A stretch of DNA of 64,000 nt from a virus, in the IMG/VR virus record IMGVR_UViG_3300023199_000127, positions 116,793-180,792 of that record. One strand, written 5' to 3'. Both the position numbers and the translations under genes were made by a program. The notes under the pieces are model-generated. The model saw only the letters and a program-made list of their open reading frames with translations. It ran no database searches and was not told where the DNA came from. Within the stretch, counting starts at the first letter, position 1. The number at the start of each line of letters is the position of its first letter. Below, piece after piece: positions 1-64,000 of this stretch.

Positions 1-673
1 CCTCACCGGCCATGAGGGCCAGCATGATAGCAGGATCACCAACAACATCAGCTCTATGCAAAGCTTCCACTGCAGTCTCAATATCCTGCTGCTGGAATCC
101 AGCCTCCCGCAAAGCTTGACGTGCCATGTTTTTATGGCACTCCCAGAATCCCTTGTTCTCTGACTGCTTACCGCAGGCATCGACAAAGGCAGCAAAGCTA
201 CGACAGAATGTCTCTACATCCCTATCGTCTTCGTTTAGCTCATCCAGCCACTCCTGGAAGTTCCACTGGTGGCCACCTACATCTCCATGCCACTTCTTAA
301 TCCACGTATCAGCCTCCTCCAAGGAGTTTGTTACAGGGATATCGTTCTTATGGCAAAAGGTAACCTCACGGTCCGCTCCGGCCGAAAGGCCAGGGATGCG
401 GACCAGCATGTCACAACGCAGGATAACCTGCTCATCCATGCCCAGCCAATACTCCCACGTATGGTAGTACTTGCCTTCGTCCAGGATCTGTCCCAGATGG
501 GACAGATGCGGGACAAAAACTGCAGCACCCATTGCACGGACCTTATCGCCCCACTCAATAGCGGTACGCACATGGTCCATACGAACTTCCTCTTCGAATC
601 CACCATCGACATTCCGCTCACCAGAGAGCGGACCAGCAATGTAGATCAAAGGTTCAGAGGGTCTATTGCGCAT
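1..673 (-). CDS. Partial CDS (runs off window): nucleoside 2-deoxyribosyltransferase-like (DUF4406/DUF1937-type) domain fused to the start of a MazG-like dNTP pyrophosphohydrolase
   Basis: Hand translation from ATG 673 (AAAGGAAAACAA upstream), not in the ORF track: LIYIAGPLSG..AVFVPH..WEYWLGMDEQVILRCDMLVRIPGLSAGADREV, then ENKGFWEC..DPAIMLALMAGE at the edge. Confidence 0.7.
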   Translation of the reverse strand, partial: MRNRPSEPLIYIAGPLSGERNVDGGFEEEVRMDHVRTAIEWGDKVRAMGAAVFVPHLSHLGQILDEGKYYHTWEYWLGMDEQVILRCDMLVRIPGLSAGADREVTFCHKNDIPVTNSLEEADTWIKKWHGDVGGHQWNFQEWLDELNEDDRDVETFCRSFAAFVDACGKQSENKGFWECHKNMARQALREAGFQQQDIETAVEALHRADVVGDPAIMLALMAGE

Positions 674-951
674 TTGTTTTCCTTTGTACAATGTGAAGCC
701 AGTAATAACACTAACGTCAAGTCAAGACCAAATACTTTCTCTGACCATTGCCTTAATGTTCGATATCCCTTGGGTGCCTCTCGTCGCTCATACAAAGAGA
801 AAAACACACGCAGTGCCTGATGACGTTTATAAGAAGGAACCTTCCAGGGTTCATTCTTAATCATTCGCGCAGGAATCTATATTCCTATCAGGATCCTGGC
901 ATAAGTATCAATCGGATCGTCGGGCATTTTATCGACAATACGGATAGCCAT
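646..951 (-). pseudogene. Small ORF interrupted by one in-frame TAG (877-879)
   Basis: GGAGG RBS before ATG 951; MAIRIVDK..ILIGI*IPARMIKNEPWK.. stays in the same frame to TGA at 646; the other frames are closed. Confidence 0.3.
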
Positions 952-952
952 A

Positions 953-1582
953 CTATCCTCCGAGCTGATCTTGTAGTTCCTGAGAGATCTGCAAAGCAAC
1001 GATCTTACCACCTCCAGGTCCCTGCATGCGGATAGGGCTAGCAAGACAAATGATGGGCAGAACACGCCCAAGAACTTCCGGCTTCCATCCCCTAGTCTGG
1101 TCTTCCCATTCCTGAAAATAGTTCGGAGCTTCCCGGTTCGTATGAATGAACATGAAATGACGAGTAAGCTGGCGGAGCCAGTCCATTCCCTGTAGTTCGC
1201 TACACAGTACAGCTCTGTAGAACGCAGGGAAATCATTCAATGACATGACCATCCAATCCCCTCTTAGGGTAAGGATCATGCGCATCTTATCGAGCGGAAA
1301 GCTAGCCGGGAACTTCTCTCGTTCCTTCTTGTAGCGCTTTGGCCACGTAGCTACATCGCTCTTGAGATTTCCAGTGTGTTTGCACTCGACAATAATCGAG
1401 TCAAACGGCTTAGGCCAATCCTTCTTACCGATGTGCTCATACCACTCGTCAACATCAACCACCACGTCGGACGGCGATGTGCCTGTCCGACGATGATCGT
1501 TCTTCAGGCTCTGTTTATGACGCTCAGTGCCGAAGAGTTTAGCGACAGATCGTTCGTGGACTTTCCAAGCTTTATCTACCAT
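953..1582 (-). CDS. PD-(D/E)XK nuclease, Holliday-junction-resolvase-like
   Basis: WKVHERSVAKLFG..SDVVVD..IIVECKH pattern. Confidence 0.55.
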   Translation of the reverse strand: MVDKAWKVHERSVAKLFGTERHKQSLKNDHRRTGTSPSDVVVDVDEWYEHIGKKDWPKPFDSIIVECKHTGNLKSDVATWPKRYKKEREKFPASFPLDKMRMILTLRGDWMVMSLNDFPAFYRAVLCSELQGMDWLRQLTRHFMFIHTNREAPNYFQEWEDQTRGWKPEVLGRVLPIICLASPIRMQGPGGGKIVALQISQELQDQLGG

Positions 1583-1587
1583 AGCTG

Positions 1588-2361
1588 TTACAGAATACCA
1601 TGGGCCCTGATATGCACCATGATCTCCTTATGAATCTCTTCGGCCGGCCTATCTGCCCAGACACGCATCACGGGACCGTACTCGACGTCGTTCCAGTTAT
1701 GCTCAAAGAGATTCTCAAAAGCCTCCTGAGTTTTCAGGAGGCGATCGCCCTTCTCGTAAAGACTCTGCTGAACTTTACCACCTGCACCAGCCCCTTCAGC
1801 ACGACGCTTGATACGATTCATCGTGACCTCCACAGGCTGGTCCAGCCAGATCCAAAGATCAGGAGCCTTAAGTTTCTCAGCAGCCACGAGAGCCAGCTGC
1901 TGGACCTCGGGGCTGTTGAACTGATAGGCATAAGTGCTAGCCCAACTACGAGACTGAATGACGAAGGTTCTATCGATTTCCTCATTCTCCTTACGTAGCC
2001 AAGCAGCATGATGCTCATGCTCCTCCAGATCATAAGGAGTCAGCTCACCACGAGATTCCGAATTACTGCCCCAGACCTTACGGTCCAAGGAGATCATATC
2101 CGTAAGGAACAGTGGAGACGTCATTAGATGTGCCACACTGGGATCCATTCCATGCTCACTGATTTCCTGCCAAGCCTTACGGAGCATCTCGCCATACTGC
2201 GTCTGCTCATTCTGAGGAAGACCCGGGTCATTACCACCCGTAGGCGTGCGCAGAAAGTAGGGCACCTTCCCATACGTCTGCACATTGGTATGCAGCATTT
2301 GAAGCTGGGTATCCTTACCCGTACCGTCAATGCCCTCGATAATGATGTGGCGTGCACTCAT
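1588..2361 (-). CDS. tmk: Thymidylate (dTMP) kinase
   Basis: IIIEGIDGTGKDTQ P-loop; SRSWASTYAYQ; PDLWIWLDQPVEVTMNRI. Confidence 0.85.
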   Translation of the reverse strand: MSARHIIIEGIDGTGKDTQLQMLHTNVQTYGKVPYFLRTPTGGNDPGLPQNEQTQYGEMLRKAWQEISEHGMDPSVAHLMTSPLFLTDMISLDRKVWGSNSESRGELTPYDLEEHEHHAAWLRKENEEIDRTFVIQSRSWASTYAYQFNSPEVQQLALVAAEKLKAPDLWIWLDQPVEVTMNRIKRRAEGAGAGGKVQQSLYEKGDRLLKTQEAFENLFEHNWNDVEYGPVMRVWADRPAEEIHKEIMVHIRAHGIL

Positions 2362-2404
2362 AGTTTTCTCTGTATGTAAGAACTACTCCTAAGCACTAGA
2401 CGGC

Positions 2405-2427
2405 GAAGCGAGGAGTATCCTCGCTTC
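2405..2427. terminator. Intergenic stem-loop without a clear U-tract
   Basis: GAAGCGAGGA-GTA-TCCTCGCTTC between the SSB and tmk genes. Confidence 0.45.
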
Positions 2428-2457
2428 TCCCTCTAGCTAGTACTACAGAGTTCAACC

Positions 2458-3075
2458 CTAGAAAGGGATGTCCTCGTCGGGAAGATCGTCACCACCAGCC
2501 ACCGGCGGAGTAGCCGGAGCAGCAGGGGCGGCAGGCGCTGCAGGTGCAGCCGGTGCCGCGGGAGCTGCGGGTGCAGCTGGCGGCGCAGCCGGAGTGGTCG
2601 GAGCCGGCTGGGTCGGAGGCGTGGGGCCTCCAGAAGCAGCAGCCGGGGCATTGTTGCCCTTGTCAGGCGCCGGAGAACCGACAGGGAGACCAAGGCGAGC
2701 ACACTCAGCCTCATAGTCCTTGATGATCTTGTCGGTGAACTTGAAGAACAAGTTCTTGTCCTCCGGGAAGAAGTAGACGACATTCGCCCACTCATCCTTG
2801 CCATTCTTCTGGTACTTGCGGCTGGGCATGGCAACCCACCACTTGTTCTTGTCCCGGGAGAAGCGGATGATCAGATCCTGGATCGAGACCCAACGCTGTC
2901 CACCAGCTTCCGGTTTCTTGTTGTATACATCGACCGTGACCCGGGCAAACATGCCCTTCTGGATCATAGCCGCCGTACCCAGCTGGACTTTATTTACCAG
3001 CCACATACGGTTCACATCGCCACCAGTAGTGGCTGCGGCCGCCGGTGCTGCCGGCGGAGGGGGAGGGGTACTCAT
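2458..3075 (-). CDS. SpoVG-fold protein with Pro/Ala linker and SSB-type acidic tail; probable ssDNA-binding protein
   Basis: SIQDLIIR..WWVAMPSRK..DEWANVVY..KIIKDY matches SpoVG; (PAA)n linker; ends DDLPDEDIPF. Confidence 0.75.
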   Translation of the reverse strand: MSTPPPPPAAPAAAATTGGDVNRMWLVNKVQLGTAAMIQKGMFARVTVDVYNKKPEAGGQRWVSIQDLIIRFSRDKNKWWVAMPSRKYQKNGKDEWANVVYFFPEDKNLFFKFTDKIIKDYEAECARLGLPVGSPAPDKGNNAPAAASGGPTPPTQPAPTTPAAPPAAPAAPAAPAAPAAPAAPAAPATPPVAGGDDLPDEDIPF

Positions 3076-3668
3076 ACTTCGGTTTCTCCTTGAGCTTCTT
3101 CATGCTCATCTATCAAATCGTCCGGTAATGCATCTCCATGAGCGTAGACACTACTACTAATAGTGCCCATCCTCTGGTACATGCGTTCTTCAATCGTTTC
3201 TCGTTCTTTCCCAAGCTTACTAATGAATTTCAGGAAACGCTGGAGACTCAGAACAGTAGGTTGTGCAGTCGACAGGATGTGGATTATGGCACGCAGCCCT
3301 ACCTGTGCTCCTACTGCTGCGTATACCATTTCATCTTCACAGTCATCCTCATCGACATGGTCGATGAGGTACCTCACGTCACACTCAAAAATGTCCCAGA
3401 GAAGACGGACTACGTCAACTATTCTGGGATCATCATTTTGTTCACGTGCATTTTCATAAGCAATGCAAACTGCATTCTCTGCTGCAGCTTGTAACTCACG
3501 AGATCTATTCAACAAACCCGTTATCGAAGCTCGCAGTTTTTTGGCAACACGTTCATGATCCTGAGCAGACTCAACTAGCAGCATTGCTCGTTGCCACGCT
3601 TGGTCTGCATCAAGTCCAGTATGCTCTAGATACTCAGGAAGGCCTGCCAGTCCAACACGTTGAGCCAT
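3072..3668 (-). CDS. Hypothetical helical protein
   Basis: 198 aa ORF overlapping both neighbours at start and stop. Confidence 0.6.
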   Translation of the reverse strand: MAQRVGLAGLPEYLEHTGLDADQAWQRAMLLVESAQDHERVAKKLRASITGLLNRSRELQAAAENAVCIAYENAREQNDDPRIVDVVRLLWDIFECDVRYLIDHVDEDDCEDEMVYAAVGAQVGLRAIIHILSTAQPTVLSLQRFLKFISKLGKERETIEERMYQRMGTISSSVYAHGDALPDDLIDEHEEAQGETEV

Positions 3669-4918
3669 TAGAAGGGCGTAGTCTCCTCGGAAGTCTCTGA
3701 CTCAGGATCAAAACCATCCTGTACGCCACCAACTTCCTGGAACTCAGTGAGGTTTCTAATGTCATCGCGAATCATCTCGAGAACCTCCGGGTTCTCTACG
3801 ATGAACTTCTTGGCATTGTCTTTGCCTTTGATGCGATTCTGACCCTTACTATCCTCCGGGAAGCCCTTGTACTTGTAGTAGGCACCACCCTGTAGGATTA
3901 CACCAAGAGCCATAGCGCTGTTAATAGCTGCAGCATCGGTGTCAAAGCCAAGTCCAAACTGGAAGGGCAGAGCAATCTCATGACCTTCCGTGGCAGACTG
4001 TTTGGTCTTATCGATCTTGATGATGCCATTGTAACCAAGCATCACCTTCTTCTTCTGCCCATCCGGCATGACAATATCGCCCTTGCGATCCTTGTCATAT
4101 TGTCGTCGAAGAAATAGTCTCAGGTGGGCAAAGTGCTTCAATGCAGTGCCACCCTTCTGCTGGTAGGACGTACGTCCAGTGGGATTAATGTCCTGATACA
4201 CATGGCCGATGAGAATCTGAACCATCGGATTCTCGAGGCCACCAAGCTTAAGGTTAGCAATACCCAGGAACTTACTGAGCACCTTCGGCAAAGCGGCTAC
4301 CGTATCAGCGTGTACAGTCTTCGCCACGCCATCCTGGCCAATCTTGGCAGGCTTACTCTGGATCTCCTGCGAGGTGACAAAGCCACCAAGAGAGTCGACC
4401 ACGTAGCCAACAAATGCACCAGTCTCACCAAGGTCCAGCAGCATCTGTACAAGATCTTCCATGATGGCAGTGCCAGGCAGAAGCACCAGACGAGTCAAGT
4501 CGATGCCAATATGCTCAGCATACGACTTGTCGAAAGAGTTCTCCGTATCCACCCAGATCCAGTCACCGATCTCGTTGTTCTGCATCCAGTGAGCAATGAT
4601 CTGCATGATCAAAGTGGTCTTGCCGGCGCCGGGGTTACCGAACACCGTTGTGAACTTGCCCTTCGGCAAACCGCCACCGCTAAGTCTATCAAGCTCCGGG
4701 AACGGAGTGCCAACGCGCTCGTACTCCACGAAACGCTTCATTGACTCATCGTTCGCGTAGCCCACATGTGCGCGCGGGTATTGCTCCTGCAACTTGTTCA
4801 TAAGAAGCTTCGCTTTACGCTGCTTATTCGCCTGCTCTTTCTTTAGATCAGGTTGAATAGTTAGTGCCGCCGCCTTTTTAGTGGCCTTCTTCTTCGAGGC
4901 CTTCTTCTTAGCTGCCAT
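3668..4918 (-). CDS. recA: RecA/UvsX-like recombinase
   Basis: ELDRLSGGGLPKGKFTTVFGNPGAGKTT; WVDTENSFD; YVVDSL; UvsX-like IGHVY..KGG; start placed at MAAKKK (4918). Confidence 0.92.
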   Translation of the reverse strand: MAAKKKASKKKATKKAAALTIQPDLKKEQANKQRKAKLLMNKLQEQYPRAHVGYANDESMKRFVEYERVGTPFPELDRLSGGGLPKGKFTTVFGNPGAGKTTLIMQIIAHWMQNNEIGDWIWVDTENSFDKSYAEHIGIDLTRLVLLPGTAIMEDLVQMLLDLGETGAFVGYVVDSLGGFVTSQEIQSKPAKIGQDGVAKTVHADTVAALPKVLSKFLGIANLKLGGLENPMVQILIGHVYQDINPTGRTSYQQKGGTALKHFAHLRLFLRRQYDKDRKGDIVMPDGQKKKVMLGYNGIIKIDKTKQSATEGHEIALPFQFGLGFDTDAAAINSAMALGVILQGGAYYKYKGFPEDSKGQNRIKGKDNAKKFIVENPEVLEMIRDDIRNLTEFQEVGGVQDGFDPESETSEETTPF

Positions 4919-5258
4919 GGTCCTCTTTTCTATAGTCATCCAGTTCCTCATACAGTCCAATGAAATCATCCCAGCGCAGGACAGCGAAGGTATCACCACG
5001 CTTAGTCCTATGTACCATGAGAGGCATTTTACTGTGGAGGAGGGACACTCTCAGGGTTTTCTCGATCCATTCCCTACGAAAGGCTACGCCCTCAGCGTAG
5101 CCGTTCTTCGCCTCGATCTGAAAATCCTTGGTCTGCAGGTCCGCGTCACTAAAGACAGCACCTGAGTTCAAGGTTTCTCTGATGTCATCAGGGAGGGGCC
5201 AACTGTTCTTAATGAACAGTTCCAGATCATCTCCCTGAGTCTTGTTGGGATTAGTCAT
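4908..5258 (-). CDS. Holliday junction resolvase (Hjc-like PD-(D/E)XK)
   Basis: NSGAVFSDADLQTKDFQIEAK; adjacent to recA. Confidence 0.7.
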   Translation of the reverse strand: MTNPNKTQGDDLELFIKNSWPLPDDIRETLNSGAVFSDADLQTKDFQIEAKNGYAEGVAFRREWIEKTLRVSLLHSKMPLMVHRTKRGDTFAVLRWDDFIGLYEELDDYRKEDHGS

Positions 5259-5263
5259 GCTAT

Positions 5264-5686
5264 CTAGGTAGAAATTACCAAAGGAAGGGTAAATGCTACA
5301 TTATCCCTATCACGATCTGTCTTGTCGTGAGGAGGTGCCGGGGGCGCTACAGCAGGATGCCAGTAGCCCCTGAACTTACCATGGCATCTAGCAAAACGTC
5401 CTAGATTTGTACGCTTGTAGATCAGGCTGTTCCCTGCACGATTCACTCGCACCCTATACGGCCCAGTCATGAACCTCACCCAACGCCGTTGGCGATAGGC
5501 ATAGATCTTTGCAAGCCAGACTTTACCCTGGGCTCCCTCGTTACGACACTCGGAGTACCAATACCAGCCGTTCTTCTCCGGCAGTTCATCGCTCCAAAGA
5601 GAAGAGAATGCACGACCAGAATCGATCCTCGCGGCCATGTTCCATTCCTTAACAATAGTTTCAGTCTGTCTTTGTGTACTCCACAA
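5264..5686 (-). CDS. Hypothetical protein
   Basis: ORF fills the gap exactly; W/Y/R-rich (PEKNGWYWY). Confidence 0.5.
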   Translation of the reverse strand: MWSTQRQTETIVKEWNMAARIDSGRAFSSLWSDELPEKNGWYWYSECRNEGAQGKVWLAKIYAYRQRRWVRFMTGPYRVRVNRAGNSLIYKRTNLGRFARCHGKFRGYWHPAVAPPAPPHDKTDRDRDNVAFTLPLVIST

Positions 5687-5965
5687 CTACCCATAGTCTG
5701 GCGCCCACCCCATTTCAGGCCCATCGTAGAAGACGTCATCATCGCCTCCATCTACAATATCGTCGCCAGATCTACCAGAAAGTACTAGACCGGCAGGCTG
5801 AGTGGGATCCAGACCAAGCGCAGCTCTACGTGCGCCAGCACGTTGAGTAATGCGTTTCTTGGCCGCATTCCACGTCATCCATGACACATCACGCACGATC
5901 AAACGTAGTAACGTGTAGGCGAAGAGGCCTGCTACCTGTCTAACCAGATAGTGAGGGGAACTCAT
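5687..5965 (-). CDS. Hypothetical protein
   Basis: 92 aa ORF, ATGA overlap with upstream gene. Confidence 0.45.
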   Translation of the reverse strand: MSSPHYLVRQVAGLFAYTLLRLIVRDVSWMTWNAAKKRITQRAGARRAALGLDPTQPAGLVLSGRSGDDIVDGGDDDVFYDGPEMGWAPDYG

Positions 5966-6423
5966 TCGAAGTCAGATTCTAGATCAATATCATCCGGAAC
6001 TGAATCGATCTTAGGATCCTCATCAGGGGGAAGATCATCTTCCGGCGACTTAGGCTCCGGATAATCAAGCACCGGAACCATGTTGTGCGGATCCAGATGC
6101 GAGCGTCGCTCTCCCATGTACAAGCCAAAGAGAAACGCCTCCATGAGGTGCTTGTGAATCAAGACCGCAAAGAAGGGGTGCTGAGCGAATAGACCTTGTA
6201 GCCTACGGCCCAACTGATTGACAGTGGAGTAGTGAACCTCCTCTGCATAGTCCATCAAGGCCGGTTCCTTGTCGTAGCAACGACTCTTCCATGCTTCGGA
6301 ACGACCCAGGTGAGTGGCGATCTGGGAAAATTCCTTGATCACCTTCTCGCTGATCAGGCCACGGTCATCAGGCGCCGTTGGCCGAGGGGTCTTGTCCGGG
6401 ATGGGGTTCTTGTCCTTGCTCAC
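5962..6423 (-). CDS. Hypothetical protein with acidic C-terminus
   Basis: 153 aa ORF ending DDIDLESDFE. Confidence 0.6.
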   Translation of the reverse strand: MSKDKNPIPDKTPRPTAPDDRGLISEKVIKEFSQIATHLGRSEAWKSRCYDKEPALMDYAEEVHYSTVNQLGRRLQGLFAQHPFFAVLIHKHLMEAFLFGLYMGERRSHLDPHNMVPVLDYPEPKSPEDDLPPDEDPKIDSVPDDIDLESDFE

Positions 6424-6898
6424 GAATTTTAGCCTCGATGCGTTCTCGTTCTTCTTGATTGATATCTCTAACTTCCACGCGTACTTCGCACTTCTTGTTT
6501 TTCAAGAACCGGCCTACCAGTAGACCATGCGTGAAGTAGGAGTGGAAATTACCCATTGCTGCTCTAATGCCTCCGTCGGCAAAGCCTACGAAGGCATAGA
6601 AGTTTGTCAGAGCCATGTCAGGGTACTTCTTCTGCGCAGTATCTACATCCTCCGCAGTCACAACGGGTTCACCATCCTCTTCCTCGTCAGGCCTAGTATC
6701 CTCGTTGCGTTTCTCAATGATTCTCTTCACCGCAAGACAGATCTCTTTGCTAAGCCAACGTCGTGTCTCACCTTCCCCACCAGGGATTACTGAGACAATG
6801 ATCAGCTCTGTCTTCTTGCCTCGATAGAGATCCCACAAAGTATCTGTGCTCTCATCGAAGTAGTGAGTGGCGATCTGATTTGCGCCTTCAAAATTCAT
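6368..6898 (-). CDS. Hypothetical protein
   Basis: 176 aa ORF coupled to the clamp gene. Confidence 0.6.
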   Translation of the reverse strand: MNFEGANQIATHYFDESTDTLWDLYRGKKTELIIVSVIPGGEGETRRWLSKEICLAVKRIIEKRNEDTRPDEEEDGEPVVTAEDVDTAQKKYPDMALTNFYAFVGFADGGIRAAMGNFHSYFTHGLLVGRFLKNKKCEVRVEVRDINQEERERIEAKIREQGQEPHPGQDPSANGA

Positions 6899-8016
6899 GA
6901 GTCCAACTCTCGCAGTGCATTCACGGGATCAAGTGAAATGACCTCGTGACTTTCCTGATCCACCAAGTGTAGCATAGGCGAACCCTCAATACCCAGGTTC
7001 TCCTGGATCTTGATAATGATCTTCTTGAATGAGCTATTGCTCACAGCATTCAGAAGCCGACTGCCAGTAACACCAAAGGAATAGTTCTTCTGGAGGGTTG
7101 AAGTTGCTTCCAGATCGAACGCAACCTCATTACCCTCTTCTTCACCAAACCAATAGGCTTTGCCGTCCTCAAGACGACAGGTGATCAAGGCTTCCTTGCC
7201 TAGCACCTGTACTGCAGTACTCAGTTCGCTATGTAGCTCCTTTTTGTCCAGCTCCACCGAATCTACGAAGGTGATATTCTGGAACATCTCGAGCACTTGA
7301 GAAACGAACTTAGGTTCCTTCTGCTGTTTCAGGGCAAGCGTATTGCCCGGAGATGACATGACAAGCCACTTGTCGGAGAGCCTTACGGTGATGAATTCAC
7401 CGAGGGTACCCAATCGTACAAGTTCCTTTCCGGCTACGAATGCACGTTTGTCCTGAGGTAGGAGGTCGCAGTCGACCATAATGATCTGGTCTACCCAGGC
7501 AGCCAAAAGCTGCCTGGGGAGAACCGTTACACAACGCGCAGTCAGAGGTCCAGCAGAAGAGGACGCAAAGCAATGCTCTGCACGCTCGATGTTCGGAATG
7601 GGATTAGAGATCCCGTCAAGCACCTTCTCTGCCTTGGTAACACCCTCGGGGAACCTACCAAACATGGTAGGTTCGAAGGTAGCTACCTTGATCTTGCCGA
7701 ACTTGATACCGGTCTTGAGAAACCGGATTTCTTGGACACCCTTGGCCTTTGCCAGTTGTCTAGTTGCAGCCAGCAACTTAGGACCCTCTACTGCCACTCG
7801 AATAGACTCCTCCGGACCCTTCTCCACTTCCATTGAAAGCTGGAGGATAGCCAGATTAGACTGGCTACGGAAGAAGAGTCTGCCGTCCTTGTAGACGACG
7901 GCGACCATACCACCCGTTGCAGTGTCTTTCTCAGTACGAGCAAGACGCTCGATTTCGACGACAATGCGTTTGAGTTCGACCGTATCCAGAGAGATCTTGA
8001 TGCCAGTAGACGCCAT
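6895..8016 (-). CDS. dnaN: DNA polymerase III beta-like sliding clamp (divergent)
   Basis: 373 aa, clamp-like length and periodicity: VAVEGPKLLAATRQL, VELDKKELHSEL, FGVTGSRLLNAV, C-terminal VISLDPV. Confidence 0.65.
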   Translation of the reverse strand: MASTGIKISLDTVELKRIVVEIERLARTEKDTATGGMVAVVYKDGRLFFRSQSNLAILQLSMEVEKGPEESIRVAVEGPKLLAATRQLAKAKGVQEIRFLKTGIKFGKIKVATFEPTMFGRFPEGVTKAEKVLDGISNPIPNIERAEHCFASSSAGPLTARCVTVLPRQLLAAWVDQIIMVDCDLLPQDKRAFVAGKELVRLGTLGEFITVRLSDKWLVMSSPGNTLALKQQKEPKFVSQVLEMFQNITFVDSVELDKKELHSELSTAVQVLGKEALITCRLEDGKAYWFGEEEGNEVAFDLEATSTLQKNYSFGVTGSRLLNAVSNSSFKKIIIKIQENLGIEGSPMLHLVDQESHEVISLDPVNALRELDS

Positions 8017-8018
8017 AA

Positions 8019-8480
8019 CTAACGAGGCTTCAGAATAGTCATCGCTTTGTTGGCCTCACCATAGACACCAATGACAGCCTGAACGTCACGAGTGTGCAGA
8101 TGCTGCACCACGTTCTCGGCCAGCTCCTGAAGATTCTCCTCAGGGACATCGGCAGCGATCACGATGCGACCAGAACCGACCTGAATAGGCATCGGATCCT
8201 CGACATGCGGGTCACGGCGACAGGTGACATAAAGGTCACCAGTGGCGGGCTGCACCCAGGCAGTGTAGGGAACAAACTTCGGGTCGATACCGAAAGCCAT
8301 GAGGGCCTCAAGACGCGGGATCTTGAAGGTACCATGCTCGACCTCGTTCACATCGAGAGTCTTGGTACCCTTCACCAGCTCCATCTCTGCCATGATCTCC
8401 GCGGCTTCGCGTCGTTCCCCTTCCGGAATCTTGGCAAGCAGCTGCTTGGCCAGCTTCTTGCTATCCACCTGTTCGGGCAT
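8019..8480 (-). CDS. Hypothetical protein
   Basis: ORF; start placed at MPEQVD. Confidence 0.6.
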   Translation of the reverse strand: MPEQVDSKKLAKQLLAKIPEGERREAAEIMAEMELVKGTKTLDVNEVEHGTFKIPRLEALMAFGIDPKFVPYTAWVQPATGDLYVTCRRDPHVEDPMPIQVGSGRIVIAADVPEENLQELAENVVQHLHTRDVQAVIGVYGEANKAMTILKPR

Positions 8481-9159
8481 TGCTATACTCCTGCTTGTGC
8501 TGACGTTGTGCAATCTTTTCTAGCTGATCCGCAAACCGGGTGATTGCAAAGTACCCATTGCGAATGACACTCGCGACAGTCGCTGTCTGGCGACTGTCTT
8601 CATCCATCTGTTTGGTCACAGCCTTCGAGATGTTATCTGCATCTGAATCTGTCACCACTGTTTTCAATGCATCTCGTGCTCGCTTAGCCACAATGTAAGC
8701 GCCAGCACGTGAGATCTTGACCTGATTCTCAGACTGTACTGAGACACCGCTAAAGAAGCCAACGATCATACTCAGGCGCACAAGGGCGCCCTGCAAAGTG
8801 ATCAAGTCATCGTTAACGGTGGCCAAGTGGGCCCTGAATCCCTGTTGCTCATACTTCTTAATAATGTCAAAGCAACGATTGAGATCCTCAAAGTACTCAT
8901 CGCGAACGAGGATCTCTCGATACGGTTCCGGGATCCTTAGGTCGGTGAAGTCATCCGAGTTCTTACGCACATAGTCCTGCACGTCCTGGATATTCTTCTT
9001 GGCTTGTCGCACCTGCTTAGCAGCTTTACCAGCTGCATCCTTGGTAGCGACATCCTCATCCAGACCCGGAATCTCATCCTCGCAGTCCTCAGGTTCGCCG
9101 ACGACGAGATCCTCTGCGATCTCGGCTTCGGCCAAAGTGTCTTCGATTTCCTTCGTCAT
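8461..9159 (-). CDS. Hypothetical helical protein, possibly a UvsY-like recombination mediator
   Basis: Acidic N-terminus and long amphipathic helices (TDSDADNISKA) in a recombination cluster; function is a weak inference. Confidence 0.5.
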   Translation of the reverse strand: MTKEIEDTLAEAEIAEDLVVGEPEDCEDEIPGLDEDVATKDAAGKAAKQVRQAKKNIQDVQDYVRKNSDDFTDLRIPEPYREILVRDEYFEDLNRCFDIIKKYEQQGFRAHLATVNDDLITLQGALVRLSMIVGFFSGVSVQSENQVKISRAGAYIVAKRARDALKTVVTDSDADNISKAVTKQMDEDSRQTATVASVIRNGYFAITRFADQLEKIAQRQHKQEYSNARTGG

Positions 9160-10847
9160 ACCATGTCCCCTAGAAGTTCATCGATCAAATCATCGCCGCC
9201 TTCGACATTGATCTCGTCGTTGCCGCCGAACTTAACCGATTCATGAGGGGCCAGTGTATCATTCGGAAGAGACACCGGCAGCTTCGTATTGCTTGTCAGG
9301 TAATAGAAAGGACCATGTGAAGTGGTCTTATGACCATTCTCCTGAATGGATTCCACCAACCCTTCCAGCGTGAACATCTTAGACACGTAATTCGGACGCA
9401 CAATCGAGTCCGCATACGTGTGGTAGAGGAAGAACATGGAGAACATGAAGTCCATCAAGATGGGCTCAGTGTTATGGGGCATGAAGACCTCACGGGCTTC
9501 TTCCCATTTCACAGACTCCTCATTATTGAGGAAGTGCTTGTGCTCCAGCTTAGGCACTCTGATTAGCGTGATACCCTCGAGAGCCTCGCACATACGACGG
9601 TCAAACTCAGGATACTGATCAACAATCCACTGTACCAAGCGAGGCCACACCTCTTCTTTGGTTCCCTTGTGGTCAATCCCATGATTGAAACAGATGTTTC
9701 TGATGCTATCAAGAGTGATCTTACTAAGGGAATCACACCCACTGTGCTTAATCAGCTTCGGTAGATCTTCATTAGACAGGATCTGTACACCGGTCCTGAT
9801 TGTGCCAGGGTATGCTGAGAAAACGTGCTTCTCAAACTCGTCCCATGACATCTTAATGGGGATGGTATGAGCTTGATCAATGTGCTCACTATCCATCTGT
9901 TTACGAATAGCCGGCATGGTACGCCCAGCCTGAGGCTGTAGTTCCACGCCGGCTGAAGACACGTTAGCTTGCCAGGGAATTGTGCTGTCCTTTGTGGTAT
10001 ACACCACCCAGTCGGACAGCATAGTCTTTCCCTGAATCGGGTTCTGATAGTCGTTGCGCAAAAAACCATTCGGGGTTAGCACAACTTTGCTAATGGCATC
10101 CCAATCGTACAAGCTATCACTCATCATCATGCTGATGAGGATGTCCTCCATGTCCTCAAAGTCTGCAGGTGCAAAGACCTTAGACAGCTTCATGGCACGA
10201 AACACATCCCAGCTAGCCAGTTTGATTTCTGGATTCAGCTCCTTGAGGACAGCTCTGATCTCCTGCAACGTAGGCATGATCTGATCGGAGTCATCTCCAG
10301 TACCGATTCTGTAGATGAGTTTGCGTACAAAATCATCAGTCCAGATATCAGGATTCTGCATGCGCTCTACAGCTAGCTGCAGGATGTGCTTATACTTTGC
10401 ACCCTTCCTCACTACCAGCGTCTTTGGGTCACGCATCTTGAGAACAAACTCGCTGGGCATCAAAGAAAGCGATTGCTTAAACTTTACCGTGTTGTACCTC
10501 TGCAGTGAGGTTCTAATCTCATTCGCATAGCGAAGATATTCACCAGTAACACCTGCCTCCTGCACACGGACACTCATCCAGTCCATAAGAATAGAGACAT
10601 TCTTCAGACTCTCACCACGTGCAGCCTGTGCCAGCGTTGTCTCTGATACTTGACGGGTCAAAGTCTCAAACTCGCGATTGGGATACTCTGCACTGAACTC
10701 CTTCACACACTGATTCACAGGAGTTAGCAGATAGTAACCGTTTAGCACCGACTCCTTCATGGAGACGTCAACAAGCTGGCACTCGATGGTGCCAATTTCT
10801 TCGCTAATTGCTAGCGGCTTGAAGCGCATGCTCAGCGCCAGCATCAT
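9156..10847 (-). CDS. Unknown 563 aa protein with an internal SAP/HeH-like DNA-binding motif
   Basis: LSKITLDSIRNICFNHGIDHKGTKEEVWPRLVQW fits the SAP consensus; overlaps the MoxR ATPase stop. Confidence 0.65.
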   Translation of the reverse strand: MMLALSMRFKPLAISEEIGTIECQLVDVSMKESVLNGYYLLTPVNQCVKEFSAEYPNREFETLTRQVSETTLAQAARGESLKNVSILMDWMSVRVQEAGVTGEYLRYANEIRTSLQRYNTVKFKQSLSLMPSEFVLKMRDPKTLVVRKGAKYKHILQLAVERMQNPDIWTDDFVRKLIYRIGTGDDSDQIMPTLQEIRAVLKELNPEIKLASWDVFRAMKLSKVFAPADFEDMEDILISMMMSDSLYDWDAISKVVLTPNGFLRNDYQNPIQGKTMLSDWVVYTTKDSTIPWQANVSSAGVELQPQAGRTMPAIRKQMDSEHIDQAHTIPIKMSWDEFEKHVFSAYPGTIRTGVQILSNEDLPKLIKHSGCDSLSKITLDSIRNICFNHGIDHKGTKEEVWPRLVQWIVDQYPEFDRRMCEALEGITLIRVPKLEHKHFLNNEESVKWEEAREVFMPHNTEPILMDFMFSMFFLYHTYADSIVRPNYVSKMFTLEGLVESIQENGHKTTSHGPFYYLTSNTKLPVSLPNDTLAPHESVKFGGNDEINVEGGDDLIDELLGDMV

Positions 10848-12399
10848 CTTCCTCCCCAGTTTCGGTAATCATTCGGCCCAGCCTGTTGCATTTCATGGCC
10901 ACATCTTCTTCAAGGGCCTGCACCTGAGACTCATTGATAGCATTCATTCCAGCATCAGCGGTCTTCTCAAGCCACTCATTCACAATAGCAATGGCCATCA
11001 AACGCTGCGGCATCTCATCATTGTTCTTGGAGTACTTACCAACCAGTGCCGCAAGACGGTCGGCATACTTCATCTGATTATCCTGGATCGGATGAATCTC
11101 CGGAGTCACCAGACTTTCGTCCAGTTTCTTCGTAAGCTGGTCGACCACATTCGGGGGCAAAGTGCCCTCCCTATGGGCTTCGATCTGCAGAGCAACCAGA
11201 GCAAGCACAGAGATATCCAAGCCCTCCTGATTAAGAACTCGGGTCCAGCCCGAGTTCTTATTCTGTGTCCCGAGACACTCCTCGTTCAGGAGGATCTCCA
11301 CCTTTCGGGTGATGTCCCGAGTAGCAAGAAGCTCGAACAGGATGTCTAGCTTGTAGGGATCACGCTCCTCCTCCAGATATGGCTGGAGGTTGCGGAATAC
11401 CTTCTCGATCTGTGCCTCCTGCTCGGAGTTCTTGGCCCCCGTATCATTCAATCCCGTCGGAATAGACGAGAGGATGACACTCAGCGCAGTCTCCTGAAGC
11501 TTCTGCATCTTGGCGCCACGCAGATTTGCCACTGCCAACTCCACCGCTCTGGTAGATAGAATGGCACGATAGATCAGACCTAGCCGGCGACCATCAAGGA
11601 TGATCGGCTCACTCTTCTCGTCCTTGGTCGTTGCCTTGGAGGTCATCTCTCGTAGAGACACAGCGAAACGAGAGAGGAAGTGCCTAATGTACTCCATGTC
11701 ATGGCACATCTGCACATACAGAGGAGCAGCACCCATCAGGATCTGCTTAATCTCCTCACCCACATTCTCGTAATTCGTAGTGTCCCATACGGATCCATTT
11801 CCCTTATGCAGGGATGTCGCATCCGTCCAGTGCAACAGAGCCGGCGCATCATCTTCGGAAACCTTGGCGATGACAGCTTCGCGAGCGGCCTCGCTCATAT
11901 CCAAGACATGCGTAGGGTACAAGAACATGGCGAACCTGCCGATATAGGCAGGATCCATCACATTCGTGCCCTCATAGTCCACCGGGTTCATAGCGCCAAT
12001 GATCCACTTGCAGTCAGTCTCATAGCCCATTATGGTACGGCCCCGGATGAACTCCAACCACTTGGACTGCATCTCCGGGTCTGCACGATTCACCTCATCG
12101 ATGAGCACAAGTTCCTTGTTCCAACAAGTGACCTTCGACTTGACGAACTCGATCTTGCCATGCTTCAGCTGCTCTGGGTTAGGGAAGCCGATGATGTCTT
12201 CGAACATGGACTTGGCAGCATCATAGACGCCTACCTCCACGTCGAGGGCACGACCGATAGCCTTGGCCAGCGCGCTCTTCGCGCTGCCAAGGGTCTGGAC
12301 CATCAAGATGGGATCGCCAGTCAATAGCGATCCAAGTACCTTGTTCTCGCTGGACTGTGTCCAACCATAGATACCGAGTTTGTTAAAAATGAGACTCAT
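10804..12399 (-). CDS. MoxR-family AAA+ ATPase
   Basis: GDPILMVQTLGSAKS (Walker A variant); VLIDEVNRADPEMQSKWLE; IIGAMNP; MDPAYIGRF; LDGRR. Confidence 0.88.
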   Translation of the reverse strand: MSLIFNKLGIYGWTQSSENKVLGSLLTGDPILMVQTLGSAKSALAKAIGRALDVEVGVYDAAKSMFEDIIGFPNPEQLKHGKIEFVKSKVTCWNKELVLIDEVNRADPEMQSKWLEFIRGRTIMGYETDCKWIIGAMNPVDYEGTNVMDPAYIGRFAMFLYPTHVLDMSEAAREAVIAKVSEDDAPALLHWTDATSLHKGNGSVWDTTNYENVGEEIKQILMGAAPLYVQMCHDMEYIRHFLSRFAVSLREMTSKATTKDEKSEPIILDGRRLGLIYRAILSTRAVELAVANLRGAKMQKLQETALSVILSSIPTGLNDTGAKNSEQEAQIEKVFRNLQPYLEEERDPYKLDILFELLATRDITRKVEILLNEECLGTQNKNSGWTRVLNQEGLDISVLALVALQIEAHREGTLPPNVVDQLTKKLDESLVTPEIHPIQDNQMKYADRLAALVGKYSKNNDEMPQRLMAIAIVNEWLEKTADAGMNAINESQVQALEEDVAMKCNRLGRMITETGEEDDAGAEHALQAASN

Positions 12400-12404
12400 T
12401 GTTC

Positions 12405-12692
12405 CTACTGTTGCTGTTGTCTATTAACACATTCGAAGGGAGCTCGATAACTCAGCTCCAACATCGCACATGTATTGTGAAAGTACTGGTACTTAGTCTC
12501 ATAGGAGATACCAAATTGATCCTTGGCTTCAGGTACCTCTATAGGGAGCATGACCGGAATGTACCGAATGATCTCCTTGCATTTGGCGCAGTATACTACA
12601 CTGCCCTGAGCACAGAAGACTCCATCACGTACGGTCTTCTCTCTGCGTTCCTTTGTCCACCTGATCAGGAAAATCAGAATCCTACGGATCAC
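12405..12692 (-). CDS. Small zinc-finger-like protein
   Basis: YCAKCKE..FHNTC. Confidence 0.5.
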   Translation of the reverse strand: MIRRILIFLIRWTKERREKTVRDGVFCAQGSVVYCAKCKEIIRYIPVMLPIEVPEAKDQFGISYETKYQYFHNTCAMLELSYRAPFECVNRQQQQ

Positions 12693-12901
12693 TTATCCAC
12701 CCGAATCAAGCCTATGCTAGCGGGACCCCACTCATAGAGCTTGCCCTTGAACTTCTGGGGAATGGCATCCCCACTCTTGATGTTCTTGTTACCCCACTTC
12801 TTTGCCTTCTCATGATTTTCGAAGGGACCGAACATCAATGCAGGGATCTTTGGGTTGTCGAAACGTACGACGACCCAGTGTCTAGTTGTGGGAATGCTCA
12901 T
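12689..12901 (-). CDS. Hypothetical protein
   Basis: 70 aa, ATGA overlaps on both sides. Confidence 0.55.
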   Translation of the reverse strand: MSIPTTRHWVVVRFDNPKIPALMFGPFENHEKAKKWGNKNIKSGDAIPQKFKGKLYEWGPASIGLIRVDK

Positions 12902-14379
12902 TTGAATAGATCGTCCAGTGCTACCGACCTCTTATAGTGCTGATTCCAAAACTCCTCAGTTGTACCACCCTTGGTCTGAATCACCATAGCCTTTTCAATG
13001 TTAGCGAGAGCCATGGCCTTCCTCTTATCATCACAGCCGGCGTATCCGTCTGTGATGATAAGAACCCTACGATGCTGGTTTTGCACAGCATGATCAATGA
13101 TACAGTTGTAATCTGTACCACCCGTGGTATTCAACTTACCCATCGCCATGTCGTGTATGGAAGTCTTGACGACCTTGTTCGAGAACTGGTAGATATCCTC
13201 AATCTCCCTACGCATAGCATGGCACAAGCCACAGATACGAGGCAGTTCACTACACACAGACCCTGACACATCAATGTACATGGCAAGACCACGATGCTTA
13301 ATGCCCTGGATGATGCGGTCCATTCTCCAGAAAACAGGGATAAACCCAGCACCAAGTAGTGTGGCATCCCGCCGACCGATGCCTCCACGAGGCACGACCG
13401 AACGCTTAGGTTTACGGACGTTGTAGTACGTCTTAATCTTAGCGAGTTCTGTATCTTCGGAGAACTCTTCAAGCAGCTTGGATACCAGAGTGCTATTACA
13501 ACGGATGGTTTTAATCACCATCTCGGTGAGCCTATCCGAATAACCTCCTTGCTTGCACGCGTCCTCAAGATGATCAGCAATCTCCTTACCGATGCGAGAT
13601 TTCACTTCGGCTGAGATTTCTTCGCAACCATCTCCATGGACAGGACAATTAGGATCACGACCTTGATCCTGTTTGTCCTGTTCATCCTGCCCTTCGCCCT
13701 CACCATCTTCCTTATCACCAGGCTTCTGGCATGTACAGCTACCATTACCAGAACCGTGGCTACCAATGAGCTTTACCGTAGCAAATCCTGACTGGGGCAG
13801 GAACAATCGAAGAATCTCAATCAGTTCAGCAATAGAGCTGAACTGACCCTCCTGCATCTCGGTATTCTGTCCCACATGTCCGATGTGACCTGCAGTACGG
13901 TTCCAGAAGCCCCATATCTGTTGATAACAGGGACGCAGCTTCTGCATCTGTGCTTTCACCTTTGTCTCGGGGCGCAAAAGCCCAGAGATGCCACCCTCCT
14001 TGTCGGGCAATGCATCTGGGTAAAAGGACTTCATCAGGTCACAATGTCCCAACGTACGTCCAATCGTAGCATTGATGACCATGTCAGCAGCTATATTGTT
14101 CAGTGCATCTAGTGACCTGGTGAAGTCACCAAAAACGTGATGAAGCAGCTCATGAAACAGAACCTCCTCAAGCTTGTTCTCGGTATTCACATTCTTGACG
14201 AAGAACTCTCGGTTCCACCACAAGGTGCCATTACCATCAACCGCCAGCGTTTGAATCTGGCTCTTCTGCGGTGCTTCCTCCACCCTCTGGATAAATCCAG
14301 TGGAGATGAAGGCATTCATACCGAAGCGACGTTGAAGCACCATCGTAACAGTGCTAAGGTCGAGGGATGTGGCAATCAT
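12898..14379 (-). CDS. HEXXH metallopeptidase-like plus vWA (MIDAS) protein, DUF2201-type MoxR partner
   Basis: LFHELLHH; NIAADMVIN; MYIDVSGS; GGTDY; LIITDGY. Confidence 0.87.
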   Translation of the reverse strand: MIATSLDLSTVTMVLQRRFGMNAFISTGFIQRVEEAPQKSQIQTLAVDGNGTLWWNREFFVKNVNTENKLEEVLFHELLHHVFGDFTRSLDALNNIAADMVINATIGRTLGHCDLMKSFYPDALPDKEGGISGLLRPETKVKAQMQKLRPCYQQIWGFWNRTAGHIGHVGQNTEMQEGQFSSIAELIEILRLFLPQSGFATVKLIGSHGSGNGSCTCQKPGDKEDGEGEGQDEQDKQDQGRDPNCPVHGDGCEEISAEVKSRIGKEIADHLEDACKQGGYSDRLTEMVIKTIRCNSTLVSKLLEEFSEDTELAKIKTYYNVRKPKRSVVPRGGIGRRDATLLGAGFIPVFWRMDRIIQGIKHRGLAMYIDVSGSVCSELPRICGLCHAMRREIEDIYQFSNKVVKTSIHDMAMGKLNTTGGTDYNCIIDHAVQNQHRRVLIITDGYAGCDDKRKAMALANIEKAMVIQTKGGTTEEFWNQHYKRSVALDDLFK

Positions 14380-14837
14380 GCTAGTCCTGCAGGGTCAGGC
14401 AGTTCTGACCATCTCTCCTGTGAGTTGTACCACTCTGGGTAAATACGTTCGACATCTGCTCGTGTACGTAGTCGAGAGCGGTTCTTGTTAACAAAGTGAG
14501 ACCATTGGCGGAGGAGTTCATGCTCCTCCTTTGGATCCAGCGTAGTCAACTGGCATGTATCGTCCCAGAAACCTGGGTTACGAGACCACAATACCAAGAG
14601 ATCATCTTCAGGCTTCAGCTTGAAGCAACGCTTAATAAAGCGTTCGATGATGTACTTAACTTGCGGCGCTGTGTTGTCCCCAAATAGGGGGAAGATCACA
14701 GTCTGCAGCTTGTCGTAGTAGATCTTGTCGATGTGCTGGAATACCTGGTCGATACTGACTTCGTGTAGACACTCTCGCATCGTCACAAGCCGGAAATCTT
14801 CCAGCCATACCAGTTTGATGAACCATCTAGGTGTCAT
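14376..14837 (-). CDS. Hypothetical protein
   Basis: ORF; start moved to MTPRW, downstream of the terminator. Confidence 0.5.
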   Translation of the reverse strand: MTPRWFIKLVWLEDFRLVTMRECLHEVSIDQVFQHIDKIYYDKLQTVIFPLFGDNTAPQVKYIIERFIKRCFKLKPEDDLLVLWSRNPGFWDDTCQLTTLDPKEEHELLRQWSHFVNKNRSRLRTRADVERIYPEWYNSQERWSELPDPAGLA

Positions 14838-14839
14838 GA

Positions 14840-14872
14840 TAAAAAACAAGAGGCTCCCCAAAGGGAGCCTCT
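14840..14872 (-). terminator. Rho-independent terminator after nrdJ
   Basis: AGAGGCTCCC-CAAA-GGGAGCCTCT, followed on the minus strand by TGTTTTTTA. Confidence 0.8.
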
Positions 14873-14895
14873 CAACAGCAACTACGCCCTACCAC

Positions 14896-17115
14896 CTAGA
14901 TCGTACACTTATCGCCTTCACAGGCAGGTACTAATGCTAGGTCGGTCTCGTCGCTTTCTTCCTTGAATTCTGACCAATCGATCGGCTTCCAGAGCTTAAT
15001 CAGCTCATTCCACCGAGCATCGTCTGTGATCTCCTCGCGCGGAGCATAGGGGTAAATCGTATCGAGGGTGTATGGTGCGAATGACATCGCAGCAATGCGA
15101 TGACGATTCTGCCACACCGTATCCTCAACGTACTTCTGTTCCTCGGGACGTACAGTCACCGTACAGCTCACATTATGTGTGAGCCCCTCGGAGCTATCAG
15201 GTCGAGCCGTTCCCGGCACGACCCAGTTCTCATAGGTAGAGAACACACGCTCCATGAAGTCCTCCGCGGGTTCCTCCTTAACGGTAATTGCATTGTCCGG
15301 TACCTCAACCGGGAAGATCAGAGACCAATCCCCGTTCTCCTTGTACTCGACAGCATGCGGATTGTGTTCCCTAAAGAACTGTGCCGGCGCCTCAAGCGGG
15401 TTAGCAGTGATACGTCGGAAGTATCGGCGAGCGTGGTGCGGGTGAATACCCGAACCCACGCAGCCAGCCTCGAGGGACGACGTCCCACTCGGCTTAATAG
15501 TGGTACAACGAGCTGCCGGAGAAATTCCAATAGCTCGTGCAATCTGCTGGTTGGTCTTAACTACCAGCTGTGCACCCTCTCGCTGAGTCTGCGGATCCAA
15601 TGCAATGTCAGGCTTATCAACCATACCTGTAATACCCACACCGATCAGAGCTTCACGCTCTGCAATCAGCTTGGTCACATCGGTAAGGTAATCAAAGTCC
15701 GTAAACCCTGCCTGCAGCGTCCCAATAATGGAAGCCGCACGACACGCCTCCAGGAATTCCTTCTTGGTATTGCAGTTAGCTGCAACAACCTCAGTAAGGT
15801 TACAGAACGCAAAGCCCGTCAGCCTCACAGGAGCGTGATGCTTCGGGCTCAGTGTGAGATAGGTTGGGTTCAATCCGATCTCACTACACGGGTTGGTACC
15901 AAAGTCGAGGTTGCAGGTGAAAAAGAACCCGGGTTCACCGAATCCCTCATTAGCAATCCTCAGAACACGATTGAACTCATCACGTGTCACCCTGTCGCGC
16001 AAGAAGATGGCAGAGTTGTTGGCCATCATGCGCTGCAGGTTCACACCCTGCTTCGGGTTGAAACCAGGCGCTGACTTGGCATACAACATCTCCGTGTCCT
16101 CCGGGGAGAACAAACAGATGAGGCTGGACCGTCGGATACCACCGGCGAGGACAGCCTCAGCCACATGGCAAATGATGTCGTGACATTCAATGGAGCGAAG
16201 CTTTCTACCCTCAGCTGTACGCAGGATCTTTCTTACCCGCTCTAGGCAACGCTTCAGCGGGATATGTCCCGGCGCCTTGCCACCAGAGGTTTGTAGTGCC
16301 TCACCCTCTGAACGAATCTCGTGGTACGCAAACTCTACGTAGTAACCCTCCATGTAACTCTTAAATAGCTCACCAAGAGAGTCAGCCCATCCCTCGATTG
16401 TATCGGGGATGACAAAGTGACGCACATCTTCTTCGTTCACACGATTCAGACGGGGCAGCTTATCAACATGAGCAAGCTGCACTGAATATCCAACGCCACA
16501 ACCACAGAGCAGCAACCAAAAGATCTCCTGGAATACACGGATCCGATCAACCAACGTGAAAGAACAGTTGTAGATCCGTGCGTTCTTCTTAAGGATAGCA
16601 GGTCCCCCGAACTGCATTGAACGCATCGAGGGGAACACCTTCTTCTGGGCAACGAGATCGAAAGCCCAGTTGATCTCCTTGATCAGGTCCTCACCGCAGT
16701 CCTTGTATTTCGTCAGATGCATCTGACGATCACGCTCTACGGTTTCTTCATACACCTCACGCCGGCCAAGATCTTCTCGGTACTTGGCGTACTTGCCAGC
16801 GTGAATGTAGTCAGCAATCCACTCAGGCTTAGGTCGCTGTCTTGCGGCACGAGCTTCTGCTCTCTTCTCTCGGTAGATTACAAAGGCTCTAGCAACCTCC
16901 GGGTAGTTCTTCATCAGGACCTCTTCAATTTGGTCCTGAATATCCTCAATGGGAATGAGGTCTTCAGGCAATTCCTGAACGACCTCGTCAAGCAGCGGGC
17001 GAATGTCCGGGAGTTTCTCTGGACCAACCTCCTGAAATGCCATGAGCATGGCACGGGCGATCTTGCGGGGCTGGAATTCCTGTAGGTTTCCATCCCGCTT
17101 CTGAATGCGGCGCAA
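14896..17115 (-). CDS. nrdJ: Class II (AdoCbl-dependent) ribonucleotide reductase with N-terminal ATP-cone
   Basis: RRIQKRDG ATP-cone; FPSMRSM; YNCSF; GGIRRSSLI; TNPCSEI; TTIKPSGTSS; C-terminal ACEGDKC; TTG start at 17115 after AAGGAG. Confidence 0.93.
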   Translation of the reverse strand: MRRIQKRDGNLQEFQPRKIARAMLMAFQEVGPEKLPDIRPLLDEVVQELPEDLIPIEDIQDQIEEVLMKNYPEVARAFVIYREKRAEARAARQRPKPEWIADYIHAGKYAKYREDLGRREVYEETVERDRQMHLTKYKDCGEDLIKEINWAFDLVAQKKVFPSMRSMQFGGPAILKKNARIYNCSFTLVDRIRVFQEIFWLLLCGCGVGYSVQLAHVDKLPRLNRVNEEDVRHFVIPDTIEGWADSLGELFKSYMEGYYVEFAYHEIRSEGEALQTSGGKAPGHIPLKRCLERVRKILRTAEGRKLRSIECHDIICHVAEAVLAGGIRRSSLICLFSPEDTEMLYAKSAPGFNPKQGVNLQRMMANNSAIFLRDRVTRDEFNRVLRIANEGFGEPGFFFTCNLDFGTNPCSEIGLNPTYLTLSPKHHAPVRLTGFAFCNLTEVVAANCNTKKEFLEACRAASIIGTLQAGFTDFDYLTDVTKLIAEREALIGVGITGMVDKPDIALDPQTQREGAQLVVKTNQQIARAIGISPAARCTTIKPSGTSSLEAGCVGSGIHPHHARRYFRRITANPLEAPAQFFREHNPHAVEYKENGDWSLIFPVEVPDNAITVKEEPAEDFMERVFSTYENWVVPGTARPDSSEGLTHNVSCTVTVRPEEQKYVEDTVWQNRHRIAAMSFAPYTLDTIYPYAPREEITDDARWNELIKLWKPIDWSEFKEESDETDLALVPACEGDKCTI

Positions 17116-17133
17116 AGTTCTCTCCTTCAAGAG

Positions 17134-17745
17134 CTAGGTGACAAAGTCGGCAACAACGTAGAGCATTTCTACGCCGTCCGGCCTCTTCGAGGCTAGACGG
17201 CCACGCACGTAGACAGGCTGACGCTCCTGCAATCCAAGCTCTTGACCGGTATACACCCAGATTTTCCGGGTATTCCACTCGTTCTTGAACGGATTACGAT
17301 ACGACTCCTCAACGAGAAGCCACCCTCCTTGTGCGGAGAGAACCTTACCACAAAGAATCACCAGATTCTCAGGGTGCAGAGGTGTGTTGCGCACACGGAA
17401 GTTAGAGATCGAGAACTCAAGGCTCCAGACCTCTGTCTGGTGCTTCTTGCTGAAGTAACTCTTCAGCGTACCGTCGGTCGCAATGAAGTAGGCTCCGTTC
17501 TGGTGTCCTAGTCCATTGAGAACCGCGTTCAAGATTTTCTGGTTCTCCATCTGCTTCTGTGACACACGAATGTTGCAGAAGAGAGTAGTAGCAGGAACAG
17601 CTACTTGCTGATCATCCCATTGCACATTGAACCCGGGGAGCTTGGTGCGTACCCAGAACTGGGGGTACTGTCGCCCATTGCCGGGCGGGTTGTACTTGTA
17701 TTGCTCAACCTGAGTTGCTAGATAAGCACTGTTGACATCAGCCAT
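17134..17745 (-). CDS. Putative tandem OB-fold (SSB/PriB-like) protein
   Basis: MADVNSAYL, second repeat ENLVILCGKV, and VYVRGRLASK resembling SSB VYVEGRL; TAATG coupling. Confidence 0.5.
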   Translation of the reverse strand: MADVNSAYLATQVEQYKYNPPGNGRQYPQFWVRTKLPGFNVQWDDQQVAVPATTLFCNIRVSQKQMENQKILNAVLNGLGHQNGAYFIATDGTLKSYFSKKHQTEVWSLEFSISNFRVRNTPLHPENLVILCGKVLSAQGGWLLVEESYRNPFKNEWNTRKIWVYTGQELGLQERQPVYVRGRLASKRPDGVEMLYVVADFVT

Positions 17746-18176
17746 TACTCGAACAATCTCTTCTCCCCCTCGCGCCAAAAGACACTGTTGGGGTTGTCGC
17801 GATGCTGCATCGAGTGCAGCAGCGCAGCCTGATAGGCTTCAGTGCTAGCGATCTTCTTCACGATCGCATTAGCAACATTGCGACGGGCATTGGTACGCTC
17901 ATCCTCGGGCATGTTGCAGATCAAATCCTGCAGCGCACGCACATCGTAGGTGTACGAGATGAAGTAGTCGAACATCTCATACTGAGCCTTCCCCTTCTTC
18001 TTCTCGGATCGACTAACAGTAAACTGCGTCAGCTTAATGCCATCATTGATCCGGGTGGCGATCTGACTGGGAGTTACCGCTTCACCATTCAAAAGGGTAA
18101 GCGCCTCCTCAGTCTCTCCCTGAGGGGTCTTCGCCGCATCCTTGGTCTTGGTGACCTGCACATCCTCTTCACTCAT
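17745..18176 (-). CDS. Hypothetical protein
   Basis: ORF; start placed at MSEEDV. Confidence 0.6.
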   Translation of the reverse strand: MSEEDVQVTKTKDAAKTPQGETEEALTLLNGEAVTPSQIATRINDGIKLTQFTVSRSEKKKGKAQYEMFDYFISYTYDVRALQDLICNMPEDERTNARRNVANAIVKKIASTEAYQAALLHSMQHRDNPNSVFWREGEKRLFE

Positions 18177-18447
18177 TGTTTCCTCGTTTGTTCTCTTGAA
18201 TCTTGATGAGACGCACGCCTTGGGCAAGCGTCTTTAGCTCAAGAATGAATTTCTTGTCCTCCTCAACCAGAAGAGGAGTCTCGGCCATCATCTGTGCCTC
18301 GTCTACATGGACAGGCAGAATGGTATTGCTTTCAAGCTTCTCTACCTCGCTCCATGAGGGGCAAACTACCAACTCTCGATCGAAGACCTCTTTGCCGGTA
18401 GGCTGACCTCTCTTGCGGCGCCGGATGGCATCGAAGTCCAGTCCCAT
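18169..18447 (-). CDS. Hypothetical protein
   Basis: 92 aa ORF between coupled genes. Confidence 0.55.
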   Translation of the reverse strand: MGLDFDAIRRRKRGQPTGKEVFDRELVVCPSWSEVEKLESNTILPVHVDEAQMMAETPLLVEEDKKFILELKTLAQGVRLIKIQENKRGNNE

Positions 18448-18450
18448 GGC

Positions 18451-19131
18451 TTAGAAGAGTTCGTCGAGATCGTCGCCACCACCAGATCCCTCGTCCTCAG
18501 ACTTGGTCTCCTCGGTGGTCTCCGACTCCTCGTTGAAGGGGGGTTTCTCGGCCGGCTGAGCCTTCGGCTCTTCCTTGCCGGACCCCCCGGTGGACTCCAC
18601 AATGTCGTCCTCCGGCTCGGGAACATCCCCGAAGGCATCCTCGAGCTCGTCACTGCCCCCCTCTTCGCCCTCGTTGTCTTCGGAGGCATCTTCGGACGTC
18701 TCGTCCAAAGTCTCCTCCTGAGGGCTCTCAGAGGCCTTCTCGGGAGTCTCCTCAGTGTCCTCTTCCGGGGACTCCTCGTCTTCGGCAGTCTCCTGCGGAT
18801 CTTCGTCGTCCAGTTCGATATTGGACGTAGCCGCAGCCGGGTTAGCTGGCGGAGAGGCAGCGAAGATGTCGTTGGGATCCTCGTCGACTGGCTTCATCTT
18901 CTCGACGACCTTCAGACGCTTGACGCGTGTGATCTGAACGACAGCGAGAATGTCTCCCTCGGCAGGCTGAATGCGCTTATCGGCGATCAGCTTACGCATC
19001 AGACGCTCGGCTTCCTGGGTGGTGCCACAGGCTTCTTCATTCTTCGAAGCAATCTCAAAGGTGCGCGCCTGGCCCTCGGCAGGCGTCGCGCCATACAGCA
19101 CGTGAAAGGGCTTAGAACTCTTGTTACTCAT
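18451..19131 (-). CDS. Small N-terminal domain plus long acidic disordered tail
   Basis: About 150 aa E/D-rich tail ending GGGDDLDELF; GAGG RBS. Confidence 0.7.
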   Translation of the reverse strand: MSNKSSKPFHVLYGATPAEGQARTFEIASKNEEACGTTQEAERLMRKLIADKRIQPAEGDILAVVQITRVKRLKVVEKMKPVDEDPNDIFAASPPANPAAATSNIELDDEDPQETAEDEESPEEDTEETPEKASESPQEETLDETSEDASEDNEGEEGGSDELEDAFGDVPEPEDDIVESTGGSGKEEPKAQPAEKPPFNEESETTEETKSEDEGSGGGDDLDELF

Positions 19132-19171
19132 GATCCTCTATGTATGGGAAATGCACACATGTGCAGAAAAC

Positions 19172-20197
19172 TTACACCAAATTGGGTGTACCACGGGGAG
19201 TGGTAAAGAGACCATCCTCCGCGTACCTAACAATTGCCTCGAAGTCACTCTCCCACGCCGTATATTCTGAGCAGCTTTGGCCGCCACGACGCAGAATGTA
19301 ACTCGGGTGATAGGTGAAGTACACCTTCGGGAATCCCTTGGGTACTCGACGCCGGCTCATGTCCTGCCAACCAAGCTTTGCACCTACTCGAACACGATCA
19401 AGATCCAGGGTGCCATCCTCGATGGCGCTCTTCTCAAAGAACTGTACCCACGCCTCCTTGCCCAGAAGAACAATCACCTTGAGTGTCTTCTGGCCTACGA
19501 GGATCTTGAGCTGCTCACCAAACCTATCACGACACGCCGCCAGCTCCGAGAGCTGCGGCGGGCACACACGGCCAGTCATGGGATCTATAGGACGACAACA
19601 GACAGCGTTCATCAAGTAGCTATCTGTCACTCTATTGATCCCAACCTCATTCAAGATCTTGGTCAGCTCCTCACCAGCAGGGCCTACAAAGGGCCTGCCA
19701 TTCTGGTCCTCATGAAAAGCAGGAGCTTGTCCTACGAAGACATACGTTGGATCAATGGGATTACCCGATCCAAGAACGACCTGGGTTCTATTCTGGGAGA
19801 GTGGACACAGTTGGCATCCACGATACCTTTCCCAAAGGTCAGCCATAGGTCCAATGATGCCAGTTTGTGCTGCACCATAAATGCTCTCTTCAGAAGGACC
19901 AGCATTCATATCAGTACCAGGACCGGATTCATTACTATCTGAAGGCACACTAGTGACTTCAAAAGAACTCGTCACAAAAGTACCGGGAACTCGAATGTCA
20001 TCAGGCCCAAGCATCTCAGTGCCCTGATAAGGATGAAGCACATCAGTCGGCTCGGGCGAGATTTCAACTTCATTCAGAGGAATCATCTCTCTGCGCACCT
20101 CTCCAGTTTCCTTTTGAATAGACTCATCCGCCGCACCATCTCGAAGATAGCGAGCAGATTGGTCTTCCAGGATACGCTCGTACTTATTGTTGCTCAT
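19172..20197 (-). CDS. Uracil-DNA glycosylase, family 4/5-like, [4Fe-4S], with N-terminal extension
   Basis: GCQLCPLSQNR; VFVGQAPAFHEDQNGRPFVGPAG; MNAVCCRP; TYHPSYILR. Confidence 0.85.
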   Translation of the reverse strand: MSNNKYERILEDQSARYLRDGAADESIQKETGEVRREMIPLNEVEISPEPTDVLHPYQGTEMLGPDDIRVPGTFVTSSFEVTSVPSDSNESGPGTDMNAGPSEESIYGAAQTGIIGPMADLWERYRGCQLCPLSQNRTQVVLGSGNPIDPTYVFVGQAPAFHEDQNGRPFVGPAGEELTKILNEVGINRVTDSYLMNAVCCRPIDPMTGRVCPPQLSELAACRDRFGEQLKILVGQKTLKVIVLLGKEAWVQFFEKSAIEDGTLDLDRVRVGAKLGWQDMSRRRVPKGFPKVYFTYHPSYILRRGGQSCSEYTAWESDFEAIVRYAEDGLFTTPRGTPNLV

Positions 20198-20490
20198 GAT
20201 TCAAGGAGGGATAGATCTTTGTACAAGTAAGGCATATAGTTGTCCCAATCAGGTTTCCTAATGTCCTTACGATGAACAAAATTTCCAGACTTATGCGTTG
20301 TTGGGAGGCTACAAGGAGGGTACGATCCGTAGATTCTAATCTGACGAAATGCCATGCTGTTTGTACTCAAAAACAGAACACCAAATTGTCGTATGACTAT
20401 ACGCACACCCTTATTGGGAGTCCAATTAGGTAAACGCATACCCATCTCGTAACAGAGAACCTGAGGATGTTCGCTACAACGTAGAGCCAT
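20194..20490 (-). CDS. Hypothetical protein
   Basis: 98 aa, coupled on both sides. Confidence 0.5.
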   Translation of the reverse strand: MALRCSEHPQVLCYEMGMRLPNWTPNKGVRIVIRQFGVLFLSTNSMAFRQIRIYGSYPPCSLPTTHKSGNFVHRKDIRKPDWDNYMPYLYKDLSLLES

Positions 20491-21842
20491 CAGTCGATCA
20501 GTTCCAACTCCTTCAGGGAACCTAGAGCAACACGTGCGCTAGCTTCCCAGCTGTACTTACTGCGCACCCACGATGCGCCACGCTCACCGATACTACGGAA
20601 CTCACCAGGTGCCATGTCCTGAAGCGTCTCCATCTTATCGATCAGGTGAGACACCGAAGGCTGGAACCAGTTACCCTGGTCACCGTGGAAGAAGATGCGA
20701 TCATGCGCAATCTGATCCACGCCTTCGGTCAGGGGCACAAAGATTTCCTCGTTCGGCTCGATGATGGGATTGGAGGTCCCTTCCTCAAGCGGCAGCTCTC
20801 CATTGGGACCACGCTTACAAAGGAACTCCGTGGCTCCAGAGTAGAACGTGGCGATGGTCGGCAGACCACTCGCCATGGCCTCGATGGTGGGCAGACCCCA
20901 ACCCTCGGCATAGAACGGGAAACAAGCAGCATCGCCGGCGCGATAGACGCAGGCGATGTCACGCTTGGACTGCAACCAGGTTGCAATCAGATCGACAACA
21001 TAATTGTCGTTGGCACCGTGCGAGAAACGCACCATGCCCTTTTCCTTGTCGACCGTTGCACTCTTCGTATCGAAGCCAGCGTTCTGCAGGGCCATCGAGA
21101 TAGCCTTCTGCCAGTTACCCTGGGGACGATCGATAAACGGGTTGTAACAGGAGAGCAGGAGACGAACACGATTCGTGTTGTCCTTGTTCTTCTGCGCCAG
21201 CTCGCTGAAAGCAGACAGAAGCAGGTCGGTACCCTTACGCTTCTCGTACTTGCCAACATTCACCCACGTGAAGTCAAAACTGCTGTCCTTCAGCGGACCG
21301 AAGGCCGTAGCATCCAGTCGTGACTCCATCGGGATCGGAGAGTAAACACTAGCGTCCACTCCCTCAGGCCAAAGCAGAATGGGCGGACGATTCAGGTCTT
21401 TGAAAGGACCCTCATAGGCATCAAACATGCGTTCCAGTGCTGCCTTGTGCCACATGGAGACAACAGCCACAGCATCAAGCTGCATGAGCTGGTTCAGCTC
21501 CTCAGTACGAAGCTCGGTACCCTCCCACGTGGTGTAACCAATGCGAAACTTGCCAGCAAATTCAGCAAGCTGATGAGGATGCCAAAGCATGATGCTGACA
21601 TCAGCATCATGACGCATGGTAGCCTGAGCTTCACAAGCCTGACCAAACAGGTTGTCTGCTCCAGTGGGCTGATAGTTCTGCGCGAACTCCTCCCGTGAAA
21701 TAGAGCCGCCCCGAGGGACAACTACACTTTCGACGCCCCGCTGCACAAGCTGCGGGACAAGGGCACGAGCCCAATGGAAGAAGTGGGTACCATAGCCAGT
21801 GCTATTGACCGGACCGAAAAGATTGACGTGCTTTTGACTCAT
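20490..21842 (-). CDS. GT-B fold glycosyltransferase, family 4-like
   Basis: IGYTTWEG; VNVGKYEKRKGTDLLL; FPFYAEGWGLPTIEAMASGLPTI; start at MSQKH (ATGA overlap). Confidence 0.9.
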   Translation of the reverse strand: MSQKHVNLFGPVNSTGYGTHFFHWARALVPQLVQRGVESVVVPRGGSISREEFAQNYQPTGADNLFGQACEAQATMRHDADVSIMLWHPHQLAEFAGKFRIGYTTWEGTELRTEELNQLMQLDAVAVVSMWHKAALERMFDAYEGPFKDLNRPPILLWPEGVDASVYSPIPMESRLDATAFGPLKDSSFDFTWVNVGKYEKRKGTDLLLSAFSELAQKNKDNTNRVRLLLSCYNPFIDRPQGNWQKAISMALQNAGFDTKSATVDKEKGMVRFSHGANDNYVVDLIATWLQSKRDIACVYRAGDAACFPFYAEGWGLPTIEAMASGLPTIATFYSGATEFLCKRGPNGELPLEEGTSNPIIEPNEEIFVPLTEGVDQIAHDRIFFHGDQGNWFQPSVSHLIDKMETLQDMAPGEFRSIGERGASWVRSKYSWEASARVALGSLKELELID

Positions 21843-22258
21843 TGCGTTCCGTAACCAAATTCGAAAGTAGGTCCTCCTGCACACAGGATTTCCAGGTAAC
21901 TAATCTTCATGGGGCGTCCTATGCCCTTGTCTTTGAGCTTGTCGACCATCTCTTGGCCGGCTACGTGGTTAAGTGTATGAACTATCACAAAAGTATGCTC
22001 ACTCACTTTAGTGTGGCCATCGACTATCTGTCGCACTACCTCCATCCCACAGTCTTCGCGTTTCGACGTTACATAAACCTCGCCACCTAGATCGTGGTCC
22101 AGGAAAACAACGTTGAATTTTTTCTCCTGCAGCTCAGCAATAGCTTGCTGAGCAGTCTCCACAAATACCCCACGATGACCTGCACACCACTCTCTAAACA
22201 TAGAGAGACGACGATGATCATCATCAAGGACGAGAATGTCTAGTTTGTATTCCGCCAT
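21839..22258 (-). CDS. Stand-alone receiver-fold protein, cyclic-phosphate-processing (cREC) type
   Basis: ILVLDDD..VVFLDHDLGG..GMEVV..IVHTLNHVAGQEM signature. Confidence 0.75.
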   Translation of the reverse strand: MAEYKLDILVLDDDHRRLSMFREWCAGHRGVFVETAQQAIAELQEKKFNVVFLDHDLGGEVYVTSKREDCGMEVVRQIVDGHTKVSEHTFVIVHTLNHVAGQEMVDKLKDKGIGRPMKISYLEILCAGGPTFEFGYGTQ

Positions 22259-22262
22259 GTAG

Positions 22263-22412
22263 TTACCACAAAATGGTGATGGAAACAGCTCGGTTCATAT
22301 GTACTAGAAGAAAAGGATCCTTCAGAGTACCTGCTACCCACATCTCATAGACCCAACGCTCGACGCGGAAAATTTCTCCATTACCGCATCTAATCTCGGC
22401 GTAGTTACTCAT
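22263..22412 (-). CDS. Small hypothetical protein (49 aa)
   Basis: Hand translation MSNYAEIRCGNG..SITILW; ATGA overlap with upstream gene; not in ORF track. Confidence 0.5.
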   Translation of the reverse strand: MSNYAEIRCGNGEIFRVERWVYEMWVAGTLKDPFLLVHMNRAVSITILW

Positions 22413-22990
22413 CACATATACCAGTTCTTATTGTCTCGACGAGCTAGTCCAGGGCACTCGCTCATGGGTTTACAGTTCACTTCCTTCAAGTAGAATGCAC
22501 CGCGCTGTAGTGTCTTCACAATCTCTTCACGAGTGCACCAGCCCACGATGTCCACATCGGGGATATCAAGGGCTGCAAGCACAAAGATCTTTCCCTTGCT
22601 ACGATTGAAGATGCCAGAGGAAACTCTACCGCTAAGCGTGTGACCATAGGAGTAATCTTCTCGAGCTGCACACGTGACAACGTGGAACACGTTGTCATTG
22701 ATCTTCATAAGCTCGTAATCAGGCCACCCACTAGCCCGAGCCTTCTGTTCAATCGGGCACCATGCTTCGTATCCTGCCAGGTCTGTCGCATGATAGTAGT
22801 AGGTGAAAGCACGTGCACACAAGTACCAGGTTTGAAACCACTTTACCAGCTCAGGCTTCTTGGTTTTCGCAGCATAGTGAGCACCAATGTTCTCCGCATC
22901 CTGTAGAAAGGTCTGCGGTAGCGGGAAACGGATCACCGGATCTCGATACACTCGGATGTACATTGAGGGTTTGCTATTCTCCAAAACCAA
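22412..22990 (-). CDS. Hypothetical protein, possibly restriction-endonuclease-like fold
   Basis: PDYEL..IFVLAALD..VDIVGW pattern; weak. Confidence 0.5.
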   Translation of the reverse strand: MVLENSKPSMYIRVYRDPVIRFPLPQTFLQDAENIGAHYAAKTKKPELVKWFQTWYLCARAFTYYYHATDLAGYEAWCPIEQKARASGWPDYELMKINDNVFHVVTCAAREDYSYGHTLSGRVSSGIFNRSKGKIFVLAALDIPDVDIVGWCTREEIVKTLQRGAFYLKEVNCKPMSECPGLARRDNKNWYM

Positions 22991-23028
22991 AAATCGACTG
23001 CCTATTTTTTTCAGGAATTTTAGGCCTA

Positions 23029-25368
23029 TTAGCGTTTCGTCCTATGAGATTTACGCTTATACGTAGCCCGATGCTGTCTCCCTACCTTGGAATCGCCATG
23101 GAACTTGTCCCTGATACCATGCAGGGCAAAGTCATGTCCATCCTTAGGCTTCAAGGAGGATTGCTCAGTGAGACAGATAGCAGAGCAGGCTGAGTCATTC
23201 AGCTCAGCCTGCATGGCCTCACTAAGAGCAACGCGGAACTTATACATCTGACCCATCCTCGGGTCGTCCTGACCACTCAGGTTAATGTCAGTCTGAATTG
23301 TCAGTCTGCGATCACGTGCTGCGATCACAGTCACACGCTTCAGCATCTTCTGCATTGCTGCTTTGGTAGCCGGCCTGATGTTCTTGTTCGTGATCGCTCT
23401 GTTGTAGCAATCAGTAAAGAGCTTGTGTACCATCTGCTTGTTGGCATACCGAGTGTTGAACTCAGCATTGATAGCCCGAGCAACCTCCATGTCCTTGGCG
23501 ATACGTTCCCGTGCTTCCTGAATGATCTGAGGATCACGCAGATCCATAAAGGGAATCCATCGCCAGGTACGAGCTGTCTTTACTCTCTCATGGGGGTTGT
23601 TCGGGTTTTTCTTCTTGAGTCTCAGCTCTCTCTTGCCAGCGATCTTGTGCCAATAGAAGGCCCAAGCCAGCTTGTTCCATAGAACAAGCGGGAACTCATT
23701 GGCAGGCACACAGAAGCTGTAGCTCTGGGAGAAGGTGTGCTGGTCGAACCGTGTCTCCTCCTCGCCAGTGAAGGGATCATTCTGCTTTATCCAGCAACTC
23801 GCACAGTACTCATTCAGCCGGCGAATGCAGTCAAGCCTATCCTGATCCAAGGGGACGCCAATATTCCCCTGCCAGAGCGTAGAGAAGATGAGTACACCCT
23901 GTACATCCACCAGCTTAGCTTCGTGCAGTCCTCCTGCCTGAATCTCAGCCAGTTGATCCAGCGTTTCCTGTGCTCTGCGGCGACGTTTCTTACGTTTCTT
24001 CTTCTCTTTCTTCTCGGACTTATAGTCCTCCGCTTCCTCGTCAGTACGAATGTCCATAGCCCATTCATGAGCCAACGTGGCATAATTCGTCACATTGTCA
24101 GTAATGTTGACGAGGTGGAAGGATCCTTTAATCTCCTTCTGGACTACGAGAGAGTCTTCCTCTTCACGGACGACTCGTAGTGTGGTTTCTCGACCATCCT
24201 TGAGGACAAGAGCTCCGCGTTCGCCAACGGCGGGAGCGGAGCTGATCAGGTCCTTAGGGACAGGCTTGAATTTCGAGAGCACACGAGCGCCACGTCCTAC
24301 CATCTGCATCCACAGGCTGCGAGAGATAGTGGGACGGGCCAACATGATAGTGTTCAGACTCTTACAGTCGAAGCCTTCGGTATAGATCATGCAATTGATC
24401 AACACCTTGGACTCTGTGTGAGGACCACTATCCAGCCATTTGATGATGCGTTTGCGCTCTGCTTTATCAGAAGACCCGGAGATCATACGAACATCCAGGT
24501 TAGGGTCCCGCTTCTTGAATGCCTGGACCAGGTCGCGAGCGTGTTGCACATCACAGGCGAAGACCAGTGCTTTACCATACTGGTCCTTCTTGCTGAGATA
24601 CTCGTCTGCAATCGCTAGGTTGCGTCGCGGTGTATTCAACCTAGTCAGTGCCTTGGCAGTGTAGTCGCCACCACGAACATCAAGCTTGCCGATGTTCTCG
24701 CTCGTCCTCATCTCATAGTAGATGGGACGAGCGAGATATCCCTGCCGAACAAGATCGATGAAGCCAATCTGATAGAGGATGTTGCCATCATATGCTAGAG
24801 GCCTCTCATCAAGACGCTCTGGCGTTGCTGTCAGGCCAAGGTTGCGATGGATCAATCCCATCTTCTCAATCTTGCCAACCGTACGAATGTATTCGTTCGT
24901 ATACTTGGCCTCATCCTGATGAGGCATAGCAAAATGATGGCATTCATCGATGACTACAAGCCACGTTCTGCCTGTTGCCTTATGCAGTGCCTTGAGCTGA
25001 GTTGGCAGTTTCTTGCAGGACATGATCATGCCCAGCACAACATCGCCCGTGGCATCCTTGGCTTCACTAATAGCCTCCGACTTATCCGCCAAACGAATCT
25101 TGTCGGCGCACCACGTGGTGAGTCGTTTGCCAGGAGCCACAGTGCGGAATGCTTCTGCGGCTTGCTTGATTAGCTCCTCACGATGTGCAATCCAGAGGAT
25201 ACCAACGTTCATCTTCTTCTGGATTCCAGAGCACAAGAAGCTAGCTGTGAAGGTCTTACCTCCACCAGTAGGGAGAACGACGACGCCCTTAGACAGGCCC
25301 TGCTTGTAGAAGCCATGCACTACAGCTTGTATAGCCTTTGTCTGATAGGGGCGTAGCTTAATCGTCAT
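23029..25368 (-). CDS. SF2 helicase (UvsW/ResIII-like) with C-terminal extension
   Basis: LRPYQ; LPTGGGKT; VVIDECHH; GLTATPERLD; EGFDCKS; QMVGRGAR. Confidence 0.9.
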   Translation of the reverse strand: MTIKLRPYQTKAIQAVVHGFYKQGLSKGVVVLPTGGGKTFTASFLCSGIQKKMNVGILWIAHREELIKQAAEAFRTVAPGKRLTTWCADKIRLADKSEAISEAKDATGDVVLGMIMSCKKLPTQLKALHKATGRTWLVVIDECHHFAMPHQDEAKYTNEYIRTVGKIEKMGLIHRNLGLTATPERLDERPLAYDGNILYQIGFIDLVRQGYLARPIYYEMRTSENIGKLDVRGGDYTAKALTRLNTPRRNLAIADEYLSKKDQYGKALVFACDVQHARDLVQAFKKRDPNLDVRMISGSSDKAERKRIIKWLDSGPHTESKVLINCMIYTEGFDCKSLNTIMLARPTISRSLWMQMVGRGARVLSKFKPVPKDLISSAPAVGERGALVLKDGRETTLRVVREEEDSLVVQKEIKGSFHLVNITDNVTNYATLAHEWAMDIRTDEEAEDYKSEKKEKKKRKKRRRRAQETLDQLAEIQAGGLHEAKLVDVQGVLIFSTLWQGNIGVPLDQDRLDCIRRLNEYCASCWIKQNDPFTGEEETRFDQHTFSQSYSFCVPANEFPLVLWNKLAWAFYWHKIAGKRELRLKKKNPNNPHERVKTARTWRWIPFMDLRDPQIIQEARERIAKDMEVARAINAEFNTRYANKQMVHKLFTDCYNRAITNKNIRPATKAAMQKMLKRVTVIAARDRRLTIQTDINLSGQDDPRMGQMYKFRVALSEAMQAELNDSACSAICLTEQSSLKPKDGHDFALHGIRDKFHGDSKVGRQHRATYKRKSHRTKR

Positions 25369-28300
25369 TCTCTTACCTCGCATCCGATCTTGGTAAGCTC
25401 GTTGCGTATCCTCTTGGTGTTCTGCACCATGCCAATACGCATGGTGATGTAGTGTCTATTCTTGCTGGGCAAAGTTACGAAGAGCGGTACCCGGCCAGGG
25501 TATCGCTTGGATAGGTCAGTCACTTGGCGTGCCATGTCCCAATCCCAAGCGATCACACGTATGCGATGTGTCTCTACATTCTGCCCGGGTTCAACATCTT
25601 CGCGATAACACCCAGCCAGAAGCTCGATCTCCATTGCCTCACGATCTGCCGCTCGCATCTCTCCAGCATCGGTAACGTCTACAGTATCACTAACATCGAA
25701 CAAAGGTACCGTCTTCACCTGCTTCTTTGCTTGCTGCTTATGCGCCTTGTACAGGTCCTTGAGAGCAGTAAGTAGGCCAAGACGAGAACCCCAGTCATCA
25801 CAACACCCAGACTGGATGAGCTTCTCCACATCTACTTGACGTAGGGTGGAGTGGACACGCTTGACTAGGTCAGGCAGATCCTTGAAGGGTCCGCCTGCAT
25901 TGCGGATCTCAACAAGCTTATCTGTAGCTGACTTAAGGCCTGCAATAGAGCGCAGGCCAAAGCGTACATTCTCACCCTCAGGAAGTGCGCCGGCACCACT
26001 CTTATTGATATCCGGAGCTAGTACGAGGATGCTCTGCGTCATGCAGTCACGTACATACTTCTTGACTTGCTTGGAATCCTCGCCATCTACCGTGAGTAGA
26101 GCAGCCATGTACTCCACCGGGTAGTAAGCCTTCAGATAAGCAGTCTGGTATGTCAGCTTGCCATAGCCTGCACTATGTGACTTGTTGAATCCATAGCGAC
26201 CAAAGGTTTCGATCTGATTCCACACCGCATGGGCTAGGTCTTCCGGATGTCCTTGTTCTAGAGCAGCGGGGATGAACTTCTCCTTCTCCTCTGCTACAAG
26301 CTCCGGCTTCTTCTTGGCTGTAGCCTTGCGAATCTTATCAGCCTGTCCATAGGTGTAACCACAGAAGGTCTGAGCAACTGATGTGAGCTGCTCCTGATAC
26401 ACCATGATTCCATAGGTCCAATTGAGAATGGGTTCGAAGCTTTCGTGCGGGTAAGTGATCGGAACACGTCCAAACTTACGCTCGATATACTCCGCCTCCA
26501 TCGTCAGCCCAGTCTCTGGGCTGACGTAGTCCATCGGACCAGGTCGATGGAGCGCAAGGATAGCATAGAGATCCTCGAAGTTGCGAGGAGCTAGTCGTAG
26601 GCATATCCTGCGCATCCCATCAGACTCGATCTGGAAGACGCCTAGCGTTCTTCCAGAACAAACCAGATCATAGATCTTCGGATCATCATAAGACTCGTCC
26701 TTCTCGGCGGGAAATTCATGATGATGTCCCTGGTTGAGCGCGATGTACTCAGTACATAGTCTGATGACATCCAGATAATCGATGACCAGGAAGTCATACT
26801 TCAACAGTCCTATGTCTTCCAGGTCATCCATTGAAACTTGCGTGAATCGCGGTGCATCCCAGTCCTGAGCCTTGCGTTCACGACTACCGACCATCGTTGG
26901 CACATAATCCTGGATGTTCTTGTCGGCAATCACAATGCCAGCAGCGTGACCAGAGATAGCACTTTTGGTCTTGTCAATCGCCTCACAAATATCAAGGAGT
27001 GCATTGCGTTCGTCCGGGTTCACCGAGACGAACGCCTTGAGGTCTTCGTTTTCCTCCCGCAACTCAGTCAGGTCGACTCGAAAGTCTCCCTGATCTTGCG
27101 GGAGCTTCTTGGTGAGCTCATTCAGCTCACCAGACTCGATGCCAAAGACCTCACCAGCCTTCTTGATAGCTGACCTGGTCTTAATGCTCTGGAATGTAGC
27201 AATCGCCGCCACATTGTCACGACCATACTTCTGGCGTACGTAGTCGATGACTTCGTGCCGGCGACTAGGTTCAAAGTCGATGTCCAAGTCAGGCATCGAT
27301 ACTCGCTCCGGGTTCATAAACCTCTCAAAGAGCAGGTTATGTCTGATGGGACAAAGATCTGTGATACCAAGGCAGTAGACCACAATGGATCCACCGCCGG
27401 AACCACGACCAGGTCCTACCAGAATGCCACGTTGGCGAGCCCAGCTGCAAAAGTCAGCGACAACCAAGAAGTACTGCGCTACCCCAATCTTCTTAATGAT
27501 CTCCAACTCATAGCGCACTCGAGACTTGTGCTCCTCAGTAGCTTCGGGGTACCTAGTCTTGAAACCCTCAGCCACGAGCCTGCGAAGCAGAGCATCGTGG
27601 TCTGCATACTGTTTCAGATCGATCTCTGGAAAGCGGAACACACCAGTTTCGAACTCGAAGTCACACATGTCTGCGATGTACTTCGTGTTCGTCAGCAGGT
27701 CATCTCGCTCACCATTTGGTGTCCAGAGCTGCTGCATCTCCTCGAACCCCTTAAGGTACAAGGAAGAAAGACCAGACCGCATGCCGCCTTGTGCCTTGCC
27801 GGATTTTACATCACGAAAAGAGTTGATTTGCAAGAGCACATCGTGGGCGGCATGCTGACTGGCGTCCAAGAAGTGGGCGTCGTTCGTAGCAATCATGGGG
27901 ACCCCAATCGCCTTAGCGATGGTGGTCGCATTATCAATGAACGCCCGCTCCATTAGGACTGCTTCTTCGCCGTGGTGCACACACTCAGGGGACATGTGTG
28001 ACGTGTCCTCCATGGTATGATCCATGACCTCTACGAAGAAACGGTCCGGAAAGATCTCTGCTAGTTTGCCACCAATCTCGATGGCTTTCTGGACATCGAC
28101 ATCCCACTTGACCTGCTCGTAGTTACGCCCCACTCGTCTCTTAAACTCTGGGGCACAAATATGGCGGGCAAGTGGTCCATTAATGCAGGCGGAGCTACAG
28201 ATTACACCCTCGCTATACTGAGCGAGGAGATCCAAGTCCAGACGAGGCTTCCGATAAAAGTACGGCGGCGTCTGCGCAATGGATAGCATGCGAGAGATGT

Positions 28301-28610
28301 TCTCGTAGCCACGCTGATTCATGGCCAGGAGAACAAGATGATCTGTGGGATTCTCTGGTGTGATCTTCTCCTGTACGGTGTCGTGGGCCATATAGGCCTC
28401 GACACCGATGATGGGTTTGATCTCCTGCTTCTTGCACTCTCGAGCAAACTCGAGCACACCACACATCATGCCATGGTCTGTGATACCAAGAGCAGGCATA
28501 CCCAGCTCTTTGGCACGAGCGACCAGGTCTTTGATGTGGTTCAGCCCATCCAACAACGAATATGTCGTGTGATTGTGCAGGCTGACAAAATCAGCAGGAG
28601 TTAGTCCCAT
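25365..28610 (-). CDS. dnaE: DNA polymerase III alpha subunit (C-family), apparently lacking the OB domain
   Basis: PHP motifs LHNHTTYSLLDG, ITDHG, TNDAHF; GPGRGS; FERFMNPERVSMPDLDID; VFQIES; YGFNKSHS. Confidence 0.96.
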   Translation of the reverse strand: MGLTPADFVSLHNHTTYSLLDGLNHIKDLVARAKELGMPALGITDHGMMCGVLEFARECKKQEIKPIIGVEAYMAHDTVQEKITPENPTDHLVLLAMNQRGYENISRMLSIAQTPPYFYRKPRLDLDLLAQYSEGVICSSACINGPLARHICAPEFKRRVGRNYEQVKWDVDVQKAIEIGGKLAEIFPDRFFVEVMDHTMEDTSHMSPECVHHGEEAVLMERAFIDNATTIAKAIGVPMIATNDAHFLDASQHAAHDVLLQINSFRDVKSGKAQGGMRSGLSSLYLKGFEEMQQLWTPNGERDDLLTNTKYIADMCDFEFETGVFRFPEIDLKQYADHDALLRRLVAEGFKTRYPEATEEHKSRVRYELEIIKKIGVAQYFLVVADFCSWARQRGILVGPGRGSGGGSIVVYCLGITDLCPIRHNLLFERFMNPERVSMPDLDIDFEPSRRHEVIDYVRQKYGRDNVAAIATFQSIKTRSAIKKAGEVFGIESGELNELTKKLPQDQGDFRVDLTELREENEDLKAFVSVNPDERNALLDICEAIDKTKSAISGHAAGIVIADKNIQDYVPTMVGSRERKAQDWDAPRFTQVSMDDLEDIGLLKYDFLVIDYLDVIRLCTEYIALNQGHHHEFPAEKDESYDDPKIYDLVCSGRTLGVFQIESDGMRRICLRLAPRNFEDLYAILALHRPGPMDYVSPETGLTMEAEYIERKFGRVPITYPHESFEPILNWTYGIMVYQEQLTSVAQTFCGYTYGQADKIRKATAKKKPELVAEEKEKFIPAALEQGHPEDLAHAVWNQIETFGRYGFNKSHSAGYGKLTYQTAYLKAYYPVEYMAALLTVDGEDSKQVKKYVRDCMTQSILVLAPDINKSGAGALPEGENVRFGLRSIAGLKSATDKLVEIRNAGGPFKDLPDLVKRVHSTLRQVDVEKLIQSGCCDDWGSRLGLLTALKDLYKAHKQQAKKQVKTVPLFDVSDTVDVTDAGEMRAADREAMEIELLAGCYREDVEPGQNVETHRIRVIAWDWDMARQVTDLSKRYPGRVPLFVTLPSKNRHYITMRIGMVQNTKRIRNELTKIGCEVRE

Positions 28611-28616
28611 ATGTAA

Positions 28617-28817
28617 CTATTCTTCCACACCCAGCATCTCGGCAACGATCTTCTCCCACTGTACATAGTGTCTAATCTGGCCAAGATTCTTCATGATCTT
28701 CTCACGCCCAACGTTGGCATATCCACTCGTGGACAAACAGCAGATGATTGCACTGGTCTTGTTAATGGTAGTCTCAGGATACTGTTTCGACGTATTCATC
28801 TTGATGTCTACGGACAA
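28617..28817 (-). CDS. Small hypothetical protein
   Basis: 66 aa gap-filling ORF. Confidence 0.4.
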   Translation of the reverse strand: MSVDIKMNTSKQYPETTINKTSAIICCLSTSGYANVGREKIMKNLGQIRHYVQWEKIVAEMLGVEE

Positions 28818-29092
28818 ACCTCATCAGGCAGATTTCTAGCACGCTCTGCACGTTTCTGTAGATTGTGCAGCTTTTTCTTGTGGTCATCAATGAGATCTTC
28901 AAGTCCCATAAGATCCCACGTCGTCACAATCTCAGTCTGAGGCTTCTTCTTACGGCACCAGCGTACCTCGACTTTGGTCAGGTGAGCCAAGGTTCTTTTC
29001 TCTACGATGCTAATGATCTTGCCGAACGTATTTGCACGGTAGATCTTATAGACAATGTCCCCAATCTTCGGGTTATTTCTATCGAACTTCAT
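28808..29092 (-). CDS. Small SH3/KOW-like beta-barrel protein
   Basis: PKIGDIVY..GKIISI..KVEVRW. Confidence 0.55.
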   Translation of the reverse strand: MKFDRNNPKIGDIVYKIYRANTFGKIISIVEKRTLAHLTKVEVRWCRKKKPQTEIVTTWDLMGLEDLIDDHKKKLHNLQKRAERARNLPDEVCP

Positions 29093-29301
29093 TACAGATC
29101 AGATCCTCCCGAAAAACGTGGTGCAGTCCACGTGTCACCATTACGTGCCGATGTGTATTCTAGGTACCATCCGCATCTGGCTGCACAATACAGCAAATGC
29201 GGATGGCACGGGCCAATGACATCAGTAGGGCGGAAAGCCACACTACATCCGCATTTGGGGCAGCGCATTTCGTCGATTGGCGAGTCAATGCGTTCAGCCA
29301 T
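29092..29301 (-). CDS. Small zinc-ribbon protein (69 aa)
   Basis: CPKCG..CAARCGW; AGGAG upstream of ATG 29301. Confidence 0.55.
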   Translation of the reverse strand: MAERIDSPIDEMRCPKCGCSVAFRPTDVIGPCHPHLLYCAARCGWYLEYTSARNGDTWTAPRFSGGSDL

Positions 29302-29364
29302 GATGAAGTAGACTCCTATTAACAACACACGCAGTGTCGTAGCTCTTACAGGAAAGGACAGAGT

Positions 29365-30582
29365 ATGCACGACAGCATCAAATTCTGTGATCACTGCGAT
29401 GAGTCCATTCCTATGGGAATGGACCGACGCCAAAGAAAGGGCAAGACGAAGTGTGGCCGATGTGCCGATCGTCTTACACGTTTCTGGCGTTTCTGGGTTG
29501 TGCTCATGTTCATTGGTACTCTCACTGCTGCTAAAGCTGTGCACCAAGGGTCTGTGAAGCGAGACAATGTCGTGAAGCAATATGTTCACGACGGTCTTCG
29601 CTTTCTAGACGGTCGTCTGACCCTGACCATCAAAGCTACCATTCAGGCCCTTGGTGATCTGCAGAGTCAGATGGACATACGTCTTGCAGAGCATCGCAGA
29701 TTGAAGGTAGAGCTGGAAAAGGTCAAGCTCGATTTTCAAGCTGCGAAAAAGCAGATTGCTCAGCGTATTACCTCCTCAACTAACAAGGTGGATGAGGTAA
29801 AACTTCATGTGAAGGAGCGCGTCAGCGTTCTTGAGTCCAAAGCTAAAGCGCTCGCTGCTGAGGTTGATACCATGAAACTCGTAAGCCCTGAAAAGCTTCG
29901 TCATGCGGCTAGGGCTACTGTCGGTATCAACGTTCGTGATAATCGCAGGTTGTGGAGATTCGGTAGCGGTATCATCTTCCACCGAGTCCATGAGGACAAG
30001 AAGTGGCGCTATTACGTACACACCTGCTATCACGTTATTGAAACCCATATCAATACCCGTGAGACGTCTAAGCATAACCCCGTGCTTAAGGTCACTGTCT
30101 TCGATGATGTTGGCCGCTTGATGCCCACTGGAGAATTCGAGCTTAGAACTGAGACCAACTTCAAACAAGCACAGTCTCATCGAGGTGTGACTGACTACTC
30201 AGTGCTTAGCTTTGTGTCCGAAAAGGAACATGCAATCATCCCCTATGCTACGGACGAGGAAAGCCGGTCTATGCAGATCGGCGATCCTGTCCTTATCACT
30301 GGTGTCCTGCCCACCGAGCGACCTGCCATCTACTATGGAACTGTCGCATCACTGACCTCGTCTGCATCGGGGTGCATGGCTATTCAGGGAATGGCATGGC
30401 CGGGAATGAGCGGTGGAGCCATCTTGGACCGAAGGACGATGAAAGTCATCGGCATCATGCAGATGTTACCCTCGAGGCCGGCGCCAGGTCCCTTCAGAGC
30501 TCCTGGTGCACTGAACAACGGTCTGGGCTACATTACCCAGATCCATCGCATCGACAAACGCTTCAGGCTCAAGATCAAGTAG
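29365..30582 (+). CDS. Membrane-anchored trypsin-like serine protease with N-terminal zinc finger and coiled coil
   Basis: CDHC..CGRC; TM helix FWRFWVVLMFIGTL; heptad region; triad TCYHV / TDYSVL / PGMSGG; the only plus-strand gene. Confidence 0.85.
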   Translation: MHDSIKFCDHCDESIPMGMDRRQRKGKTKCGRCADRLTRFWRFWVVLMFIGTLTAAKAVHQGSVKRDNVVKQYVHDGLRFLDGRLTLTIKATIQALGDLQSQMDIRLAEHRRLKVELEKVKLDFQAAKKQIAQRITSSTNKVDEVKLHVKERVSVLESKAKALAAEVDTMKLVSPEKLRHAARATVGINVRDNRRLWRFGSGIIFHRVHEDKKWRYYVHTCYHVIETHINTRETSKHNPVLKVTVFDDVGRLMPTGEFELRTETNFKQAQSHRGVTDYSVLSFVSEKEHAIIPYATDEESRSMQIGDPVLITGVLPTERPAIYYGTVASLTSSASGCMAIQGMAWPGMSGGAILDRRTMKVIGIMQMLPSRPAPGPFRAPGALNNGLGYITQIHRIDKRFRLKIK

Positions 30583-30606
30583 CTTGAGCCAACTACCGGA
30601 GTGTTT

Positions 30607-30700
30607 GAGGACCTCTTGATAAGATATCAGGAGGCCCTCTTCATAATCGAATCACATTCCGATACCTGATTTTCGTTTCGGTTTCCGAAATTCGAAAATC
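30607..30700. terminator. Two stem-loops between convergent genes
   Basis: Imperfect GAGGACCTCTTGAT/ATCAGGAGGCCCTC and nested GATTTTCG-TTTCGG-TTT-CCGAAA-TT-CGAAAATC (30668-30700). Confidence 0.5.
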
Positions 30701-30864
30701 CGGCTCTCGTTGTTTTTCGAAAAATTAAGCCCTATAGGGTTTCTACTCTATGTTTCGCAATGACAGTGTAAACCTTGTCTACGTCTATCTCGCCATATCG
30801 AACAAAGATGACGTCCTGACCAGTTAGATCCATAAAGCAGTTTGCGCTGGTTTTCTCTGCTTAC

Positions 30865-31491
30865 TCATCGACAAATCCCACACAATGCGAATCGCAGCAT
30901 CGGGATATCGTGCTGCCGATCCAAGGCCTTCAGTGCCTTGCAGATCAACTTAAAGTGACGCCTCCACGACCGATTGCCGTGCAGATACTTCTTGATGATG
31001 TCCCACGCTTCCTTCTCAGTGATGTCATCCGTATCCGGATCTTCATCATCATCTTCGCCGTCACTCGGAGGCTGTGGCGCCGAGGGTGGCTCATCCTCCG
31101 AACAAGGAAGGTCGAAGTATTCGACCAACTGAGGAATCTCACACGGATCGTGAATTCCGTTGATCGGGTGCAGGATGCCTAGGGTAGGAGCCCAAAAGGC
31201 GCTCGGGATGAACGTGCCATCCTCCTTAAACCACTCGAGCGGCAGGGCGTAGTCCTGCAGCTCGTCATACGGGATCACATTGATCTTGTCGTGAACCTCG
31301 TGCCAGAAGAACGCGATGGTATTTCCGCGTTCACTGACACAGAAGATGTACATCGGGAAGTCCTCAGCCGCCGGAATGGCCGGCGTGTTAAACAGGGTAC
31401 AGTTATACGCCTCAAGAGAGTCGTTATCTGACCCGCGATGACACCCGATAGTCGCTAGCGCGACCAACAGAGAAAGCATGGAGTGTTTCAT
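30865..31491 (-). CDS. Predicted lipoprotein with acidic linker
   Basis: MKHSMLSLLVALATIG-C lipobox-like signal; PSDGEDDDEDPDTDD. Confidence 0.65.
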   Translation of the reverse strand: MKHSMLSLLVALATIGCHRGSDNDSLEAYNCTLFNTPAIPAAEDFPMYIFCVSERGNTIAFFWHEVHDKINVIPYDELQDYALPLEWFKEDGTFIPSAFWAPTLGILHPINGIHDPCEIPQLVEYFDLPCSEDEPPSAPQPPSDGEDDDEDPDTDDITEKEAWDIIKKYLHGNRSWRRHFKLICKALKALDRQHDIPMLRFALCGICR

Positions 31492-32204
31492 AGGACGATT
31501 TCAATTTCGAACTCAGATGAGCTATGGTGTCGCATTTTCATGGTGCGCACCCCTGTCTTTATTCCGATCGGAATTCCCTCTTTGTAGATCGTCTTCAAGC
31601 GACGAAGATAGAAGACTTGATCGGAATACATGATTGTCGTGGGCCCACCATAGGGCCGCAAACGCATTGGTTGAATGTTCTGACGTACCTGATTGCAGAT
31701 CAGTACTGCGGTGTCTTTTGCAGAGGACGCTGCAGCAGCAATCTGCTGATAAGCGTCTTTCACAAAGGCGTTGTAGTCGTCAATGTCCATATCGGCCGTC
31801 AGGCCGCCCAGGGAGTCCACCACGACGAGATTGACGGCTGAGGCACCCACCAGAGCCAAAATCAGCTCAAGGCCCTCCTGGGGCCCTGAGGGCCGTGCTA
31901 AGAGGACCTTATCAAGCTCCACATCCCGATGGGCAGCCATTTGAGCATGGAAAGCATTGTCCAGGTCTATCCACGCGACGCTATAGTCAAGACTGATAGC
32001 CGAGGAAGCCGCAATCAGGGCGAGCTGCGTTTTCCCAGTAGCGGAATCTCCATAGAGCATTGTGATGCCCCCAGAGTAGATTCCGCCACTCAGCTCGTCC
32101 AGATCGGGAATCGTCCACGGGATCTGGCATTGTTCCTCGGACCATTTGGCTCGTTCACGACCCATTTGCTGGATCAGATTCAGGGAAAGCTGTAGATTAT
32201 CCAT
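31488..32204 (-). CDS. Short RecA paralog (ATPase core only)
   Basis: LDELSGGIYSGGITMLYGDSATGKT; WIDLDNAF; LVVVDSLGGL; LICNQVR. Confidence 0.85.
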   Translation of the reverse strand: MDNLQLSLNLIQQMGRERAKWSEEQCQIPWTIPDLDELSGGIYSGGITMLYGDSATGKTQLALIAASSAISLDYSVAWIDLDNAFHAQMAAHRDVELDKVLLARPSGPQEGLELILALVGASAVNLVVVDSLGGLTADMDIDDYNAFVKDAYQQIAAAASSAKDTAVLICNQVRQNIQPMRLRPYGGPTTIMYSDQVFYLRRLKTIYKEGIPIGIKTGVRTMKMRHHSSSEFEIEIVL

Positions 32205-32880
32205 GGACGAGAGTTCCCCACATGGTGCACATGGCAGGCGCTGGCTGACTATATGTGAACTGGCCTACGTGCTTGTACTTCCATCCTGCCGTTCGGTTGG
32301 CACGACTGTGGAGTGCCTTGCGCACCTCCCACATCTGACGGCGAGCTGCATCGCTCGCCGGCTTGCCCTCCGGGCCTTGCTTGATGAGCCTGTTTTTACT
32401 GAACCGCTTGTTCATCTCTGGAAAACGATTCCACATCTGGAAGGTGATTGCGAAAGGTACTCGTTCATCATCAGCAGTTAGCTTATGATGCAAACGGCCC
32501 AAACCTTCCACCATACTAGGGACAATCTCTCCACAAAAATCGAGGTAGATGCCATTGTACTTCTTACGGTACAGGTTCTCGTCTTTGGTGGGATGATCCA
32601 TTCGAAGGAACTCAACAATGTCTCCACGAATGGTGCAAGCGCCTACATTTTTCGGTGCAGTAACACGTACCGCATGGAAGATATCATGAGACTTCTCCCA
32701 GCCATGGATACAAACAATATCTTGGTCTTGCTCCTTCAGACCCTTCTCCCACATCCAACCAATCCCAGGAAGCACTAAGAGATGGGCGGGAAATCCGTCT
32801 ATCTCTTTCTTGAAGTGATCAATGACAGGGGCACGTATCTCACCCTTGTATTCGCGGTTGCTCTCGTAATACCTGGTCAT
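32197..32880 (-). CDS. Putative SAM-dependent methyltransferase-fold protein
   Basis: LLVLPGIG..IHGWEK..RGDI..IYLDFCG in Rossmann motif order. Confidence 0.5.
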   Translation of the reverse strand: MTRYYESNREYKGEIRAPVIDHFKKEIDGFPAHLLVLPGIGWMWEKGLKEQDQDIVCIHGWEKSHDIFHAVRVTAPKNVGACTIRGDIVEFLRMDHPTKDENLYRKKYNGIYLDFCGEIVPSMVEGLGRLHHKLTADDERVPFAITFQMWNRFPEMNKRFSKNRLIKQGPEGKPASDAARRQMWEVRKALHSRANRTAGWKYKHVGQFTYSQPAPAMCTMWGTLVHG

Positions 32881-33025
32881 TGTGTTCTAGTCTCTTACCG
32901 CAGCGAATGCAGTAATAGTAGCGGTGACCATCCAGTAGAACGATGATGTGGGGCGTCGTACGTCTACATTCGACCTTGCGATCTCCGTAACCGGTACTGC
33001 AGTAGTAGCTGATGTACTTGCCCAC
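32840..33025 (-). CDS. Small zinc-ribbon protein
   Basis: YYYCIRCGK. Confidence 0.45.
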   Translation of the reverse strand: MGKYISYYCSTGYGDRKVECRRTTPHIIVLLDGHRYYYCIRCGKRLEHNDQVLREQPRIQG

Positions 33026-33037
33026 AGCATCATTCTA

Positions 33038-33544
33038 CTAGAACTCTTCGAGACCGAATTCGGAAATCGCCTTCATCGCCTTATCGGCATCACCCAACAT
33101 GATCTCATCCTGGGTGGCCTGACAACGAATTTCTAGATTGGCCAGACGCTTTCTGAAGCGACTTACGATCTCTCTCTCGACCTTCCTGCCTTTCTCTTGG
33201 TATTCATCATGACGCTTTATCAGCTCTCCAAGCAAGGCATCGAAGCCATCAAAAACATCGTTGAGCTGTAGCTGGGGCTGCCCATTATGGCCGATGTTTT
33301 TGTAGATACGCTTCTCGATCTCCGTCTCGAATCGAATCCGAATTGCCCTTGACTGAATTGCCCTCTTGAACAGCTTTACACGCTCTTCATTGGTCAGATC
33401 TCTCCAGAGACTGGGAGCATTTGCCCTATGCTCAGCGCTGATCTTCTCTATCTCTTGATACTTTTCTGATTCGATCTTAGCGCGCTTGTCAAATGCAATA
33501 TCCCTAATGCGCTTACAAGCGTAATTCTTCTGCGTCTGGTTCAT
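33038..33544 (-). CDS. Hypothetical helical protein
   Basis: Start at MNQTQKNY, just after a terminator. Confidence 0.6.
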   Translation of the reverse strand: MNQTQKNYACKRIRDIAFDKRAKIESEKYQEIEKISAEHRANAPSLWRDLTNEERVKLFKRAIQSRAIRIRFETEIEKRIYKNIGHNGQPQLQLNDVFDGFDALLGELIKRHDEYQEKGRKVEREIVSRFRKRLANLEIRCQATQDEIMLGDADKAMKAISEFGLEEF

Positions 33545-33560
33545 GGTCTTGATGACCTTC

Positions 33561-33596
33561 AAAAAAATAGCCCGCAGGTCGTTAAACCTGCGGGCT
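33561..33596 (-). terminator. Rho-independent terminator closing the RNAP operon
   Basis: AGCCCGCAGGT-CGTTAA-ACCTGCGGGCT, then ATTTTTTT on the minus strand. Confidence 0.85.
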
Positions 33597-33646
33597 TTGG
33601 ATGTCGTCGTTGATAGACAACGACGGGGAAGCTTTAGCTAACCCCT

Positions 33647-34138
33647 TTAGGGGTTGTCATTTGAATGTGGTTGTGAATTGGACCAATTGAGGGAAACAAA
33701 CTTCCCCCAAAAGAATTTCCAAGTCGGGTATGTGAGCGGCTCCCATCTGTCATTGAAGATCATTGGGTTTGCTCTATTGACTTGATAGAACTGATCACGT
33801 GACGCAACCAGTCCGCCAGGATTCGTGTCCATGAGCTTGTTGTACATCTGCCTACTAATGTGGATTCCCTCGATGTGAATCCACATCACTGCTTCACCTG
33901 CAAAAATACAGGTGAAGGTGGTTGCCTCTGCACACATGCGGCCGTGACTCATAGTCACTAGCCGATTTTGCAGGTCGTCCCAATGGATCCGATAATTGGA
34001 ATCCTCTGGACAGATGTAAATGTCACCATCCAGAAAGGTCCAGTCTTTGAATTGCTGGTACTCTTTCATGTAATAGTGATCACGAATAGCTCGAATGATG
34101 TGATCTGACTTTGCGGTGGGATCGGAGGTGCTACTCAT
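33647..34138 (-). CDS. Hypothetical protein directly downstream of the beta-like gene
   Basis: Start MSSTSDP overlaps the beta stop. Confidence 0.6.
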   Translation of the reverse strand: MSSTSDPTAKSDHIIRAIRDHYYMKEYQQFKDWTFLDGDIYICPEDSNYRIHWDDLQNRLVTMSHGRMCAEATTFTCIFAGEAVMWIHIEGIHISRQMYNKLMDTNPGGLVASRDQFYQVNRANPMIFNDRWEPLTYPTWKFFWGKFVSLNWSNSQPHSNDNP

Positions 34139-35903
34139 GAGCAAATTTCTCCGGTTCCAGCACGCTAGCGACACTGCTGAAGTACTTCACACCAGCCATG
34201 TTCTCTCGCAGGGACGCATCGACAATATCGACGAGCCCATGAGATTCCATGGCGATCAGCTTTGCTAGGTCGCGCTTCTGCCCACCCAGACGCCCGCTAT
34301 TGATCGGTACGCCGTGGTGGTTGGTTGCCTGAGCGCCAGTCTGGACAGTTGCCTGCTCTTGAGCCAGCTTATCCAGCCGAATCATGTACACAGGAGCGAC
34401 AAAGGTGCATTCGGGCAGCGGCATCTTCTTCAAGAAGAGCTGCTCCTTGGCGCCATAACCCTCTTGCACCAAAGTCTCGAAAGACGGCGCATCATGGTTG
34501 TACTTCAAGAAGAGCTGTTGACCATGAGGCATAATAAAACGCCTGCCCAACATGGAGCACTTCTTGTTTGCCATCATCTCCCACAGAAGTCCCATCGCCT
34601 TCCGGGCGATGATGGACTCCGGGCTAATGCAGGCATCCACGGTCTTGCCCTGCACAGTGTGCGGCATCTGATGATCCGGAACCACTCGCACCACTCCCTT
34701 GGTTCCGAATCGAGTAGTCACCTTGTCCCCAGTCTGCAGGGGGGCACGGCGAGCCAACCAGAAGCGCCACCTGAGAACAGGCTTGTCCTGCTTCATAGAG
34801 CTAGTCACCGTGATACGGTCGACCCAACCCTCGGTAAGCAGACGCTTGGAGTAGAACTCCACGCGCTGGCCATCGACATCAGTGCCGATAGCCAACAGGG
34901 CGCCTCGTTCCACCTCGTTACCCTGCTTGACCTTCAGTTCGAGCTTGCCATATGTTTCAATGGTCTCCGTGTGATAACGAATGGCCGCAGATTGCTTGGC
35001 GCAGGATTCACTGACGACAATGCAATCCTCCCACGTATAGCTCCTGAAATTCATCAGGGCGACATTCCAATGCTGGCCATCCAGATTGTGTAGCTCACCT
35101 GAGACCCACGGCTCATCCGGGTTCTCCATCTCCAGAGAACCTTCGAAAGAGGTTCTCAGGAGATGTGTGCGCAGATTCATATCCACCGCCAGGGCATTGG
35201 CCATGTTTGTGCCACACAAGGGCTTGTTGCTAGGGATGGCTTGTCCAGTAAGCTTGTCGATCTTCACGCCCTCGCACATGCGATAGGCGCGATTGATCTT
35301 GGAGCCCTGAGAAGTACTGGTGGGATCCAGGATGCCGAGCAGTTCCTCCGGGAAACGAAGGTCTTCCAGATCGAGGCTACTCGGGACATCAAGGTATACC
35401 AGCTCATGAAGCGACTGACGTGCCATCTTGTTCTGAGGCAAGATCGGGAAATATACGCTATCTGCGAAGATCTTCCGGATCTTGTGACGCGCAGTTTCAT
35501 TGTGCGGAGGGGTACCGGTGAAGTAGAAATCCCGCAGGACATCGCTCATGGCCTTCTGCAGTTGGTCAATGACCACCTGAGCCGGCGTGCGAAAGATCCA
35601 GCGTCGCTGTCCCGGGGGCGCTTGCATATCGGGATAACACCGATGTACCACAACGCGCTCACCGTCACGAAGCATAAAGCTCCCGTCGGGGTTGAACTTC
35701 GGCAAAGCGATGAGCAGCTTGCAGCTCTTATACTGCGTGCCACCACACAACCAGCCATAGAACTGGACCTGATACCAGTTCTCCTCCGGACGCACATACT
35801 CTGCAGGGCAATCCACATCCTTAATGGCCGGTGCCTTAACGGACTGGATCGCACACTGCATTCCGTGTGGATTCAAGTAGTGTTCGAGGACTTTAGTGTC
35901 CAT
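34131..35903 (-). CDS. rpoB: Minimal RNA polymerase beta-like subunit (590 aa)
   Basis: PDGSFMLRDGERVVV; STSQGSKI; GQHWNVALMNFRSYTWEDCIVVSES; LQTGDKVTTRFGTKGVV; VDACISPESIIARK; YMIRLDK; GGQK. Confidence 0.9.
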   Translation of the reverse strand: MDTKVLEHYLNPHGMQCAIQSVKAPAIKDVDCPAEYVRPEENWYQVQFYGWLCGGTQYKSCKLLIALPKFNPDGSFMLRDGERVVVHRCYPDMQAPPGQRRWIFRTPAQVVIDQLQKAMSDVLRDFYFTGTPPHNETARHKIRKIFADSVYFPILPQNKMARQSLHELVYLDVPSSLDLEDLRFPEELLGILDPTSTSQGSKINRAYRMCEGVKIDKLTGQAIPSNKPLCGTNMANALAVDMNLRTHLLRTSFEGSLEMENPDEPWVSGELHNLDGQHWNVALMNFRSYTWEDCIVVSESCAKQSAAIRYHTETIETYGKLELKVKQGNEVERGALLAIGTDVDGQRVEFYSKRLLTEGWVDRITVTSSMKQDKPVLRWRFWLARRAPLQTGDKVTTRFGTKGVVRVVPDHQMPHTVQGKTVDACISPESIIARKAMGLLWEMMANKKCSMLGRRFIMPHGQQLFLKYNHDAPSFETLVQEGYGAKEQLFLKKMPLPECTFVAPVYMIRLDKLAQEQATVQTGAQATNHHGVPINSGRLGGQKRDLAKLIAMESHGLVDIVDASLRENMAGVKYFSSVASVLEPEKFAHE

Positions 35904-35909
35904 GCTTCC

Positions 35910-36242
35910 CTAACCTCCGTTGCTCTTGTTGTATTTGTTGAGCTTGGCGTAAGCTTCCTCCGTAGCTTTCCAGCCAAGAGCCTTGCACACAATGTCAATG
36001 GTCTCCATATCGACTGAGGGCCCACCAGCGACTTCGATAGTGACTTCCCTATCGGTCAGCTCCCGGCCTTCGTTGTCATACACCTGACAGGTGAGCTTGA
36101 CCATGCCGATATAGCGACTATTCTCGTGGACCTCATCGTACTCAATGTAGTCAAGGAGATCTTTGTGTATCTCCTTGTTCTCTTCGTTCAAGATCTCGTG
36201 CTCCCTTTCCTTGTCGAAGTGTCTATCCTGTTTGCTGCTCAC
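35910..36242 (-). CDS. Small protein between the two RNAP subunit genes
   Basis: Probable GTG start at 36242 overlapping the beta' stop (track start 36317). Confidence 0.6.
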   Translation of the reverse strand: MSSKQDRHFDKEREHEILNEENKEIHKDLLDYIEYDEVHENSRYIGMVKLTCQVYDNEGRELTDREVTIEVAGGPSVDMETIDIVCKALGWKATEEAYAKLNKYNKSNGG

Positions 36243-37908
36243 TGAGCACCTTCTTGAGACGCTCAGTGTGAAGCGTCCATGCCTTGTTACAGACACCAAA
36301 CTTGTCAGTGTCGCCATGTCTGAGGAGTCGCACAGCCAGACCCTGGCTGTAGCGATCTCCCGAAATCATTTCGTGGATGGGGCAGTACCGCAGGGAAATC
36401 TGCGTAAGTCCCACGAATCGCTCCGGCAACATGTTGTTGAACCGCTCCATCATGTTGATGCCGAACTGCTTGCGCAACTTCTTGCGCAGCATATCGAAGA
36501 TGGTATCGGCGGTCATACTACCAACTTGTCGAAGGAGACGCATGTAGGACTTCTTCTCCTTGCCTGCCGGCAAGATCTCATCCAGGACTATTCGTGCGGG
36601 ATACACGAGATAGATGACCTCAATCATCGTCTTTGCTTCCCGCGGCTCAATGTCCAGTTTCTGCAGCTCGGCAAGTGCTTCCTCTACAGATGCTTGTGCC
36701 CATGCACCGGTCTGATTGAGGATCTTCAGGACATGGAAGGGGTCATATCCTGCTTCGTGCTTGGAATCCAGCAGGATTTGCTGCAGTCGCTCCGAAAGAT
36801 AGTTTGCTGAACGGAGCCACGTACGATTCCAACCAGCCAGCACCTTCAGGCGATTGGAGGCTGCTCCGATGGGACCCAAAAGGGTCTTCATCTTCAGCAT
36901 GTCATGATTCTTATCGAGCGTCCTCTCCCACCACTCATCGACTTCCAGAGCCGATGCCATCTCATCGCACGCCTCATGGAGGCCTTCCTTGCCGCTTGTG
37001 CGATCGATAGTCTTCCAGCCATCGGGACATGCATCCAGAACCTGCTCAGGTGAGATCGAGAAACCAGTTGTGACAAACCGCTCCTTACCATCCTCCTTGG
37101 CACGCTCCCAGTCAACCACTTGGCTGGGATTTTCGTACAGAGCCTGCTTGGACCAGCCGCCATGCACGAGGCAAAATTCCATCAAATGGTCCTTTGCCTC
37201 CTGCTGGCACTCCGGCGTATCTGGAATCGGGAACCAATAGAGACAATCACCATCGCAGTCTGCACCAAGCTGCTCAAAGAGCAGCGGATGCATCTCGATG
37301 ACGTCGTCAGGGCTCTTCATAGCTCTGACGATCTCCAGTGACCCGTCCCAGATAGTGGGATCGCGGCCGATCATGATGAAATCACCATGCTGCAGTTCTG
37401 CATGGTCGAAGAACTTGCCCGGCAGCGCAACGTACTCCGGATCATGGTTAGCGTTCGGGACGAGCACAGCTCGTCCAGATCGCTTCACACGTGCACCGAC
37501 AATCACGTTACGAATCAGGCCATTCTTCGAGGCCAGATGGCTGATGGCTCGCTTCTGATAAGCTGACACCATCGCCTGAATGGCCTTCTCCGGCGCCTCC
37601 CCTTCCTCATACTGAAGGAGTACCCGCGCCAACTGATTGGCAGTGAACATCAGCGGGTGCACTGTCCACAGGCCCTGGTTATTCTGGACCTCGATGGGCG
37701 GCACACGAACCCGGTTGATCTGCCGGCCTGCGTAATCCGCTACTGCCACTGGCAGCTGGATCCACGCACCGTTCTTACGGATCTTCGGATCCAGAACGGT
37801 ACCATCGATGTTCTGCACCTTCTCCGGATCAATGATCGGAGGTAGGTCATCGGTGAGGACGGGCCTACCGTCCACATTGGTTTCGGCGATGATTACCGGA
37901 TGAATCAC
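36223..37908 (-). CDS. rpoC: Minimal RNA polymerase beta'-like subunit (561 aa)
   Basis: GLIRNVIVGARVKRSGRAVL; IGRDPT; IEMHPL; GADCDGD at 37246-37266; bridge-helix-like IGAASNRLKVLA; trigger-loop-like QQILLDSKH. Confidence 0.9.
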   Translation of the reverse strand: MIHPVIIAETNVDGRPVLTDDLPPIIDPEKVQNIDGTVLDPKIRKNGAWIQLPVAVADYAGRQINRVRVPPIEVQNNQGLWTVHPLMFTANQLARVLLQYEEGEAPEKAIQAMVSAYQKRAISHLASKNGLIRNVIVGARVKRSGRAVLVPNANHDPEYVALPGKFFDHAELQHGDFIMIGRDPTIWDGSLEIVRAMKSPDDVIEMHPLLFEQLGADCDGDCLYWFPIPDTPECQQEAKDHLMEFCLVHGGWSKQALYENPSQVVDWERAKEDGKERFVTTGFSISPEQVLDACPDGWKTIDRTSGKEGLHEACDEMASALEVDEWWERTLDKNHDMLKMKTLLGPIGAASNRLKVLAGWNRTWLRSANYLSERLQQILLDSKHEAGYDPFHVLKILNQTGAWAQASVEEALAELQKLDIEPREAKTMIEVIYLVYPARIVLDEILPAGKEKKSYMRLLRQVGSMTADTIFDMLRKKLRKQFGINMMERFNNMLPERFVGLTQISLRYCPIHEMISGDRYSQGLAVRLLRHGDTDKFGVCNKAWTLHTERLKKVLSEQQTG

Positions 37909-38153
37909 GCCGCACCTCCGACGGACTGCAGGACCTTGCTACGCTGCAACAAAAGCAGCTTGTGCTGGTCCTTGGCATCGGACTGCTCGATCACGGCCAC
38001 GAAGGCTCGGAAGATCCACTTGAATCCGAGGACATTCCACACCAGGTAGAACAAGGTGTAGGCGCCACGGAAGAGCAGCTTTTCCAAACCTTCAATGAGT
38101 GCAAGGACGACATCCAGACATGCGTTCATGGACTTCTTACTCCTGTTGGTCAT
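37905..38153 (-). CDS. Small membrane protein
   Basis: Hydrophobic LFYLVWNVLGFKWIF; ATGA coupling to beta'. Confidence 0.55.
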   Translation of the reverse strand: MTNRSKKSMNACLDVVLALIEGLEKLLFRGAYTLFYLVWNVLGFKWIFRAFVAVIEQSDAKDQHKLLLLQRSKVLQSVGGAA

Positions 38154-38421
38154 AGCTTCCCTTCGATTCCCAATACCGCTGACAAACGGATTTGAGGAAT
38201 ACTATCAAATCTGCGTGGGATGAAAACACCGTGTCACCGGTGATCATTACTCCACCTAAGGCTTGGTCCGACATAATGCGGACCTGAAGTTGGGTGTCAC
38301 CAATCTCATCAAGCATCGTGAGGAGACTGGCAGGTGTATCGCGAGTGAACTGCGTGGTTTGGCCCTCGGCCAACCACGTGCCATCGCTAGGAGGTTTCGG
38401 AGGCAGCGAACTCTTCGACAT
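38137..38421 (-). CDS. Hypothetical protein
   Basis: 94 aa ORF. Confidence 0.55.
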   Translation of the reverse strand: MSKSSLPPKPPSDGTWLAEGQTTQFTRDTPASLLTMLDEIGDTQLQVRIMSDQALGGVMITGDTVFSSHADLIVFLKSVCQRYWESKGSYDQQE

Positions 38422-38770
38422 CCTCGTCCACTTCCTCGATCGGCTCGTCGTAATTCTCGATGGTGCCGACGAGGAACGGGATGATGACGAGCAGCTGCGC
38501 TGCTCCCGGCCCGCGTGACGACTGGGTCATCCGATACACCGTACCGCCCATATTCAGGCTCACAATCGGCTGACCACGATCTGTGTACCGCTTCTTGATG
38601 CGGTATCCGGAGATGATGCGCTCGTCGTCATCGGAGAGGAGAAACTGAAATCCCTCTTCGAGGACGCGCTTCACATGTATATCGTCGACTTGTCCGCCTC
38701 CGATTTCGGCGACAAAATCGGAGCCGCCATGGAATACGCGTCCCGTGGCGGCTTGTCTTTGCTTGCCCAT
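38387..38770 (-). CDS. Hypothetical protein
   Basis: CAGGAGG RBS before MGKQRQ. Confidence 0.55.
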   Translation of the reverse strand: MGKQRQAATGRVFHGGSDFVAEIGGGQVDDIHVKRVLEEGFQFLLSDDDERIISGYRIKKRYTDRGQPIVSLNMGGTVYRMTQSSRGPGAAQLLVIIPFLVGTIENYDEPIEEVDEDVEEFAASETS

Positions 38771-38835
38771 TGCTTCTACCTCCTGGTTGAAATTTGGAAC
38801 ACGATTAAGTGTGGTGACACCCAACCGACGTTGCA

Positions 38836-39204
38836 CTAAGCGACGGCGGTCTGTTCTTCGAAGAGTGTTTGTGCCGCCTCTTCCAAAGTCTGAAACACAG
38901 TCCCATCAATCACGATCTTTCGCATTACGATCGTGAATTGCGTAGGATCTGCTTGGCTAGGAACTTCTAGCTCTGCCCAGCTGATCTCATGCCCAGCTCT
39001 AACGAGCATGGCCCACGGATCATCCGATTGCCAAGCATTCTGTTGAATCACACTGATCTTAGCCATGTCATTATGTAGCGTGACATGTCTCTGTCCAGTG
39101 CTAGATAGCACATGGATCTCCCAGCGATTTTTCGATGTTTCAAAGTGGTCGGATTCACTATGCAGAGCTTTGTGTGCGAACTCCGCAACCTTATCAAATT
39201 TCAC
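38836..39204 (-). CDS. Hypothetical protein
   Basis: 122 aa ORF. Confidence 0.55.
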   Translation of the reverse strand: MKFDKVAEFAHKALHSESDHFETSKNRWEIHVLSSTGQRHVTLHNDMAKISVIQQNAWQSDDPWAMLVRAGHEISWAELEVPSQADPTQFTIVMRKIVIDGTVFQTLEEAAQTLFEEQTAVA

Positions 39205-39731
39205 TATTCGAACACTCCTTCTTCGTGCTGAGCGATGAACATGCTAATCTCTTCATCGCTATCCGCGGCGTTTGCGATTGCGCCTGCGACCTTGATATCG
39301 GGCACAGCCATCATCTCCATTACCTCTCGGATCTTTTGCACCTCGTCCTGCTGGGCTTCGTAGACGATCACAATGCTCGTACGCCATACGCCGCGGTCAT
39401 TTGTTCCAATACGGCTAATGGCGCAATTCAGAATCCTATTCTCCTTGAGAAGCCGGGCAATGATAGGGGCATAGTTCTTTGGGATGTACCCGATACGCTG
39501 CGAAGCAGTATCGGGTACATCCCTCGGCTTGCCTCTAGGTGGTACCCAGACACTCACCGCGTTCTTGTCTTTGGGATTGCTAGGTTCTGGTAGAAGGTTC
39601 ACCGCTTGCTTCGGGAGGAGCAAGCGGAGAAGTCCCCGGTCTTCCTGGTAATCCGTGCCAAAGACTGGAAGAATGATTTCCTCGGGCCAAGATTCGGGGC
39701 GAGGATTCTGAAGTACGTCTTGTTGAGCCAT
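39204..39731 (-). CDS. HIRAN domain protein
   Basis: VNLLPEPSNPKDKNAVSV..IGYIPKNYAPII. Confidence 0.8.
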   Translation of the reverse strand: MAQQDVLQNPRPESWPEEIILPVFGTDYQEDRGLLRLLLPKQAVNLLPEPSNPKDKNAVSVWVPPRGKPRDVPDTASQRIGYIPKNYAPIIARLLKENRILNCAISRIGTNDRGVWRTSIVIVYEAQQDEVQKIREVMEMMAVPDIKVAGAIANAADSDEEISMFIAQHEEGVFE

Positions 39732-40354
39732 AGCTTACGTTCGCTAAGAGAGGCAACCTTTTCCTCTCCTTCATGAATGGTGTGGACGTCGAACCTGAGG
39801 AAACCCATATAGGTTTTCCGCTTACCTGCTGCAGCTCTTGCCTCATGGGCAAGCTCATCACAGATCTCATTGTTATGATTGCCGTCGTGTCCCTTCACAT
39901 GCTTGAGTCTTACAGATCTCCAGCGCTGCTTAGCTCTTCGACAACTCTTGATCAGTTCGACGTTCTTCTTGTTCTTGTACTTACCGAGGATGCTATTAAT
40001 GCACCACTCGGAGTCTGTGTGCAAGATGGCTGTGTCGGTTCGTTCCTCCTCTTTATCAAACTGATCAAAGGGATGAATCATTTTCTTGCTGGCACGAACC
40101 AAAGGACTTGTAGCCTTGAATAGTGCCAGACCGACTCTAATCGCCATCAGCTCTGCGGTATTGTTGGTGGGCCCATCAGGGGCCATCAACTGACCCGGTG
40201 CAAAACTGATCTTCACACCCCATGTACCTTCATGGGTACGTAGATCAGGCTGCCACAGGGCAACAATTCCACAACCAGTAGCGTGGCCACGATGGTGGCC
40301 ACTGCCATCGGTCCAGATTGAGTAATACTGCTTACTAGGACGCGCTTCCAACAT
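39599..40354 (-). CDS. rnhA: Ribonuclease H (HI-like)
   Basis: IWTDGS; TNNTAELMA; HTDSEW; HVKGHDGNHNNEICDELA; start placed at MLEARP. Confidence 0.88.
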   Translation of the reverse strand: MLEARPSKQYYSIWTDGSGHHRGHATGCGIVALWQPDLRTHEGTWGVKISFAPGQLMAPDGPTNNTAELMAIRVGLALFKATSPLVRASKKMIHPFDQFDKEEERTDTAILHTDSEWCINSILGKYKNKKNVELIKSCRRAKQRWRSVRLKHVKGHDGNHNNEICDELAHEARAAAGKRKTYMGFLRFDVHTIHEGEEKVASLSERKLWLNKTYFRILAPNLGPRKSFFQSLARITRKTGDFSACSSRSKR

Positions 40355-40826
40355 CTGCGGAAGCGATGCGTTGATGTACTTCAACGTAGGTTCCCTTACC
40401 GGGGTTAGGCTCTGCAAAGTGCTTCTTGAAGAAGCCATAGACGACTGTAGGTAGGATGTCGTCCTGTCCTGCCCCCGGCAGGAAACAGGCGACCGACTTC
40501 GCCTCCAATGTCTCCGCCTTCTCCTTGAGTTTGCCCAACACCTCATCGATGTACTTGTACTTGATGCCCTGTTCATCAGAGATGTTGGCGAAGATAACCT
40601 GCATGTTCGCTGGGAGCGCCACATGCATAGCCTTCTTCTTGTCATCCTTTAGAAGAGCCATCATGCCTGGCTCCCACCGAGGGTTCTCCTCAAGCTTCTT
40701 GAGTCGTTCCCAAACGATAGCAGGAATGACACCCTGTACCTCAGAAGGGAAGTCGTTAATGTTGAAGATCAAGAGAGTGTCACAAATACACTCTTTCAGA
40801 TCTGCATTCTTTATCAGCTTGAGCAT
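40335..40826 (-). CDS. Divergent Macro domain (Poa1/TARG1-like)
   Basis: LKLIKNADL..IFNIND..KYKYIDEVL..SVACFLPGAG..VEVH topology. Confidence 0.55.
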   Translation of the reverse strand: MLKLIKNADLKECICDTLLIFNINDFPSEVQGVIPAIVWERLKKLEENPRWEPGMMALLKDDKKKAMHVALPANMQVIFANISDEQGIKYKYIDEVLGKLKEKAETLEAKSVACFLPGAGQDDILPTVVYGFFKKHFAEPNPGKGTYVEVHQRIASADVGSAS

Positions 40827-41020
40827 GATTTGTTCTTCTTCAAACGATGAAGTAGCCGCCGGTACATGACCTTAGGTCTACCCCTAGAACTGTCTAGGTA
40901 GACTACATACTCCTGGTCATCTTGAAAGCCACAGCATGCTGCAAGATCGTTCAGAGTTTTCGTTGCAATCTTACGATCGGCTAGATGCTTTGGTGCAGCA
41001 ATGTAGTGATCTTCATACAA
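40814..41020 (-). CDS. Small hypothetical protein
   Basis: 68 aa ORF. Confidence 0.4.
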   Translation of the reverse strand: MYEDHYIAAPKHLADRKIATKTLNDLAACCGFQDDQEYVVYLDSSRGRPKVMYRRLLHRLKKNKSCSS

Positions 41021-41160
41021 TGTATCCTTGAATTTCGCCCCCCGGGCGATTGCGAGTTTTGCAGCGGGTCACAATCGAGTGATCTCACCTTCCTTGTTGC
41101 CCCGACCCCAGTGTATGTCAAAGTAGTCGGCTTTCTTCAGCGCAGCTTTCACTTCCTTAA

Positions 41161-42300
41161 TTACCTGCTTGCTTCTCTGCACGGTTTTCCTCTTTCTTTA
41201 AGCCTATTGGCGATGGCCTTGTAGATCTGTTCGGTGGTGTCTTTCTGATCGAACATTGAGAAGAGCATGCCGCGGACCTCCGCGGGTGCTCTATCCTGTA
41301 CAGCAAGAGCAAACGCCTTCCTGTTACCCTTTAGGTGGAGTAGGTCGCGCCACAAAGAGTCCACCAGTTCCCGGATTTCCCAGAATGCCAGGTTCAACTG
41401 GCCGATTAAATCGTCGAACTCATCCACCCTGTGGTCAGGAAGGCCCTCTCTGAGCTCCTGGACGAGTGTTTGCAGGTCGCCGGCCGGTGAGATACCCTCG
41501 TCCAGATGACGCGTCCTGAGGGCCCCCAGGAGCCTCTTGAAGGTCACCTCGTCGACCAGCCTATGCATTTCCACATAGTCGGGGCTCTTAATCTTTACGC
41601 GGAGACCATTGTCCCAGCGCACGACATAGCCCTCATGGTTCTCTCGGAAGGTGGGATTGGTCAGGTCGTGGATGTCGTACAGCTCTGGAAGTCGCATGCC
41701 CAGTCTGCGTGCATACCGCTTCAAGACGCTCTGAGAGACCTCGAGTCCACTACGGGTATGGATGACCCCAAGGAGCACCAGCTCCTTGCGGTCCTTGTAA
41801 TCCACCACAATACGGTTCTCAGGGTAAATGATCTCGGTCAGTATGGTCACATTCTTGGGAATTTCGTCGAAGTTGTAACGGCGCCGGCCGAAGTCCTGTG
41901 CCCACTCCGCCTGTTCACTAGTGAAGCTGCCACGGGTGCTACAGTACCAGTCTCCCTCCCAGTTCCACCAGATCCCCAAGCTACCGTCTATCTTCTCCTC
42001 GGCTTGATAGCCGATGAGCCACGGGTCAGGAAAGTTCTCTGGTGAAGAGACGGGCATCTCGCCAAGATTAAAGAACTTACGGAAGGGACGAGCAATCAGC
42101 TTGTCCCCATGAGAGTGGAGGATCAGACCACGGGATTGAGTAGTGACATCATCCCATGCACGTTGAAACGCGCACTCGTTGGTGTAGTTGTAAAGCGTGA
42201 GAGGAAAAATCGGGTGCGACTGCTTGCTAATAAGACCGCGCTCGATATATTCGTCGAGCTCAATCCTAAGCGGTGCACGATCTGTCTCAAACTCAATCAC
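41161..42300 (-). CDS. T4 Rnl1-like RNA ligase
   Basis: PFRKFFNLGE; EEKIDGSLG; STRGSF; LTEII; EGYVV; RVKIKS. Confidence 0.9.
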   Translation of the reverse strand: MIEFETDRAPLRIELDEYIERGLISKQSHPIFPLTLYNYTNECAFQRAWDDVTTQSRGLILHSHGDKLIARPFRKFFNLGEMPVSSPENFPDPWLIGYQAEEKIDGSLGIWWNWEGDWYCSTRGSFTSEQAEWAQDFGRRRYNFDEIPKNVTILTEIIYPENRIVVDYKDRKELVLLGVIHTRSGLEVSQSVLKRYARRLGMRLPELYDIHDLTNPTFRENHEGYVVRWDNGLRVKIKSPDYVEMHRLVDEVTFKRLLGALRTRHLDEGISPAGDLQTLVQELREGLPDHRVDEFDDLIGQLNLAFWEIRELVDSLWRDLLHLKGNRKAFALAVQDRAPAEVRGMLFSMFDQKDTTEQIYKAIANRLKERGKPCREASR

Positions 42301-43280
42301 CGTCTGACCTCCACAGTATCGAAGCCCTCCTTAACGAGCTTCTCTCTGATCTGCTCGTCAGTGATCCTGGCCATCTGGCCACCCAGACTGGTGCACAGGT
42401 TACCGTGCATCTGCTTGATGACACGCTCCGGGACCTTGCGCTCGCGCAGCTCATTCTGGTCGAGCGCCACCTCAACCGGATGGGCAAATACAACAGCCGT
42501 GAACTTCAGACCTTCGATCTGGCTGTTGTACCAGTCCATAGTGGACTTGCGATGATGTGCCACACAATTCGTCTGGTCAAGGATAGGGATGTCTCCACGA
42601 CCGATCGTCGCAAGCGCCAGCTTGCGAACGATCTGCGTTACAACCTCCTCCTGATGCTCCAGGTACGAACCGAGCTGCCAACGAACCTCGTCCCTGCAGA
42701 TACGAGTATAGACATGGCTATCGCCATTATCATTACTCTCAGCAATCTCCTTGGCCCAGGTCGTCTTACCAACGCCCGGAGGACCAAGTGTCATGCAGAT
42801 TCTGCCAGGACGAGGGTCACAAGAGCTCATAAGACTAAAGGCCTTATGGATCATATCCTCAGACACTTCCATCTCTGCTCTGCCACCACGATCACACTTA
42901 TTCAGATCCTGCAGGTCCTTGAACCACGGGTGCTCCTCAAGCTCCTTGCGCTTCTGCTTCTTCATCTGGCTATTCTCATAGAAGAAGTAGCGCATATGAT
43001 TCGCGACCAACCAGTGAACCTTGCAAGTCACGTCACTGCAGATCATCTTGGCGCCACGATAAGCGTGCTCACGCCACTTCTGACCGTCGGTAGTATTCTT
43101 TCCGACATCATGCAGAAGGGCGGCCATCTGAAACCCCCAGTCATTGGTACGTCTCAGAGCTGCCAGGAGCCATGTCTGATAGAGATGGCTCATGACATTG
43201 GGCTCCGGATGGAAGTCCTTCGGATTGTCCTCGTAGTTCTGACAATCGAGGACGAGTCTCTTCAACTTGTGTGAAATCAT
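42297..43280 (-). CDS. HD-domain phosphohydrolase fused to a P-loop polynucleotide kinase
   Basis: AALLHDVGK..HA..GA..NHM; GPPGVGKTTW; ICRDEVR; ILDQTN; RERKVPE. Confidence 0.85.
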   Translation of the reverse strand: MISHKLKRLVLDCQNYEDNPKDFHPEPNVMSHLYQTWLLAALRRTNDWGFQMAALLHDVGKNTTDGQKWREHAYRGAKMICSDVTCKVHWLVANHMRYFFYENSQMKKQKRKELEEHPWFKDLQDLNKCDRGGRAEMEVSEDMIHKAFSLMSSCDPRPGRICMTLGPPGVGKTTWAKEIAESNDNGDSHVYTRICRDEVRWQLGSYLEHQEEVVTQIVRKLALATIGRGDIPILDQTNCVAHHRKSTMDWYNSQIEGLKFTAVVFAHPVEVALDQNELRERKVPERVIKQMHGNLCTSLGGQMARITDEQIREKLVKEGFDTVEVRR

Positions 43281-43666
43281 TTCACTATCATGTGGTGCTG
43301 TTCTTCGGAAAACTTCTTATTGTGGCGTGACCCGGTCATCCACCGTAGCAACGGCATCTCGTTCAACCACTCGCTAATTGTCGGGATGAAACCGAGATTC
43401 TCGATGATGTGATCCTCAGCGATTTGACGCACCGGTACCCACTTCACGCTAGGACCAGCATCCATCTCGATCATGATCTGGATAGCAGGTCCAAAGACCT
43501 GCTCAGCCAGATGCGGACCCCACGAATTGTGCAGAATAATCCGATGACGGATATCTGAACAGGCACTCTTCGTTTCATCAAACCACTGATGAATCTTGAA
43601 GTAATCCTCAGGAGAACCACCGTACTTCCGAGCACTGTTTTCAGCATAAACCCACGGTTTACTCAT
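43277..43666 (-). CDS. DUF6915-like protein
   Basis: SARKYGG..DYFKIHQWFD..DIRHR..VPVRQIAEDHI..GFIPT. Confidence 0.7.
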   Translation of the reverse strand: MSKPWVYAENSARKYGGSPEDYFKIHQWFDETKSACSDIRHRIILHNSWGPHLAEQVFGPAIQIMIEMDAGPSVKWVPVRQIAEDHIIENLGFIPTISEWLNEMPLLRWMTGSRHNKKFSEEQHHMIVK

Positions 43667-44234
43667 CGAGTTTCTCCAACTCTCTGACAGCATCTTCAAA
43701 GTAGAGATATGCTCCTTCCTTGAATTCTCCATCGAGTTTTACTTGCCGCATATCGTAGAACGTAGAGTGTGCGAAGAACTTGATTAGCTCAGTGTACGAC
43801 TTGATACTTCTACACTTCATTGGCGGCCAAATGTCGGCCATATCCTCCAGAACCTTATTAAAGACACGGAGATCGCCGGACACAAACAGATCCTGCTCCT
43901 CCTTATTCATCTTTTTCGCACCAAGATTCTTCAAGGCCCATTTCGCAAAATCAGCCGGCGTAAACTCTCTGCGCAAAGCTTCACGAACTATCTCGCTAAA
44001 AGATACCCCTTGTGCATTAGCACACCAGCAGTAGAGAGAAGAAACTTTCTCATTACTCCATGCTAGCGCTTCAGAACGTACCCAGGTTCGGAAAGCTTCT
44101 GTACGATCGCTAAAGACTTGCTGCACATGGCCAGCTTCGTCGATATCGTAATTGTATTGATCGTTGTACTCGAAGCAGATGCCCGAGAGAACGTATACAA
44201 ACTCACCGATATCTCCGTCTTTACGACTCGCCAT
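43659..44234 (-). CDS. Hypothetical protein
   Basis: Start placed at MASRKDG. Confidence 0.6.
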   Translation of the reverse strand: MASRKDGDIGEFVYVLSGICFEYNDQYNYDIDEAGHVQQVFSDRTEAFRTWVRSEALAWSNEKVSSLYCWCANAQGVSFSEIVREALRREFTPADFAKWALKNLGAKKMNKEEQDLFVSGDLRVFNKVLEDMADIWPPMKCRSIKSYTELIKFFAHSTFYDMRQVKLDGEFKEGAYLYFEDAVRELEKLDE

Positions 44235-44247
44235 CGTTCGTCTTCTG

Positions 44248-44556
44248 CTACTCAGCCTTCTCGGTACGCGCTTCTTCAGCAACCATCTCCGCCTTCTTGC
44301 GCTCTGCCTTGGCTATAGTGTCGAGGACACCCGTGTGGGTCTCGAGACAGTTCACCCATGACATCCTGGCAGTGCTCTCGCACAGCTCCATCAGGAAAGT
44401 AAGGGCTCGATCCTCGGTTACACCGCTCTTCTGCAAGCGTTCCTGGAGACCCGGTTTCATGTTCTCCCAGAACAAGTCGAAATAGGTCTGCGGAATCTGT
44501 TGCTCTGAATTCTGCTTACTCACTGTTCTTCTCCGGCTCCCCAAAATCGGGGACAT
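44248..44556 (-). CDS. Hypothetical protein
   Basis: ORF; start uncertain. Confidence 0.5.
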   Translation of the reverse strand: MSPILGSRRRTVSKQNSEQQIPQTYFDLFWENMKPGLQERLQKSGVTEDRALTFLMELCESTARMSWVNCLETHTGVLDTIAKAERKKAEMVAEEARTEKAE

Positions 44557-44728
44557 CCCAGTTCAAGAACTGGGGGTCAAATGACTGTTTGAAATGGCCA
44601 AAGTCCACAAGGACTTGGCCATTCTCATACTCAATGACAGTACCGATGGGTCGCCTTGTCATGAGCCTAAGGCACTTCTGACCCGGCTCAGGATTCGGGT
44701 TGTTCGTGGGCTTCTTCAGCATTGCCAT
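44516..44728 (-). CDS. Small SH3-like beta-barrel protein
   Basis: PEPGQKC..IGTVIEYENGQVLVDFG. Confidence 0.5.
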   Translation of the reverse strand: MAMLKKPTNNPNPEPGQKCLRLMTRRPIGTVIEYENGQVLVDFGHFKQSFDPQFLNWDVPDFGEPEKNSE

Positions 44729-45023
44729 CTTCCACAACCTGATTGGCAGCGACGTAGGCCAGCTGCTCAAAACTCACAGGGCTACTGGCAGCCCGCTGAA
44801 GAGCAGACACTGCCGGCGCAGCATTCACAGCTTGTGCTTCCATCTTGTCTAGCTTCTTCAGCATTTTCCGCATCTTCTTATTCGTGGTATGTCGATCAGG
44901 CCTACTCAGTTCCTGATAAGCCTTCTTGATGCGGCGCCAGTTCTGCCAAAAGGCTTCCGGCCTACCACGATAGTAGAACCTGAAGTAATACCTGCGAAGC
45001 AGGTTGAGAGTCTTCTTACGCAC
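44688..45023 (-). CDS. Hypothetical basic protein
   Basis: 111 aa ORF. Confidence 0.5.
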   Translation of the reverse strand: MRKKTLNLLRRYYFRFYYRGRPEAFWQNWRRIKKAYQELSRPDRHTTNKKMRKMLKKLDKMEAQAVNAAPAVSALQRAASSPVSFEQLAYVAANQVVEDGNAEEAHEQPES

Positions 45024-45052
45024 AAGTTCTCCTCTTAGTAAACCGGTAGATT

Positions 45053-45739
45053 CTAGACAGTCGGAATGTTCCCAGGATCATTGACCCAAAACTTGTCATG
45101 GATCCAGTTGTAAAGCTGAACAGCATTACCAACACCATCCTCAGCACGATGGTTATCAGTAGGCTTAGGCTTCTTGAACTGATAACGCTCCTTGGCACTT
45201 TCCCACAAGCTCGAAACATCAATGTTGCGATGATGCAGAATGCTTTCGAAGAACGGCATATGCCGTTGCAAATGCACACGATCAGTCCAGACTGAATTGC
45301 CGAAGAGCTTGGCCTCGCCAAGCTCAAAGTGCTGCAGGGTCCAATTTGTCAGCTCACGCTCAACCTTGGCTAGATCAATACCAGATATGTAAGACAGAGT
45401 AGTAAGCTCATTCCCTCGAATATTCTTCCTGCGTTCCTCTTCAGTCTCAGAAATAGGACCAGTACCGCAGTGAAATCTGCTATTTAGAATCGCATCAATG
45501 TCACCATGAGCGTTCTTGCAGAACTGGTCCATGTCTCTGAGCTGACTGTATGAGGCGCGGATAACCCACTTCTTCCAATCAACAATCTTGACCCACCCAG
45601 TGACTTCTCGATCATCTCTCAGTGTAGCTGCACAGATCTCGAGAAGTACACTGTTCGGATCTTGACAGAGACCTGTGGTTTCCAGATCAAGTGCAAGCCA
45701 GGGCTTCAGTTTCTCATGTCCCGCTTTAGTTTTCGGCAT
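45053..45739 (-). CDS. orn: Oligoribonuclease-like DEDDh exonuclease
   Basis: LDLETTGL; GNSVWTDRVHL..HMP; HHRNIDVSSL; HRAEDG; TAATG coupling to thyX. Confidence 0.8.
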   Translation of the reverse strand: MPKTKAGHEKLKPWLALDLETTGLCQDPNSVLLEICAATLRDDREVTGWVKIVDWKKWVIRASYSQLRDMDQFCKNAHGDIDAILNSRFHCGTGPISETEEERRKNIRGNELTTLSYISGIDLAKVERELTNWTLQHFELGEAKLFGNSVWTDRVHLQRHMPFFESILHHRNIDVSSLWESAKERYQFKKPKPTDNHRAEDGVGNAVQLYNWIHDKFWVNDPGNIPTV

Positions 45740-46737
45740 TACAGACCCATCTTCTCGTTGAATTCGTTGACGCGTCGATCGGTGAAGCCACGTGCCTTCA
45801 GGCTGCAGGCAATTTCGTCTGCGCTGCACTCCCCATTACGGGCCAAATCGGAATTGTATATAAACTCCAGGATCGCTTCCTTCTCCTGACTGGTAAGAAA
45901 AGCGCCCCCTTGCATGTCTAGGAATACTTCCCATGTAAGCGGCACATGCTCCCGCACAAAGACCTCAATAGCCTCTGCAAAAGCTCTCATCTCGCCTTGT
46001 GCATGCGTATCTAGACGCAGACGAAGGAAGTGCATCAAGTTGTGGAGATCCATCTTCCAGTACCACTCAGTGTACTGAGTCAGAGGCAGAACAGTACGCG
46101 CGATCTCACGCGCAGTACCCTTGCTCAGCAACGTTTCGTACATAGCACGAGCTGATTTATTCTGCGCATCAATCGATGTGCGAATGTCTTTTAGTTCAGC
46201 ATGCAACTCGGGATCCAGTGCTGAAAGGATGCACTCTCTACGTGCCCACGCTTTCTCCGTGGGCGTATCAAAGTACGATGCAGACTCGGCGACCGTGGCC
46301 CAGTCAATAGCCGGATATGTACCTGACGTTGCCTCATTGACCATACGATTAATATCACCAAGGCTCCTGCCTTGCTTATTGGTCTTGGACTGGTTGGCAA
46401 TCGCACCAATCTCGGGAACCCAGAACATGTCCGGCATCTCTGAGTACCGCCCGCTGTACTCATTCAGCGAGGCGGTACGGTGACGCACCCACTGACGTGC
46501 CACAAAGATAGGCATACGAGCCACAAACTTGAACTCCACCATCTCAAACGGCGTCGTATGACGATGCCTCAAGAGATAGTTGATCAAGCCTGCATCCTCA
46601 CGGGTGGTCTTGGTACCCTTACCATAGCTTACACGAGCCGCTTGGACGATAGACGAATCATCGCCCATGACATCTACAAGGCCCACAAAACCATGGTTCA
46701 ACACCTTAATGTAGGGAAAGTCGGGGTAATCACTCAT
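45739..46737 (-). CDS. thyX: Flavin-dependent thymidylate synthase
   Basis: AARVSYG; HTTPFEM; RQWVRHRTASLNEYSGRY; AREIARTVLP; NLMHFLRLR. Confidence 0.95.
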   Translation of the reverse strand: MSDYPDFPYIKVLNHGFVGLVDVMGDDSSIVQAARVSYGKGTKTTREDAGLINYLLRHRHTTPFEMVEFKFVARMPIFVARQWVRHRTASLNEYSGRYSEMPDMFWVPEIGAIANQSKTNKQGRSLGDINRMVNEATSGTYPAIDWATVAESASYFDTPTEKAWARRECILSALDPELHAELKDIRTSIDAQNKSARAMYETLLSKGTAREIARTVLPLTQYTEWYWKMDLHNLMHFLRLRLDTHAQGEMRAFAEAIEVFVREHVPLTWEVFLDMQGGAFLTSQEKEAILEFIYNSDLARNGECSADEIACSLKARGFTDRRVNEFNEKMGL

Positions 46738-47017
46738 GAATCTTGCTTTTTACGAGTCTCATTTGTCTTCTCAAATGCATGTGGCGATGACGACGACGCA
46801 CCTCATCGAAATGTCGCTTGGCCTCTTGCCACTTCTCCACCAGCTGTACTAGCTGTGTGTTTGATCTACCGGAAACGACTGGGATTCCAAAAGCATGGAG
46901 TCGCTTCGCTGCCTGATTCATCTGACGAATGAGATGCGGAGAAATGAATCCATGATGAGCTTTATAGATCAGCACGTTTTGTCTCAATTCCTCCCACTCG
47001 TCTACCCATCGCCTCAA
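46730..47017 (-). CDS. Hypothetical protein
   Basis: 95 aa ORF. Confidence 0.5.
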   Translation of the reverse strand: MRRWVDEWEELRQNVLIYKAHHGFISPHLIRQMNQAAKRLHAFGIPVVSGRSNTQLVQLVEKWQEAKRHFDEVRRRHRHMHLRRQMRLVKSKIHE

Positions 47018-47020
47018 TAG

Positions 47021-47353
47021 CTACAACAGCTCTGCGTCTGTTGAGCATTGTGACTTGTTTGCGATATCGCAGATTCGATGGAACGTGTCGATATACCGCT
47101 TGTCATTGGGAGTACTCACAGCCATCAGACGTGCTTTGATCTCGTCATCATGCTCATGTGCCTTAGCGAGTTGGCCCCCAAGCTTCTCAATATGCTTCTC
47201 GGCTTCGTACAACTCAGCCCGAGCTTCTTCTCGCTGATTCTCCAATGTGTCGATTCTACGCATATACTCCCTAATCGTCTTCGTATCCGCATTGGAGAAC
47301 TTGATATATCGACGCACCTCTTTCTTGAAAGTCTCTACACGATTCAGAAGCAC
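47021..47353 (-). CDS. Coiled-coil hypothetical protein
   Basis: Heptad pattern. Confidence 0.55.
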   Translation of the reverse strand: MLLNRVETFKKEVRRYIKFSNADTKTIREYMRRIDTLENQREEARAELYEAEKHIEKLGGQLAKAHEHDDEIKARLMAVSTPNDKRYIDTFHRICDIANKSQCSTDAELL

Positions 47354-47574
47354 GTCTATAACGGGCTTCTGATCCTACTCAATGTGCACGAATGCCTCAG
47401 CAATGCGACGGGTGAGGTCATCGTGGTTCTCCAACGCCGCATAAGCAGCCAGGCCGAGCGTCTTCGACCACGTTTCCACGATCTCCTCGGCACGAGAAAC
47501 GAAGGAGGGATTACCAAAAGCTCCATCCGTCTCAGCGTTACCGCTCAGACCAGATGCCTCCGGGTCGTTGCCTG

Positions 47575-48132
47575 CTAATCTCCATCGCTCTCCTCCCGTA
47601 GCGCCTTGGCGCGGGCGCGGAACATCAGCGCGAGTCGGTTCGCGCAATCCTGATACCCGCGTCGGTATGCGTCGACCTTCGCGTCGATCTTCACGCCGGG
47701 AATCTCATGGAGTTGGTAGTGGCCGTGGCAGTCGTCCGCATTCCACTCCAGCATCCCCGCCTCGAACTCGCGGACGAGGGCGTCGGCTTCGTCGGGGAAC
47801 TGCCATCGGTACTCGCCAGCCTCCTCATCCCAGAGGGCGACGCCCAGCAGCTTCTCCAGCAGTTCGTCGCGCGTCATCTCCGCACGCTGGCGCGAGCTTT
47901 CCCGGGGCGGCGCTCCCGGTGAGGTAGGGCCACCGACACCATGCTGCCGCGTCACGGCTGCGCCCGGGCTTTCCCCTGTGGGCGGACCCGCTCCCCCTTT
48001 ATTAGTCTTGTCGAGCTTCGCGCGCAGGGCGGCGCGTTCGCCGCCCTCGTCGCGCAACCAAGCCTTATACAGGTCGAGGCCGGCCGTGAGCCATTCGATG
48101 AACTCCTCGTATGCTTTGTGGCAGGGCTTCAT
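47575..48132 (-). CDS. Chimeric-looking 185 aa protein sharing termini with the pentapeptide protein
   Basis: ATGA overlap at 48129-48132; LDLYKAWLRDEGGERAALR; ends DGD*. Confidence 0.5.
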   Translation of the reverse strand: MKPCHKAYEEFIEWLTAGLDLYKAWLRDEGGERAALRAKLDKTNKGGAGPPTGESPGAAVTRQHGVGGPTSPGAPPRESSRQRAEMTRDELLEKLLGVALWDEEAGEYRWQFPDEADALVREFEAGMLEWNADDCHGHYQLHEIPGVKIDAKVDAYRRGYQDCANRLALMFRARAKALREESDGD

Positions 48133-48701
48133 GCGCTCCCCCGCATACGCCGGGATGTCACACAGGTCACGCACCCGCGGAACCTCGCGCCTCGTGCCCA
48201 TTGCGGCCATCTCCGCGATCGTGGCGAAGCGAAAGCGTCGTCGATGATGGCGGCACGGCTCGCGGCCCACGCGGCACTCGCGTCACTCGCGGCATGCGCG
48301 GCCCACTTGGCACGCAGGGCCCGCTGCTGGTGCTCCTCGGTCGGCTCGTCCGCCCACGCATCCGCAGCCTCGATCGCCTCGACGCAAGCCGCGCGGTCGT
48401 CGGGGCGCACCAGATCCAGGACGCGACGAGCGCAGCGCGCCCCGAAACGAACGGCCACGCGGACACGCGCCAGCTTCACCGCCGCGTCGTCCGTCGCCGT
48501 GCCCATGACGGAGAACAGGACCGGACCGACGCGTCGCTCTCGCTCTGCGTCGTCTCCGATCTCGTCGTTGGCGAAGAGCGCCAGCGGCCGGATCGTCTTG
48601 CAGACGCACTCCGGCGCGTCCGTCCAGTCCCGCTCGCCCGCGTACCAGGCGATCGCGCTCATCCAGCCCGCGCCGATTTCGGGGGATCCTTTTCCTCTCA
48701 T
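48129..48701 (-). CDS. Ala-rich phage protein with Imm5-like helical part
   Basis: GAAAGGAG RBS; AGERDWTDAPECVC..NDEI; EAIEAADAWA; AAWAASRAA. Confidence 0.6.
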   Translation of the reverse strand: MRGKGSPEIGAGWMSAIAWYAGERDWTDAPECVCKTIRPLALFANDEIGDDAERERRVGPVLFSVMGTATDDAAVKLARVRVAVRFGARCARRVLDLVRPDDRAACVEAIEAADAWADEPTEEHQQRALRAKWAAHAASDASAAWAASRAAIIDDAFASPRSRRWPQWARGARFRGCVTCVTSRRMRGSA

Positions 48702-48815
48702 ATCGTCTCCTTTCGGTCTTGGTTCATGCGCCCCGCTCCGGGTCGTGCGGGGTCTCGGTCTCCCGGTCCACGAACTTGGCGAGGAGGCGGCGCGCACGAA
48801 GCTACCCGAGCGTGA

Positions 48816-49007
48816 CTACAGCAACCCGAAATGTGACAGGGCCATTGCGAGAAACACGATGGAAACAATTCCTGTGACACAGATGAGCCACGTAGGCGTC
48901 TGCGTAAGCTGACGCCTTGATGCATCTCGTGTCTCACACAGAAAAATTGCCATTGCGATTATCGCAATGCTCAATTCAATGCACACCCACCAGTAATGAT
49001 CAATCAC
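48816..49007 (-). CDS. Small two-TM membrane protein
   Basis: Two hydrophobic segments. Confidence 0.5.
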   Translation of the reverse strand: MIDHYWWVCIELSIAIIAMAIFLCETRDASRRQLTQTPTWLICVTGIVSIVFLAMALSHFGLL

Positions 49008-49426
49008 TTGTTACGCCTCACGATCTTGCCATCCACCGTCACACGATAGTAGGTTCCTGACATGCCCATGTTTTTCAGGCTATTTGTTGCTCGCTTTCTC
49101 ATGATGCTCTGAATTTTCGTCAGAGCATCAATGAGCAACTGCGCTTTACGATGGTTGTTCTCTAGTGTCTGACCCATGGACTTAACCATATCCTCGCGCC
49201 AGAGATCGGGGTCCTCATGCTTCTCAGCTGCACGATCATCACTAAGCTTTACATGATCTGCATCTACCTCATCAATGTTGAAGTCCAGCGTGATCTGCCG
49301 GCTACAATCCCCAATCTCTAGATTGGGACCATAGTAGTATGCCTCGTTACTAATCTCGTAGAAGGCATGTCCTGATCCCCTGTTCAAGAACATTCGGTTG
49401 GGAACAGATTTCTTCTTGCTAGCCAT
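49004..49426 (-). CDS. Hypothetical protein
   Basis: 140 aa ORF. Confidence 0.6.
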   Translation of the reverse strand: MASKKKSVPNRMFLNRGSGHAFYEISNEAYYYGPNLEIGDCSRQITLDFNIDEVDADHVKLSDDRAAEKHEDPDLWREDMVKSMGQTLENNHRKAQLLIDALTKIQSIMRKRATNSLKNMGMSGTYYRVTVDGKIVRRNK

Positions 49427-49428
49427 TG

Positions 49429-49797
49429 CTATTCCTTACTGGGAGTCTCATGTGTGCTTGTTTTAAAAACGTTCAAGACGTTGTCTGCTTGGTTTCGAGC
49501 GTACTTCTCAAGACAATAAAAGGGATCAGCACCTGTTCTACGTGCACGATCCTCGTAAGGTGCTACCACAAGCCGGTAGAACTCGGCGTGTGCACCTCGG
49601 AAAGCTCCCATCACGTCCTCCATGTCGGAGTATCGAGGGGTACCTTCTCCACCGTGTCCCATGCGAGTCTCAAGGAATCTACGGATCAATGTACACAGAG
49701 CATAGTTCAAGTCTCCGCCCACACTGTGCTTGTCAAAGATCTCGCCGAGAGTCTGGTTATCCAGAATCTCGGCTTTCTCTTTGTTGATGTACGGCAT
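49429..49797 (-). CDS. DUF6899-like protein
   Basis: MPYI..GDLNY..EFYRLVVAPYED. Confidence 0.7.
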   Translation of the reverse strand: MPYINKEKAEILDNQTLGEIFDKHSVGGDLNYALCTLIRRFLETRMGHGGEGTPRYSDMEDVMGAFRGAHAEFYRLVVAPYEDRARRTGADPFYCLEKYARNQADNVLNVFKTSTHETPSKE

Positions 49798-49807
49798 TGT
49801 GATTCCT

Positions 49808-50035
49808 CTAGGAAATGACTTTCTGGATGAGCTGATTCAGTACAGTGTCGGCGTCAAACTTGTTGCCTTCACCATTTACTCTCACCCACTTGTTGTGGAT
49901 TTTACACACGTAGAGGGACAGACGGGCGCCCCTGCGCCCGACGGCCCGTACCAACGTGAGATGGTAGTAAGTGCACTGATCCGATTCCCGCACGCACACA
50001 CCAGTGACCTTGTAAATGTGATTCTGGTAAGGCAA
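49808..50035 (-). CDS. Small hypothetical protein
   Basis: Gap-filling ORF. Confidence 0.4.
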   Translation of the reverse strand: MPYQNHIYKVTGVCVRESDQCTYYHLTLVRAVGRRGARLSLYVCKIHNKWVRVNGEGNKFDADTVLNQLIQKVIS

Positions 50036-50058
50036 CCTAGTGTCTAGCTAAAGCTGCT

Positions 50059-50352
50059 TCATAGACTGCTCATCCCATTACAGTCGAAGTAATCACGGGG
50101 CCGCACTAATGAACACTGGATCAGCTGATTGCTGATCCTGTGGTTGTACTCGTACCACCCGTTCAGACACCCAGTGCTGACGGTGTTACGATTCGGGCCC
50201 TGAATCACTACCAATCCCAAGGGATACGGACCTCCCATTCTTGCGAAGATCAAGAAGTGGCCTTCGCCCACCATTCTGATCTTGGGAGAATCGCCCTGTA
50301 CCTCAACAAACCATGTACCCTGGCGTTTGCTTATTGTTTTCGTCATGCACAC
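50059..50352 (-). CDS. Hypothetical protein
   Basis: GGGAG upstream of the start. Confidence 0.5.
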   Translation of the reverse strand: MCMTKTISKRQGTWFVEVQGDSPKIRMVGEGHFLIFARMGGPYPLGLVVIQGPNRNTVSTGCLNGWYEYNHRISNQLIQCSLVRPRDYFDCNGMSSL

Positions 50353-50399
50353 ATCTCCCTTGGTGCTTCATGAACCTAATTGACCTCAAAGCCTTGCAC

Positions 50400-50561
50400 T
50401 TACAAGTAACGTCTTAGCATTATGAAGCCCCTCGTATGGGCCAAACGAGGGTATATTGTTGCGTAGTACTCCTTGACTGACTCCACTGGGTACTCTTTGT
50501 CACCACACCTACGCCACCAAAACTTATCAGAGTGCTCAATGCGCGGTATACGTTGTGCCAT
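50400..50561 (-). CDS. Small hypothetical protein (MAQRIPRIEH)
   Basis: Internal start at 50561. Confidence 0.4.
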   Translation of the reverse strand: MAQRIPRIEHSDKFWWRRCGDKEYPVESVKEYYATIYPRLAHTRGFIMLRRYL

Positions 50562-50775
50562 GGGATGCAAACCTGTATGACCTAAAAGTGCGCTCAAAAC
50601 CAGGACATTCATCATAGAAACGCACAGATGTGTATCGCGCAACCATGATAGAAATCCGACAAGCCTTCTTCCTGATTACATCATGGTAAAACTCGTCAAC
50701 TATCTCAAACGAGTCTCGCAAACCCCACCCTATTATGATGGCTTCATGATTGATCTTCGCTACGCGTTGTGCCAT
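50536..50775 (-). CDS. Small hypothetical protein (MAQRVAKINH)
   Basis: 79 aa ORF. Confidence 0.45.
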   Translation of the reverse strand: MAQRVAKINHEAIIIGWGLRDSFEIVDEFYHDVIRKKACRISIMVARYTSVRFYDECPGFERTFRSYRFASHGTTYTAH

Positions 50776-50809
50776 AGTGTTCTACTAAGCTCAACACAAA
50801 ACACTGTAA

Positions 50810-51121
50810 TTACAGCGGTGAGAGACCTGTATGATCACGAAGCTTCTCTCGGATCTGCTTCATGACATAGTCCGGTCGATTCACGTACTCGAGGTACCGA
50901 CGCAAATCCAACGTATTCTGGACCTCGTCGATGAACAGTGGCCGACCGAACAGATAGTCGAATCGCAAACGCGATCTCCTATCCACAACCTCTTCGATCA
51001 TCTTGTCCGTGATCTCTTTCGGAGCATCAATGCCGATGTTGTCGGGAGCGATGAAGCTCAGCAATAGCTTCAGCATCTCTCTACGGTCCATGTCGCTCAT
51101 GTAACAGGTATTCAGTGACAT
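50810..51121 (-). CDS. Hypothetical protein
   Basis: RFDYLFGRPL; start uncertain. Confidence 0.55.
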   Translation of the reverse strand: MSLNTCYMSDMDRREMLKLLLSFIAPDNIGIDAPKEITDKMIEEVVDRRSRLRFDYLFGRPLFIDEVQNTLDLRRYLEYVNRPDYVMKQIREKLRDHTGLSPL

Positions 51122-51122
51122 C

Positions 51123-51341
51123 TCATTCCTCTTCGATTGTCAAGCTAGCTTTCTCGGGATCGTGCACTAGGCGGCGTCCTACAAGGTCTCCGCCACACTC
51201 AGTGCAGTGTCCATCATCAGCATACGTAAGGACTTTACGCGGGTATACCCACTTACACAGCGGGCAATACCAGACTAGTCTGTCATATTGTACGGAACCG
51301 TCGGCGTTGTCCATTGGTACTTGCACTGCTTTCTTGGGCAC
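51123..51341 (-). CDS. Zinc-ribbon protein
   Basis: CPLC..CTECGG. Confidence 0.55.
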   Translation of the reverse strand: MPKKAVQVPMDNADGSVQYDRLVWYCPLCKWVYPRKVLTYADDGHCTECGGDLVGRRLVHDPEKASLTIEEE

Positions 51342-51631
51342 TTCCAGTAATGATACGAATGCAGATCATCTATACCTAGATGATCTGCACCAGTACCACA
51401 CTTAGGACAGTCGACACAGATGTAGCACATAAGCTTACCCATGGCTCGAAGCATGTGGTAGATCTGCATCTTCTCCACAATACGACGAATACGAGCAGCA
51501 TACTGCTTGTGCTTCGGACTGATTGCCTTTGAGATCTTCAGCAACTCAGTGATCTCATCGTATAAATCAACCCCATCTTCCATCGAGTATTCCAGCTGGG
51601 GTAGCTGCTTGCTCTTCTGTGTCTTGGACAT
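51275..51631 (-). CDS. Zinc-ribbon-containing protein
   Basis: CPKCG..WKCPRKQCKYQW. Confidence 0.55.
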   Translation of the reverse strand: MSKTQKSKQLPQLEYSMEDGVDLYDEITELLKISKAISPKHKQYAARIRRIVEKMQIYHMLRAMGKLMCYICVDCPKCGTGADHLGIDDLHSYHYWKCPRKQCKYQWTTPTVPYNMTD

Positions 51632-51640
51632 AGGTGTCTG

Positions 51641-51964
51641 CTACCTTTGCACCTTTTTGCCCAAGATATCCATGAGACGCTGACGTACCGACAGCGCTGC
51701 GTTCTTCACATCACTGTCTGTGTTCTCTTGAGCATTGATTCCAAGGATATCGATGATCTGGATCGTATCCTTCAGCAGCTCGACTTCCACTTCGATTTTC
51801 TCTTCCATGTCTCTCTCCGTATGTAATCCTGCTCCGTAACCTCCGAAGTACGCAAGAGCGAACATCAAGAGTATCAGGCTTGCCCAACCAAAGGTTTGGG
51901 CAATCTTGGAGGTGTGGCTGTTCATTCCTGATCCCCTTCCCATAGAAAGCCAGTAGACGGTCAT
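51641..51964 (-). CDS. Single-TM protein
   Basis: FGWASLILLMFALAYFGGY. Confidence 0.55.
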   Translation of the reverse strand: MTVYWLSMGRGSGMNSHTSKIAQTFGWASLILLMFALAYFGGYGAGLHTERDMEEKIEVEVELLKDTIQIIDILGINAQENTDSDVKNAALSVRQRLMDILGKKVQR

Positions 51965-52062
51965 GCAAATAAGCCCTAGTGTCGGTATTACAGATGTGAG
52001 CCAACAATGACGTGGTACAACAAACGTGATTTGTCAGGAAGCTGTGCTGTTTCTATGTTCAT
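51965..52062 (-). pseudogene. Remnant of a Pol-beta-superfamily nucleotidyltransferase N-terminus
   Basis: ATGA-coupled start; MNIETAQLPDKSRLLYHVIVGSHL* (TAA 51988), then NTDTRAY in another frame, resembling GSHLYG..SDxDxRG. Confidence 0.35.
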
Positions 52063-52682
52063 AGCTCACCCGAACAACTGGCTTTCCGGAAATAGTAGTC
52101 GTAAACAGTGATTACCTCATCTAGAGGTACAGGTGTGTAGTTCCAGTGTTCCACACACATGTTGAGCGCAAGCCATGGCTGAGCAGGGCCAATGTGCTTG
52201 CGCTTCTGCTGATCCCAATCCTGCTTCAGATCAATCCAGACCGGAAGCGAATTATGTACGTGGCCACACAGACGTACGATTGGCTTCGCAAGTCTTTGTT
52301 GATCATCTCCGTAATCCAACCACGGCTTCAGGGTATCGGGGACATGGGCGATCTGAAACGTACGCCCATGCTCTTGCATAGTGTGGCGTACATTATACTG
52401 GTAAATCGCATGAATCTTCCTGCTATGTAGGTAACGCAGTCGATCATGATTACCAAGAAATAGCACGATAGTTCCATTGATGTTGTTCAGGAACTCTTCG
52501 TAGCTTTTCTGTCCACCCCATGCAATATCGCCAAGGTGCCACACAATGTCATCGGGACGCACAACAGAATTCCAAGCTTCGATGAGACGTTCGTTCATCT
52601 CATTCACATCTGCAAAATTACGATTGCAGTGCTTGATGATGTTGATATGATCGTAGTGTGTATCACTGGTGACGAATATCAT
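52059..52682 (-). CDS. Calcineurin-like metallophosphoesterase
   Basis: IFVTSDTHYDH; HLGD; LGNHD; CGHVH. Confidence 0.88.
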   Translation of the reverse strand: MIFVTSDTHYDHINIIKHCNRNFADVNEMNERLIEAWNSVVRPDDIVWHLGDIAWGGQKSYEEFLNNINGTIVLFLGNHDRLRYLHSRKIHAIYQYNVRHTMQEHGRTFQIAHVPDTLKPWLDYGDDQQRLAKPIVRLCGHVHNSLPVWIDLKQDWDQQKRKHIGPAQPWLALNMCVEHWNYTPVPLDEVITVYDYYFRKASCSGEL

Positions 52683-52701
52683 TGACCCGCAGACCTTCCG
52701 T

Positions 52702-52735
52702 AAAACAAAAGAGAGGGTGGCCGAAGCCACCCTCT
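52702..52735 (-). terminator. Rho-independent terminator with UUCG loop
   Basis: Minus strand AGAGGGTGGC-TTCG-GCCACCCTCT-CTTTTGTTTT. Confidence 0.85.
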
Positions 52736-52773
52736 ACAGGAGACCTACACTTCCGAGTGTAGACCGTGAACTA

Positions 52774-52971
52774 CTAAAAGATGGATGCCCTTCGTACACG
52801 TCGTACCTGTGACTTGTTACACTCCTGACAGTAACGACGTTGCACAATGAAAGTCTTAGTGACATATTTAGACTTGCCACTATAGACATCGTAGAGACCC
52901 ATATCTACCCATTGACCCCACGAGTGGAGTCCAAGGGTACATAGGGGTATCAAATTAAGCAGGTTTTTCAT
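52774..52971 (-). CDS. Small Cys/His protein
   Basis: LCTLGLHSW..RRYCQECNK. Confidence 0.5.
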   Translation of the reverse strand: MKNLLNLIPLCTLGLHSWGQWVDMGLYDVYSGKSKYVTKTFIVQRRYCQECNKSQVRRVRRASIF

Positions 52972-53056
52972 CGGAATCTGGGTCTCCTGTAATGTTTCAA
53001 GTCTGTAGGAGCAGCACCAAGCTTAGGAGCAATGACATCCCAATGCCTAAATAGAT

Positions 53057-53085
53057 ACCGGGAGCCCCAACAAGGGGCTCCCGGT
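53057..53085. terminator. 12-bp stem-loop
   Basis: ACCGGGAGCCCC-AACAA-GGGGCTCCCGGT. Confidence 0.6.
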
Positions 53086-53267
53086 AACCGATGAAGGACC
53101 TCGTATGAGGCCTTCAACCGTGAAGGAACATTGTGTTGTGAGAGAGGTGGTAACACCGGAAACCTTCGCAATCCCGTGCATCACGTCCTCGGTGTTTTCC
53201 GAATCTGCGACTTCAGCCGCCGCCTCGACCACCGCGTCAATCCCGCCACCGCTCCAGTGTCTCCCTG

Positions 53268-53822
53268 CTAATCTCCATCGCCGACCTCCTCGAACCGAAC
53301 ACGGACCGTCGTCCCGCGATAGCTAACGCGCGCGCCACGCAGATCCGCGTCGCGCAGCGTCGCACCGCGCAGGTCGACACAGCTCAGATCCGCGTCGCGC
53401 AGCGTCGCACCGCGCAGGTCGGCGCAACTCAGGTCGGCGTCGCGCAGGTCCGCGTCGCTCAGGTCGGCGCCGCGCAGCGTCGCGCCGCTCAGGTCGGCAC
53501 TGCGCAGGTCGGCGTCGCACAAGTCGGCGCAGCGCAGGTCCGCGTCGCTCAGGTCGGCGTAGCGCAGGTCAGCGTAGCGCAGGTCGGCGTAGCTCAGGTC
53601 GGCGTCGCTCAGGTCGGCGCTGCGCAGGTCAGCGTAGCACAAGTCGGCGCAGCTCAGGTCGGCGCAACTCAGGTCGGCGCAGCGCAGGTCCGCGTCGCTC
53701 AGGTCGGCGCGTTCGCCGCCCTGTTCGTCGCGCAGCCACGCTGCATGCAGATCGAGGATTACACGCAGGTCTTTCTTGGTGTGATCTTCGGTCCCGTCGT
53801 CGTTATTGAATCTACGGTTCAC
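53268..53822 (-). CDS. Pentapeptide repeat protein
   Basis: More than 20 A[D/T]L[R/S/C]x repeats; 15-nt DNA periodicity; GC-rich. Confidence 0.9.
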   Translation of the reverse strand: MNRRFNNDDGTEDHTKKDLRVILDLHAAWLRDEQGGERADLSDADLRCADLSCADLSCADLCYADLRSADLSDADLSYADLRYADLRYADLSDADLRCADLCDADLRSADLSGATLRGADLSDADLRDADLSCADLRGATLRDADLSCVDLRGATLRDADLRGARVSYRGTTVRVRFEEVGDGD

Positions 53823-54105
53823 AGTTTTTCTCCACCTCCATCAAGCCGGCAAGATCACTCTTGCCGGGATGGAGGTCTACGAATCGAGGCCCTGTGAAGT
53901 CCGCGGAACCTCTCCGCGCATGGAACTTCACACGTGCCACCTCGTGATTACTTCTCCTGTTGGGCTCTCCCTGCTTCGTCTTCTCGATATGAATCTCAGC
54001 GAAGCGCTGGCACTCGTCCTAAGTGCTGGTGAAGATGATCTCCCCGTGCTTGTGCACTTGGTAGATCTTTTCGTCATTATGGACGGTGTAGAACTTGATC
54101 TCCAC
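53812..54105 (-). pseudogene. 97-codon ORF with one in-frame TAG (54019-54021)
   Basis: VEIKFYTVHNDEKIYQVHKHGEIIFTST*DECQRFAEIHIEK.. fills the gap between two genes. Confidence 0.5.
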
Positions 54106-54107
54106 GG

Positions 54108-54860
54108 CTAGTCTACATGGTTGTTCAGCCAGAGGCTGATGACGTCGCCGTGACAGGGGTTACCCACGCCCGACTTCGTCTTGCAGAAGCAGCCGAGCTT
54201 CGCACCCTTGAGCTGGAGCACCGCTTCCTTGAAGTCGGGATCATTCCGCAAGCGCTGGTGAAAATAGCGCGCGAAGCACGGAATGGTCTGACCGAAGTAG
54301 GTGTGGTTCATACCACAGCTATTACACCTCTGGCCCCGACGAATCGGATTGCCAAAGTAGCCATCCATGCCGCGTCCGGCTCGACCGATGTACTCGGCGC
54401 CAGGCACCCTCTTGATGTTCACCACCATCGTGGGTTCTTCCTCGAGCCACTGGTCACGCAGCTGCATCAGCAGCTTACCGAGATGGTTTTGGCCATTGCC
54501 ATCGCCACCATCATCCCACGGAGCGCACTCTACGAGCTCCATGCCCTCGCAATCGCGCAGCAGCGTGTAGAACTCAGGGTTCTGAGTGAACTTGGCGACG
54601 AGGATACGACGCATCACTTCGATCTTGACGTCGTCCCAGTCCGAACGCACGGAGCACTTCTGTCCCAGACGCTTAGCTCTATCCGGCGTCTCGGCGAGCC
54701 TGATGACCTCGCGCTCTTTACCAGTGGTCCTCGCGGCCTGGTAGCAGTGCTCCGCCGTGGGCCACACGTAGCCGTTCAGATCAACGATCGGAGACGGCTC
54801 GAAGTTGCTGAGCCACGCGTACTGTTCGTCGCTCTTGGAACTGAATCGGATGGTCTTCAT
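54108..54860 (-). CDS. NADAR (YbiA-like) domain fused to DUF4326
   Basis: WLSNF..WPTAEHCYQA..AKRLG..DWDDVK..KFTQN..NHLGKLLM; then YIGR..YFGNP..LGCFC..CHGDV. Confidence 0.88.
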   Translation of the reverse strand: MKTIRFSSKSDEQYAWLSNFEPSPIVDLNGYVWPTAEHCYQAARTTGKEREVIRLAETPDRAKRLGQKCSVRSDWDDVKIEVMRRILVAKFTQNPEFYTLLRDCEGMELVECAPWDDGGDGNGQNHLGKLLMQLRDQWLEEEPTMVVNIKRVPGAEYIGRAGRGMDGYFGNPIRRGQRCNSCGMNHTYFGQTIPCFARYFHQRLRNDPDFKEAVLQLKGAKLGCFCKTKSGVGNPCHGDVISLWLNNHVD

Positions 54861-55213
54861 TACTGCATACCCTCCAGGATATGTCGCGGTTTCTTGTCTG
54901 GCGCAGTCCACAGATCGATCGGGATGTGCACTATCACCGGGTACCCGTGGCTCTCCCCGTCCTTCGGCCGGAGCTCGACCATGAAGTCGTTCTCCTCAAA
55001 CGATCGGTCCACCAAGCCAGGTCTCTGGCCAGAGCACAGGTGGCCCTTGAATGTGTTGATCGCATCGTTCCAGTCGGCACGCAACGTGCCTCTGTCGTTG
55101 AGCACCCGAACCTTCGGGTACCAATCATGGGTAGTGTACATCTTCCCGCTTCGCTTGAAGTAGGTGATGACACAGTTCAGCGTGAGTCGCACGCTGTCGA
55201 TATGGAAGCTCAA
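54860..55213 (-). CDS. Hypothetical protein
   Basis: ITYFKRSGKMY; TAATG coupling. Confidence 0.6.
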   Translation of the reverse strand: MSFHIDSVRLTLNCVITYFKRSGKMYTTHDWYPKVRVLNDRGTLRADWNDAINTFKGHLCSGQRPGLVDRSFEENDFMVELRPKDGESHGYPVIVHIPIDLWTAPDKKPRHILEGMQ

Positions 55214-55524
55214 GACTTCCTCCTTTCAGCTCTCATTTCCTTGGCACATCTGACCTGATGTACCCAGTTCTGCAGAGCCTTGCGTAGCTCGAACGTAACG
55301 AGCAACGCAGCCAACTCTGCTACATTCAGCGCAAGCCAGCTGATGCCGACGAACGCTGCGATGAACAAGAACACACGGGCGTGGGGATCACCCACGCCCT
55401 GTGTGATCGGAACAGTTGCCAAACCAACGGCTGCTGCCTGCGTAAGTGGTGAAGCTACGAGCAGCCAGCAACTGATGATGAAGCAGCTGAACCACATGCA
55501 GAAAGACTTAAGTCTCCTCAGCAT
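55210..55524 (-). CDS. Two-TM membrane protein
   Basis: Start at MLRRLK via TAATG overlap; two hydrophobic helices. Confidence 0.55.
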   Translation of the reverse strand: MLRRLKSFCMWFSCFIISCWLLVASPLTQAAAVGLATVPITQGVGDPHARVFLFIAAFVGISWLALNVAELAALLVTFELRKALQNWVHQVRCAKEMRAERRKS

Positions 55525-55898
55525 TAGTCCAGCTCCTCCATGAGCGTGGGAAAGCCCGAAGCAACCTCGAGTTCGACGTCGACCACTGCGACGCCGGCGG
55601 CCTTGGCCTGACCGATGATGGTGTTGAACTGCTCGTGCTCCTCGTCTACCACCACCGTGACCGGACCCTTGCCCTTGCCCTCGGCAATGAGACAGGTGCG
55701 GATGTTCGTCAGTGTGGAGGGCGTGAAGGCCGCACCGCTCAAGCGAGGTTGGTCGTTGTATGCCTTGCGCGTAACGCGCTTCGGCGGAGGTCCGAAGAAG
55801 TCTTGGGAACTGTGTCCCTTGTTCACATTCTTCGGGCACCGGCTCTTGACAGTGTCTGGCAGATCTCGCAGGAAGATCTTGGTTGTCTTGGTTTTCAC
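55524..55898 (-). CDS. Hypothetical protein
   Basis: GTG start; AGGAG upstream. Confidence 0.6.
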   Translation of the reverse strand: MKTKTTKIFLRDLPDTVKSRCPKNVNKGHSSQDFFGPPPKRVTRKAYNDQPRLSGAAFTPSTLTNIRTCLIAEGKGKGPVTVVVDEEHEQFNTIIGQAKAAGVAVVDVELEVASGFPTLMEELD

Positions 55899-56069
55899 GG
55901 TCTTTGGTCTCCTATTGATTCAATTGTTCGGTAATCAGTTGAATGCTACGATGGTTCTAGACGACACCCTTGTAGCCTCCCTGACGCAGTTTGCGATCGA
56001 TCCAACATGCCATCACCATGTCATCACTATCACCCAATTGCAGAAGGACGGTAGCAGACTCGTTCGTGA

Positions 56070-56450
56070 TTAGTTCGTGGTCTGCAGCACAGCATACTCC
56101 TCACGGAGTTGCTTGAGCTGCTTGATCTTGTTCTCGAGCTTGTCGCCGTACTTCTTGTCGACACGCTCGATGCCGTAGCCGGCCAAGGCTACACCACCAA
56201 GCACCGTCATCGTCATGACGGGCTTGCTGAGCAAGCCTAGGAGGAGGGCGGTCGAGAGAAGGGCGAGGCCACTCGTGGCCACGACGGTGCCCATTGCACC
56301 GCGCATGGTGCTGCCACCACGCAGAAGGAAGTGGGTGATCTCGAGGCCCTTCTGCTGGAGGGCCTCGGGAGTGCCAGGCTCCCTGTGTCCATTGATCGGC
56401 GCCTCGAGCGCATCGGCTCCGGGCACCGGGTCAATTCTATTGGTGTTCAT
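56070..56450 (-). CDS. Membrane protein with Gly/Ala-rich helices and coiled-coil tail
   Basis: Hydrophobic central region. Confidence 0.6.
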   Translation of the reverse strand: MNTNRIDPVPGADALEAPINGHREPGTPEALQQKGLEITHFLLRGGSTMRGAMGTVVATSGLALLSTALLLGLLSKPVMTMTVLGGVALAGYGIERVDKKYGDKLENKIKQLKQLREEYAVLQTTN

Positions 56451-56578
56451 TACTGTCCCTGTCTTCTTGTAAGTGCTGTGTAAAGGTCGGCGAGCCTGTT
56501 ATCCAGTCACTTCTCGCCTTCCATAAACCGATCGTCTGGATCCGCAGCCTCAATTTATCGTGACCCACTGACTGTGGG

Positions 56579-57142
56579 CTACTCCGCATCGCTCTCGGGC
56601 GCCCAGTCGAATTTCAACTCCTCGGCGCCTCTGTAATAGTCTCCTAACAAACGTGCGTCCTGAGACTCGTCAGGAGCTCTCAGAGTACGTCCATCGGTGA
56701 TGGCACTGTTCACCTGTCCAATGGACAGGTCGAACAGGTCTGCTAAATCGGCACACCTTGCCTGATTCATAGAGCACCATCTCTCACGTTCGACCGAAGT
56801 CTTGTGGTGCTGCAAGATGAACTCCTCGAACCAGATTCGAGTCTCCGCTCTCAGATATCCGATGATATCGAATCCACACTCAGGACACTCACGCAGATCC
56901 TTGTGGTGGTACTGACAGCACAGATCACATCCGATCTGGTCGAGCAGTGTGCGACGGACCCAGCACTGGGCAAGGTAGAGATGACGGGCTGGACCCCAAT
57001 AATACCAGTCCGAATATCTCTTCAGCCATCGATGAACGCGCATGATGGTGAGCATTGTCAGGATGCTAACAGATGCCCAACACATCACCTGCAGAACTGC
57101 AGGCAGATTGTGGAAACGCTCGTAGACATCATTCACGGTCAC
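56579..57142 (-). CDS. TM plus zinc-finger protein
   Basis: N-terminal TM; CDLC..CPECG; AAAGGA RBS. Confidence 0.6.
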   Translation of the reverse strand: MTVNDVYERFHNLPAVLQVMCWASVSILTMLTIMRVHRWLKRYSDWYYWGPARHLYLAQCWVRRTLLDQIGCDLCCQYHHKDLRECPECGFDIIGYLRAETRIWFEEFILQHHKTSVERERWCSMNQARCADLADLFDLSIGQVNSAITDGRTLRAPDESQDARLLGDYYRGAEELKFDWAPESDAE

Positions 57143-57176
57143 AGTCCTTTCATGGTCAAAATTGCAGATCTAGCGA

Positions 57177-57446
57177 TTAGCGGTGCCACTTCCTATGGAA
57201 TGCTGCTATCACAGGGGTTTCTCGCTCTGGAGGGGAACTGTAATGGGGTCAACTATTCAGCTACGATGTTCATTCACGCCATGCTGAAAAGTGACATGTG
57301 CACAGCCTACACGACCTTGGACTGCACCGTACTCGAAGGCCTCGTCGGCACCCTTCGCGGCGCCAGAACGCAGGATCCATCGTTTTCAGGATAGGCTCGG
57401 GCGTCTTGTGCGAGCCTATACCGGCGTACCACTTCTTGTACTTCAT
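57177..57446 (-). pseudogene. Frameshifted SLOG/DprA-like gene
   Basis: KWYAGIGSHKTPEPILKTM, then in other frames ILRSGAAKGADEAFEYG and VIAAFHRKW; CAGGAG RBS. Confidence 0.7.
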
Positions 57447-57516
57447 GGTCAAAACTCCTGATGAAAAGGGGAAAATCACCACCTGTAGGTGGTTACACCC
57501 GCCGGCTTGCTGCCGG

Positions 57517-57846
57517 CTACCATCCCCTCAAAGTGCCGTTACTGAGCGGAATATCGGCGCTGGTCTGGCCGGCGCCGAGCTGCTTGAGCTCCTCACGCTC
57601 TCTGTCGGTCTCCATGTGTTTGCTCTCCTGCGGTTCCGCCATCTGCTCATGAGAGGGAGCACCAAGCTCCTTATTATGTGCGGCAGCCTTGTACTTCTCG
57701 CGGCCTCGCCACCCTGCCATCATCGGCTCCAGCTCGAGCAGCTGGCTCACAGCGGAGATGGGACAGGGGCTGCGAGATTCCGCGCCCAGTGCAGGGCATG
57801 AGGCCTTCCACATGCCCTTCTGGTCCCATGTAATCTGGATGTTCAT
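57517..57846 (-). CDS. Hypothetical protein with weak HicB-like N-terminus
   Basis: WKASCPALGAES..AVSQLL; CAGGAG RBS. Confidence 0.55.
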   Translation of the reverse strand: MNIQITWDQKGMWKASCPALGAESRSPCPISAVSQLLELEPMMAGWRGREKYKAAAHNKELGAPSHEQMAEPQESKHMETDREREELKQLGAGQTSADIPLSNGTLRGW

Positions 57847-57848
57847 GG

Positions 57849-58151
57849 TTACTCCTGTAGCCTGTCGAAGTAGGCCTTGGAGGCTACATTCTCGCCCACC
57901 TCCTCGATGGGAGCGAGGGCCAAGCCCATCGCTGCCAGAGTATCCAGCAGATCCAGGGAGCTGAGCTCGAGGGCCTGCTCGGCCTCACTGCTGTTGCAGA
58001 AGTCCTCCTCCTGCTGATCGGTGAGATCCGGGGGCATGTTAGCCACGATGGCGAAATTCGCATGGAGCTCGGTCATGAGGCTATCAACCAGCGCCTCTTG
58101 ATCCTTCTTCTGCGGCACGATGTGTCTCCTCTGTAGGCGGAAAATCAGCAC
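57849..58151 (-). CDS. Hypothetical acidic protein
   Basis: ORF; real start probably an internal GTG. Confidence 0.55.
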   Translation of the reverse strand: MLIFRLQRRHIVPQKKDQEALVDSLMTELHANFAIVANMPPDLTDQQEEDFCNSSEAEQALELSSLDLLDTLAAMGLALAPIEEVGENVASKAYFDRLQE

Positions 58152-58223
58152 AGGCCACCAAGGCCCGCGCCCTTACCCCGTAGGGGAATAGCGGTAGTGA
58201 TGATGAAACACAAGAGAGTAAGT

Positions 58224-58322
58224 GCACCCCCATTGATAGACCATAAAAGGTCTATCAAGGGGGTGCTTAGATGTTCTCAAGGGTCTATCAAAGGGGCTGC
58301 TTAAATGTTCTCAAGATCTATC
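58224..58322. repeat. Palindrome overlapping about 2.3 copies of a 32-34 bp direct repeat
   Basis: GCACCCCC(A)TTGATAGACC-ATAAAA-GGTCTATCAAGGGGGTGC (58224-58266); GTCTATCAA..GGGG..TGCTTA.ATGTTCTCAAG occurs twice. Confidence 0.85.
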
Positions 58323-58396
58323 ACAGTACTCGAAGAGACCTGGTTAGGGTGGTTCATGACGAACCTACGATCGTTGGTTCGTGACGATGATACCGC

Positions 58397-58523
58397 TGTT
58401 CCATGGACAGCCACCTAGTGACTGTTACGGATTAATGCTCTATGGACAGCTACCTAGTGCTCTATGGACAGCTACCTAGTGCTCTATGGACAGCTACCTA
58501 GTGCTCTATGGACAGCTACCTAG
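58397..58523. repeat. Iteron-like 22-bp tandem repeat
   Basis: TGCTCTATGGACAGCTACCTAG four times, perfect (58436-58523), plus a 3-mismatch copy at 58397-58418. Confidence 0.95.
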
Positions 58524-58838
58524 TAGTATCTCCACCCAACCAGGACTCCTCCAATACTGTAACTGCTACAGTATAGTATCAGTGTCACAGGACCGGATTA
58601 ATGCGATCTGGACGGTCTCACCTCCCCCGCACCTCTACTGCATGTGAACTCTTCCACAGGAACTACTAGACAGGCTATATGTCATATATCAGCAAGAGGG
58701 CGGGAGACTGGTCAAATCTCATTAATCCTGACTATACCCAGTGGGCCGGCCCTGTATAGCCAGTGTCGGTGTCAGGCTCACATTCGTTCGCCTTGACCCC
58801 TCCACAACTCCCCTTGGCGGGGAGTCCAGTGCCCCTAG

Positions 58839-59240
58839 CTACGCTAGGGGACTGGCTCCGCCAGCCAGGGGTACTGCCTGTATCACGTTCCTCGCTCGCT
58901 CGAAGCCCATGGCCCTGCGCTCTCTCATCCACACCTCCCTGTCCATGGAGATGAGGATCGTAGCGCAGATGCACACCACTCCTGCTCCTACGAAGGCAGT
59001 GATGCCTGTGGGGAATGTCATGTAGCTGAGTGCTGTGATCAGCACGTCAGCTACCAGAGGGAAGCGGCGGGCGAAGCTTCGTACGAGCGGGGCCTTGATG
59101 GCGATGAAGGTCCATGCCACGAGGCTGATGAAGCCGCACACGATGCCTGCGATCAGAAATCCGCCCAGCTTGAGTGCGACCAGGGTCAACACGATCAGCA
59201 CGATCGTACCGCCCAACGAGAGCTGCTTGTCCTTGTTCAC
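58839..59240 (-). CDS. Multi-pass membrane protein (about 4 TM)
   Basis: CAGGAG RBS, GTG start, four hydrophobic segments. Confidence 0.7.
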   Translation of the reverse strand: MNKDKQLSLGGTIVLIVLTLVALKLGGFLIAGIVCGFISLVAWTFIAIKAPLVRSFARRFPLVADVLITALSYMTFPTGITAFVGAGVVCICATILISMDREVWMRERRAMGFERARNVIQAVPLAGGASPLA

Positions 59241-59271
59241 GGGAATCTCCTGAGTAAATCAGTGGAACACT

Positions 59272-59309
59272 GAAGAAAGGGGAGTGTGACCCCTAAGGGC
59301 CACACTCCC
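59272..59309 (-). terminator. Rho-independent terminator
   Basis: Minus strand GGGAGTGTGGCCC-TTAG-GGGTCACACTCCC-CTTTCTTC (one G:U pair). Confidence 0.75.
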
Positions 59310-59328
59310 TGACGTCTTGGGGCGTATG

Positions 59329-59991
59329 CTAGAACTCGCCGACGTCGTCGCCCGCGGCGCCGGTGAAGCCCGGCTGCGGGGACTGCTGTCCGGTGGACGG
59401 CTTGTCCGTGGACTGCTGGTTGTTGCCGAAGTTGCGGTTGTTGCGGTTGTTGCGCCGGCTCCTGCGGCCCGTCTTCGGGTCGCGGTAGCCGTTCGCCACC
59501 TCCCACTCGAACTTCTGCTTGCGGCTGGCCCGCTCGGACATCACCTGCGTGATGACGGAGCTGAGATCGAGCTTGCCGCCCATCTCCTGCGAGATGGACT
59601 CGGCGGCATCCATTGCCGCGGGGAGCGACAGCCAGATGGCCACGATCTCGGTGGACGGCTTGGAGCGCGACGCGATGCAGCGACCGCCCTCCTCCTTGGA
59701 CGGGCCGCCCTGGTAGAGCGACACGTTCCCGTAGTTCAGGCCCAGCAGCTCGCCGTCCTTCGTGACCCGGTTCACCGGGAACGAGACGTAGATGGTGCTG
59801 AGCCTCTTGACCTCTTCGAGGTCCGCGAGGATGGACTCGTCCAGGTCCTCGCGCTCGCCCATGGACGAGATCTCGTCGATGAGCGTGATGGGGAAGCGCA
59901 GGTAGTGCGAGGTCTCCTCGCTGGCCTGCAGTTCGACCGTCTGTCGCGCGGCCGTGGCGGCGGACTGAATCCGCTTCAAGAAATCGGGCAT
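59329..59991 (-). CDS. Unknown protein with R/N-rich low-complexity and acidic tail
   Basis: CAGGAGG RBS; RRNNRNNRN; ends GDDVGEF; strong C/G-ending codon bias. Confidence 0.75.
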   Translation of the reverse strand: MPDFLKRIQSAATAARQTVELQASEETSHYLRFPITLIDEISSMGEREDLDESILADLEEVKRLSTIYVSFPVNRVTKDGELLGLNYGNVSLYQGGPSKEEGGRCIASRSKPSTEIVAIWLSLPAAMDAAESISQEMGGKLDLSSVITQVMSERASRKQKFEWEVANGYRDPKTGRRSRRNNRNNRNFGNNQQSTDKPSTGQQSPQPGFTGAAGDDVGEF

Positions 59992-60129
59992 GGCTGATTC
60001 CTCCTGTAAACGGGCTACGTTGCCCTGTTGTGAGCGCAGAGACCAGCATCAGCCATTAGCTGGAATCCACACGTGAATCACACCGTGAGGTGGTCACCCC
60101 CGGTGGTAGGTTGCTGTATGCTGTACGCC

Positions 60130-60480
60130 CTAGGCGGGCGCTTCCGAGGCCCTCCCGAAGAGCTTCTGGACGTCCACGCCGAGTTGCACGCACATCTCGC
60201 GCACTCCGACCTTGGCCATGCGAGCCGCGGACTTGATCTGGCGGCGCATCTTGCGCTCCAGCATCCGCTTCGTCTCCTCGCTGAAGCCCTTCTCGTGGCC
60301 CTTCATGTACGACTGGAAGGTCGTGGTGGCCTTGATCCGCTGTGCGATGGCCTCCGTCACCGGTTTGGTGTGTGCGTGCACGAAGCCGGCGCCCACGCCG
60401 GTGGAGTGCACCGCACGGAGGAACATGCTCCCGAGCTTGTCGACCAAGCTGGGCTGGGGTTGTTCGTTGTTCTCGTTCAC
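60130..60480 (-). CDS. Hypothetical basic protein
   Basis: CAGGAG RBS, GTG start. Confidence 0.65.
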   Translation of the reverse strand: MNENNEQPQPSLVDKLGSMFLRAVHSTGVGAGFVHAHTKPVTEAIAQRIKATTTFQSYMKGHEKGFSEETKRMLERKMRRQIKSAARMAKVGVREMCVQLGVDVQKLFGRASEAPA

Positions 60481-60772
60481 TGTTCAAGTCTCCTGTGATA
60501 TGGTCCCACCATTGGGGACACACTTATGAGGTGGTTACCCCCGCCTCCTGCGTTCCTGAGTGCGGCACGCCTGGCGGGCCTGGTAGCGCTCCCTGCGCAC
60601 CAGGTGCGCGCGGAAGCTCTTGGGGTGGATACGAATCTCTCTGCTGCTCACGGGCCACGCTTTCTCCTGTCTTCGTAAGTCGGGCAGCCGCACACCGTGT
60701 GCGACTGCCCTATTAACAGTAACTTCCTTCATCCAAGGAGTTAACCACCCAGGTGGTTACCCCCGTTGGAAC

Positions 60773-60822
60773 GTTCCTGTACGGGATGTTCCTGTACGGG
60801 ATGTTCCTGGCGGAAGTTCCTG
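60773..60822. repeat. GTTCCTG four times (spacing 15, 15, 13)
   Basis: GTTCCTGTACGGGAT twice, then two partial units; adjacent to the 60751 motif. Confidence 0.8.
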
Positions 60823-60831
60823 CTAGGCGCT

Positions 60832-62148
60832 CTAGGCAAACGCCCAGTTGGGCGTGATGCCTGCCCTCTCAGCCTCCTGGCGGAGAGTGCTGATGGGGGG
60901 CAGCTGGCGGGGAGACTCAGCCTCCCTCACCAGATGCGCCGCGTAGTCGTTGTAGAGCTTGAACTGCAGGGTGTAGTTCCTGACGATCTTGCCCTTCCTG
61001 GTCTTCCAGGTGGACCTTAGCCCGTACTCACGCTGGTTGTGCTCGTTGAACTCCATGGAGAACTGAGCGTGGTAGCGCGAGACGTACCTGCCAGGCATCC
61101 ACTTCACGAATCCGCTGGGGTAGAGGACACCGACCATGCGAATCATGTGGGGACTGTGGCACGTAGCCGTGCTGTAGATGAGACGAGTGTTGCGACCCTC
61201 AGTGGGCTGAGCAACCCAGGCCATGTGCTCCTTGTAGGAGTCCAGCTGCGACCTGTAGTTGGTACCCTCACGATCGTCCTGACACTGATTCTCCAGGAGG
61301 AACTTGATCTTGGTCTTGAACGACTCGTTGAGGACAGCCGCCTCTTCGAGATAGTCCAAACGGATGTCACCACGCTCAATGCCGAGAGCCAGTGCTCGAG
61401 GCAGGTTGACGCCATCGCTGATGGTGTGCATGGGCTGCATGTTGTCTGCATCGCCATGGTTGAAGATCCAGGTCCAGCTCTTCTTGAGTGCCTTCTTGTA
61501 GCCGAGATCGCTCTGGACCATGAAGTCACCCAGATCCAGTGTATACTCATCCGACACGAACTTCGGCTTGTAGTACTCCTCGATGAGCTCGTGGTTGTCC
61601 TCCATACCGTTGAGCAGATCGTAGCTGAGCTCCTCAATGGGGGAGTTGTCGTCCAGGCGCTGGATGCGCTTGTGCTCGACGTTGAAGAGGATCTTGTGCC
61701 ACAGGGGCGAATCCTGATCGTGAGCACTGCTGACCAGACAGCCTTCGGGGGTGATGACGATCTGTTCCCAGTACTCGTTACGCATAAGCTCATCCTGGAT
61801 TGCGAAGATCTCCTTGATCTGACGCTCGATGAACTCAGGCCCCTGCTTCTTGCTGTCCACGAGGTAGCCAGCCTTGGGCATCTCCGACGTGGGGTGATCC
61901 GCCGGCAGATTGGTGAGGGGCATGACCTTGCCGTCCACGCGCTTCACCATGAGGTGAGTGAGGGAGGAATCGAGGTTCATGCTGCTAACCTCGTCCTCGG
62001 TGAGGTGACGGTACGCCATCACCATGATGGTGGGCAGCACACCGGGGACCGAAGCGATCCTCCAGAGGTACTGCTCGATGAGGTCACGGCACTTGGCTGC
62101 CATGGCCTGCCACCCGATGTATTGCGGATGGTCCTGTTGGATGAACAT
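60832..62148 (-). CDS. Unknown 438 aa protein
   Basis: AAAGGAG RBS before MFIQQ; strong coding bias; no recognised motif. Confidence 0.75.
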   Translation of the reverse strand: MFIQQDHPQYIGWQAMAAKCRDLIEQYLWRIASVPGVLPTIMVMAYRHLTEDEVSSMNLDSSLTHLMVKRVDGKVMPLTNLPADHPTSEMPKAGYLVDSKKQGPEFIERQIKEIFAIQDELMRNEYWEQIVITPEGCLVSSAHDQDSPLWHKILFNVEHKRIQRLDDNSPIEELSYDLLNGMEDNHELIEEYYKPKFVSDEYTLDLGDFMVQSDLGYKKALKKSWTWIFNHGDADNMQPMHTISDGVNLPRALALGIERGDIRLDYLEEAAVLNESFKTKIKFLLENQCQDDREGTNYRSQLDSYKEHMAWVAQPTEGRNTRLIYSTATCHSPHMIRMVGVLYPSGFVKWMPGRYVSRYHAQFSMEFNEHNQREYGLRSTWKTRKGKIVRNYTLQFKLYNDYAAHLVREAESPRQLPPISTLRQEAERAGITPNWAFA

Positions 62149-62197
62149 TCTTTCTCCTTTGTTGAGCCGAGTGTCCTTCACTCGGCTAGGTTATGGT

Positions 62198-62329
62198 TTA
62201 CGAGTCCTTGTCCTCACGCCCAACGATGAGGGTGAGGATCTTGTAGCCAAGGTAGAAGGGAAGCACGAGCTTCCCGGCTACCAAGGCTCCGGTCAGGGGC
62301 ATGAGAAGGATGTGGACCAGGGTCTCCAC
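62198..62329 (-). CDS. 43 aa membrane peptide
   Basis: Hand translation VETLVHILLMPLTGALVAGKLVLPFYLGYKILTLIVGREDKDS; not in ORF track. Confidence 0.5.
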   Translation of the reverse strand: METLVHILLMPLTGALVAGKLVLPFYLGYKILTLIVGREDKDS

Positions 62330-62331
62330 GT

Positions 62332-63048
62332 CTAGAAGTCCAGGTTGTCGAACGCCTTGGTGTCTTCACTCATCTCCTCCTTGAGGTCGTGGGCGAGAGT
62401 GTCCCTGAGGGCAACGATGTGCTCCTCGTTCAGGTGATCGAGAGCACCGACGACCTTCTCCTGCTTCCCCGTGTCCAGCGTGTTGAACTCCTTGATGATG
62501 GCCTTCATGACCGGACGGGTGGGCTTGCGCAGGTAGCGCTGCAGCTTCTCACGCAGGGTGAGGTCTGCGATCTTGGTCTTCATGAGCTCCGGCTTCTCCT
62601 CACGAGTGGCCGGCGTGTCCTCCCTCTGGTAGGTGCGGTTGGTGGTACGGGCCTCCTTCTGCTTGTACAGGAAGTACGAGATGAGCTGCTGGGAGAGATC
62701 CGTGCGGAAGTGGAACTCGGGCGTACCCCAATTCCAGAACTGGCTGTCCTTCGTGGCCTCGCCGAAGAAGTGCATGGTGCCGCGTCCACTACGCTCAGCG
62801 ATCGAACGACGGATGCGGAAGAATCCCTGGGGCTTGCCGTTCTTGGTGGGCACCTCGTTGGGCCAACCCTCCGCCTCGAAGAAGAAGAGCATGGGGATGT
62901 CCTTCTCCCAGAGGGTGACGAAGTCGGTGGTGTCCTTCGAGAGGCCCTCCTTCTCGAGGGCATCGAGGAACTGCTTGTCGTCCTTGGTCTTGAGCGACAG
63001 ACGCACGTTGATGCGGAGACCGAGGAAGATGATGATGAACTTGAGCAT
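62332..63048 (-). CDS. Unknown 238 aa protein
   Basis: AAAGGAG RBS before MLKFII; ends AFDNLDF. Confidence 0.7.
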   Translation of the reverse strand: MLKFIIIFLGLRINVRLSLKTKDDKQFLDALEKEGLSKDTTDFVTLWEKDIPMLFFFEAEGWPNEVPTKNGKPQGFFRIRRSIAERSGRGTMHFFGEATKDSQFWNWGTPEFHFRTDLSQQLISYFLYKQKEARTTNRTYQREDTPATREEKPELMKTKIADLTLREKLQRYLRKPTRPVMKAIIKEFNTLDTGKQEKVVGALDHLNEEHIVALRDTLAHDLKEEMSEDTKAFDNLDF

Positions 63049-63061
63049 GTGGATTTCTCCT

Positions 63062-63346
63062 TTAGTAGTAAATACGGATGAACGCATCCGCACGATCCAT
63101 GAACTGGGACACCAGAGACAGCGCCGTGCGGTCTCCGGTCGTGTTGGGCATCTCGAGCGTGATCCCATCGATGTCGTCGTCATCGATCCACAGCTCGATC
63201 TTGCCGGACTGGTCGATGAAGTTGACCTCGTGGTGACCACCGAAGATGGCCGCGATGAAGAAGTGGGGGTTGTGGTCGCAGTAGACCTCGTACCCCTTGG
63301 CCATCAGGTAGGCCTTGATGACGGTGAGCAGCCTGTGGTTATCCAT
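63062..63346 (-). CDS. Hypothetical protein
   Basis: AAGGAG RBS before MDNHRLL. Confidence 0.65.
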   Translation of the reverse strand: MDNHRLLTVIKAYLMAKGYEVYCDHNPHFFIAAIFGGHHEVNFIDQSGKIELWIDDDDIDGITLEMPNTTGDRTALSLVSQFMDRADAFIRIYY

Positions 63347-63482
63347 TCTTGATCTCCTTGATGTTGGTCTGTCCACACTGCGGACACGTGGAGGGAACAC
63401 CCCTCCAAGGAAAGGCGTGCCTGCAGTGTTGGTTCAGACAGCGATACCAGTTGACCCTCCTCTTGTGTGAGGTGTGGTTCAT
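63339..63482 (-). CDS. 47 aa zinc-ribbon protein
   Basis: CLNQHC..CPQCG; ATGA overlap. Confidence 0.6.
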   Translation of the reverse strand: MNHTSHKRRVNWYRCLNQHCRHAFPWRGVPSTCPQCGQTNIKEIKNG

Positions 63483-63922
63483 GAGATGTGGCACCAGAGG
63501 ATGACGTGGGAAACGAGTGCACCCACACGGGTGCACGCCTTGATCACCATGAGGATGATCCCTCCCGGGTACTCGCGTACCAGGTACAGTGCACCGGTGA
63601 AGCCCAGGGTGATAGGCACGATGATCAGGACGCTCCCCCTGGTTGCCACGTACGCGTTGGCCTCGAACGACCAGTCTCCCACCAGGTACAGAGAACCCAG
63701 TGTGAGGAAGATGTCCGGGAGGAGGCCGAGGTTGAACACCCATGCTCCAGTGCGGAAGGGGTTCTCAGTGTACATGATCATCAGCCCGGTGCAGCACATG
63801 ACACCAGCGAGGATGTAGAGGTGAGCTGTACCCACGATGTAGGATGTACTATCCCACACCGGTGAGCACAGATGGAGTGTGGCCCCAAGCAGGACAAGGG
63901 GCAGGTAACGGACGTGCTTCAT
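63479..63922 (-). CDS. Multi-pass membrane protein
   Basis: CAGGAG RBS; four to five hydrophobic segments. Confidence 0.7.
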   Translation of the reverse strand: MKHVRYLPLVLLGATLHLCSPVWDSTSYIVGTAHLYILAGVMCCTGLMIMYTENPFRTGAWVFNLGLLPDIFLTLGSLYLVGDWSFEANAYVATRGSVLIIVPITLGFTGALYLVREYPGGIILMVIKACTRVGALVSHVILWCHIS

Positions 63923-63926
63923 TACA

Positions 63927-63989
<63 letters not shown>

Positions 63990-64000
63990 CTGAGTGGGAG

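Follow-up and report, generated by a model that had tools for sequence, protein, structure and literature searches.

Very small two-barrel RNA polymerases include YonO of the SPβ prophage, a single-chain, DNA-dependent enzyme of the RdRP-like clade, and the polymerase of yeast killer plasmids, which consists of a β-β' fusion plus a small chain; to our knowledge, neither is a separate β'/β pair. In the non-virion RNA polymerases of the jumbo phages phiKZ and AR9 (PDB 7OGP/7OGR and 7S00/7S01), β and β' are each split into at least two polypeptides, a fifth subunit provides specificity, and each genome carries two paralogous sets (PMC7824862, PMC7598289). Salmonella phage Arash, a ~181-kb myovirus, encodes β/β' homologues (gp206 and gp216) and a σ70-family protein (gp10), and its β, β' and σ are packaged in virions (PMC10585845). 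Thermus phage P23-45 has two unlike polymerases, a virion enzyme fused to the tape measure (gp96), which enters with the tail, and a non-virion enzyme (gp64), which is synthesized once infection is under way, and is a precedent for the presence of both kinds in one phage (PMC10770324). Finally, inclusion among the mReC phages requires that β and β' each be at least 800 aa long and that the NADxDGD motif be present (Weinheimer and Aylward 2020; PMC7481178).

Here we describe a locus in a 64,000-nucleotide stretch (the window) of the 181-kb, 93%-complete genome of an uncultured tailed phage. Open reading frames for a 561-aa β' and a 590-aa β (together ~1150 aa) were found where the original prediction had placed them, on the minus strand and in β'-then-β order (Table 1), and its estimate that they are 40–45% of the length of their E. 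coli counterparts holds against RpoC (1407 aa) and RpoB (1342 aa). We consider it probable that the products of these two genes form the catalytic core of a two-barrel, DNA-dependent RNA polymerase that is made by the phage and has been cut down to roughly the universally conserved skeleton.

Table 1. Features of the RNA polymerase operon, with positions in the window
Feature	Position	Strand	Basis or remark
β' (P0002), 561 aa	36223..37908	(-)	ORF, Pfam, family profile, structure model
β (P0001), 590 aa	34131..35903	(-)	ORF, Pfam, family profile, structure model
β' A216-D221 (ADCDGD), metal-binding Asp triad of double-psi barrel	codons 37246..37263	(-)	D217, D219, D221 invariant
β' residues 323-399, bridge helix and candidate trigger loop	36712..36942	(-)	structural alignment; trigger loop motif-level
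β E292-D293, 'ED' pair in TWEDCIVVSES	codons 35025..35030	(-)	family alignment
β G392-G403 (GDKVTTRFGTKG), active-site lysines K394 and K402	codons 34695..34730	(-)	both invariant in family
82-aa protein (p82)	37905..38153	(-)	counterparts in related loci
149-aa protein (p149)	38387..38836	(-)	counterparts in related loci
Spacer ORF between β' and β, 135 aa as listed	35910..36317	(-)	ORF list
ORF175, 175 aa	33647..34174	(-)	ORF list
Intrinsic-terminator-like hairpin	33569..33596	(-)	12-bp stem, 8 G-C pairs, then seven T's

The genes are arranged in the order p149, p82, β', spacer ORF, β and ORF175, followed by the hairpin, which we read as the predicted end of the transcription unit. The GTG start codon of β' overlaps the stop codon of p82 (GTGA) and has a GGAGG sequence 8 nt upstream. 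The ATG of β is likewise preceded by GGAGG, which sits in the 3' end of the spacer ORF; the latter is probably shorter than listed, with a start codon located after the β' stop codon. ORF175 overlaps the stop codon of β and is the last gene ahead of the terminator. RNase H and HIRAN genes flank the operon at one end, RecA-like and DnaE genes at the other, and in all five related loci the β'-β pair is adjacent and has RNase H, HIRAN and DnaE genes as neighbors. The operon's setting in a replication-gene block is compatible with a role in priming too, and to that extent it speaks against a core RNA polymerase.

The products of the spacer ORF and ORF175 had been put forward as possible accessory proteins, but neither has a counterpart in the five related loci. 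ORF175 matches no family, and in the relatives the space between β' and β contains an unrelated ORF of 275 or 87 aa, or no ORF. Better candidates for accessory proteins, judging from their conservation, are p82 and p149. The former has a long hydrophobic helix, is translationally coupled to β', and has a counterpart directly upstream of β' in L005, L017, L018 and L019, leaving one of the five related loci without it. The latter has an acidic C-terminal tail and matches no known family; complete counterparts lie at most three genes upstream of β' in L005, L006, L017 and L019, and the counterpart in L018 is truncated at the start of the contig.

The inferred β' protein matched the Pfam family RNA_pol_Rpb1_2 at 1e-4 (23 bits, under Pfam's cut-off), and a profile built from 28 members of its own family matched solved β' chains at 1e-13. 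Residues R140, R146, R182, P184, D217, D219 and D221 (the last three in GADCDGD) are invariant in the alignment of these 28 sequences. In an AlphaFold model (pLDDT 88.6), residues 1-547 align with Rpb1 40-1462 (Z 17.9) and residues 1-359 with Sulfolobus A' 27-828 (Z 17.1). Because the latter alignment places it there, the long helix 323-358, in which GPIGAASNRLK lies, is assigned as the bridge helix. Immediately after it come a helix (362-381), a loop containing K383-H384 and a further helix (390-397). This loop is a plausible candidate for the trigger loop, with H384 as its histidine, an assignment that is a motif-level resemblance without statistical support. No known β' matched the C-terminal half significantly in sequence, and the assignment of that half comes through predicted structure: residues 286-548 match RpoC2 (Z 7.4 against the cyanobacterial protein), higher Z scores coming from whole-chain matches only. 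The protein has no zinc-binding Cys clusters. Its helices 85-101 and 107-125 correspond in the alignment to residues 252-331 of E. coli β', a segment that contains the σ-binding coiled coil (approximately residues 260-309).

The β protein matched RNA_pol_Rpb2_6 at 8.8e-22, and its family profile matched solved β chains at 2.7e-19. Among 18 homologues D293, G392-D393-K394, K402-G403 and R434 are invariant, and at least 90% of the sequences in the family alignment retain E292. In the model (pLDDT 83.1), 497 residues align with Rpb2 50-1061 (Z 26.8), and comparison with Thermus β gave a TM score of 0.6. The C-terminal ~65 aa were modelled with low confidence, and the flap (305-392) is all-β and has no flap-tip helix for σ region 4. 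Thus, of the catalytic motifs said originally to be retained, the Asp triad, the ED pair, both lysines, the Arg/R.P residues (invariant) and, on structural grounds, the bridge helix are upheld, whereas the trigger-loop histidine stays at the level of a motif.

Because the models match cellular β'/Rpb1 and β/Rpb2 from end to end, the two proteins are, as modelled, whole subunits and not pieces of a split enzyme. Searches with Rpb1_2 and Rpb2_6 returned one β' and one β match in the whole genome. The full-span models and the single match per subunit agree with the predicted compact, unsplit, two-chain enzyme, which is accordingly distinct from the split polymerases of phiKZ and AR9 and from the single chains of crAss-like phages and YonO. 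With comparator sizes taken from general knowledge, it is plausibly one of the smallest two-chain RNA polymerases.

How does the compact enzyme compare with its relatives? Like the phiKZ and AR9 enzymes, it comprises phage β/β' homologues without α or ω, and its best PHROG matches are phiKZ/AR9 families; unlike them, it has one set per genome and single-chain subunits about half as long as the cellular ones, and the jumbo-phage β pieces scored just 35-40 bits against the compact-family profile. The Arash proteins share with compact β' an SE.L.Q..L..KH motif (in gp216) but are otherwise built differently: gp206 (1525 aa) is β fused to the barrel half of β' (AADYDGD), and gp216 (606 aa) is the C-terminal half of β', for a total of ~2130 aa. 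Their similarity to the compact family is marginal (52 bits by family profile), and they fall on another branch of the tree. In P23-45, gp96 and gp64 each consist of a single chain and belong to the other major two-barrel clade; gp96 and P74 gp62 match compact β' only around the barrel (Z 9-10). Nearest outside the family by profile score (~92 bits over β positions 152-564) are uncharacterised fused one-chain proteins, all metagenomic (P0306 and P0308, 1251-1252 aa; others 1400-1800 aa), in which the β' barrel comes after the β part; they differ in being single polypeptides, in having β-then-β' order and in forming a separate branch. Compared with the E. coli core, the compact enzyme has the same two barrels, catalytic residues and alignable clamp helices but is ~42% as long, lacks α, ω and zinc-binding Cys clusters, has a flap cut to ~100 residues and, should residues 372-399 indeed be the trigger loop, has essentially lost the stretch that separates this loop from the bridge helix. 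The mReC phages are also metagenomic tailed phages with unsplit β and β' genes on a deep branch, and membership in that group had been suggested; the suggestion fails on both size (561 and 590 aa) and motif (GADCDGD).

The β' family comprises 82 clusters at 50% identity (E<=1e-30; 430-620 aa), and the 18 β homologues are 526-626 aa long. The catalytic motifs are invariant over the 28 β' and 18 β homologues, at 28-62% identity. All members are metagenomic; no match to them was found in cultured phages at E<=1e-5, and our literature search found no paper describing them. The family is therefore large, real, undescribed and known from metagenomes only. In the β tree it forms one long-branched clade whose sister group is not resolved. 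Its members might offer a minimal model for the cell-type RNA polymerase.

Other explanations must be weighed against a complete core polymerase. The proteins could be only the barrel-bearing pieces of a phiKZ/AR9-like polymerase whose other halves lie elsewhere, since their 560-590 aa resemble jumbo-phage pieces (e.g., the 665-residue AR9 chain 7s00_C) and phrog_3295 and phrog_2987, both 'RNA polymerase beta subunit' families of jumbo phages, are their best PHROG matches. This is very improbable: β' residues 1-262 match the barrel-holding AR9 and phiKZ β' chains (7s00_d, Z 12.0; 7ogp_A, Z 10.9) even as 286-548 match RpoC2, β matches Rpb2 50-1061, no second Rpb1_2 or Rpb2_6 match exists elsewhere in the 93%-complete genome, and subunit lengths are kept across the family. 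To decayed, inactive remnants of a larger polymerase, as the extreme shortness of the genes and the missing Cys clusters might suggest, we give scarcely any credence, the catalytic residues being invariant over at least 28 β' and at least 18 β homologues that have diverged to ~30% identity, with frames open, length conserved and translational coupling intact. An enzyme that makes primers or R-loops for the neighboring DnaE replisome, or that uses RNA templates, would suit the position of the operon between RNase H/HIRAN and RecA-like/DnaE genes, a synteny kept in related loci, and two-barrel enzymes do include the DNA polymerase PolD and the RNA-dependent QDE-1 (PMC10770324). Fold and motifs are, however, those of the DNA-dependent β/β' lineage, not of PolD or QDE-1 (Z 7.5 for QDE-1 and 8.1 for RDR2, as compared to 17 for Rpb1-type chains), and we judge such a role improbable.

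A further question is whether the core works as a σ-dependent holoenzyme. The window contains no recognizable α, ω or σ gene, as originally noted; α and ω are also absent genome-wide, but a σ70-family gene (G000 5453-6205) lies outside the window. Its 250-aa product, which has regions 1.2, 2 and 4, could dock on the β' clamp helices and direct the core to promoters. Consistent with this idea, these helices align with those of E. coli β', the closest σ relatives form a small phage-type group (45-51% identity, 235-242 aa), one of them located on a 98.5-kb contig, 3.4 kb from its start, in the sample to which the closest long RNA polymerase contig also belongs, and Arash virions contain phage β, β' and σ together (PMC10585845), although gp10 and this σ are barely similar. 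On the other side, the protein is 33-38% identical to bacterial primary σ factors and several of its few named matches are from Verrucomicrobiota, which fits docking on the host core, as is usual for phage σ factors (PMC7598289; PMC7824862). Moreover, the modelled flap offers no flap-tip helix to region 4, and the gene heads a structural-gene block far from the polymerase operon. We regard a σ-dependent holoenzyme as possible but doubtful. The σ70-family protein, p82 and p149 are candidate initiation factors. We searched for a shared promoter motif and found none, and therefore nothing marks the regulon of the compact enzyme.

Returning to the core polymerase, the motifs, the full-span fold, the conservation in the family and the operon layout are direct observations, from which we infer activity, assembly, timing and partners. 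In the mechanism we propose, β' would retain the core of the clamp, helical hairpin included, the Asp-triad double-psi barrel (ADCDGD), the bridge helix with a trigger loop probably joined straight to it and, at the C-terminus, a helical piece of the cleft/clamp. β would retain remnants of the N-terminal lobe and protrusion, the hybrid-binding region, a short all-β flap and the second barrel, in which both lysines lie; its C-terminal tail would probably fold only against β'. Both subunits would be made from one tightly coupled operon within the replication-gene block and would assemble without α or ω, for which the phiKZ and AR9 enzymes are the precedent (PMC7598289). The product would be a non-virion transcriptase for part of the program, most likely the middle or late genes.

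Finally, we note that a 1631-aa protein encoded among the tail genes contains GK..GR.V..P followed ~110 residues later by DLDFD and, by these motifs, is probably a one-chain RNA polymerase-like enzyme. The compact polymerase would therefore not be the phage's only transcription device. As in P23-45, an RNA polymerase-like giant protein is thus found among the tail genes, and it would start transcription after injection.

The two genes encode the β' and β subunits of a multisubunit-type, two-barrel RNA polymerase (RNAP), and their reading frames run exactly as the original prediction had placed them. For the 590-aa protein the Pfam match is to RNA_pol_Rpb2_6 (8.8e-22); for the 561-aa protein it is to RNA_pol_Rpb1_2, at 1e-4 only, which is under Pfam's cut-off. 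Both fall in jumbo-phage families of PHROGs that are named 'RNA polymerase beta subunit', and searches with family alignments (A1, of 28 β' sequences, and A2, of 18 β sequences) reached solved β' chains at 1e-13 and solved β chains at 2.7e-19. Two stretches of β' are canonical: GKxGxxRxxxxGxRxxxSGRAV, which aligns with a 22-residue stretch of E. coli, and RDPTIW...HP...GADCDGD, which aligns with E. coli NRAPTLH...HP...NADFDGD. Likewise, β has a region that matches E. coli β 1051-1292, in which GDKVTTRFGTKGVV...SPES..R aligns with E. coli GDKMAGRHGNKGVI...NPLGVPSR. Invariant across the families are R140, R146, R182, P184, D217, D219 and D221 of β' (28 sequences) and D293, G392, D393, K394, K402, G403 and R434 of β (18 sequences), and the catalytic motifs listed in the original prediction are thus essentially correct. 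Paired double-psi barrels are present, one per chain: that of β' holds the DxDxD metal-binding triad (D217/D219/D221 in GADCDGD) and that of β holds both active-site lysines (K394 and K402 in GDK..G.KG).

Positions of the features discussed, in the window unless another record or locus is named
Feature	Position	Strand	Length
β'	36223-37908	-	561 aa
β	34131-35903	-	590 aa
Spacer ORF between β' and β	35910-36317	-	about 100 aa
Spacer ORF of related locus L017	L017:9161-9988		275 aa
Spacer ORF of related locus L019	L019:9723-9986		87 aa
ORF175	33647-34174	-	
Terminator-like hairpin	33596-33569		
p82	37905-38153	-	82 aa
p149	38387-38836	-	149 aa
HIRAN-domain protein	39204-39731	-	
RecA-like ATPase	31488-32204	-	238 aa
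UvsX-like ATPase	3668-4999	-	443 aa
Trypsin-like peptidase	29365-30582	+	405 aa
(GT)n run	about 63942-63983		
σ70-family gene	G000:C1:5453-6205 (in L020, outside the window)	+	250 aa
RNAP-like tail-module protein	G000:C1:40192-45087 (L022:192-5087)	+	1631 aa
Arash gp206 gene	L028:4087-8664		1525 aa
Arash gp216 gene	L033:942-2762		606 aa

The main risk to this assignment was that the proteins are fragments of a split enzyme, because the phiKZ and AR9 enzymes consist of pieces of similar size. That reading is excluded by a genome search, by full-span models and by conserved lengths. A six-frame search of the whole genome matched Rpb2_6 and Rpb1_2 at one place each, in these two genes only. AlphaFold models made from the family alignments had pLDDT values of 88.6 (β') and 83.1 (β). 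The β model aligned with Thermus β at a TM of 0.6 over about 1000 columns and, by VIA-align, 497 of the 590 residues (within β 1-521) were paired with Rpb2 50-1061 (Z 26.8); residues 1-547 of the β' model aligned with Rpb1 40-1462 at Z 17.9. In structure searches independent of Foldseek, β' 1-262 matched the barrel-holding chains of AR9 (7s00_d) and phiKZ (7ogp_A) and plastid RpoC1, and β' 286-548 matched cyanobacterial RpoC2; a structure search also matched β' 1-359 to Sulfolobus A' as far as its residue 828. As modelled, each chain extends over the full conserved core of the matching cellular subunit. Short length is a family trait: close homologues are all of 548-585 aa (β') and 585-626 aa (β), and when 1.84 billion representatives were searched with the profile, 82 clusters (50% identity) were returned at E<=1e-30, nearly all of 430-620 aa. 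β' and β are two genes, 320 nt apart with a further ORF in the gap, and are separate genes in all five related metagenomic loci that carry the compact pair. Motifs, full-span models and conserved lengths thus support the predicted minimal two-chain RNAP.

Both barrels, the clamp helices and the bridge helix are present in the unsplit pair of about 1150 aa, and probably the trigger loop as well. A helical hairpin of β' (85-101, 107-125) directly precedes the GK..R motif, and hhalign pairs it with E. coli β' 252-331, a stretch that includes the sigma-binding clamp coiled coil. The 36-residue helix of β' at 323-358 (GPIGAASNRLK) is, by the model's alignment with Sulfolobus A', the bridge helix, shortly past which A' ends; at the level of sequence, the bridge helix gave no significant match. 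Directly after it come a helix (362-381), the loop S-K383-H384-E-A-G and a second helix (390-397). This part of β' contains E373..Q377..L380-D381..H384.AG...P..LKILN, a string similar to the canonical E..TQ..LN.FH.AG and to the archaeal and eukaryotic trigger-loop consensus; Arash gp216 has SE.L.Q..L..KH in common with β'. On this resemblance H384, which is replaced by Gly in one subclade of the family, is plausibly the trigger-loop histidine. A phmmer search for the trigger loop gave zero matches, and hhalign placed the E. coli trigger-loop fragment on β' 332-352 (E 0.064). If the assignment is right, the 100-200 residues that lie between the bridge helix and the trigger loop of cellular enzymes are missing. 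Both zinc sites are lost, because the N-terminal region of β' has no Cys cluster and its few cysteines are not conserved. In β, the approximately 100 residues from the 'ED' pair (292-293) to GDK (392-394) are all β-strand in the model, with zero helices in the flap (305-392), and would represent a flap stub that lacks the tip helix.

The compact RNAP represents a new, large and uncultured family. Neither subunit had a tblastn match at 1e-5 among 50,697 phage records; at E<=1 the β barrel reached only Arash gp206, Vibrio phage D181-type proteins, jumbo-phage β pieces and bacterial contaminants. An IMG/VR scan with the β profile recovered distant giant one-chain or split forms only, and full-text literature searches turned up no account of a compact family encoded by two genes. 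Members of the family score at least 435 bits against the β family HMM. Next come uncharacterised β-β' fusions in one chain (1251-1252 aa, about 92 bits), along with further fused or giant proteins, with Vibrio D181 at 67, bacterial RpoB at 34-57, Arash at 52 and jumbo-phage pieces at 35-40 bits. In a quick IQ-TREE analysis of the β catalytic region (56 rows; entries P0301 and L015 left out) the family was recovered as a single clade with an SH-aLRT support of 99, its stem being 1.48 changes per site long. The branches that seemed closest to it were two very long ones from jumbo phages; IQ-TREE flagged the join as unreliable, and the sister group was not resolved.

The compact pair also differs from each described type. 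The original prediction had raised membership in the mReC lineage, which the lengths and the GADCDGD motif do not support: the mReC study admitted subunits of at least 800 aa with NADxDGD (PMC7481178), so that the compact family was left out by design. In phiKZ and AR9, β and β' are split into separate chains and come in two paralogous sets (virion and non-virion), whereas here each is a single full-span chain encoded once. YonO, crAss gp66 and P23-45 gp64/gp96 carry on one chain both barrels, which here lie on two. Arash RNAP is full-size and of a different architecture from the compact pair: gp206 is β fused to the barrel half of β', with AADYDGD near residue 1440, and gp216 is the C-terminal half of β'. 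The Arash record (OQ632216.1) names both genes 'subunit beta'. We also observed two metagenomic proteins of 1251-1252 aa, P0306 and P0308, in which the compact β profile is matched by residues ~150-600 and the compact β' barrel by residues ~720-860; they are a fused form, in β-then-β' order, of about the same total size as the compact pair.

The GTG start of β' overlaps the stop of the adjoining gene p82 (GTGA) and has GGAGG upstream, and the ATG of β is preceded by GGAGG within the end of the spacer ORF. ORF175 overlaps the stop of β, and a strong terminator-like hairpin lies past it. In the five related loci (29-58% identity for β and 33-53% for β') the β'-then-β order and the neighbourhood (RNase H and HIRAN, with DnaE downstream) are conserved. 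The spacer ORF and ORF175 had been proposed as partners of the polymerase, a proposal that their lack of conservation across these loci argues against: the spacer holds an unrelated ORF in L017 and another in L019 and is empty in the other three (L005, L006 and L018), and ORF175 has no counterpart among the five. The β'-β gap is a hotspot of unrelated inserted ORFs. Two small upstream genes are conserved in the related loci, namely p82, whose product has a single long hydrophobic helix (alignment A4), and, two genes upstream of it, p149, whose product has an acidic C-terminal tail (alignment A3). No family, fold or Atlas lead emerged for either (p149 was searched in Pfam, PDB and the ESM Atlas), and a complex prediction for β' (A1) with p149 (A3) had a score of 0.00, which counts neither way.

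The record is a single IMG/VR virus of 180,792 bp (93% complete by CheckV), of which the window forms the final 64 kb. Tail sheath and large terminase genes were located, and the phage is a contractile-tailed virus. It has its own replication set (a DnaE-type polymerase, ribonucleotide reductase, helicase, UvsX-like and RecA-like proteins, and RNase H) as well as RNA ligase, polynucleotide kinase and thymidylate synthase. Approximately the first 92 kb is plus-strand and holds structural genes; the remainder, including the RNAP genes, is minus-strand. The reading best supported by this anatomy is that the compact pair is a functional non-virion transcriptase core. Following infection, the replication-gene block would yield a catalytic core without α or ω that acts as the non-virion transcriptase of the phage, on the model of phiKZ/AR9 and of the virion/non-virion scheme of P23-45 (PMC10770324).

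How such a core would be directed to promoters is a separate matter. α (PF01193) and ω (PF01192) had zero matches in the genome, with all 14 control genomes scoring. The implied absence of sigma, on the other hand, was refuted: a σ70-family gene with regions 1.2, 2 and 4 stands at the head of the structural-gene block. According to reviews, phages with a multisubunit RNAP of their own have no sigma, and jumbo phages that encode sigma have no RNAP (PMC7824862, PMC7598289); this 181-kb genome breaks that rule, as does Arash, whose virions are reported to contain β, β' and sigma (PMC10585845). The closest relatives of the sigma are ten short phage-type sigmas (45-51% identity), beyond which there is a sharp drop to bacterial primary-type sigmas (33-38%). 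Several of the few named bacterial relatives are from Verrucomicrobiota, a possible but weak hint of the host. One phage-type relative is on a 98.5-kb contig, 3.4 kb in from its start; that contig shares its JGI sample with the 91.9-kb contig bearing the closest long RNAP locus, and the relative recurs in the sample of L019. Because of these shared samples, in which the genes are on separate contigs, sigma and compact RNAP probably travel together in the clade.

The phage sigma is the most interesting candidate for giving the compact core its specificity. Together they would make up a sigma-dependent holoenzyme of about 1400 aa without α or ω, which would be the smallest promoter-specific cell-type RNAP and the first shown case of a sigma serving a non-cellular core. 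We nevertheless consider this pairing unlikely, and favor the host core as the partner of the sigma: it is near bacterial primary sigmas, and the flap-tip helix is missing from compact β in the model. Searches for promoters were negative, in that neither a test for enriched exact k-mers in 52 intergenic gaps nor a word search of 56 upstream regions that allowed mismatches found anything shared over shuffled controls, and σ70-like sites within 29-45 kb were about as many as chance predicts (14 versus 13.2). Alternatively, the conserved small proteins p149 and p82 would be the specificity factors.

A further polymerase may be encoded among the tail genes. The 1631-aa protein there has no Pfam match and no PDB sequence match, but hhalign against the β' profile places GKDSVIKRYF....MTGRTVTSP on GKNGLIRNVIVGARVKRSGRAVLVPN (E 0.042), and DLDFD follows the GK..GR.V..P string by ~110 residues, a spacing as in E. 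coli β'. To judge from these motifs, it is probably a highly diverged one-chain, two-barrel RNAP. The compact RNAP, the sigma and this probable tail-associated polymerase suggest a program of three polymerase devices in one phage.

Cell-type RNAPs are large, and the phage versions studied so far are made up of many pieces or, on a distant branch, of a single chain. Since the core parts are retained at ~1150 aa, the compact pair would provide a natural lower bound for transcription by this fold. It would be tractable for structure determination and single-molecule work and would test the idea that accretion around two barrels enlarged the cellular subunits. The family, which is abundant in metagenomes, is of clear interest for the structure, mechanism and evolution of RNAP. 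No member of the 82 clusters has been cultured or described, and an entire mode of transcription in phages has thus gone unstudied.

Finally, we note several features of the record. Public sequencing runs containing the stretch were four DNA runs from one study, with no RNA run among those listed. A (GT)n run of ~20 copies lies less than 60 nt from the contig end; the record is linear without end repeats, and the real genome end may lie beyond the contig. Within the minus-strand block, a trypsin-like peptidase (Trypsin_2, 2e-11) is the product of a single gene on the plus strand; its N-terminus weakly matches a double zinc ribbon. The window holds two recombinase-like ATPases, the RecA-like one being near the RNAP operon. 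The HIRAN-domain protein (8.2e-11) adjoins RNase H upstream of the RNAP operon, a pairing seen again in L005 and in the contig of P0011; in L019 a BLAST counterpart of HIRAN adjoins RNase H.
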